DNA from: Alphaproteobacteria bacterium
GTDB taxonomy: Bacteria; Pseudomonadota; Alphaproteobacteria; RF32; CAG-239
Assembly: GCA_017960745.1 (NCBI GenBank)
Contig: JAGCYN010000049.1
Span: 1 to 32,540 of the forward strand
Reading direction: 5' to 3'
Length of the DNA stretch: 32,540 bases
In this document: positions 1-32,540 of the stretch, in pieces
How positions within the stretch are numbered: the first letter of the stretch is position 1
Layout of the letters: each line of letters opens with the position of its first letter
Program-made: the position numbers and the translations under genes
The notes under the pieces: generated by a model
Database searches by the model: none
What the model was told of the DNA's origin: nothing
Seen by the model: the letters and a program-made list of their open reading frames with translations, nothing else

Positions 1-2
1 GT

Positions 3-545
3 GCCGCACGACGCGGTCGCGGAAATATGCCGCGTAAAGGCCAAGAGATTGCCTATAAGATGAAAGTTGATTTTTTGGATGCGGCGCGCGGATTGGAAAA
101 AACAGACAACCTCGGCACCAAAAGCATTAATGTCAAAATTCCGGCCGGTACGCAAAACGGCCAAACCCTGCGCCTGAAAGGTTTGGGCGGTGAGGGGCTC
201 AACGGCGGTGCAAACGGCGATGTTTTGATAACCGTCAGCGTTGACGAACACCCTTATTTTAAGGCGGATGATAAGAATATTTTGCTGGATTTGCCGATTT
301 CGGTCAAAGAGGCGATTTCCGGCGCTAAAATCGTGGTTCCGACCATTACAGGCAAAGTGATGCTGACTGTGCCGCCGTTCTCGTCTGGCGGTGATAAAAT
401 GCGGCTGAAAGGACAAGGTATTAAAACCAAATCCGGTACCGGCGATGAGATTGTCACATTGCAGATTATGTTGCCGAAGCGCAAAGATGCCGCGTTGGCG
501 GAATTGGCCGATAAAATGGAAAACTATGCCGTAAGGAGCTTTTAA
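3..545 (+). CDS. J-protein co-chaperone, C-terminal substrate-binding domains (type II DnaJ/CbpA-like); 5' end lies outside the window
   Basis: The frame is open from the window edge (AARRGRGN precedes the listed Met). RKGQEIAYKMKVDFLDAARG...VKIPAGTQNGQTLRLKGLG...GDVLITVSVDEHPYF...ISVKEAISGAKIVVPT matches the DnaJ CTD-I/CTD-II pattern. No CxxCxGxG zinc-finger insertion is present. Confidence 0.75.
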   Translation, partial: AARRGRGNMPRKGQEIAYKMKVDFLDAARGLEKTDNLGTKSINVKIPAGTQNGQTLRLKGLGGEGLNGGANGDVLITVSVDEHPYFKADDKNILLDLPISVKEAISGAKIVVPTITGKVMLTVPPFSSGGDKMRLKGQGIKTKSGTGDEIVTLQIMLPKRKDAALAELADKMENYAVRSF

Positions 546-1108
546 TGCTGTTGGAAACACTGAAAGAGTTTGATTGGTTTAATGAGCCGCAGCAAGTTCG
601 TTTTGAAGAAAACGGCATGCGGGTTGTGGCTAAATATCGAACTGATTTTTGGTGTTGTGCGCGGCATGATTTTCGCAAAGATGACGGTCATTTCTTCTTT
701 ACCTATGTTTTGGGCGATTTTTGTTGCGATTTGAATTGGAGTTTTGAACGAAACGAAACCTATGATCAATGCGGCATTATGGTGCGCAGTGATGTCAATA
801 ATTGGTTCAAAGCGTCGGTTTTATGTGAAAATGACAATCAACCGATGTTGGCAACTTGTCTGACAAACGACGGCTATTCGGATTTGGCAACGGTGCCGTT
901 GCCGATCGGGGTACAGCGCGTTTGGTATCGGCTGAAACGGCGGAAAGGGTGTTATATTGCCAGCTATTCTCTAGACGGTACGGATTTTATCCAGCTGCGC
1001 AAGTTCTATCTGATTCATGATATGGATGATATCAAAATCGGCGCCTACATCTGTTCGCCTCAACGTGATGATTTTGAAGCGGTGTTGCACGCTATTGATA
1101 TGTCTTAA
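545..1108 (+). CDS. DUF1349-like (concanavalin/glucanase-fold) protein
   Basis: W..NEP, TDFW, DDGHFFF, GDF and YDQCGIMVRSD..NWFK recall the DUF1349 family pattern, from memory. The ATG overlaps the upstream TAA by 1 nt (TAATG). Confidence 0.55.
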   Translation: MLLETLKEFDWFNEPQQVRFEENGMRVVAKYRTDFWCCARHDFRKDDGHFFFTYVLGDFCCDLNWSFERNETYDQCGIMVRSDVNNWFKASVLCENDNQPMLATCLTNDGYSDLATVPLPIGVQRVWYRLKRRKGCYIASYSLDGTDFIQLRKFYLIHDMDDIKIGAYICSPQRDDFEAVLHAIDMS

Positions 1109-1869
1109 GGCAACAGGGTTTCCGGTCTGAGAGTGGTAAATAAGGTATAATTTAGTGCAAACGTGCAGTTGTCATATTCGTTGCAACTGCAGGCCACGTG
1201 TGCCGCATCTTCGGAGAAAGGCGTCGGCATAAAGCCGTCTCCCGGTTTAGCAACATTGTTTTTATAATGCACGGCTGCATTGACGGTAATTTTTTCGCCG
1301 TCATTGTCGGTTATAGCCGCGGTTTGGATGGTGCTGAAATCGGCGTCAATGTCGTTCAGCGCCGTATCGGTGCCGTCCGAGGTAACCTGTCCGGCGGCAA
1401 CCGCAACCAATCCCTGTTCTTTGCCGCCCCAATTCAGGGTTGCCAAACTGACACACGATTCATGCGACAGTTTTTGATAAGAAATCTTAAATGTCGGCGA
1501 TATAATTTTACCGATTTTATCGGTTAGGGTTTTCGCCTGCTTAATCACAATCGGTCCGCCGAAAGGATTGGTGATGGTGTCACCTTTGAATAAGGTTTTC
1601 GGAATAGCGCCCACCTCGACCATTTTCTGAATTGAGGGAATCGGTTCATTACCGTGAACGGTGTAAAACACCCGAATATTCTCCGTTAATTGGGCAATTT
1701 GCACCACCGAAGACTGCAATCTTTTATTTTGTTGGTAAACATGGGCGGCAAAAGCTACAAAACGGCAAAAATAAAGAAAAAGAACAACACATAAAGTCCC
1801 CGCAACCCAAAGGAACATTTTCCAAATGCGGTACTTTCGTTCGTATTCTTCTTTTTCTTTACGGTTCAT
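1105..1869 (-). CDS. Membrane-anchored pilin-fold-like protein, paralog of the 13515-14117 product, without a canonical prepilin cleavage site
   Basis: It has a basic N-terminus and then one TM helix (MFLWVAGTLCVVLFLYF). With the 200-aa prepilin it shares AIPKT(L/F), FGG(P/T)(I/V).(I/V), F.I(S/K)(Y/F)..L....C..LA..(N/D)W and C-terminal Cys residues. It starts 5 nt downstream of the secA stop. Confidence 0.5.
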   Translation of the reverse strand: MNRKEKEEYERKYRIWKMFLWVAGTLCVVLFLYFCRFVAFAAHVYQQNKRLQSSVVQIAQLTENIRVFYTVHGNEPIPSIQKMVEVGAIPKTLFKGDTITNPFGGPIVIKQAKTLTDKIGKIISPTFKISYQKLSHESCVSLATLNWGGKEQGLVAVAAGQVTSDGTDTALNDIDADFSTIQTAAITDNDGEKITVNAAVHYKNNVAKPGDGFMPTPFSEDAAHVACSCNEYDNCTFALNYTLFTTLRPETLLP

Positions 1870-1874
1870 TGCTG

Positions 1875-4562
1875 TTATCCGACTATTCTGCCGTGGCAGT
1901 GTTTGAATTTTTTACCGCTACCGCACGGGCATAAGTCGTTGCGACCGACATTGGCGAAAATGTCGTTGTTTACGCTTGGCTTATTGTTGTCTTCGGCCGG
2001 CGCGTCGTTGTTGCCGTGAACCAAAGACATTTTGCGGTTTTGCTCTTTATCCATCGCATCTTGCATTTGTTGCTGCGAATCGGTTTGAATAACGGTGTGG
2101 CAAATCACGACCGATACGCGTTCTTTCAAAGAATCCAACAAAGCGGAAAACATATTGAACGCTTCTTTTTTGTATTCGTTCAGAGGATCCTTCTGACCGT
2201 AAGCGCGCAAGACAATGGTGTGGCGCATCAAATCTAAGGTGGCGATATGTTCTTTCCAGAGCTGATCCAAAACCTGAAGGAAAATGCTCTTTTGCACCAT
2301 TTTTACCACATCTTCCGGCAACGTAGCTTCACGCTCGGCCATCCGTTTATCGACTTCGGTTAAAATGAGTTCTTCCAGTTCATCGCCGGCCATATCCGGA
2401 TTATTGCACCAGCTGGCAATCGGTAAAATAAAACTGGTTGCCATCATCAAATCTTGTTTCAGCGCTTCAATATTGGCTTCTTTGATATTGGCGCCGTAGC
2501 CCAGATGAGCGCGGATAATGCCCATCAGGTATTCATGGCGCATATCCTGAATGGTTTCCGAAATATCTTCTTCTTCCATAATCTCACGACGCTCGGTGTA
2601 AATAATTTTACGCTGTTCGTTCATGACATTATCGTATTTCAACAAGTCTTTACGAATATCAAAGTTGCGCTCTTCCACTTTCTTTTGGGCTTTTTCCAAA
2701 GCTTTGGTAATCCACGGGTGAACCAACGCTTCGCCTTCCGGCATGCCGAGACGTTTTAAGACGTTGGAAATTTTTTCCGAGCCGAAAATGCGCATTAAAT
2801 CATCTTCCATAGAAAGGAAAAACTTAGAAGTTCCCGGATCGCCCTGACGTCCCGAACGACCGCGCAACTGATTATCAATACGACGGCTTTCATGGCGCTC
2901 GGTGCCGACAATGTATAAACCGCCGGCGGCCAAAACTTTTTCCTTATCGGCGGCCACTTCCGCTTCAATTTTTTGCTTGAGCGCTTCAACCTGTTCCGGT
3001 GTTTCTTCGCCGGTCAACATTTCTTTGAGTTTCATCTCCGGGTTACCGCCGAGCTGAATATCCGTACCGCGACCGGCCATATTGGTGGCGATGGTAATGG
3101 CGCCCGATATGCCGGCTTGTGCCACAATGGCGGCTTCGCGTTCATGGTGGCGGGCATTCAACACTTCAAATTTGACATCCGGCGCCGCCTGATGCAGCAG
3201 TTCTGCCACAATTTCAGATTTTTCAACAGAGGTGGTGCCGACCAAAACCGGTTGACCGCGGTGATGGCAATCCAAAATGGTGTTGATAATGGCGCGATAC
3301 TTTTCATCGGCTTTGCGGTAAATTTCATCTTGCAAATCTTCACGCATAACCGGTTTGTTGGTCGGAATTTCGATACAAATCAAATTATAAATATCGCTGA
3401 ATTCGGTTTCTTCGGTCATCGCCGTACCGGTCATACCGGCCAACTTCGGGTAAAGACGGAAGTAGTTTTGGAAGGTAATGGAGGCCAACGTTTGGTTTTC
3501 AGATTGAATATCGACACCTTCTTTGGCTTCAAGGGCCTGATGCAGACCGTCGCTGAAGCGGCGACCTTCCATAATACGGCCGGTAAATTCGTCAACAATC
3601 ACCACTTTATTGTCTTTAATAATGTAATCCACGTCGCGTTGGAACATTTTGTGGGCACGCAGGGCGTTGTTAACATGTTGGACCAAATTGACGTTACCGA
3701 TGTCGTAGAGTGAGCCTTCTTTAATCAGGCCGACGCCGCGGAGCAGCTGTTCCATGTGTTCCATGCCGATTTCGGTTAAAGTAACGTTTTTCTGCTTTTC
3801 ATCTTTTTCGTAATCGGTTTCCGATAACAACGGAATTAATTTGGTGACGGTTTTATAGGTTTCGGACGAATCCTCGGCTTCGCCGGAAATAATCAGCGGT
3901 GTACGGGCTTCATCAATCAAAATAGAATCGACTTCATCGACAATCGCAAAGTTAAAATCTCTTTGAACGCGCTCGCGCAGGCTGAATTTCATGTTATCGC
4001 GCAAATAGTCAAAGCCGAGTTCGTTGTTGGTGCCGTAAACAATATCCGAGGCATAAGCCATGCGGCGTTCGTTGTCATTTTTGCCGTGAACGATGAAGTC
4101 AACGGTTAAGCCCAGGAAACGGTAGATACGCCCCATCCACTCGGCATCGCGGTGTGCCAAATAGTCATTGACCGTAACAATATGCACGCCTTTGCCTTCA
4201 AGCGCATTCAAATATGCGGCTAAGGTTGCGACCAAAGTTTTACCTTCACCGGTTTTCATTTCGGCAATCATGCCTTTATGCAAAACAATACCGCCGATCA
4301 GCTGAACATCGTAGTGGCGCTGTCCCATAACGCGTTTAGCGGTTTCGCGCACGGCGGCAAATGCTTCCGGTAAAATGTCATCTAAAGTTTCGCCGTTTTT
4401 CAAACGGTTTCTGAACTCGTCGGTTTTAGCCTTCAATTCATCGTCGGAAAGTTTAATAAAATCCGGTTCTAAATCATTGATTTTATGAACTATTTTAAGC
4501 TGTTTTTTTATAAAACGGTCATTCGCGCTGCCGAATATTTTACGTGCAATTTGTCCTAACAT
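1875..4562 (-). CDS. secA: Preprotein translocase ATPase SecA
   Basis: 895 aa. [17 protein letters not shown]-terminus, Walker [39 protein letters not shown], and the C-terminal zinc motif [20 protein letters not shown] lies 7 nt upstream of the ATG. Confidence 0.98.
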
Positions 4563-4731
4563 ATAAATTTTCCTGTTTAAATTAAGTCTTTTTATACTTA
4601 GTTGGAATAAATAATAAAGTCAAGACCGAGCACAAAACTATGCTCAAGAGATGTAAAATATTTTAAAAATTATTTGAATTTTAAAATATTGTATATATTA
4701 TGAACACGATTTGTTTTTTTAGGAGGAATTT

Positions 4732-5589
4732 ATGCAAAAGAAATATGTATTTGCGACAACGGCTGCATTGGTCGTTTTGATTGCAGGAGCTTTTACTTAT
4801 AAAGTATCGGCTGAAAAGAATAACGGCGTTGCCGCTGTGGTTAACGGCGAGAAAATTACGGTAGCCGAGGTTAGAGAGGCTTATGATCAAAATCCGCAAT
4901 TGCACGCGCAGGTTACTTTTGAAGATTTTTATGCTCATGCCTTGGATGTTATTGTTAACGGTAAGTTGGCTTTGCAGGCCGCAACCGCTGCCAATATTCA
5001 GGCTTCGCCGGAATATCAGAAACAATTGGCTTTGGTTCAGGACGAAGTTGCACGTCAGGTTTATATCGAGCAACAAGTAAATGCGAAAGTAACCGATGCC
5101 GAAATTCGGAAAGTTTATGACGAATATGTTGCCAATTTCAAAAGCGAAAAAGAAATAACGGCAAAACATATTTTGGTTGACGATGAGGCTCAAGCTAAAG
5201 AAATTATTGCCAAGTTAGATGCCAAAGAAGCTTCTTTTGTGGAATTGGCTCAGAAATATTCCAAAGATCAGCCGGATTTAGGTTCGTTTACCGCTGAAAT
5301 GATGGTTCCGGAATTTTCTAATGCCGCTTTTGCAATGGAAAAAGGCACTTACTCAAAAGAGCCGGTTAAAACGGAATTCGGTTATCACGTTATTTTGGTC
5401 GAGGAAATCGGTGAAACCAAGCCGTTGGAATTTGATGCCGTTAAAGAACAGATTAAAGCTAATCTGTCGCAGCAGGCCGTTGCTGAAATTGTAAAAGAAT
5501 TGAACGATAAGGCTCAAATCGAAAAATTTGATTTGGAAGGCAAAAAGATGGAGAATACACCGGCCGTTGAAGCCGCTCCTGCTGAATAA
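4732..5589 (+). CDS. Parvulin-type peptidyl-prolyl cis-trans isomerase (PpiC/SurA/PrsA-like), exported
   Basis: N-terminal signal/anchor MQKKYVFATTAALVVLIAGAF. Rotamase core AKHILV...A..I...L....F.ELA.KYS.D....LG.F......PEF..AAF....G.....PV.TEFGYHVI. Strong AGGAGG RBS. Divergent from secA. Confidence 0.85.
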   Translation: MQKKYVFATTAALVVLIAGAFTYKVSAEKNNGVAAVVNGEKITVAEVREAYDQNPQLHAQVTFEDFYAHALDVIVNGKLALQAATAANIQASPEYQKQLALVQDEVARQVYIEQQVNAKVTDAEIRKVYDEYVANFKSEKEITAKHILVDDEAQAKEIIAKLDAKEASFVELAQKYSKDQPDLGSFTAEMMVPEFSNAAFAMEKGTYSKEPVKTEFGYHVILVEEIGETKPLEFDAVKEQIKANLSQQAVAEIVKELNDKAQIEKFDLEGKKMENTPAVEAAPAE

Positions 5590-5606
5590 TAACTTATGAG
5601 CGAGTT

Positions 5607-5638
5607 AAAAAAAGCGCCGATCATCGGCGCTTTTTTTT
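5607..5638. terminator. Bidirectional rho-independent terminator between the convergent PPIase gene and trpS
   Basis: An A-run, then the GC-rich hairpin agcgccga-tca-tcggcgct, then T8. It can be read as a terminator on both strands. Confidence 0.8.
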
Positions 5639-5642
5639 GTTT

Positions 5643-6644
5643 TTAACCGAACAATGTTTCTTTTAAGCGTTGTAAAGTCCGCTGTGCATACGGTCTGGCG
5701 CGGGCAGCACCATCTTCCAAAAAGCCGCGGACCTCATCATAATGCGCCATATAATAATCATAAACCGCCTTGGCATCTCTGGTTTGTTCCAAAATCACGT
5801 CAAGCAGCATGGCTTTGATATGACCGTAACCAAGTTTGCCGTTTTTGAGACCGTCGGCCATTTCGGCGGTTTGTTCCGGCGTTGCCAAACATTTATAAAT
5901 CTGATAAACAAACACGTCTTCCGGATTTTTCGGTTCTTCAATCGGTTTAGAATCGGTGATGGTGGCATAAACCGCCTTTTTAACAATTTTTTCATCCTCA
6001 AAAATCGGAATCACGTTGTTATATGATTTGCTCATTTTGCGCCCGTCCGTGCCCGGTAATACCGAAACATTATTTGCGGTAACGTATTCCGGCAATTTTA
6101 ATAAATCGCGGTCATAGTAAGCGTTGACGGCGCCGGCAATATCGCGGGCAATTTCAACGTGCTGAATCTGATCTTTGCCGACCGGTACAATATCTGTATC
6201 CATTGCCAAAATATCGGCAGCCATCAGCGTCGGATAAGTGTATAAGCCCATATTAACGCCGTCATCGGCCGGTTTGTTGTCAGCCAGATTCTTTTCCACA
6301 CAAGCCTTGTAGGCGTGGGATTTATTCATGAATCCTTTCGGCGTAAAAGCATACAGAATGGTCGTAATTTCGTTAATTTCCGGAATATCGGATTGACGAT
6401 AAAAATAATCCGTTTTCGGATTAAGACCGGCAGCCAGATAGATGCAGGCAATTTCTTTAATTTCACGTTGCAGAATCTCGGCATCTTTCATAAAATTGAT
6501 GGCGTGATAGTCGGCAATAAATAAATTAAAACGCGATGCCTGATGTCCCAGCTCAACAGCCGGTTTGATGGCGCCGAAATAATTGCCGATATGCGGCTTT
6601 CCGGTTGGTTTAACACCGGTTAAAATACATTTATTTTCAAACAT
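5643..6644 (-). CDS. trpS: Tryptophan--tRNA ligase
   Basis: GVKPTGKPHIGNYFG (HIGH-like) and KMSKSYNN (KMSKS). I place the start at the internal ATG (MFENKCILTG) because GAGGA lies 5 nt upstream. The 20-codon upstream extension in the ORF track has no RBS. Confidence 0.92.
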   Translation of the reverse strand: MFENKCILTGVKPTGKPHIGNYFGAIKPAVELGHQASRFNLFIADYHAINFMKDAEILQREIKEIACIYLAAGLNPKTDYFYRQSDIPEINEITTILYAFTPKGFMNKSHAYKACVEKNLADNKPADDGVNMGLYTYPTLMAADILAMDTDIVPVGKDQIQHVEIARDIAGAVNAYYDRDLLKLPEYVTANNVSVLPGTDGRKMSKSYNNVIPIFEDEKIVKKAVYATITDSKPIEEPKNPEDVFVYQIYKCLATPEQTAEMADGLKNGKLGYGHIKAMLLDVILEQTRDAKAVYDYYMAHYDEVRGFLEDGAARARPYAQRTLQRLKETLFG

Positions 6645-6723
6645 GATATCCTCGTTATAAATCTTCTTGCCGTTCAAGTTACACATATTGTGTGCAAAAA
6701 TCAATTAAAATCTAAAAATTGTG

Positions 6724-6751
6724 TTGTAATCTGACAGAATAAAAGTATAAT
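6724..6751 (+). promoter_or_regulatory. Candidate sigma70-type promoter for serS and the downstream genes
   Basis: TTGTAA, a 16-nt spacer, then TATAAT, about 37 nt upstream of the serS ATG. Confidence 0.4.
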
Positions 6752-6787
6752 TGCGAATGTTGAATTGTTAATTTATTGAGGCACATA

Positions 6788-8068
6788 ATGTTAGATATAA
6801 AATTTATTGCAGAGAATACCGAATGGGTAAAACAAAGCTTGGGAAAGAAAGATTTTCCGGCAGAAAAAGTTGATGAGTTATTGGCAACATATTATGAACT
6901 GAATAAGTTGAAAACCTCATCCCAATCCTTGGCAGAAGAAAAAAATAAGCTCAGTAATGCGATAAAGAGTGCTTCAAATGAAGAACGTCCGGCAATTATT
7001 GCTCAAAGTAAAGCAATCGGTGAAGAATTTAAAATCGAACAGGAAAAATTGGCTGAAATTCAGGCTAAATTTGACGATATGATGCTGAGAATGCCAAACT
7101 ATCCGAGCGAAGAAAGCCCGATCGGCCCGGATGACAGCGCCAATGTGGTCCGTCGCAAAGTCGGCGAGTTGCCGCATTTTGATTTTGAGCCGAAAGACCA
7201 TATCGAATTGATGGAAATCAACGATTGGAGCGAGATGGAGCGCATCGCCAAAGTTTCCGGTTCGCGAACCTATGCCATCAAGAATGATTTGGCACAGTTG
7301 GAAATTGCCATTCACATGATGGTGATGGATATTTTGCGTCAACACGGCTTTACGTTGATTACGGTGCCGGCGCTTTCCAAAGAAAAACCGCTTTATAACC
7401 AAGGTTATTTGCCGTTTGCGCGCGATGAAATTTATTATATGCCGACAGATGATATTTATCTTTCCGGCACGGCAGAGCTGATTTTGAATTCGTTGCGTGC
7501 CGATGAAATGTTGACGGAGGCTGATTTGCCGGTATTATATGCCGGATTTTCGCCGTGTTTCCGCCGCGAGGCCGGTGCTGCCGGAAAAGATACCCGTGGT
7601 TTGGTTCGTGTACACCAATTCTTCAAAACCGAACAGTTTGTCATTTGCAAAAATGATATGGCGGAAAGCGAAAAATGGCACCAAACGTTATTGCAAATTT
7701 CGGAAGAAGTTTTGCAGGCATTGGAATTGCCGTATCAGGTTTTGGAAGTTTGTACCGGTGATATGGGCGCGCCGAAGTATCGTCAATATGACTTGGAAGC
7801 TTGGGTACCGTCGCAGAATTGCTATCGCGAAACCCATTCCTGCTCCAACATTACGGACTGGCAGGCTCGTCGTACCAACTTGCGCTATCGCGGCAATGAC
7901 GGCAAAGTTAAGTTTTGCCACACCTTGAACAATACCGGTATTGCCACGCCGCGCGCTTTAGTGCCGTTCATTGAGAACCATCAGCAAAAAGACGGTACGG
8001 TCCGTATTCCGGAAAAATTGCAGCCGTATTTGGGCGGAAAGAAATTTATCGGTAAAAATGCAAAATAA
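6788..8068 (+). CDS. serS: Serine--tRNA ligase
   Basis: MLDIKFI N-terminus, a coiled-coil tRNA-binding arm, and class II motifs (FSPCFRREAGAAGKDTRGLVRVHQF; TGDMGAPKYRQYDLEAW; NNTGIATPRALV). GAGG lies upstream of the ATG at 6788. Confidence 0.95.
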   Translation: MLDIKFIAENTEWVKQSLGKKDFPAEKVDELLATYYELNKLKTSSQSLAEEKNKLSNAIKSASNEERPAIIAQSKAIGEEFKIEQEKLAEIQAKFDDMMLRMPNYPSEESPIGPDDSANVVRRKVGELPHFDFEPKDHIELMEINDWSEMERIAKVSGSRTYAIKNDLAQLEIAIHMMVMDILRQHGFTLITVPALSKEKPLYNQGYLPFARDEIYYMPTDDIYLSGTAELILNSLRADEMLTEADLPVLYAGFSPCFRREAGAAGKDTRGLVRVHQFFKTEQFVICKNDMAESEKWHQTLLQISEEVLQALELPYQVLEVCTGDMGAPKYRQYDLEAWVPSQNCYRETHSCSNITDWQARRTNLRYRGNDGKVKFCHTLNNTGIATPRALVPFIENHQQKDGTVRIPEKLQPYLGGKKFIGKNAK

Positions 8069-8684
8069 AGTAGAGCAAATTTTTGATTTTATGCGCGTGC
8101 TTGATAAAGTTTGTTTGGTCAAGCGCGCCACTTTGCTCTCAGACGGCACGCCGGAAACCGATTCATCTCACACATTTAAGCTGGCCTTTATGGTAATGCT
8201 GATTTATCCGTATTTGAAACATCAGTACGACTACGCACGTTTGTTTGAATTGGCGTTGGTACACGATATTGCCGAGGCCGAAACCGGTGATTATCCGAAG
8301 GCGGTACAGCGTGCACATCCGGAAATAAAGGCTAAGAAAGATGCTGAAGAAAAAGCGGCCATGCAGCGTTACAGCGCTATGCTGCCGGCGCCGATGAACC
8401 AAAAAATATGGGATTTGTATCAGGAATATGAAGCCAAAGAAACGCTAGAATCAAGGCTGATTACGGCGCTTGATAAGGTTGATGCCAATATGCAGGCTAA
8501 TTTCCATAAAAACGGCGATGTCCATTATTGGTGGGATTGCGCAGACGGTGAGCATTATTGCCGAATTAACACCGAAAAGAAAAAAGTTGTTGCCGTCTTG
8601 GGTGAAGAAATCGTTGAAGCGTTGGAAGAAGGCACAATCGAGTTGGCGTTGGAAAATATGAAAAAATGCGGTATTGCGTTCTAA
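8058..8684 (+). CDS. HD-domain phosphohydrolase (YfbR/HD_3-like, possibly a 5'-nucleotidase)
   Basis: ETDSSHTFKLA plus LVHDIAEAETGD (H...HD...D metal ligand pattern). The start is set at the ATG at 8058, which overlaps the serS end by 11 nt. The longer ORF-track version would run through the serS 3' end. Confidence 0.7.
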   Translation: MQNKVEQIFDFMRVLDKVCLVKRATLLSDGTPETDSSHTFKLAFMVMLIYPYLKHQYDYARLFELALVHDIAEAETGDYPKAVQRAHPEIKAKKDAEEKAAMQRYSAMLPAPMNQKIWDLYQEYEAKETLESRLITALDKVDANMQANFHKNGDVHYWWDCADGEHYCRINTEKKKVVAVLGEEIVEALEEGTIELALENMKKCGIAF

Positions 8685-8702
8685 TTTGGTGAATGGTGCT
8701 CC

Positions 8703-9980
8703 ATGAAATTGCAGATGAAATCAGTAGAAAAATGGATAGGCAGATTGCTGATTTGCTTTTTCATCGGCACGGTTATATGGCTTAATATCAACCGTTTGCA
8801 ATACAATTTATACGCCAATTATGAAAAAGTTGTCGAATACGGTCGCGTTCGCGAAGTCAAAGAGCGGATCGAGCCGATGATGGCCGCTGTTTTTTATGAA
8901 GATAAATCGGAACAAAAAAAGCATTTGGCGGCCTATCTGAGCCACACGGACAACTATCGGCATCATCAGGTGCGGATGGTGGCGGTGCCGCGTCGGCTTA
9001 ATCAGGGCAGTGAGGCTGTTATTAAAAATCTGTACGGCGAAATTAAAAAATATAATCAAATTGAAAGCATCAGTCTGGTTTATACGGAAGGTGACGATTG
9101 GCACAAACACAAGGATTTGTTGCAAAATAAGATGCATCCGGCGGATATAGAATTGTTATATTTGGCCGAAGATGACATCAATGCCGAACAAATTATCGAA
9201 AATGAGTTGCAAAAACCGCGTCATCTGGTGATTTTTTTGGCGGCGTTAAATCAGGGTTTACAGGGAAATAATCGCGATTTTCTGCTGGAAGAGGCGGTTT
9301 ATTTTGCACAGCGTCATTCATATCGTATGAATGTGTTTGATGTGATCGATACGCAGTTGGCAAAGGCTGTCGAAAAAGATTATGCCTCGATTTTTGCCTT
9401 ATCGCCGGGCGCGAGTAAAAGCAAGTTGGCCAAGCAAAAAGATAATTTGGAAGCTTTTGCCGCAAACTATAAAGACGAATTGCTGGAATATTTTTTGTTG
9501 AATTTGCACGAAAAAGATACCGCCACGATTTGGCCGCGGAAAACACCGAGTACTTTCCGCTTGTTTGATCGCGGCGATGTTTATGTGAAGCTGACGGACG
9601 AAAATAATGTTGAATTGTTCAATTACGGTCGTTTCGGGCGCAATAAAAGCGTTATTGTAACCATCATCGAAATTGCCCGTAAGGTGTCCAGACGTATAAA
9701 TTTACGAAATGTAAAACATATTCAATTATATTTGCTGACAGAATTAGAGCCGGTTAAATATATCGGTGCGGTAAAGCTGGAAGATTTGCTGGATAACGAT
9801 GACGGTGTTTTGGCGCGCTATGAAAATTTCTATACCATCATGCTGCCGTCGGATCGACCTGATGCGTCCCAGAGCTTGCTCGATGTGTTGCGGCAAAAAG
9901 TCGGTGTACCGGTCAATGCGGAAAGCAAGGATATGAAATTTTATAAATTCAAAACGGCGGAGATTGAATATGAAAATTAA
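8703..9980 (+). CDS. Hypothetical membrane-anchored protein (425 aa)
   Basis: One N-terminal TM helix (WIGRLLICFFIGTVIWL). I recognise no family motif. It sits 18 nt after the HD gene, and the next gene overlaps its end. Confidence 0.6.
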   Translation: MKLQMKSVEKWIGRLLICFFIGTVIWLNINRLQYNLYANYEKVVEYGRVREVKERIEPMMAAVFYEDKSEQKKHLAAYLSHTDNYRHHQVRMVAVPRRLNQGSEAVIKNLYGEIKKYNQIESISLVYTEGDDWHKHKDLLQNKMHPADIELLYLAEDDINAEQIIENELQKPRHLVIFLAALNQGLQGNNRDFLLEEAVYFAQRHSYRMNVFDVIDTQLAKAVEKDYASIFALSPGASKSKLAKQKDNLEAFAANYKDELLEYFLLNLHEKDTATIWPRKTPSTFRLFDRGDVYVKLTDENNVELFNYGRFGRNKSVIVTIIEIARKVSRRINLRNVKHIQLYLLTELEPVKYIGAVKLEDLLDNDDGVLARYENFYTIMLPSDRPDASQSLLDVLRQKVGVPVNAESKDMKFYKFKTAEIEYEN

Positions 9981-11685
9981 CGGTTATACGCTGAACTATT
10001 CGGCAGCTGAATTTAAGAAAAAAGTCAGCAAGGAAATGCGTCAGGTTGTGTTGATTGATGAGAAATGTGAGGAGTATAAAAAACTTTCCGACGGCGATAA
10101 AAAAGCATTGCATTACTTAATCAATGCCGCGCGCATTATGAATGATGTGGCGCTTGAAATGGATCATCCGATGAATTTGGTGCAAAAACAGGCGTTGGAG
10201 GTGGCGGCGGAGAAAAGTCCTTATGCCGCCAATGCCTTGAAATTGTTTAATTCGCTGAACGGTGTTGCTGGTTCAAACGGTATTGATAAAGAACCGGTGG
10301 AAATTTTCAAGGAAATCCACATGTTTGAAGGGCGGAATTTTTATCCGACCGATTTGAGCAGTGCGGAATTGCAAAAGATTATCGCACAAATGCTGGATGT
10401 CGGCAAAACAGCCGAAGTGAAGACAATTTTAAGTGCGCGCACAATGGTTCGTCGCGATGGAGAATTTTTAAAAGCTATTGATTATACAGAATATTTTGCC
10501 GATGAATTTTCTGAAATTGCCAATGAATTGGAGTGTGCCGCCCACTTTACCACCGACGAATTGTTTAAGGATTATCTCGGCTGGCAGGCACAGGCGCTGT
10601 TACAGAATAACGAAGAAATGGATATTTTGGCCGATAAACATTGGGCTAAAATGCAGGATACCCCGTTGGAATTCACCATCAGCAGAGAAAACTATGATGA
10701 TAAATTAACACCGACCATCTTTTCCAATCAGGAACTGTGCCGCCGCTTGGAACAGGCACATATTCATCCGGTACCGAAAGATATGCTCGGGGTGCGTGTC
10801 GGTATTGTTAATCAAAAAGGCACGGAACTCTTACTGCAATTTAAAGATGAGATGATAAAACTGGCTGATTTGATGCCGCTTTGTGACCAATATACGCAGA
10901 ACGTCGGCGGCAAAAAAGGCCTGAAACAGACCATGGTGGATGTTGATGTGGCGGCGCTGACCGGTGATTATGCTTTGTGTCGCGGCGGCATTACAACAGC
11001 ACAGAATTTGCCGAATAACGATAAGCCGGCGTTGGCGCACGGCGGCGGTCGGCGCAATGTTTATCATCGTCAGGTCAGAATGAGCGGCGATAAGAAAAAA
11101 ACAGCGCAGATTTTGGATAAGTTGGTTTCACCGGCGTTGCATAAATATTACAGCACCGAGGCACGTCATCTATTTGTTATCGGGCACGAAAACGGCCATT
11201 CTTTGGGGCCGGACAGCAGTTATCAGACGTCTATCGGCATTTATCAGCATATCATTGAAGAACACAAGGCCAATATTATTTCTGCCGCGATGATGCCGGA
11301 ATATATAAAAGCCGGTATTATCACCGCAGAGCAATTAAAGGAAATTTATACCACTTGGATTATCAGAGATTTATTTGTATTGGCTTATCCGGCAGACCAT
11401 GAGGCGCATCGCGTGGCCGATGTGATGGAATTTAACTATCTGCACGCACATGGCGCTTTTTCGTTCAATGCGGAGAAAAAACTGGAAATTGATTTCAAAA
11501 AATTACCGCAGGTAGTGCGTGCTTTATTGGAGGATATTATCAAAGTTCAGTTGTCAAAATCGCCTGATTATGCTAAACAATATATCGACAAGTGGTCGGC
11601 ATGGACAGAGATGCAACAATATATTGCCGAATATAAGAGAAGTTTGGGCGTGAAGCCGTATATTGATATTGTTATGAATTTCTAA
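9970..11685 (+). CDS. Zinc metallopeptidase-like protein, M49 (DPP III)-like HExxH subtype
   Basis: VIGHENGHSLGP (HExxH) is followed about 25 aa later by IIEEHKANIISA, resembling the second M49 zinc motif EE(C/A)(R/K)A(E/D). No signal peptide. GGAG lies 7 nt upstream of the ATG at 9970. Confidence 0.6.
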   Translation: MKINGYTLNYSAAEFKKKVSKEMRQVVLIDEKCEEYKKLSDGDKKALHYLINAARIMNDVALEMDHPMNLVQKQALEVAAEKSPYAANALKLFNSLNGVAGSNGIDKEPVEIFKEIHMFEGRNFYPTDLSSAELQKIIAQMLDVGKTAEVKTILSARTMVRRDGEFLKAIDYTEYFADEFSEIANELECAAHFTTDELFKDYLGWQAQALLQNNEEMDILADKHWAKMQDTPLEFTISRENYDDKLTPTIFSNQELCRRLEQAHIHPVPKDMLGVRVGIVNQKGTELLLQFKDEMIKLADLMPLCDQYTQNVGGKKGLKQTMVDVDVAALTGDYALCRGGITTAQNLPNNDKPALAHGGGRRNVYHRQVRMSGDKKKTAQILDKLVSPALHKYYSTEARHLFVIGHENGHSLGPDSSYQTSIGIYQHIIEEHKANIISAAMMPEYIKAGIITAEQLKEIYTTWIIRDLFVLAYPADHEAHRVADVMEFNYLHAHGAFSFNAEKKLEIDFKKLPQVVRALLEDIIKVQLSKSPDYAKQYIDKWSAWTEMQQYIAEYKRSLGVKPYIDIVMNF

Positions 11686-11694
11686 GGGGTGGAA

Positions 11695-12084
11695 ATGCTG
11701 AAAAAATTGGCATCGGGAGAGTGCTCATTAAAAGTAACGTTTTGGGTTTTCGGTGTTTTCGGTTTTGCCGTTCTGGCACTGATTACCAATATTACGCACA
11801 GCAGTTTATTGCGTGTTATTTGTGGTCATGCGCGTTGTAACAGAAGCGTTATTTTATATTTCTTTTCAAACTTCATTTCGATTATGACCAGTCATAACGC
11901 GGCTTTTCGTTGGTTTTTGGTTATTCACTCGTTTATGGGGGCGCTTTTCGGGGCGTATATGTTAATGGTACTGCGCGGTTTATGGAAATCGGCGGAAAAA
12001 TATGAAGGCAGCTCTTTTTGGGCTGTAAGCGCTAAATTTTTGTTGGTCGTGATGGCCTTGTTTTGTTTGAAATCTATTATATAA
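11695..12084 (+). CDS. Small polytopic membrane protein (129 aa), unknown function
   Basis: Three to four hydrophobic segments (VTFWVFGVFGFAVLALI, VILYFFSNFISIM, FLVIHSFMGALFGAYMLMV, FLLVVMALFCL). AAGGGG RBS lies 5 nt upstream of the ATG at 11695. Confidence 0.6.
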   Translation: MLKKLASGECSLKVTFWVFGVFGFAVLALITNITHSSLLRVICGHARCNRSVILYFFSNFISIMTSHNAAFRWFLVIHSFMGALFGAYMLMVLRGLWKSAEKYEGSSFWAVSAKFLLVVMALFCLKSII

Positions 12085-12095
12085 GGAGAATGTTC

Positions 12096-12260
12096 ATGCG
12101 CGTTTGTTTTTTATTGTCATTGATAATGTTAATTGCTTCGTGCACGGCTGTTGAGGTCGGAAAGGTCAGTCCGGAACGCAAACATCTGTATGATTATAAC
12201 AATAACGATGAATATTGTCAGAAAAATCCGGACAGATGTGTCAACAATATTCCGTGGTAA
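12096..12260 (+). CDS. Small lipoprotein (54 aa)
   Basis: MRVCFLLSLIMLIASC carries the lipobox LIAS|C. AGGAG lies 7 nt upstream of the ATG at 12096. It is the last gene before the terminator. Confidence 0.55.
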   Translation: MRVCFLLSLIMLIASCTAVEVGKVSPERKHLYDYNNNDEYCQKNPDRCVNNIPW

Positions 12261-12265
12261 ATGAA

Positions 12266-12296
12266 AAGGCTCTGTTGCACAGAGCCTTTGATTTAA
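12266..12296. terminator. Hairpin terminator between convergent gene sets
   Basis: aaggctctg-ttgca-cagagcctt (9-bp stem), followed by a T-rich stretch. Confidence 0.6.
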
Positions 12297-12310
12297 GAAA
12301 AAAGATTATA

Positions 12311-12820
12311 TTATTCAATAGCGTAAATATCACGGACAAACCAGTTTTCGCTGTTTTTCTCGTCAGCAGACAAAACATAGATGACCGTGCCCTGGCATAA
12401 TCCGAACCAAGTGCCGTTACAATCGCTTTCGGTATAAATTTCAACCGTGTTGTTCGGTAAACTCTTTTTGCCGATGAAGCGATAATTGACTTCGGTCGGT
12501 CGGTTAATGCTCGGATCAGTCATGAAAATAAACTTCGGCAGTTTATCTTTGTTGCAGATTTTCAAATCCGGTCTAACGGTGCATTTCACCGCTGTTTCCA
12601 CCGCACAAGGCTTGGCTTCGTCCATGGAACAATCTTCGGTAATGTTTTGGGTGTTCCAAGTAAAGTTTTGTTCCGGCAGAACTTCTTCCGGAACCGGCTG
12701 TTGCTGCGCGTCTTCGGAAGAAACAATAACCTCATTATTGTTTGGTGTTTTTCTAATTAAGAACACGCTAAGTCCGATAAGCGCTAACATAGCGATGACA
12801 ACAATGATTTTCTTTAACAT
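12311..12820 (-). CDS. Membrane-anchored or secreted Cys-containing protein (169 aa), unknown function
   Basis: MLKKIIVVIAMLALIGLSVFLI is a signal anchor, and six Cys lie in the mature part. AAGGAAA lies upstream of the ATG at 12820. It starts 13 nt after the upstream OMP gene stop. Confidence 0.6.
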   Translation of the reverse strand: MLKKIIVVIAMLALIGLSVFLIRKTPNNNEVIVSSEDAQQQPVPEEVLPEQNFTWNTQNITEDCSMDEAKPCAVETAVKCTVRPDLKICNKDKLPKFIFMTDPSINRPTEVNYRFIGKKSLPNNTVEIYTESDCNGTWFGLCQGTVIYVLSADEKNSENWFVRDIYAIE

Positions 12821-12833
12821 AATTTTTTTCCTT

Positions 12834-13388
12834 TTAAAAATGATATTCCAATCCGGTCGTATATTCGACGGCATGATTGAATTTATCAAGACGATTAAAC
12901 TTAATATAGCGCGTTACAAAGCGCAGTTGCAAATGGTCACAAAGAGCGTATTTGAAACCGCCGCCGAAACGATATCCGAATCCGTGTTCATTATGGCGAT
13001 TTTCAGAAAATTCACGGATTTTATAAACGTATTCACCGACACCGGTTGTGGCCAGCAACGAAAATCTGTCGGCACTATCCAACGGCAGAAAAGCCAATAA
13101 ATCTAAGCCGTAAGCCCGATATGATGTTTTAATGGTTTGATTTTGCGGGCGGCGTTTGTTGCTGCTGCTTTGTGCCAAGAAAAGCTCGGTGGCAAAATAG
13201 CGGCTGTAATCGGAACCGATGCGAATATTTGCCGCATGATGATATGGCGAAATGCCGTGGGCCGTGGTGTGGTCATAAGTATAATCCGCGCCGATGTAGG
13301 GCGAATATTTATAACTGTCTGCGCGAGCATTTGCAACGACAGCGGCCACAAAAAATAAACTTGTTAAAAAAAAGGTAATCTTTTTCAT
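12834..13388 (-). CDS. Small outer-membrane beta-barrel protein (OmpA-N/OmpW-like, 8-strand class)
   Basis: Signal peptide MKKITFFLTSLFFVAAVVANA|RA. Alternating aromatic/hydrophobic strands (YIGADYTY, ANIRIGSDY, YGLDLLAFLPL, FGYRFGGGFKYAL, LQLRFVTRYIKF). The C-terminus is ...GLEYHF. GAGGA RBS lies before the ATG at 13388. Confidence 0.75.
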   Translation of the reverse strand: MKKITFFLTSLFFVAAVVANARADSYKYSPYIGADYTYDHTTAHGISPYHHAANIRIGSDYSRYFATELFLAQSSSNKRRPQNQTIKTSYRAYGLDLLAFLPLDSADRFSLLATTGVGEYVYKIREFSENRHNEHGFGYRFGGGFKYALCDHLQLRFVTRYIKFNRLDKFNHAVEYTTGLEYHF

Positions 13389-13467
13389 ATAAAATTTCCT
13401 CACATACAGTTTGCGAAATACATTATAATGAATTTATTGCAAAAATAAAGTAATTTCGTAAAAATTC

Positions 13468-13496
13468 TTGAGAATATTGCTTTTTTGTGGTATGTT
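13468..13496 (+). promoter_or_regulatory. Candidate promoter for the prepilin gene
   Basis: TTGAGA, a 17-nt spacer, then TATGTT, with a TGn extended -10 element (tgg) immediately upstream. Confidence 0.4.
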
Positions 13497-13514
13497 GAGG
13501 GGTAGGAGTTGGAA

Positions 13515-14117
13515 ATGAGAATGAATAACAGAAGTGCTCAAAGCGGTCGTTCCATGGTCGAAATGATGGGCTATATGGCCGTCGTTATGACAGTTATTGC
13601 GGCGGTCGGCCATTTAATCGGCAATGCTTATAATGAATTTAAATACAGCAAGGCTTCTATGCAAGTTTCGGATTTGGCCGCGGCAATTGTGCGTTCGGCA
13701 ACCGTTGATGCCGATTACAGCGAAGTTGTCGGCAATGTCCGAGCCGTTAATGACAATGGTAAAGCGATTATTCCAAAGACATTCCGCATTGTGGGCACAA
13801 CGGTGTATCATGCATTCGGCGGTACGGTTGAAGTAGCGGCTATGACCGGCGATGCTTCCAAGTTTGCAATAAAATTCAACAGACTGAACCGTAAACAATG
13901 TATCGAACTGGCTATGAAAGATTGGCAGCGTAATCAAACGGTGGATTTATACGAGATTGCCGTTAACAATAACTATTGGTTCTGGTCCGCCTATAAAAAT
14001 CTTGAAACGACGGATAACACATTACCGGTCAAACGTAGCGCTGTTGCCGGTACGGGAGCGGGGAACAGCGGACAATGTAATGCCAGCAATAACAGTATTA
14101 TGTGGGTATTTAATTAA
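13515..14117 (+). CDS. Type IV pilin-like protein with a prepilin-type N-terminus
   Basis: MRMNNRSAQSG|RSMVEMMGYMAVVMTVIAAV has Gly at -1, Glu at +5 and a hydrophobic alpha1 helix. Two Cys lie in the C-terminal half. TAGGAG RBS lies 6 nt upstream. Confidence 0.75.
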   Translation: MRMNNRSAQSGRSMVEMMGYMAVVMTVIAAVGHLIGNAYNEFKYSKASMQVSDLAAAIVRSATVDADYSEVVGNVRAVNDNGKAIIPKTFRIVGTTVYHAFGGTVEVAAMTGDASKFAIKFNRLNRKQCIELAMKDWQRNQTVDLYEIAVNNNYWFWSAYKNLETTDNTLPVKRSAVAGTGAGNSGQCNASNNSIMWVFN

Positions 14118-14145
14118 CAGGTTGTTTAATTCGTTGTGATATTGC

Positions 14146-14174
14146 TTGCAGTTCATTATTGTTGCGGTTAGTAT
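14146..14174 (+). promoter_or_regulatory. Possible promoter for dksA
   Basis: TTGCAG, a 17-nt spacer, then TAGTAT. Alternative hexamer pairs exist nearby. Confidence 0.3.
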
Positions 14175-14205
14175 GATAAAAATTATATTTTGAAAGGAGT
14201 GCGAA

Positions 14206-14631
14206 ATGACAACTTCTATAGTGTTACCACCGGATTATAAGCCGTCTAAAGACGAAGAATATATGAACGAATTGCAGTTGGAATATTTTCGTCAGAAATT
14301 GGAAAATTGGAAAAAGTCTTTGGTTATGCAGTCCGCCGATACTTTAGATGATTTGCGTCAAGGCGGGTTAAACCAACCTGATGAAATTGACCGTGCTTCT
14401 ATGGAAACCGATAAGTCTTTGGATTTGCGTACAAAAGACAGAATTCGTAAGCTGATTACCAAAATTGATGAGGCTTTGGATCGCATTGAAGACGGGACAT
14501 ACGGCTATTGCGAAGAAAACGGTGAGCCGATCGGTTTGGATCGTCTGGAGGCCAGACCTGTTGCCACGCTGTCGATTGAAGCACAAGAACGCCACGAGCG
14601 TCTGGAAGATACGTTTGACGACGGCAAATAA
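14206..14631 (+). CDS. dksA: RNA polymerase-binding transcription factor DksA, variant lacking the Zn-finger cysteines
   Basis: Coiled-coil tip DEIDRA (DxxDxA). The C-terminal region YGYCEENGEPIGLDRLEARPVATLSIEAQ aligns with E. coli FGYCESCGVEIG..RLEARPTADLCIDCK. Confidence 0.85.
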   Translation: MTTSIVLPPDYKPSKDEEYMNELQLEYFRQKLENWKKSLVMQSADTLDDLRQGGLNQPDEIDRASMETDKSLDLRTKDRIRKLITKIDEALDRIEDGTYGYCEENGEPIGLDRLEARPVATLSIEAQERHERLEDTFDDGK

Positions 14632-14651
14632 TAAATAAGTGCTGTAAAAAT

Positions 14652-15221
14652 ATGGCTGTGAAAGATTTTATTTTAGCATCCGGATCGCCGCAGAGAATCG
14701 CTTTGTTGCGGCAGATTGATTATGAGCCGAAAAAAATTTATCCCGCGGATATTGATGAAAGTTGCCTGCCGCACGAAGAGGCTTTGCCTTATGTGCGCCG
14801 CATGGCTTTGGCCAAAGCCAGGAGAGTATCGCAAGAATTTGCAACGGAAAATGTTTTGGCGTGTGATACCGTCGTTGTTGTCGGTAAACGTATTTTGCAT
14901 AAAGCTCAGAACGCCGATGAACAGCGTTCTTTTATGAAGTTAATGTCAGGTAAAAATCACCGCGTTATCAGTTCGGTATGTTTAATTAACAAACAGGGAA
15001 AAATCAGTCAACGAACTGTTTCCACCAAAATTTCCATGAAGCATTTAACGCCGGCGGAAATTGATGAATATGTAGCAAGCGGGGAGTGGAAAGGTGTTTG
15101 CGGTTATAAAATAGAGGGGCGTTTGGCGGGTTATGTTACGAAAATTGTAGGTTCGTATTCCGGCGTTGTCGGGTTGCCGTTGAGCGCAACGCTTAATTTA
15201 TTGAAGGGGGAAGGTGTTTGA
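14652..15221 (+). CDS. maf: Maf-like nucleoside triphosphate pyrophosphatase
   Basis: ILASGSPQRIALLRQI N-terminus, ACDTVVV, GYKIEG and VVGLPL motifs. Confidence 0.9.
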   Translation: MAVKDFILASGSPQRIALLRQIDYEPKKIYPADIDESCLPHEEALPYVRRMALAKARRVSQEFATENVLACDTVVVVGKRILHKAQNADEQRSFMKLMSGKNHRVISSVCLINKQGKISQRTVSTKISMKHLTPAEIDEYVASGEWKGVCGYKIEGRLAGYVTKIVGSYSGVVGLPLSATLNLLKGEGV

Positions 15222-16384
15222 TGAAAGCAGAAAAAATAATTTATGACAGAAATGATGAGGCTTTCGGTATTGCGGTTTTTGATGATGCCGGTTTGGCTGA
15301 GATAGATATTTATAACGAAGACAGAGCCAGAGAAGGTAATGTTTATCTGGGAAAAATCGTAAAAAAAATAAACCTTTCCAACGAAAAATACGGGTTTATG
15401 GTGGATATTGATGACGGTCACAGCGCTTTTCTTAACTCTTATGAGTCGGCTTTGAAAGAAGCCAACATGAGCGAAGGACAAAGCGTGGTGGTGCAAGTTG
15501 TGCAGGAAAAACGCGCGGAAAAAGGCTCGAAAGTGGTGCGCAATATTCAACTTGCCGGTACATATATGGTTTATTGCCCGTTCAAGTATGATGTGGAGTT
15601 CTCTCGTAAAATAGATGATATTGAAAAGGCCGAAAAATATGCTAAATTTGTGCGTGATAATTCGGTCGGACAAGAAGGTTGGATTTTGCGGACATTATCG
15701 GTAGAAGCCGATGAAAATTCGCTGCTACAGGAAATGAATCGCTTGCGTGAAACTTATGAAACCATTCGCCGTAAGGCACGGACAATGCAGGCGCCGGCTT
15801 TGTTGTACGCCAAGGAAAATCCGCTGTTGGAATATGTCAGACGCTATAAAGATACTTTAAGAGAAGTTATTGTGGATACACCGAAATTGCAGGATGAAGT
15901 CAAAGGTGTTTTTGACGGTGAGGTCAGCGTTCAGCATGAGGCCTTTGAGGAATACGGTGTTGATGATGAAATTGTCGAGGCTTTGAACCGTTCGGTTAAT
16001 CTGAAACACGGCGGCAGTATCATTATTGAAGAAACCAGAGCGTTTGTGGCAATCGATGTTGACAGTGGCAATGTTCATGCCGCCGGTGATATCGATAATT
16101 TAAATATTGAAGCGGCACACGAAATTGCAAAACAAATTCGTCTGCGCAATTTGGCCGGAAAAATTATTATTGATTTTGCCGGCTCATCGGAATATCGTTT
16201 TATGAAGCGCGTGATCGAGTGTTTGGAAGAAGATCTTGCTGATGACATTTGTCACAGCCGTGTTCTCGGGTTGAGCCGTGCCGGCAATGTTGAGATTTTG
16301 CGCCAACGCCGCCGACCGAGTTTGCGTGATTTATATACGGTAGAGTGCCCGACTTGCAGTGGCACGGGGAGAGTTGAACCGTGA
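15221..16384 (+). CDS. rng: RNase E/G family ribonuclease (compact, 387 aa)
   Basis: S1 domain GNVYLGKIVKKI...GFMVDI, 5'-sensor-like GWILRT, DNase I-like FVAIDVDSGN and GKIIIDFAG, and Zn-link CPTCSGTG at the extreme C-terminus. The ATG overlaps the maf TGA (TGATG). Confidence 0.85.
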   Translation: MKAEKIIYDRNDEAFGIAVFDDAGLAEIDIYNEDRAREGNVYLGKIVKKINLSNEKYGFMVDIDDGHSAFLNSYESALKEANMSEGQSVVVQVVQEKRAEKGSKVVRNIQLAGTYMVYCPFKYDVEFSRKIDDIEKAEKYAKFVRDNSVGQEGWILRTLSVEADENSLLQEMNRLRETYETIRRKARTMQAPALLYAKENPLLEYVRRYKDTLREVIVDTPKLQDEVKGVFDGEVSVQHEAFEEYGVDDEIVEALNRSVNLKHGGSIIIEETRAFVAIDVDSGNVHAAGDIDNLNIEAAHEIAKQIRLRNLAGKIIIDFAGSSEYRFMKRVIECLEEDLADDICHSRVLGLSRAGNVEILRQRRRPSLRDLYTVECPTCSGTGRVEP

Positions 16385-16593
16385 GCGAAGTGATTAAAAC
16401 ACGCCGGTGCCCGATTTGTCATAAATTGTTTGTTGATGACAAATATGCACCGTTTTGTTCTAAGCGCTGCGCGGATGTAGATTTGAATCATTGGTTTAAC
16501 GGCGATTATGCCGTTCCTTCGGAAGATATGGATGAATTAGATACCGAAGAGTTATCGGAGGCTTTGGATAATGCGGAAAAAGACAGAAAATGA
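16381..16593 (+). CDS. yacG: DNA gyrase inhibitor YacG (zinc-ribbon protein)
   Basis: CPICHKLF....APFCSKRCADVDLNHWFNGDYAVP is the canonical YacG core, followed by an acidic tail. The GTG start overlaps the rng stop by 4 nt. Confidence 0.85.
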   Translation: MSEVIKTRRCPICHKLFVDDKYAPFCSKRCADVDLNHWFNGDYAVPSEDMDELDTEELSEALDNAEKDRK

Positions 16594-17695
16594 GCCGCTG
16601 TTGACGTTAGATAAAGACCATCTTTTAAGCGTTGTCTTTGAAGGTGATATAACGCATTTTAACAGTGAAGATTTTTTACGTCGCTTCCGCGAAACCGCAC
16701 CGGCCGCCAGACTGATTGAGTTGACGGACAACGGTATTCAAGAGTGGGATTCATCGCTGGTTGCCGTTTTGTATGAAATTATCCGTTATGCCCAAGAAAA
16801 CAAGATAAAATGTAGTTATAAATCGCTTCCGAAAAACCTGAGGGACTTAATTCGTTTGGCGTTTGCCGATGACCGAAAGCCGACGCACGGCGGCACGGAT
16901 TATTCGTTTTTGGAGAGTATCGGCAAAGCCACAATTGATTTGTGTAAGACGGTCAATTCGGTCCTTTCTTTTTTAGGGCAAACATTGGCGTCGGTCGGGC
17001 GTTTTTTCAGCGGTCGTTCGGTGATGCGCGGGGTTGATTTTTGCAGTGCGCTTGAAGATTGCGGCCCGAAAGCAATTGCCATTGTGGCGCTGATCAGCTT
17101 TTTGGTCGGTTTGATTTTGGCCTTTGTCGGCGCTATTCAGTTGCAAACATTCGGTGCCCAGATTTATGTGGCCAGTTTGGTTACAATCGGTATGTGCCGG
17201 ATTATGGGAGCGATTATGGTCGGAATCATTATGGCCGGTCGAACCGGTTCATCGTATGCGGCGACCATCGGTACCATGCAGGTTAACGAGGAATTGGATG
17301 CCTTGCAGACGATGGGTATGTCCAGAGTTGATTTTTTGGTTTTGCCGCGAATTTTTGCCTTGATTTTAGCTATGCCGATTTTGACGATGTTGGCTGATAT
17401 TATGGGTATGATCGGTGGTGCGGCTGTTGGTGTGTTCATGCTTGACCTGCCTTATGAGGAGTATTTGGATTATTCCCTCAGAGCCTTTACTTTAAAGAAT
17501 TTCTTAGTCGGTATTTTTCACGGATTTTGTTTCGGAATAATTATCGCTTTGTGCGGCTGTTACAGCGGTTTGACCTGCGGACGTAATGCCGACAGCGTCG
17601 GTGTGGCAACGACGCATTCGGTGGTTAATGCCATTGTTTGGATGATTGTGGTAACCGGAATTATTACCGTGGTTTGTTTGGAGTTAGGTATATGA
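16571..17695 (+). CDS. MlaE-family ABC permease with an N-terminal STAS (MlaB-like) domain
   Basis: Residues ~10-100 fit a STAS layout (LLSVVFEGDIT...LIELTDNGIQEWDSSLVAVLYEIIRYAQENKIKCSYKSLPKNLRDLIRLA). The C-terminal part carries the MlaE signature GRTGSSYAATIGTMQVNEELDALQTMG...LVLPR. It overlaps yacG by 23 nt. Confidence 0.85.
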   Translation: MRKKTENEPLLTLDKDHLLSVVFEGDITHFNSEDFLRRFRETAPAARLIELTDNGIQEWDSSLVAVLYEIIRYAQENKIKCSYKSLPKNLRDLIRLAFADDRKPTHGGTDYSFLESIGKATIDLCKTVNSVLSFLGQTLASVGRFFSGRSVMRGVDFCSALEDCGPKAIAIVALISFLVGLILAFVGAIQLQTFGAQIYVASLVTIGMCRIMGAIMVGIIMAGRTGSSYAATIGTMQVNEELDALQTMGMSRVDFLVLPRIFALILAMPILTMLADIMGMIGGAAVGVFMLDLPYEEYLDYSLRAFTLKNFLVGIFHGFCFGIIIALCGCYSGLTCGRNADSVGVATTHSVVNAIVWMIVVTGIITVVCLELGI

Positions 17696-18447
17696 AAAAG
17701 ACGGTTAAAATTGATGTTAAAGATTTGACCGTCGGGTACGGCAGTTATGTTTTGCTTCATGATGCCGAATATCAGGTTAACCAAGGCGATGTCTTTATCA
17801 TCATGGGCGGGAGCGGTTGCGGCAAGAGCAGTATGCTGCGCGTGTTGACCGGTTTGATACCGCCGTTAAGAGGTGAAGTGATTATCGACGGCGTCGATAT
17901 TGCCCGAGCCTCGACAGAAGAGGTACAGCGAATCCGCGAAAAATCAGGTATTTTGTATCAGAGCGGTGCGTTATTCAGCTCAATGACCTTGGCTGAGAAT
18001 ATTATGCTACCGTTGCAACAGTATTCCGATTATTCGCCGGCAACCATACGTGAATTGGCCAGTTTAAAACTGGCATTGGTCGGGCTAACCGGCTTTGATG
18101 ATTTTTATCCGTCTGAAATCAGCGGCGGTATGAAAAAACGTGCCGGTTTGGCAAGAGCATTGGCGCTTGATCCGGATATTGTGTATTTTGATGAGCCGTC
18201 GGCAGGTCTTGATCCGATCAGCTCACGCAATTTGGATGACTTGATTTTGGAAATCAATCAAAGTTTGGGCACAACAATTGTGGTGGTTACCCATGAACTG
18301 GCTTCAATTTTTGCGATTGCCAACAATTCGATATTTTTGGATGCCGAAACCAAGACAATTCTGGCACGCGGCGATCCGAAAGAACTTTTGAAAAATCCGC
18401 CGAATGAGGCTGTTTATAAATTTTTGACACGCGGGGAGAAGAAGTAA
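17692..18447 (+). CDS. MlaF-like ABC transporter ATPase
   Basis: Walker A GGSGCGKSS, signature ISGGMKKRAGLARAL, Walker B IVYFDEPSAGLD, and an H-loop VTHEL. ATGA overlap with the permease gene. Confidence 0.92.
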   Translation: MKKTVKIDVKDLTVGYGSYVLLHDAEYQVNQGDVFIIMGGSGCGKSSMLRVLTGLIPPLRGEVIIDGVDIARASTEEVQRIREKSGILYQSGALFSSMTLAENIMLPLQQYSDYSPATIRELASLKLALVGLTGFDDFYPSEISGGMKKRAGLARALALDPDIVYFDEPSAGLDPISSRNLDDLILEINQSLGTTIVVVTHELASIFAIANNSIFLDAETKTILARGDPKELLKNPPNEAVYKFLTRGEKK

Positions 18448-18448
18448 A

Positions 18449-19225
18449 ATGCAACAAAAGAAAACATTTAAAATGGTCGGTCTGTTTGTCCTTATCGGGT
18501 TCTTGGGATTAGGATCAATTATTTCGTATTATGTGCGTAAACAATTTGAAACCAATGATGAAGATTTGGTTGTGATGTATTTTGAAGAATCGATCCGCGG
18601 CTTAAATGTCGGCTCATCGGTGGTGTTTAAGGGTGTTGAAATCGGTAAAGTTGCTAAAATTAAATTGCTCATGAATTTAAAAGAAGGAACGTTTAAAACC
18701 GTTGTTTTTGTGAATGTTGAGGGTAATGAAAAGATTGTCAGCCGTCTGGATACCGCCGAATGGGAAGATTATATGCTCGACAATATGATTGAGAAAGGAC
18801 TGCGCGCCCAACTGATCAGCGCCAATTATTTGACCGGTCAGTTAATGATTGAACTGGTAATGGTTCCGGAATCAAAGATTGAAATGCGCGGTGATGGAAA
18901 ATATGCGGAAATTCCGACCATACTTTCGCCGTTTGCCGCTATCTCCAATGATTTGAAAGAAGTCCCGTTGCGTGAAAGTTTAATCCGGTTCGGTAACATT
19001 TTGAAAGATGTTGAAGATAATTTGCCGCAAATTTTGGAAAACACAACGCAAATTACGCAACGGATAAATACGGTGTTAGATAAGAAATCGGGAGAGACTT
19101 CGAAGTCGATGAACAGCTTTAATTCGGCGATGGAAGAAATCAGTAAGACCAGCCATTCGATTAAGAATTTGATGGATTATTTGGAACGCCATCCGGAAGC
19201 TTTGTTAAGAGGAAAGGATAAATAA
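18449..19225 (+). CDS. Single-MCE-domain substrate-binding protein (MlaD/PqiB-like)
   Basis: N-terminal TM helix MVGLFVLIGFLGLGSII. MCE core YFEESIRGLNVGSSVVFKGVEIGKVAKIKL. A helical C-terminal extension follows. Confidence 0.85.
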   Translation: MQQKKTFKMVGLFVLIGFLGLGSIISYYVRKQFETNDEDLVVMYFEESIRGLNVGSSVVFKGVEIGKVAKIKLLMNLKEGTFKTVVFVNVEGNEKIVSRLDTAEWEDYMLDNMIEKGLRAQLISANYLTGQLMIELVMVPESKIEMRGDGKYAEIPTILSPFAAISNDLKEVPLRESLIRFGNILKDVEDNLPQILENTTQITQRINTVLDKKSGETSKSMNSFNSAMEEISKTSHSIKNLMDYLERHPEALLRGKDK

Positions 19226-19226
19226 T

Positions 19227-19790
19227 ATGAAAAAGTTTATTTGTGGAATTTTCTTGGTTTTATGTGCGTGCAGTTTTCGCTCGCCTGATGCAACTTTTTA
19301 CATGATGAGCAGCCAAAATCTTGAGCCGGTGTCAAAACGTCAAATCAGTGTGGCGGTGGCGCGGATAAAAGTTCCCGAATTGCTCTCGCGTTCACAAATG
19401 GTTGTATATGAAAGCGGAAGCGATGAAGTGCAGATTATGGAATTTAATCGTTGGGGCGAAGCCTTTCCGGATATGTTGCAAGCAACCGTTACCAACGATT
19501 TAATCGCATATTTGCCGAATGCGTTTGTTAAACGCACCTATTTTGACAACGGTAAAATGTCGTACAGCGTGAATATCGAAATTAATAACCTTCAAACATA
19601 TTCGAACGGTAAAGTTGTCCTTTCGGCATGGTGGAATATTGCCAATGCTTCCGGATATGTTATCAAACGTCAGCAAGTTTCTTATCAGGCTGAAGCCAAA
19701 GGTAAAAACACGCAGGATTTGGTTAATGCTCAAAGCGAAGTCGTTCACCAAATGTCGCACGGCATTGCCGAAGCATTAGCTAAGCTTTAG
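19227..19790 (+). CDS. PqiC/YmbA-like auxiliary lipoprotein (DUF330, COG3218)
   Basis: Lipobox LCA|C (MKKFICGIFLVLCAC) followed by ...FYMM. Size and position directly after the MCE gene are typical of this family. Confidence 0.7.
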   Translation: MKKFICGIFLVLCACSFRSPDATFYMMSSQNLEPVSKRQISVAVARIKVPELLSRSQMVVYESGSDEVQIMEFNRWGEAFPDMLQATVTNDLIAYLPNAFVKRTYFDNGKMSYSVNIEINNLQTYSNGKVVLSAWWNIANASGYVIKRQQVSYQAEAKGKNTQDLVNAQSEVVHQMSHGIAEALAKL

Positions 19791-19793
19791 TCT

Positions 19794-20432
19794 TTATGAA
19801 GTTTTTTTATCTTTGCAATGGCAATATTCGGAAATCGGGCATTTGTCACAGAGAGGTTTTTGTGCCTTGCAAACATAGCGTCCGAACAACACCAGCCAGT
19901 GATTGGTATTTTTGACTAATTCCGGCGGTAGAACAGCCATTAAATCTTTTTCCACTTCCAACGGGGTTTTGCTGCGGCTGAAGTCCAAGCGATGGGCAAT
20001 CCGCATTACATGGGTGTCAACCGCCAGCGTCGGTTGATTATGCCAAACATTCATCACCACATTGGCGGTTTTGCGACCGACGCCGGCCAGCGTGGTCAGC
20101 ACATCGCGGTCGGCCGGCACTTCGCCGTTATAATCGTCAACCAATTGTCGGCTGAGCGCCATAATATTTTTGGCCTTGTTGTTAAACAAACCGATGGTTT
20201 TGATGTAACCTTTTAATTTTTCTTCGCCCAAACTCAGCATTTTTTGCGGTGTATCGGCAACTTGAAACAGCTTTTCGGTTGCTTTATTGACGCCTTTATC
20301 GGTACTTTGCGCTGAGAGAACGACCGCCACCAACAAAGTATAGGGATTATGGAAATTCAGCTCGCATTGCGGATTGGGATTTTCTTGTTGGAAAATCCGC
20401 ATAATTTCGAGGATTTCAGCTTTTTTACGCAT
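19794..20432 (-). CDS. nth: Endonuclease III (DNA glycosylase/AP lyase)
   Basis: HhH-GPD motif LAGVGRKTANVV, VDTHV, and the 4Fe-4S ligands CKAQKPLCDKCPISEYC (C-x6-C-x2-C-x5-C). Confidence 0.95.
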   Translation of the reverse strand: MRKKAEILEIMRIFQQENPNPQCELNFHNPYTLLVAVVLSAQSTDKGVNKATEKLFQVADTPQKMLSLGEEKLKGYIKTIGLFNNKAKNIMALSRQLVDDYNGEVPADRDVLTTLAGVGRKTANVVMNVWHNQPTLAVDTHVMRIAHRLDFSRSKTPLEVEKDLMAVLPPELVKNTNHWLVLFGRYVCKAQKPLCDKCPISEYCHCKDKKTS

Positions 20433-21508
20433 CAGGCTTTTACCCCGCCGGCGCCCGGTGCTTTCGGCGCAGTTTCATCCAGAGGCCAACGCGGACGCGG
20501 CTTGAAGTCTAAATCATTGGTATAGCCGAGGCGAAAACGTTCCAAGCCGGCCCAAGCTACCATTACCCCGTTATCGGTGCAAAAACGAATCGGCGGTGCG
20601 GCAAAATCCAAATCATGTTTGGCGGCCAATTCTTTTAAGTGATTGCGTAAATAAGTGTTGGAGGCTACGCCGCCGGACACCACCAAATCTTGTCCGTCAG
20701 GATATTTTTGCTTGAAATATTTAATGGCGCGTTCCAGTTTGCGCACCAAACAGTCGGTTGCCGTCATCTGAAAGCAGGCGCAAATATCGGCTACATCCTG
20801 CTTCGGTAAAATGGCGTGTTCGACAATGCCGTCAGCGGTGTAAGATTCAATAATTTTACGGACGGCGGTTTTTAAGCCGGAAAATGAAAGATTACAATCG
20901 CCGGAACCGATAAGCGGTCGCGGCAAAGCAAAACGCGAATCGTCACCGATGGCGGCCATTTTTTCAATCATCGGGCCGCCGGGATACCCGAGTCCGAGCA
21001 TTTTTGCCACTTTATCAAAAGCTTCGCCGGCTGCGTCATCGATGGTGGTGCCGAGGCGTTCGTATTCACCGACATTTTTAACCACCAGAATCTGGCAATG
21101 TCCGCCGGAAACTAAAAGTAACAAATACGGAAATTGTACATCGTTGGAAATGCGGGCACACAGAGCGTGGGCTTCCAGATGATTGACAGCCACAAACGGT
21201 TTATTAAGAGCCAAAGATAAAGCTTTGGCGGTCATCACGCCGACCACCACGCCGCCGATTAAACCCGGACCGGCCGAGGCGGCTACGGCATCAAGCTCAT
21301 TTAAGCTGATGTGGGCGCGTTGCAGACAAATGGATATAATGTCGTCAACGTGTTCCAAATGCGCGCGAGCGGCAATTTCCGGCACCACACCGCCGTATTG
21401 TTTGTGTTCTTCCTGTGATTGCAGCGCTTCGCCCAAAATTTCTTTTTTATCGGTTACAATGGCGGCGCCGGTATCATCACAGCTGCTCTCTATACCTAAA
21501 ATTATCAT
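20432..21508 (-). CDS. tsaD: tRNA N6-adenosine threonylcarbamoyltransferase TsaD
   Basis: ILGIESSCDDTGAAIV, GVVPEIAARAHLE, NHLEAHAL, SGGHCQ and VSGGVASN. I place the start at the ATG at 21508; a TTG at 21520 is the alternative. The stop shares 1 nt with the nth start. Confidence 0.93.
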   Translation of the reverse strand: MIILGIESSCDDTGAAIVTDKKEILGEALQSQEEHKQYGGVVPEIAARAHLEHVDDIISICLQRAHISLNELDAVAASAGPGLIGGVVVGVMTAKALSLALNKPFVAVNHLEAHALCARISNDVQFPYLLLLVSGGHCQILVVKNVGEYERLGTTIDDAAGEAFDKVAKMLGLGYPGGPMIEKMAAIGDDSRFALPRPLIGSGDCNLSFSGLKTAVRKIIESYTADGIVEHAILPKQDVADICACFQMTATDCLVRKLERAIKYFKQKYPDGQDLVVSGGVASNTYLRNHLKELAAKHDLDFAAPPIRFCTDNGVMVAWAGLERFRLGYTNDLDFKPRPRWPLDETAPKAPGAGGVKA

Positions 21509-21603
21509 TTGCGTTTCCAAAAGATTTTCTTTATCTTTAAAGTATTTCGTATTATAAATATATGGCGTAAGTCAGCATCAAATGTCAAGAAAAAGGATGA
21601 AAC

Positions 21604-22647
21604 ATGACCAAAAATAATCAGAGTACGGCCTTGAATCAGGCAGAAAACAAAGCAATACCAAGCAATAACAAGGTGGAAGCCCCGAAGAAAAAAAGCAAAT
21701 GGAAACTAAAATTATTTTTGCTGATTGTGATAGCGCTTATCGGCGGCGGTGCGTGGTTAGGATTGCAACTGCAACAACAGTTGCAAAATGTCGATACCGG
21801 CAACAATGACGCGATGACACAGTTGCAAGCCGTATATGAGGCAAAGTTTAAGGAACTTGATGCGCGGGTTAATGATTTGAATTTGGAGGTTTCCCGCCTG
21901 AAAAACAGTGAGCGGGAAGTTGTGGCGTCGACCGATGATCATCACGAAGAATATGAACAACAGTTGGCGGCGCTTGAACACCGTATGGACGAACGTTTTG
22001 CGTCTTTGCAGGCTTCGGCACCGGAGCCGGTGGTGGTTTCAACGGCGGATAAAGAAGTGCGGATGAAGCAAGAAATATTATTGGCGGCCGGATTGATGAC
22101 CGTTCGTGATTTGGCCGAACGGGGACTGCCGTTTGCTTACGAGGCCGAAGTGTTGCAAATTATGGCACAGGGCAATCCGCAAGCGATGAAATATATTGAT
22201 GTGATGCAAAAATATGCCGTATCCGGTATTAAAGGTAAAAAAATGCTGATTAAAGAGTTTAACCATATATATCCGCATTTGTCGGCTCAGGAACAGCCGG
22301 CGCCGGAACAAGCCGCCGTTGCGGAAAGCGAAACGCAGGAAGAATGGTGGAATAAGTTTCCGAAGATGGCACTGCAATGGTTAAGAAATTTGTTCGCCAG
22401 CAAAAAGACAGTTGAAACACCGGTTTTGGATCAGAAAGAAGATGTGGTTTATGAACTGGTGAACGACGGCGATTTGGCGGCGGCACTCAACGAATTGAGT
22501 ACCAATGTGATTTATGCACAACTGATGAACGGTGTTTTATATCAATGGACCGTTCAGGTTCGCGGTTATTTGGAATTTGAAAACGCTGCCAGCGGTTTGT
22601 TGATGAACGCTTTGGCAAATTTGCATTTGAAAGAAATGGAGCACTAA
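21604..22647 (+). CDS. Mic60/mitofilin-like (HemX-like) membrane protein: N-terminal TM helix, coiled coil, conserved C-terminal domain
   Basis: TM helix LFLLIVIALIGGGAWLGL, then a Q/E/L-rich coiled coil. The C-terminal VNDGDLAAALNELS....YQWTVQVRGYLEFENAASGLLMNAL fits the alphaproteobacterial Mic60 C-terminal pattern (..GDL..A..EL......W...A..R......L..L), from memory. Divergent from tsaD. Confidence 0.55.
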   Translation: MTKNNQSTALNQAENKAIPSNNKVEAPKKKSKWKLKLFLLIVIALIGGGAWLGLQLQQQLQNVDTGNNDAMTQLQAVYEAKFKELDARVNDLNLEVSRLKNSEREVVASTDDHHEEYEQQLAALEHRMDERFASLQASAPEPVVVSTADKEVRMKQEILLAAGLMTVRDLAERGLPFAYEAEVLQIMAQGNPQAMKYIDVMQKYAVSGIKGKKMLIKEFNHIYPHLSAQEQPAPEQAAVAESETQEEWWNKFPKMALQWLRNLFASKKTVETPVLDQKEDVVYELVNDGDLAAALNELSTNVIYAQLMNGVLYQWTVQVRGYLEFENAASGLLMNALANLHLKEMEH

Positions 22648-22653
22648 AGAATT

Positions 22654-24039
22654 ATGGCGGATATTGAAGCAATTTGGCAGCGGCTTTATGAATGCGCGCC
22701 GCTGCAGTTGGAAAAAATTGCCGAAGTCAAAACGGCGGCAACAGCGTTTAATACCAATATTGATGCGGTTTTACGCATTAAAGGCGATAAGATAGCCGCG
22801 TTGGCACAGCAAGTCGGTCTGACGGAAGCAGATTTGCAAAGCAATGATACCGGCTTGGAAAATGAGCGCGACGTGGTGCGCGGGATTATCAAGTGTTTTG
22901 GCAACGGCATTGCCGAAGAGTGGATTGCCGATAAAAAATCGGTCTATGAATGGATGCGCGATAATTTAGGTTATACGCGTCTGCAAATGGGCGGTCAGGG
23001 CGGTATTGTGGCCAATATTTTAGCGGTTACCGGGGTTCGGAAGGTGGTGGCGCATACCAATTCGCATCCGCAGTTGCAGGCTGACCAATTCTTAAAGCTT
23101 GAGAATTTGTTGGGTTTTGATGAAAACGGGACTTTGGCGCCGGCATGTTCAATTAACCGCCAAAACGATGTGCCGCTGATCCATTGGATTATTGAATTTG
23201 CCAAGGGTGACAGTTTCGAATATTTGGGCAAACAATATGTTTGTCCGAAGGCCAATCGCTTTATTGCCACTTATGATCCGGCCAATATGATGCTTAAAAC
23301 CGATGAAAACTTTGTCCGCTATTTGCAGCAAAACGGGTTTGATTATTTGATTTTGTCCGGTTATCACAGCCTGACTTCATTGCATAACGGCGTTAATTTG
23401 GTGCGCGAATCGGCCGAAAATATCAAAATGTGGAAAGCGGCTTGCCCGCGCGGCATTGTTCATCTGGAATTGGCTTCAACGCAAGATAAAATGGTTCGCA
23501 AAGCGATTTTGGAAAAGATTGCGCCGTTGGCGGATTCCATCGGCCTGAATGACAGAGAAGCGCTGGATGCTTTGGAAATTATCAATCCGCAAATGTATGA
23601 ACGTTGCAGTAATGAGCCGCTGACGGCTGCTCAAATGTTTGATATTCTTTATTGTTTGGCGACCGCCTTGAATGTTCAGCGAATTCAGCTGCATATGTTC
23701 GGTTTATACATAACGTTGCAAAAGTTGCGCGGGGTTTTGAGTGCCGAACAAAATCTGCACGGGATGATTTTGGCTGCTGAAATTGCCGCCACCAAGGCCA
23801 TGTCGGGCAAAGTTGACAACTACAATATGTTGCTGGCGGCCAGCGGCGAAAAAATAGAAGTTTCCGTGTTGCAGAATTTAGCGGCACACGTCGGCGGTGA
23901 AGTTTTATTGCAGACCGGTATTTGTCAATATAAGGGTTATGAAGTTATTGCCGTGCCGACGATAATTGTCGAAAAACCGGTTACATTGGTCGGTATGGGC
24001 GATACAATATCTTCGCTGTCGTTGGTCGGTGCCCGATAA
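22654..24039 (+). CDS. ADP-dependent sugar kinase family protein (ADP-glucokinase/phosphofructokinase type, ribokinase superfamily)
   Basis: Motifs are collinear with archaeal ADP-GK/PFK, recalled from Pyrococcus enzymes: AFNTNIDAV, RLQMGGQGGIVANILA, ANRFIATYDPAN, LSGYHSL, VHLELAS, SIGLNDREAL, IQLHMFGLY, AATKAMSG, and the terminal LVGMGDTISSLSLVG (GxGD catalytic Asp). Confidence 0.8.
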   Translation: MADIEAIWQRLYECAPLQLEKIAEVKTAATAFNTNIDAVLRIKGDKIAALAQQVGLTEADLQSNDTGLENERDVVRGIIKCFGNGIAEEWIADKKSVYEWMRDNLGYTRLQMGGQGGIVANILAVTGVRKVVAHTNSHPQLQADQFLKLENLLGFDENGTLAPACSINRQNDVPLIHWIIEFAKGDSFEYLGKQYVCPKANRFIATYDPANMMLKTDENFVRYLQQNGFDYLILSGYHSLTSLHNGVNLVRESAENIKMWKAACPRGIVHLELASTQDKMVRKAILEKIAPLADSIGLNDREALDALEIINPQMYERCSNEPLTAAQMFDILYCLATALNVQRIQLHMFGLYITLQKLRGVLSAEQNLHGMILAAEIAATKAMSGKVDNYNMLLAASGEKIEVSVLQNLAAHVGGEVLLQTGICQYKGYEVIAVPTIIVEKPVTLVGMGDTISSLSLVGAR

Positions 24040-24068
24040 ATTGCGGCAATGCCGCGCAAGAAAAGCGC

Positions 24069-24097
24069 TTGACAGCTTATGTGAATCACAATATAAC
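24069..24097 (+). promoter_or_regulatory. Candidate promoter for valS
   Basis: Consensus TTGACA, a 17-nt spacer, then TATAAC, 30 nt upstream of the valS ATG. A short gcggc-aat-gccgc hairpin precedes it. Confidence 0.5.
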
Positions 24098-24126
24098 GAG
24101 AAAAAATCAATTGGAGAAAGTTAAAA

Positions 24127-26739
24127 ATGTCTTATAAGAGCACTAAAAGTCTGGATAATCGTATGGATTTGCCGGAAATTGAAAACCGCTGCAAATCTTT
24201 TTGGGCGGAAAATAATACTTATCGCTATGACAATAGCAGAAGCAGAGAAGAAACATTCGTGATTGATACACCGCCGCCGACGGTATCGGGCTCGTTGCAT
24301 ATCGGTCATATTTTCAGCTACACGCAAACAGATGTGATTGCGCGCTATCAGCGTATGAGCGGAAAAACAGTTTTTTATCCGATTGGTTGGGATGATAACG
24401 GTTTGCCGACGGAACGTCGCGTTCAAAACTATTACAACATTACCTGTAATCCGAGTTTGCCGTATGACCCGAATTTTAAGCCGGAACATAACGAGCAGGA
24501 CAAATCGCCGCGCAAAGAAGTTTCTCGTAAGAATTTCATAGAAGCTTGTGAAACGCTGACATCTTCCGATGAAATTGTTTTTGAAAACGTGTTCAAAAAC
24601 ATCGGTCATTCGTATGACTGGAATATCAAATATACCACCATCGGCGCCGGCAGTATTAAAGTTTCACAGGAATCGTTTATTGATTTGTATGAAAAAGGTG
24701 AATTGCATTTAATGGAATCACCGACGATGTGGGATGTTACATTCCAATCCGCCATTGCGCAGGCTGAAGTTGAAGATAAGGAAATTCAAGGCTTTTTCCA
24801 TGATATTAAATTCCCGATTGAAGGGACCGACGACTATGTGGTTATTGCCACCACCCGTCCGGAATTTTTACCGGCTTGTATTTCAATCGTGGCGCATCCG
24901 GATGATGAAAGATATAAAAAATATTTCGGCAAAAAAGTGCTGGTTCCGTTGTTTGATACGCCGGTTGAAATTGTGGCTTCCGACCACGCCGAAATGGATA
25001 AGGGTACCGGTATCATGATGGTTTGTACGTTCGGTGATGCGGCCGATGTGGCTTGGTGGAAGCAAACCGGTTTGCCGTTAAAGCAAATTATCGGTTTGGA
25101 CGGCTGCCTGCTGGATGTTGAGTTCGGTAAGGGGGCGTTTGTTTCCAACAATCCGGAAAGAGCCAACGGTTTTTATAAGCAACTGGCCGGTTTGAGCACC
25201 AAACAGGCTCGCGAGAAAATTGTTCAGTTGTTGCGTGAAAACAACTATTTGGCATGCGAGCCGCGGCCGTTGACACATACCGTTAAATTTTACGAAAAAG
25301 GCAATTTGCCGCTGGAATTTGTGACTTCAAGACAATGGTTTATTACGCTTCAAGATAAAAAAGACGCGATGGTGGCAATGGGTCGGAAAATTAAATGGAA
25401 ACCTGAACACATGCAGTATCGCTATGAAGAATGGGTGAGGGGCTTAAACCAGGATTGGTGCATTTCAAGACAACGTTTCTTCGGCGTTCCGTTCCCGGTT
25501 TGGTACAAACTCGATGACAAGGGCAATGCTGACTACGAACATCCGATGCTTGCCGACAGAAGCCAACTGCCGGTTGATCCGATGATAGATTGCCCGAAAG
25601 GCTACACGGAAGCCCAGCGCGGTCAGCCGAACGGCTTTATCGGCGATAAGGATATTATGGATACATGGGCAACATCGTCCTTAACACCGCAAATTGCGCT
25701 TGAAGCGGCTGAGAGCGACAAACTCGGTTTGCCGTTTGATATTCGTCCGCAAGCACATGATATTATTCGTACATGGGCGTTTTATACCATTGCTAAAGCC
25801 ATGATGCATGAAAACACCATCCCGTGGAAAGAAATTTTAATCAGCGGCTGTATTTTGGATCCGGACCGCAAGAAGATGTCCAAATCTAAAGGTAATGTGG
25901 TTACGCCGCAGCATTTGATTGACACTTACGGCGCCGATTCCATTCGTTATTGGGCATCACGCGCGCGCTTGGGCGTTGATACGGCGTTTGAAGAGCAGAT
26001 TATGGCTCAGGGCAAAAAGCTGGTTAATAAGATTTTCAACGCCAGCAAGTTTGTGTTTACCATTGTGGAAAACAGCAAGCTGAACGGTGTTTCCGATTAC
26101 AGAAAATTTATTACGGAGCCGCTGGATAAAGCATGGCAAAGCAAGATTTATGCCATGGTTAAGCAGGCAACGGAATCTTTTTCAACACATGATTACGCCA
26201 CGGCTTTGGATGTGATTGAAAAACGTTTCTGGGACTTTTGCGATAATTATCTGGAAATTGTGAAGAAACGCGCTTATGCGCCGGAAGATTGCTCGGCCGT
26301 TGCCTCGCTGATGGAAACGATTGATACGTTTTTACGCGTGTTTGCGCCGTTCTGTCCGTTCATTACCGAAGAAGTTTATCAGGCTCGTCCGTGGGCGGCT
26401 GCAACGGATAAAGTATCGCTTCATAATGTGATGTGGCCGCAGAGCAGTGAATATGCGGATATAGCTAATGCCGACGGTGCTTTGTATGACGCCGTTTCGG
26501 CGATTACGGCAGAAATCAGAAAGGCTAAGACAGCGGCCAATGTTTCGCAAAGAACACAAGTTCAGAAAGCCGTGATTGCGGCACCTGATGCTTCACTTAA
26601 CCTGATTAAAGAGGGTTTGGTTGATATTCGGAACGTTTGCGGCTTGCAGGAAAATGCTTTGAGCTTTGTTTCGGCAGCAGAATTGGCGGTTAATGATATT
26701 GAATTGGATTTAACCGAATTACCGCAGAAAGCTTCCTAA
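24127..26739 (+). CDS. valS: Valine--tRNA ligase, short archaeal/actinobacterial-like type
   Basis: PPPTVSGSLHIGHIFSYTQTDVIARYQRMSGKTVFYPIGWDDNGLPTERRVQ (HIGH region), KMSKSKGN, and the CP1 editing region. At 870 aa it has no long C-terminal coiled coil. Confidence 0.93.
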   Translation: MSYKSTKSLDNRMDLPEIENRCKSFWAENNTYRYDNSRSREETFVIDTPPPTVSGSLHIGHIFSYTQTDVIARYQRMSGKTVFYPIGWDDNGLPTERRVQNYYNITCNPSLPYDPNFKPEHNEQDKSPRKEVSRKNFIEACETLTSSDEIVFENVFKNIGHSYDWNIKYTTIGAGSIKVSQESFIDLYEKGELHLMESPTMWDVTFQSAIAQAEVEDKEIQGFFHDIKFPIEGTDDYVVIATTRPEFLPACISIVAHPDDERYKKYFGKKVLVPLFDTPVEIVASDHAEMDKGTGIMMVCTFGDAADVAWWKQTGLPLKQIIGLDGCLLDVEFGKGAFVSNNPERANGFYKQLAGLSTKQAREKIVQLLRENNYLACEPRPLTHTVKFYEKGNLPLEFVTSRQWFITLQDKKDAMVAMGRKIKWKPEHMQYRYEEWVRGLNQDWCISRQRFFGVPFPVWYKLDDKGNADYEHPMLADRSQLPVDPMIDCPKGYTEAQRGQPNGFIGDKDIMDTWATSSLTPQIALEAAESDKLGLPFDIRPQAHDIIRTWAFYTIAKAMMHENTIPWKEILISGCILDPDRKKMSKSKGNVVTPQHLIDTYGADSIRYWASRARLGVDTAFEEQIMAQGKKLVNKIFNASKFVFTIVENSKLNGVSDYRKFITEPLDKAWQSKIYAMVKQATESFSTHDYATALDVIEKRFWDFCDNYLEIVKKRAYAPEDCSAVASLMETIDTFLRVFAPFCPFITEEVYQARPWAAATDKVSLHNVMWPQSSEYADIANADGALYDAVSAITAEIRKAKTAANVSQRTQVQKAVIAAPDASLNLIKEGLVDIRNVCGLQENALSFVSAAELAVNDIELDLTELPQKAS

Positions 26740-26755
26740 AACTTTCTTGAGATGT

Positions 26756-26787
26756 AAAAAAAAGACCGCCGAAGCGGTCTTTTTTTT
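26756..26787. terminator. Bidirectional rho-independent terminator
   Basis: A8, then gaccgc-cgaa-gcggtc, then T8, between valS (+) and the convergent His-rich protein gene (-). Confidence 0.85.
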
Positions 26788-27127
26788 AACGATGATGGTG
26801 TCCGCCGTGGTGTCCGCCATGATGATGGTGTCCGAACAGGGCACCGCCGATAACGGCACCGGTAAAGCCGGCGAATAAAGTTGTTGCTACCGGATCATAG
26901 TAGTAACTGCGGGCAACCGGACGCGGACGCACGACAACCACCTGTTGAGCCGGTTGTTGAACCACAACCTGTTGCGGCTGCTGAGTATATACCCGCTGCG
27001 CGCTGGACGGCTCGGTATAAATTTCTTGTTTAACGTTGTTGTATTCATCTACCACCACAATGCGATCAGCCATGGCCGCGTTGCAGCAAATCGACGAAAT
27101 AACCAATAAGCAAATTAATTTTTTCAT
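26786..27127 (-). CDS. Small secreted protein with a Q/V-rich repeat, a glycine-zipper segment and a His-rich C-terminal tail
   Basis: Signal peptide MKKLICLLVISSICCNAAMA|D. QQPQQVVVQQPAQQVVVV repeat. FAGFTGAVIGGALFG glycine zipper. The C-terminus is HHHHGGHHGGHHHR. GGAGGA RBS. Confidence 0.7.
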   Translation of the reverse strand: MKKLICLLVISSICCNAAMADRIVVVDEYNNVKQEIYTEPSSAQRVYTQQPQQVVVQQPAQQVVVVRPRPVARSYYYDPVATTLFAGFTGAVIGGALFGHHHHGGHHGGHHHR

Positions 27128-27243
27128 GTTTTTTCTCCTCCAAAAGTCTTTCTAACTTCTGATATAATATAATTGCGGAAAAAAAGCAATAAAATAAATA
27201 TACATTCAGGTATGTATAATTATAACTAATTGATTATTCGTTA

Positions 27244-27597
27244 TTATTTTTTTTCATCAGGAACGTTGTCGATGTCAATATCTTCATCATCCGCATCGCG
27301 AATAATTTCCGCATAGTAATTATAAACAATGCGGGTTTCATCAGGATTATCGGTCGGTTCAACCTCGCACACCATGACCTCATCTTTGTCTTCAAGCGCC
27401 TTGAAGGCATCATCCGAAACATTTTCCAATGTCAGTTCATCATCTTCGTTGCGAAACAGGGTTGCCGAATGTTCTTCCGGATCGAGCACCAGTGCCGGTT
27501 CGTTCGGTATTTGCTCTTGCGCACTCAGAACCAACAATACTTCGTTTTTATCGCCGATTACAAAGTCAAAGCCGTTTATATTCTCTGTTTTGGCCAT
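27244..27597 (-). CDS. Highly acidic small cytoplasmic protein (117 aa), unknown function
   Basis: The ORF is intact with a very high D/E content (DADDEDIDIDNVPDE tail). I recognise no family motif. Confidence 0.5.
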   Translation of the reverse strand: MAKTENINGFDFVIGDKNEVLLVLSAQEQIPNEPALVLDPEEHSATLFRNEDDELTLENVSDDAFKALEDKDEVMVCEVEPTDNPDETRIVYNYYAEIIRDADDEDIDIDNVPDEKK

Positions 27598-27675
27598 ATT
27601 TTTATCCTTTCATCCGGTAAATTATTAGTGCAATTTTAGGATATTTAAGTTAACATTTTCATAACAGAGGTTTTT

Positions 27676-28362
27676 ATGTTCAGAAGAACGATTGATTTTA
27701 CAATAGGGTTGCTCAAGTGGCCGTTGGCGGTGTTCATGTTTATTATGACACCGGCATTGTTGCAGTCATATAATTTTTTTGATTTCTACACTTTCAAATT
27801 TGCCATGTTGGGAGCAGGCATCTTTCTTTATTTCTTTATTTTATTCACCGCCGGTCGCAACATTTGCTTTTCAATGCAGATTATTTCGCATGAGTTGACG
27901 CACGTTTTTTTTGCTTTGTTAACATTACATCGCGTCGGTCGGGTGCGGCTTAATCCGGATGACAGCGGTGGTTCGATGGTGGTGAAGGGCGGCGGCAATT
28001 GGCTGATTACGCTTTCACCGTATTTTTTCCCGCTGTTTGCCTTTCTTTATATGTTGATTATGCCATGGTTGTTGCAAGCAACGGGCGGGCATTGGCTGAT
28101 ACACGTTATTTTCGGCTATTTTATCGCTTATTACTGGGCAACGGTGTTGTCGCAGGTACACGCTAAGCAGACGGACATTATCCGGGAGGGCTATCTCTTT
28201 TCAACGATTTTAATTATTGCCGCTAATCTGTATGTGACGGGGCTGTTGTTTGCTTTTAACGGTCATCTGTGGGGCGGTTTGGCTAAATATACGCATAAAG
28301 TCTGGCAGCAAAGTGCCGGCGATATTCAGTTTTGCCTGGAGTTAGTAAGACAACACCTCTAA
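27676..28362 (+). CDS. Polytopic membrane protein with HExxH, peptidase M50B-like
   Basis: ISHELTHVFFALLTLHRVGRVRLNPDDSGGSMVV resembles the M50B-like pattern HE.GHAL.ALLTGG.V..I.L..D.SG.T. There are about six hydrophobic segments. The 3' end overlaps the convergent ldcA-like gene by 21 nt. Confidence 0.6.
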   Translation: MFRRTIDFTIGLLKWPLAVFMFIMTPALLQSYNFFDFYTFKFAMLGAGIFLYFFILFTAGRNICFSMQIISHELTHVFFALLTLHRVGRVRLNPDDSGGSMVVKGGGNWLITLSPYFFPLFAFLYMLIMPWLLQATGGHWLIHVIFGYFIAYYWATVLSQVHAKQTDIIREGYLFSTILIIAANLYVTGLLFAFNGHLWGGLAKYTHKVWQQSAGDIQFCLELVRQHL

Positions 28363-29232
28363 TTTGCCTTTATCGGCATCAAGCAATACGGTGCCGCCCT
28401 GCGGCAAAACATAGCGCGAATCGGTGTGTCCGAATTGAAAATCTTGCAAAACCGGAATATTGATGCCCTGCATGAAATCATTAAAACAATCTTGAAGTGT
28501 GCCGTCTTCCGCATCGCCGGTGCAATCGGTGAAATTTCCGAAAATAAGGCCGCGCAACTTGGAAAAAGTTGCTTGTTGCTTGAGCTGTTGCAGCATCAAA
28601 TCAATTTTATGCAAACGCTCATGAGTGTCTTCAATGAGTAAAATTTTGCCGTTCAAATTCGGAAAATACGGGGTTCCGGCCAATTTCATCAAAACACTCA
28701 GATTACTGCAGATCAATTTGCCTTTGGCTTTGCCACGGCGCAGGGTAGTGCCCGATGTGATGTCGAATTTGTTGCCGGATATCAAAGTTTGCAAATTTTC
28801 ATCAATCAGTTTATCAAGCTTTTTGTGGCGAAAATCATAGCTCAGCAGAAAACCGTTCCATGAAATAATGCCCGATTTTTGCAATAAAGCGATTTGTAAG
28901 GCGGCGTTGTCGCAAAAACCGATAAGCGGTTTTTTATTCTTTTTGGCGTTATCATAATCAATATAGGGCAAAATCCGGGCGGCACCGGCGGCGGCGCGCA
29001 CGCAGAAAATCGCTTTAATTTCGGGATTTTTGAACGCATCGTTGACGTCTTGCGCACGGTGTTTATCCGTGCCGGCCATATAACGATATTGCTCCAGCGT
29101 ATGTTTGCCCAAAACCGGCACCAAACCAAGTTCGGAAAGATATTTCAGTCCGTCTTGAATTTTTTCGATGTTGCCGATTTGTCCGGACGGGGCAATAACG
29201 GCAACTTTGTCGCCGGCGCGTAGTTTTTTCAT
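28342..29232 (-). CDS. S66 family LD-carboxypeptidase-like protein (LdcA/MccF family) with Cys at the predicted nucleophile position
   Basis: VAVIAPSG, AIFCVR...G, IGFCDNAAL (family GYSD), LLIEDTHE (family catalytic Glu) and QFGHTD (family catalytic His). The start overlaps the upstream ligase stop by 4 nt. Confidence 0.75.
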   Translation of the reverse strand: MKKLRAGDKVAVIAPSGQIGNIEKIQDGLKYLSELGLVPVLGKHTLEQYRYMAGTDKHRAQDVNDAFKNPEIKAIFCVRAAAGAARILPYIDYDNAKKNKKPLIGFCDNAALQIALLQKSGIISWNGFLLSYDFRHKKLDKLIDENLQTLISGNKFDITSGTTLRRGKAKGKLICSNLSVLMKLAGTPYFPNLNGKILLIEDTHERLHKIDLMLQQLKQQATFSKLRGLIFGNFTDCTGDAEDGTLQDCFNDFMQGINIPVLQDFQFGHTDSRYVLPQGGTVLLDADKGKLEVLSY

Positions 29233-30599
29233 GTTTCTAACCTTTGCAAAATATCATGGCAGAGTTCGGTCAAGGAATTATCGCGAGCCCCCATAATTAC
29301 TATACGATCGCCGCTTTTAGCGGTTTTGAGAATAAAGTCTTCAACCTGTTGCCGTTCGGCAAAGAAAAAGGCATTTTGCTTTCCCAAACTCTTGGCGTGG
29401 TTAATCAAATCTGCTGAAGAAATGTCTTTGGTCACGGTGCCGCCGACAAAAAAGATTTCCGGCATCACCAAAATATCATCGGCACCCATATTGTTTACAA
29501 ATTCAGCCATAATTTCTTTTCCGAGCGAACGCATCGGTCCGAATCCGTGCGGTTGGAACATAATAATGAGCCGACCGGTGTATTGCTTTAAGGCGCTGAC
29601 AGAGGCTTTGACCTTATCCGGATTGTGAGCGAAATCGTCAATGACGGTTATATTGTTTTTAACGCCGATAACCTCCAGACGGCGTTTGGTGCCGTGAAAG
29701 TTTTCCAAAATGGCGGCCGCGATTTCCGGCTCAACACCGAGAGCCGCACAAGCGGCGATGGCTGCCAATGCGTTGGCAACGTTGAACGCACCGATTAAAT
29801 TCAGATGAAAGATTTTGCCGACAAAGCGATATTGGGTGCCGCCGGCCAGCGGTTTAATGTTATCGGCATAAAAATCAGCGTTGGTATTATGCAACGAAAA
29901 TGTCCGTAAATTTCCCGAATAAGCGATTTGGCGGCATAAATCATAATCATCGTTGATAATAACGGTGTGTTTGGTGCGATCGGCCAACTGCTGAAACAAC
30001 ATACTTAATTCTTCCAACGATTTATGGTCTGCGGAAATGTTGTTGATAACGGATATATACGGGTTATAAAGATTGATACTGCCGTTGCTTTCGTCGGCTT
30101 CAACCACGCAAATGTCGCCTTTGTTGAAGATAATATTAGGAATACCGGCGCTGCCTTCATAATCGCGCAGTAAACCGCCGTTTATCATACAAGGCTTTTT
30201 CCCCGCCTTATCCAGAATAAAACCGATCATGGCGGTGGTGGTGGTTTTGCCGCTGGTACCGCCGACGGCAACACCGTATTTATAGGAATGGAAGATTTCC
30301 GCCAACAATTCCGGCCGTGTTTTAATGGCAACGCCTTTTTCTTTGGCGGCTTTGATGTCGGGAATCGTGTCCTCAACAGCTGTCGAGGCGCATAAAAAAT
30401 CAAGCGTGTTATCAACGGAAGAGCCGTCCTGCGGGAACATTTTGATACCGAGAGCTTCCAGTGCCGCTTTGTTTTTTAAATCACGGCCCAAATCAAAATT
30501 GCGATCAGAACCCCGAACCTCGTGTCCGGATAATTTTAATATCTGCGCCAGCGAACTCATGCCGCTGCCGGAAATACCGCAAAATCCTATTTTTGCCAT
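29229..30599 (-). CDS. Mur ligase family protein, MurC-like (possibly Mpl-like in function)
   Basis: IGFCGISGSGMSSLA Rossmann N-terminus, P-loop GGTSGKTTTTAM, EADESNGS, ISADH, DDFAHNPDKV and FQPHGFGP. The last two are closer to MurC than to Mpl. AAGGAG RBS. The start lies 10 nt after the upstream gene stop. Confidence 0.8.
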   Translation of the reverse strand: MAKIGFCGISGSGMSSLAQILKLSGHEVRGSDRNFDLGRDLKNKAALEALGIKMFPQDGSSVDNTLDFLCASTAVEDTIPDIKAAKEKGVAIKTRPELLAEIFHSYKYGVAVGGTSGKTTTTAMIGFILDKAGKKPCMINGGLLRDYEGSAGIPNIIFNKGDICVVEADESNGSINLYNPYISVINNISADHKSLEELSMLFQQLADRTKHTVIINDDYDLCRQIAYSGNLRTFSLHNTNADFYADNIKPLAGGTQYRFVGKIFHLNLIGAFNVANALAAIAACAALGVEPEIAAAILENFHGTKRRLEVIGVKNNITVIDDFAHNPDKVKASVSALKQYTGRLIIMFQPHGFGPMRSLGKEIMAEFVNNMGADDILVMPEIFFVGGTVTKDISSADLINHAKSLGKQNAFFFAERQQVEDFILKTAKSGDRIVIMGARDNSLTELCHDILQRLET

Positions 30600-30609
30600 G
30601 TGTCGCTCC

Positions 30610-31539
30610 TTATAAATCGTCCATCAAATTTTCGAGATTGGCATTATTTTCGTTTTTCATAATTTCCAAATTTTTGTAGTTAATCGTGATAAAACTTTTG
30701 CCTTCTTCATTCACGGCCACGCGCAAAATGATGCCGAGGTCGTTGTTTTCAAAGGTGGCGTACAGCGAGGCTTTTTCGGCTTGCAGTTCCTTTAAGAAAT
30801 TAGCCCCGCCTTTCGGATTTTCGTGTGTGACTTCGGTAACGATTTTCTTCTGCTTTTCGCCTTCGCCTTGAATTTCAACCTGTTCTTCGACATAGGTATA
30901 AGGGGTGAAAAATTCTTTATCATTGCCGTATTTCTTCTTTAAGGCTTCATAGTATTGCTGATAAAGTTTCAAAACTTTTGAGGCATCGGCCTCGTCTTCT
31001 TGCGGTGCGCTTTGGGCGTAAATGCTCCAGAGATGGTCTTGCAGACCGAAAACCGCAATAACCGAAGTGAAAAAGGCGTATCTTTGTTGCGGATTGCTGA
31101 CCCGATAGCTGCCTTTATAATCTTCGTGTTGTACCGGCTGCAAAATAAAGTCCATCATTTGCATTTCTTCCAAAGTGGCGTCCCAATACAACCCGAAAGG
31201 CGCTTTTTGCAGACGGCTGGTGATGTCTTCAATCATGTTCTTTTTACGGTTTTCGATGTATTTTCTTTCATCGAGTTTATGGGCCAATTCTTCCCGTTTA
31301 CGGGCGCCTTCTTCCAACATTCTTTCTTCGGTTTCGCGCAATTTCAAAACATTCGGCTTTTCGCTCAGCAAATCACGCGCTTTGGCGCGGGAATTGGTCA
31401 GTGATTCTTCTTGTTCGATGTAGTGTTCGATAAAATCCGTATCACCGTTTGCGGTCCCGTTCGGTGCACTTTGTGCCGTCAATGTTGCCGGGGATAATAT
31501 AATCAATATGCTTGCCATAAACAGAAAAAATTTTTTCAT
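30610..31539 (-). CDS. Secreted protein with a charged coiled-coil region (309 aa), unknown function
   Basis: Signal peptide MKKFFLFMASILIILSPATLTAQS|A, then a K/E/R-rich helical region. No recognisable domain. AAGGA lies upstream of the tandem ATGs at 31542 and 31539. Confidence 0.65.
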   Translation of the reverse strand: MKKFFLFMASILIILSPATLTAQSAPNGTANGDTDFIEHYIEQEESLTNSRAKARDLLSEKPNVLKLRETEERMLEEGARKREELAHKLDERKYIENRKKNMIEDITSRLQKAPFGLYWDATLEEMQMMDFILQPVQHEDYKGSYRVSNPQQRYAFFTSVIAVFGLQDHLWSIYAQSAPQEDEADASKVLKLYQQYYEALKKKYGNDKEFFTPYTYVEEQVEIQGEGEKQKKIVTEVTHENPKGGANFLKELQAEKASLYATFENNDLGIILRVAVNEEGKSFITINYKNLEIMKNENNANLENLMDDL

Positions 31540-31589
31540 CATTATTCCTTTGATAACCGTAAAAAGAAATTGAATACCTTTATTCATTG

Positions 31590-31607
31590 TTGTATGCTAG
31601 CATACAA
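31590..31607. promoter_or_regulatory. Perfect 18-bp palindrome, candidate TetR operator in the divergent intergenic region
   Basis: TTGTATGCTAGCATACAA equals its own reverse complement. It lies 32 nt upstream of the TetR ATG and about 50 nt upstream of the divergent secreted-protein gene. Confidence 0.55.
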
Positions 31608-31639
31608 ATACAAATATTTTATTAACCGTGCGTTTTAAA

Positions 31640-32236
31640 ATGGAAAAAGAGAATATACAACAGTTATTGCTGCAAGTCGGGAAAAAGTTGGTTTGTGAAC
31701 GGGGCGTTGAAGCCTTAACGGCGCGCAAACTTTCGGAGGCTTCCGGCTGTTCGGTGGGGGCTATTTATAACCAGTTTTCCAATATGGACAATTTCGTGGT
31801 GGTGTTGAATTATATGACGCTGGATGAATTGTTGCATCAAATTCAACAAATTGAAATGACCGACGATGCCCATGCCGATATGAACAATATTGTGCGTTGT
31901 TTCACCCGCTTTGTCGGCGAAAATCAAAATATGTGGTTTATGCTGTATAATTTTTATCTGCGTGCCGAAAAACAGGAATATTCGTTTCTTTATCTGCGTA
32001 ACGTTGCGAAAATTGTCAATATTGTCAGCGACATTTTGCAGCGGATTTTACCGGATATGGAACGTCCGGAGCGTATTTTATCTTCGCAGATTTTGTGGCT
32101 GACGATGTTTGCGCTCAGCCCGTTTTTAACGCGCGAGAATTTCCAAGCTGCTTCTAAAATCAACAGCACATCGGTTTGTCAAATCGTTTTGAATACGTTT
32201 GTGGCCGGTTTGACTATTTTGGAAAAGAAAAATTAA
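31640..32236 (+). CDS. TetR/AcrR family transcriptional regulator
   Basis: The N-terminal HTH region LTARKLSEASGCSVGAIYNQFSNMDNF fits the TetR_N pattern. A helical ligand-binding domain of about 140 aa follows. The ATG at 31640 is preferred over the upstream GTG. Confidence 0.85.
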   Translation: MEKENIQQLLLQVGKKLVCERGVEALTARKLSEASGCSVGAIYNQFSNMDNFVVVLNYMTLDELLHQIQQIEMTDDAHADMNNIVRCFTRFVGENQNMWFMLYNFYLRAEKQEYSFLYLRNVAKIVNIVSDILQRILPDMERPERILSSQILWLTMFALSPFLTRENFQAASKINSTSVCQIVLNTFVAGLTILEKKN

Positions 32237-32238
32237 TG

Positions 32239-32540
32239 TTATTCTGAAACTGATTGCGGTTCGGTGTTGCGATCAGCCGCATCGTCGGAATTTGTTTCAG
32301 ACGTGCTTGCGGCCGGTTCTTCGGCGGAATCTTCTTCCAAATCATCTTCTTCAATGATTTCAATTTCTTCATCTTCATCGAAAGAAAATTCATTGGTCAT
32401 AATCATGTCTTCGGTTTTTGTTTCCGGCATCTCTTCAGAGGACATCTCGCTGATGACATCGCTGAGTTTTTCCGGTTTTTGAGCTTCAGCCACGCCAATC
32501 TGCGGGGTGTTATCGGTCAGCACGGACGGGCGATTAAGCA
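32239..32540 (-). CDS. Acidic C-terminal region of a protein whose start probably lies outside the window
   Basis: The minus-strand frame stays open to the window edge upstream of the listed GTG. D/E/S-rich tail (EDEEIEIIEEDDLEEDSAEE). It is convergent with the TetR gene, with 2 nt between the stops. Confidence 0.45.
   Translation of the reverse strand, partial: LNRPSVLTDNTPQIGVAEAQKPEKLSDVISEMSSEEMPETKTEDMIMTNEFSFDEDEEIEIIEEDDLEEDSAEEPAASTSETNSDDAADRNTEPQSVSE

Follow-up and report, generated by a model that had tools for sequence, protein, structure and literature searches.

A kinase gene among bacterial housekeeping genes

The window analysed here, a stretch of 32,540 nucleotides from an alphaproteobacterial contig (JAGCYN010000049.1, lineage RF32/CAG-239), contains an open reading frame with an ATG start that encodes an ADP-dependent sugar kinase of 461 aa (Table 1). 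As had been claimed for this region, the surroundings consist of bacterial housekeeping genes, with DnaJ, SecA, TrpRS, SerRS, DksA, Maf, RNase G, MlaEFD, Nth, TsaD, Mpl and LdcA encoded nearby; scanning the window for tRNAs and Rfam families gave no hits. The two immediate neighbours also agree with the original prediction, in that the upstream gene ends 6 nt before the kinase and the downstream gene encodes a non-canonical ValRS. The latter adjacency, however, is not general but confined to the sub-lineage of the window, the ValRS adjoining the kinase only in loci L001, L002 and L090.

The kinase matches Pfam family PF04587 (ADP_PFK_GK) with an E-value of 6.9e-71 and 239.6 bits against a cut-off of 27, practically over the full length of the profile (positions 3–429 of 430), whereas no match to PfkB or any other Pfam family was found at E ≤ 0.01. 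All five motifs on which the assignment had initially been based are in place, namely, NTNIDA (residues 33–38), MGGQGGIVAN (112–121), HLELA (270–274), GLNDRE (297–302) and GMGDTISS (447–454), and both the catalytic Asp of GxGD and the NxNxD residues hold in the alignment, confirming that the locus encodes a genuine member of this family in a bacterial genome. The sequence further matches 14 ADP-dependent kinases in the PDB, with E-values from 1.8e-54 to 7e-14. Against the archaeal ADP-glucokinase (GK) equivalogs of NCBIfam, it scores far under the cut-offs (200.3 versus 387 for NF010642 and 182.6 versus 554 for NF010641) and therefore belongs to a separate clade and is not orthologous to those archaeal groups.

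Table 1. Position of the kinase gene, its neighbours and its active-site elements in the window
Feature	Position	Strand	Basis
nth and tsaD, in divergent orientation; conserved border of the syntenic block on its left side	19794..21520	-	beside the kinase in nearly all of loci L003-L082, 63-90% identity
Partner gene conserved upstream of the kinase; product of 347 aa predicted to have an N-terminal membrane helix plus long helices	21604..22647	+	same strand, 6-nt gap to the kinase
Kinase CDS, predicted glucose-specific ADP-glucokinase	22654..24039	+	ORF; PF04587; AF2 model; Foldseek
N33-x-N35-x-D37, NXNXD sugar-binding motif	22750..22764	+	aligns with N32/N34/D36 of AncMsPFK; invariant in 81 relatives
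Glu89, putative glucose-binding Glu (GK and bifunctional enzymes only)	22918..22920	+	aligns with AncMsPFK E90; role from PMC7948494; invariant
G113-G114-Q115, sugar-contact loop	22990..22998	+	aligns with G114/G115/Q116
L175-I-H177, specificity positions; Leu for Lys179, His for Asn181 (GK state)	23176..23184	+	alignment; Cys/His in P. horikoshii ADP-GK 1l2l; rule from PMC7948494
R202 (ADP beta-phosphate Arg, family-wide) to D208 (Asp for the PFK/bifunctional Arg212)	23257..23277	+	alignment; conservation
H270-L-E272, HXE Mg-ADP motif	23461..23469	+	motif position; alignment
N299-D-R-E302, N/DXXE Mg-ADP motif, Asn as in GKs	23548..23559	+	motif position; alignment
G447-M-G449-D450, GXGD with catalytic base Asp450	23992..24003	+	motif position; alignment; conservation
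alt-type ValRS, lineage-specific downstream neighbour outside the conserved unit	24127..26739	+	NF000540 alt_ValS, 1105 bits (cut-off 900)

Active site, predicted fold and predicted substrate

Residues were mapped on an alignment of 130 sequences with the numbering of AncMsPFK, an ancestral Methanosarcinales ADP-dependent phosphofructokinase (PFK), as the reference; 24 of the 24 published AncMsPFK residues fall on the expected letter, which validates the alignment register. Previous work has established that K179, N181 and R212 are kept only in PFK and bifunctional enzymes, whereas E90, which binds glucose, is kept only in GK and bifunctional enzymes, the N181 position being occupied by His in T. 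litoralis GK (PMC7948494). The kinase carries E89, L175, H177, D208, H238, A274 and N299. Wherever the GK and PFK types differ, it sides with P. horikoshii GK, the K179 site being devoid of Lys in both (Leu versus Cys). Accordingly, Lys179 and Arg212, the ligands of the fructose 6-phosphate (F6P) phosphate, are missing, with L175 and D208 in their place (Cys and Asp in P. horikoshii GK). All 82 copies of the kinase are intact and share 74 invariant positions. Among the 81 intact alphaproteobacterial orthologues, which display 45%–99.8% pairwise identity, the specificity residues are invariant or nearly so, and NXNXD, HXE, N/DXXE, GXGD and the beta-phosphate Arg are invariant save for one Ala at G449. 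Hence, the active site matches the glucose-specific rather than the F6P-specific type, which points to glucose as the substrate, and the conserved Mg-ADP contact residues suggest ADP as the donor.

The AlphaFold (AF2) model of the kinase (pLDDT 91.5, pTM 0.89) predicts a two-domain fold with a large Rossmann-like alpha/beta/alpha domain and a small beta-sheet lid. In Foldseek comparisons, this fold is shared with the Thermococcales ADP-GKs (P. horikoshii 1l2l/5o0j, P. furiosus 1ua4, T. litoralis 1gc5/4b8s; EC 2.7.1.147) at TM-scores of 0.82–0.89, including 0.88/0.89 with an rmsd of 2.5 for 5o0j and 0.86/0.87 for 1ua4. The same enzymes equal the kinase in the states of the sugar-specificity and Mg-ADP elements (NXNXD, Glu, GGQ, x-His, Arg...Asp, HXE, NXXE and GXGD), but the kinase is only ~28% identical to them, comes from a mesophilic bacterial host and falls into a monophyletic clade of its own. 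Mammalian ADPGK (mouse 5ccf/5ck7) shares with the kinase the family, the predicted reaction and a mesophilic origin, and is its most distant solved relative (7e-14, TM 0.64–0.65).

We consider it probable that the kinase is a mesophilic bacterial ADP-dependent glucokinase of the EC 2.7.1.147 type, a core gene supplying glucose 6-phosphate at the cost of ADP. As a two-domain enzyme of the ribokinase superfamily, it would bind glucose in the cleft between the domains through Asn33/Asn35/Asp37, Glu89, Gly113-Gly114-Gln115 and His177, and hold Mg-ADP by His270-x-Glu272, Asn299-x-x-Glu302 and Arg202, with Asp450 of GXGD acting as the catalytic base in the reaction ADP + D-glucose -> AMP + glucose-6-phosphate. 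The product would feed glycolysis or other pathways consuming glucose 6-phosphate, with ADP rather than ATP being spent. The initial suggestion of an entry step to glycolysis is thus favoured, because the sugar-site residues are those of the glucokinase set.

The original prediction also allowed for a different sugar or a nucleoside, and the kinase might indeed act in the cell on a hexose other than glucose or on a hexose derivative (mannose, glucosamine, 1,5-anhydroglucitol, a sugar acid), or else on a nucleoside, although we regard this as unlikely. The clade shares only ~28% identity with characterised GKs, no sugar-metabolism genes neighbour the kinase in the alphaproteobacterial loci, and ADP-GKs promiscuously phosphorylate 1,5-anhydroglucitol (PMC12965863). 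Furthermore, a sister class of the PF04587 family, in which HVD, Gln and GGT take the place of the glucose-contact residues, appears to reside in an inositol-catabolism-like operon; the family is therefore not restricted to glycolytic substrates, and new substrates do arise within it. (The possibility that this HVD/GGT class represents the eukaryotic type was considered and rejected.) By contrast, the kinase retains all the listed glucose contacts of GK and bifunctional enzymes (D36, E90, G114, G115, Q116, His at 181 and D471 in the reference numbering), that is, exactly those that are altered in the class suspected of a different substrate. In addition, a Myxococcota member of the clade begins 4 nt after a GH31 gene, the best NCBIfam match of which is the alpha-glucosidase MalA, and another member of the bacterial clade lies ~3 kb or less from genes for phosphoglucomutase and glucose-6-phosphate isomerase, whereas the TM between the model and the superfamily's nucleoside kinases is just about 0.4.

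It is very improbable that the kinase is an ADP-PFK or a bifunctional PFK/GK (EC 2.7.1.146) resembling those of Methanosarcinales and Methanococcales and catalysing the third reaction of glycolysis. The top PDB sequence match is not a GK but AncMsPFK (6c8z/6xio, 1.8e-54), which also yields the best Foldseek E-value, and the ADP-PFK equivalog TIGR02045 of NCBIfam is matched at 187.8 bits. This score, however, is well under the cut-off of 408.1, and the TM-scores to GKs are as high or higher. The kinase shares the fold and the catalytic motifs with AncMsPFK and the Methanosarcinales ADP-PFKs with promiscuous GK activity, but has Asn for Asp in DXXE and lacks Lys179, Asn181 and Arg212, which are needed for F6P binding: these positions hold Leu, His and Asp, invariantly across the clade, and Ala mutants at them increase the KM for F6P 200–1000 fold (PMC7948494). 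With the basic residues for the F6P phosphate missing, the kinase should therefore not be a phosphofructokinase, and PFK or bifunctional activity was rejected on these residue states. Consistently, sequences with the K-x-N signature all fall into one cluster of the neighbour-joining (NJ) tree, well apart from the clade of the kinase, which sits among GK-type sequences.

Little credence can likewise be given to ATP (or PPi or GDP) as the donor in vivo, a case in which only the fold of this glucokinase would be out of the ordinary. Limited acceptance of other nucleotides has been described for some archaeal members of the family (PMC12965863). The Mg-ADP residues of 6xio are nevertheless conserved in the kinase (R206 as R202, H360 as H347, with HXE and N/DXXE intact), and the ATP-dependent PfkB folds of adenosine kinase and ribokinase are poor matches (TM ≤ 0.42, E ≥ 8.5e-9); these enzymes share the superfamily core and the catalytic Asp of GXGD, but the kinase displays the larger architecture of the ADP family. 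The PF04587 enzymes characterised so far are all known to rely mainly on nucleoside diphosphates as donors, which also counts against ATP.

Distribution and origin

Related loci were collected by an alignment-based scan of species-representative genomes. The scan yielded 461 kinase-matching loci, the best 80 of which come almost exclusively from MAGs of Alphaproteobacteria living in the gut or rumen. In about 80 species genomes of this group (the best 80 of the 461 loci), the block comprising nth-tsaD and the membrane protein-kinase pair is kept at 51%–61% protein identity. In the NJ tree, the clade of the kinase is bacterial and monophyletic in 200 of 200 bootstraps and also holds members from Myxococcota and Opitutales; a second bacterial clade is present as well. 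Given this spread and the fact that relatives already carry the NCBI name ‘ADP-dependent glucokinase/phosphofructokinase’, the initial characterization of the family as uncommon in Bacteria was overstated. Comparison with archaeal representatives and with characterised enzymes over aligned, trimmed columns gives the kinase identities of 26%–31%. Its nearest named non-bacterial relatives in the tree are Asgard archaea, with Heimdall-, Prometh- and Odin-archaeal members (26%–30% identity) displaying the same GK-type motif. As for a sister group, the NJ tree pairs the bacterial clade with the Heimdall clade in no more than 4 of 200 bootstraps.

Although Archaea are the best-known source of the family and the kinase has its nearest named relatives outside Bacteria among Asgard archaea, the chance that the gene is a recent archaeal acquisition, a contaminant or a mis-binned fragment devoid of a settled host role is practically negligible: its GC content (0.468), GC3 (0.517) and codon-usage distance (0.053) are in keeping with the genes of the window, two independent assemblies yield the same contig, the gene order is maintained across about 80 species genomes, and both the intactness of all copies and the full bootstrap support of the bacterial clade speak against it. 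Recent horizontal transfer and contamination were thus rejected on composition, independent assemblies and synteny; of the horizontal acquisition originally proposed, only an ancient event could fit. The kinase is an old, conserved, vertically inherited core gene of gut/rumen Alphaproteobacteria rather than a recent import.

Eukaryotic ADPGK has been grouped with Asgard archaea (PMC11976288). A bolder version of the doubtful sole-enzyme reading given further below would take the bacterial GK clade, spanning several phyla, together with its Asgard neighbours as the trace of a transfer between domains that bears on how the eukaryotic enzyme arose. The kinase resembles mouse ADPGK only very weakly, which counts against such a transfer, and a specific kinship with eukaryotic ADPGK was rejected on the match to 5ccf (only 7e-14, TM 0.64).

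A 2025 review of glycolysis lists ADP-GK under Archaea only (PMC12965863), and a structural study names bacteria only in passing (PMC7948494). Our literature searches returned nothing specific on ADP-glucokinase in Alphaproteobacteria or in RF32, CAG-239 or Scatocola, nor on the metabolic reconstruction of these lineages, and no paper reporting an enzyme assay of any member of the bacterial clade. To ADP-GKs, which are usually treated as archaeal and metazoan, a well-defined bacterial clade with a full glucokinase site is now added, which belongs to the core genes of hundreds of alphaproteobacterial species from gut and rumen. No concept is changed thereby, the family, mechanism and motifs being known and the protein being already named in databases. 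Nevertheless, reconstructions seeking only Glk, ROK or PTS could wrongly conclude that glucose phosphorylation is missing in these uncultured bacteria. The clade might also serve enzymology as a source of ADP-GKs that are mesophilic and easy to express, and help to probe the idea that the use of ADP is an advantage at low energy charge.

Pairing with an upstream membrane-protein gene

A tight same-strand gene precedes the kinase at a distance of -2 to 83 nt in 77 of the 82 loci, and a homologue of the 347-aa protein encoded upstream in the window was found in 53 of the 80 related loci. A scan of positions 21400–24300 for promoters and terminators gave no excess of sites over shuffled sequence, and no site resembling a terminator lies between the two genes. 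The 6-nt gap, the lack of such a site and the conserved tight pairing indicate that the kinase is likely co-transcribed with the upstream gene.

The description of the upstream protein as Mic60-like found no confirmation. Neither it nor four orthologues match Mitofilin (PF09731) in Pfam at E ≤ 1. A profile of its family yielded only coiled-coil noise against the PDB, its single-sequence AF2 model is unusable (pLDDT 44), and it shows a weak match to HemX (PRK10920, E 0.0046). It is conceivable, albeit doubtful, that the kinase is the sole glucose-phosphorylating enzyme of an order-level group of gut Alphaproteobacteria, providing a modified Embden-Meyerhof entry that spends ADP, and that its conserved translational coupling to a HemX/Mic60-like inner-membrane protein is functional, for instance, in membrane-proximal sugar capture, rather than a matter of gene-order inertia. 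As a separate observation, the upstream gene lies beside tsaD and, in some loci, a gene for a HemY-like TPR protein, an arrangement compatible with the HemX reading.

Family membership and sugar site of the kinase

The gene singled out in the original prediction as encoding an ADP-dependent sugar kinase yields a product matched end to end by PF04587 (ADP_PFK_GK; profile positions 3–429 of 430, E 6.9e-71, 239.6 bits; cut-off 27 bits), and the Pfam search returned no second family at E≤0.01. All five motifs attributed to the protein were found at the expected positions, no PfkB match is better and neither GxGD nor NxNxD has been lost. Its 14 distinct PDB sequence matches are all ADP-dependent kinases, ranging from the ancestral Methanosarcinales ADP-PFK (AncMsPFK; 6c8z/6xio, 1.8e-54) down to mouse ADPGK (7e-14). 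A confident AlphaFold2 model (18 homologues as input; pLDDT 91.5, pTM 0.89) matched P. horikoshii ADP-GK (5o0j; Foldseek TM 0.88/0.89, query/target; rmsd 2.5 Å), P. furiosus ADP-GK (1ua4; 0.86/0.87) and F6P-bound AncMsPFK (6xio; 0.85/0.85), with ATP-dependent adenosine kinase, ribokinase and similar folds at TM≤0.42.

The choice between glucokinase (GK) and phosphofructokinase (PFK) can be addressed with the F6P-bound structure and alanine scan of AncMsPFK (Muñoz et al., PMC7948494), according to which specific PFKs and bifunctional enzymes alone conserve K179, N181 and R212, alanine replacements at these positions raising the KM for F6P 200–1000 fold; conservation of E90 is confined to GKs and bifunctional enzymes, and T. 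litoralis GK has His at the N181 position. An alignment of 130 sequences was built from family representatives and close relatives of the query together with AncMsPFK and P. horikoshii GK. Its register was checked on the 24 residues named in that study, each of which fell on the expected amino acid of AncMsPFK. At all discriminating positions, the query agrees with P. horikoshii GK, Lys being absent from both at the K179 position, and the family-wide catalytic and Mg-ADP residues are all kept (N33, N35, D37, G113, G114, Q115, R202, H270, E272, E302, H347, G447 and D450).

Residues at specificity and metal positions, numbered as in AncMsPFK
Position	Role	AncMsPFK	Query	P. horikoshii GK
E90	glucose binding, GK + bifunctional only	E	E89	E
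K179	F6P phosphate, PFK + bifunctional only	K	L175	C
N181	F6P phosphate, GKs = His	N	H177	H
R212	PFK + bifunctional only	R	D208	D
Q244	F6P phosphate / glucose	Q	H238	H
T284	Mg	T	A274	A
D310	DXXE Mg motif	D	N299	N

The kinase ORF is intact in 82 of 82 related loci (461–489 aa; a single ORF of 580 aa is a start-codon artefact). In the alignment of 81 kinases (pairwise identity 45–99.8%, median 56%), position L175 is Leu in 78 and Met in three, H238 is His in 79 and Ser in two and G449 is Ala in one, the remaining specificity, catalytic and Mg-ADP residues being invariant. Because the GK state of the sugar site is thus conserved, the greater overall similarity to AncMsPFK reflects the scaffold rather than the sugar site. 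Judged by sequence, the residues at the K179, N181 and R212 positions argue strongly against a PFK, and the predicted substrate class is that of a glucokinase.

We infer that the kinase transfers phosphate from ADP to glucose as an entry step to G6P metabolism. Glucose would lie between the two domains, contacting D37, E89, G113, G114, Q115 and H177, with Mg-ADP held via HXE, NXXE, R202 and H347; D450 would remove the proton of O6, which would then attack the beta-phosphate to yield G6P and AMP. Priming sugar with ADP is customarily regarded as advantageous at a low ATP/ADP ratio, and such a benefit is plausible in gut anaerobes.

A bacterial clade and its history

Although it carries the GK signature, the kinase scores below the cut-offs of the archaeal GK and PFK equivalog groups (NCBIfam), and is best described as a member of a distinct bacterial ADP-GK clade. 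PF04587 is a small family (642 representatives at 50% clustering, from 1.84 billion proteins), in which the query belongs to a discrete group of ~10 full-length representatives with 40–53% identity, including MBP7125981.1 (Myxococcota) and MGF1451899.1 (Opitutales); beyond them identity is ≤33%. In a neighbour-joining tree, a 19-sequence bacterial group was recovered as monophyletic in all 200 bootstraps, with the GK motif present throughout (19/19), the K-x-N (PFK or bifunctional) sequences forming their own cluster well apart. The named neighbours were Asgard archaea (Heimdall-, Prometh- and Odinarchaeota; 26–30% identity), with no sister group of the bacterial clade supported by this tree. 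Eukaryotic ADPGK has also been grouped with Asgard archaea (PMC11976288). Mouse ADPGK is the least similar to the query of all solved members, so that there is no sign of a special link between the alphaproteobacterial and eukaryotic enzymes.

The expectation that such a kinase would be uncommon in Bacteria was overstated. A word-index search gave >1000 matches, the best 120 of which are 461–467 aa long with 52–67% identity, apart from one 446-aa partial, several already bearing the name ADP-dependent glucokinase/phosphofructokinase, and scanning one genome per GTDB species with two clade-specific peptides revealed 461 encoding loci. The best 80 of these are nearly all from Alphaproteobacteria MAGs (human-gut, rumen, horse, rabbit, chicken), among them Candidatus Scatocola faecigallinarum, of a genus placed under Rhodospirillales at NCBI, whose pipeline has already named clade proteins. 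Four loci (L006, L007, L012 and L014; kinase identity 58–61%) bear the titles Bacteroidaceae, Eubacteriales or [Ruminococcus] gnavus, yet carry the alphaproteobacterial nth-tsaD-kinase block, three of them also with a recognisable gene for the upstream membrane protein; given this shared block, mislabelling or mis-binning of the MAGs is the likeliest explanation.

Of the proposed horizontal acquisition, only an ancient inter-domain transfer survives: the composition of the gene is typical for the window (GC 0.468, GC3 0.517, codon-usage distance 0.053) and, together with conserved synteny, speaks against recent import, so that any such transfer was ancient. ADP-dependent kinases in bacteria receive a general mention in PMC7948494, a 2025 review lists ADP-GK solely under Archaea (PMC12965863), and our literature search turned up neither biochemical nor genomic work on the alphaproteobacterial clade. 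By its sequence features, the kinase is a real and rightly classified bacterial ADP-glucokinase, conserved, annotated and vertically inherited, and less exceptional than originally supposed. Its recognition corrects the view of ADP-glucokinase as archaeal and metazoan, and should improve metabolic models for uncultured gut Alphaproteobacteria.

Gene neighbourhoods

Coordinates of motifs and genes in the window and in related loci (L handles)
Feature	Location	Remark
Kinase	22654..24039 (+)	ATG start, 461 aa
NTNIDA	residues 33-38	kinase
MGGQGGIVAN	residues 112-121	kinase
HLELA	residues 270-274	kinase
GLNDRE	residues 297-302	kinase
GMGDTISS	residues 447-454	kinase
Upstream gene	21604..22647 (+)	347 aa
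ValRS	24127..26739 (+)	alt_ValS
PilS-like ORF	1105-1869 (-)	E 9e-8
PilS-like ORF	13509-14117 (+)	E 2.4e-6
Same-strand trio	8703-9980, 9964-11685, 11689-12084	
Q/V-rich protein	26786-27127 (-)	113 aa
Upstream homologue/HemY-like region	L024 4517-5977; L026 4517-5977; L062; L076	
Third-class kinase	L092 6001-7347; L093 6001-7347	P0178

As claimed, the upstream gene stops 6 nt before the kinase start; GGAG lies 12 nt 5' of the ATG, and a promoter/terminator scan found no terminator-like site between the two genes, which are probably co-transcribed. The order nth <- tsaD <- | -> membrane protein -> kinase is kept in nearly all of 80 related loci (L003–L082), even though their kinases share just 51–61% identity with the query, and a same-strand gene ends at −2 to 83 nt from the kinase in 77 of 82 loci. 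This preceding gene is of two kinds: a 320–400-aa homologue of the upstream gene or, in some loci, a further gene for a 475–486-aa TPR and LapB-type zinc-ribbon membrane protein (HemY-like) that intervenes between this homologue and the kinase. An N-terminal membrane helix and long helices characterise the upstream protein, whose conserved C terminus reads ...LANLHLKEMEH and which matched no Pfam family; its label ‘Mic60-like’ is a guess from architecture and position beside tsaD, a position which we take to resemble the alphaproteobacterial hemCD-mic60-orf19 region. Together, tsaD, the upstream gene and the HemY-like gene look like a remnant of the hemC-hemD-hemX(mic60)-hemY region, with the haem genes absent.

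Elsewhere in the bacterial clade, gene context supports glucose and G6P: on a Myxococcota-type contig the kinase begins 4 nt downstream of a GH31 glycosidase gene (Pfam E 1.5e-113; top NCBIfam match, alpha-glucosidase MalA), and phosphoglucomutase and glucose-6-phosphate isomerase lie within ~3 kb of representative P0128 on a 98-kb contig. Neighbours of P0123, P0124 and P0129 were uninformative.

The downstream gene indeed encodes a non-canonical ValRS, of the alt_ValS ‘exception’ type (NCBIfam NF000540, 1105 bits; cut-off 900). ValRS stands directly after the kinase in L090, a 67%-identical relative, and otherwise only in the window's own contigs, two data sets having independently yielded the same contig. 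In L017–L019 and L027, the kinase is followed directly by orf113, orf117, M50B, LdcA where present, and Mpl, the genes that stand beyond ValRS in the window, so ValRS was either inserted at this site in the window's sub-lineage or lost from the site elsewhere. Being restricted to this sub-lineage, it is a lineage-specific neighbour rather than a functional partner. In L090, ValRS is called as two genes (412 and 414 aa), suggesting a frameshift or assembly error.

The surroundings are those of a bacterial housekeeping region, as described, with genes for DnaJ (C-terminal part), SecA, a SurA-like PPIase, TrpRS, SerRS, DksA, Maf, RNase G, MlaE/F/D, Nth, TsaD, Mpl and LdcA; scans of the whole window gave no tRNA or Rfam match. 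Two ORFs have weak matches to the PilS N-terminal (type IVb pilin-like) family, and between them, after an HD-domain gene, stands a trio of consecutive ORFs matching no Pfam family and repeated in L091 (427, 571 and 129 aa). The Q/V-rich protein, probably secreted, has a repeat region and a His/Gly-rich C-terminal tail (HHHHGGHHGGHHHR), and is conserved beside orf117 and M50B in several relatives.

A remodelled third class of PF04587

Outside the window, we observed a third, bacterial class of PF04587 (Bacillota, Dictyoglomota) with a remodelled sugar site (P0178; representatives P0146, P0166, P0167, P0170, P0177, P0179, P0183, P0192, P0201, P0222, P0223, P0244 and P0254). H-V/T-D replaces NXNXD, Gln the glucose-binding Glu and GGT the GGQ; Asn occupies the R212 position, GDIISS is seen in P0146, and the catalytic motifs are retained. 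In L092 and L093, the kinase lies in a LacI-regulated operon with IolE/IolI-like, IolB/KduI, IolG-like and IolJ-like (DeoC/Cgl0159) genes, where the PfkB kinase IolC normally sits. The class may represent ADP-dependent 5-dehydro-2-deoxygluconate-type kinases, which would constitute a non-glycolytic function within PF04587.
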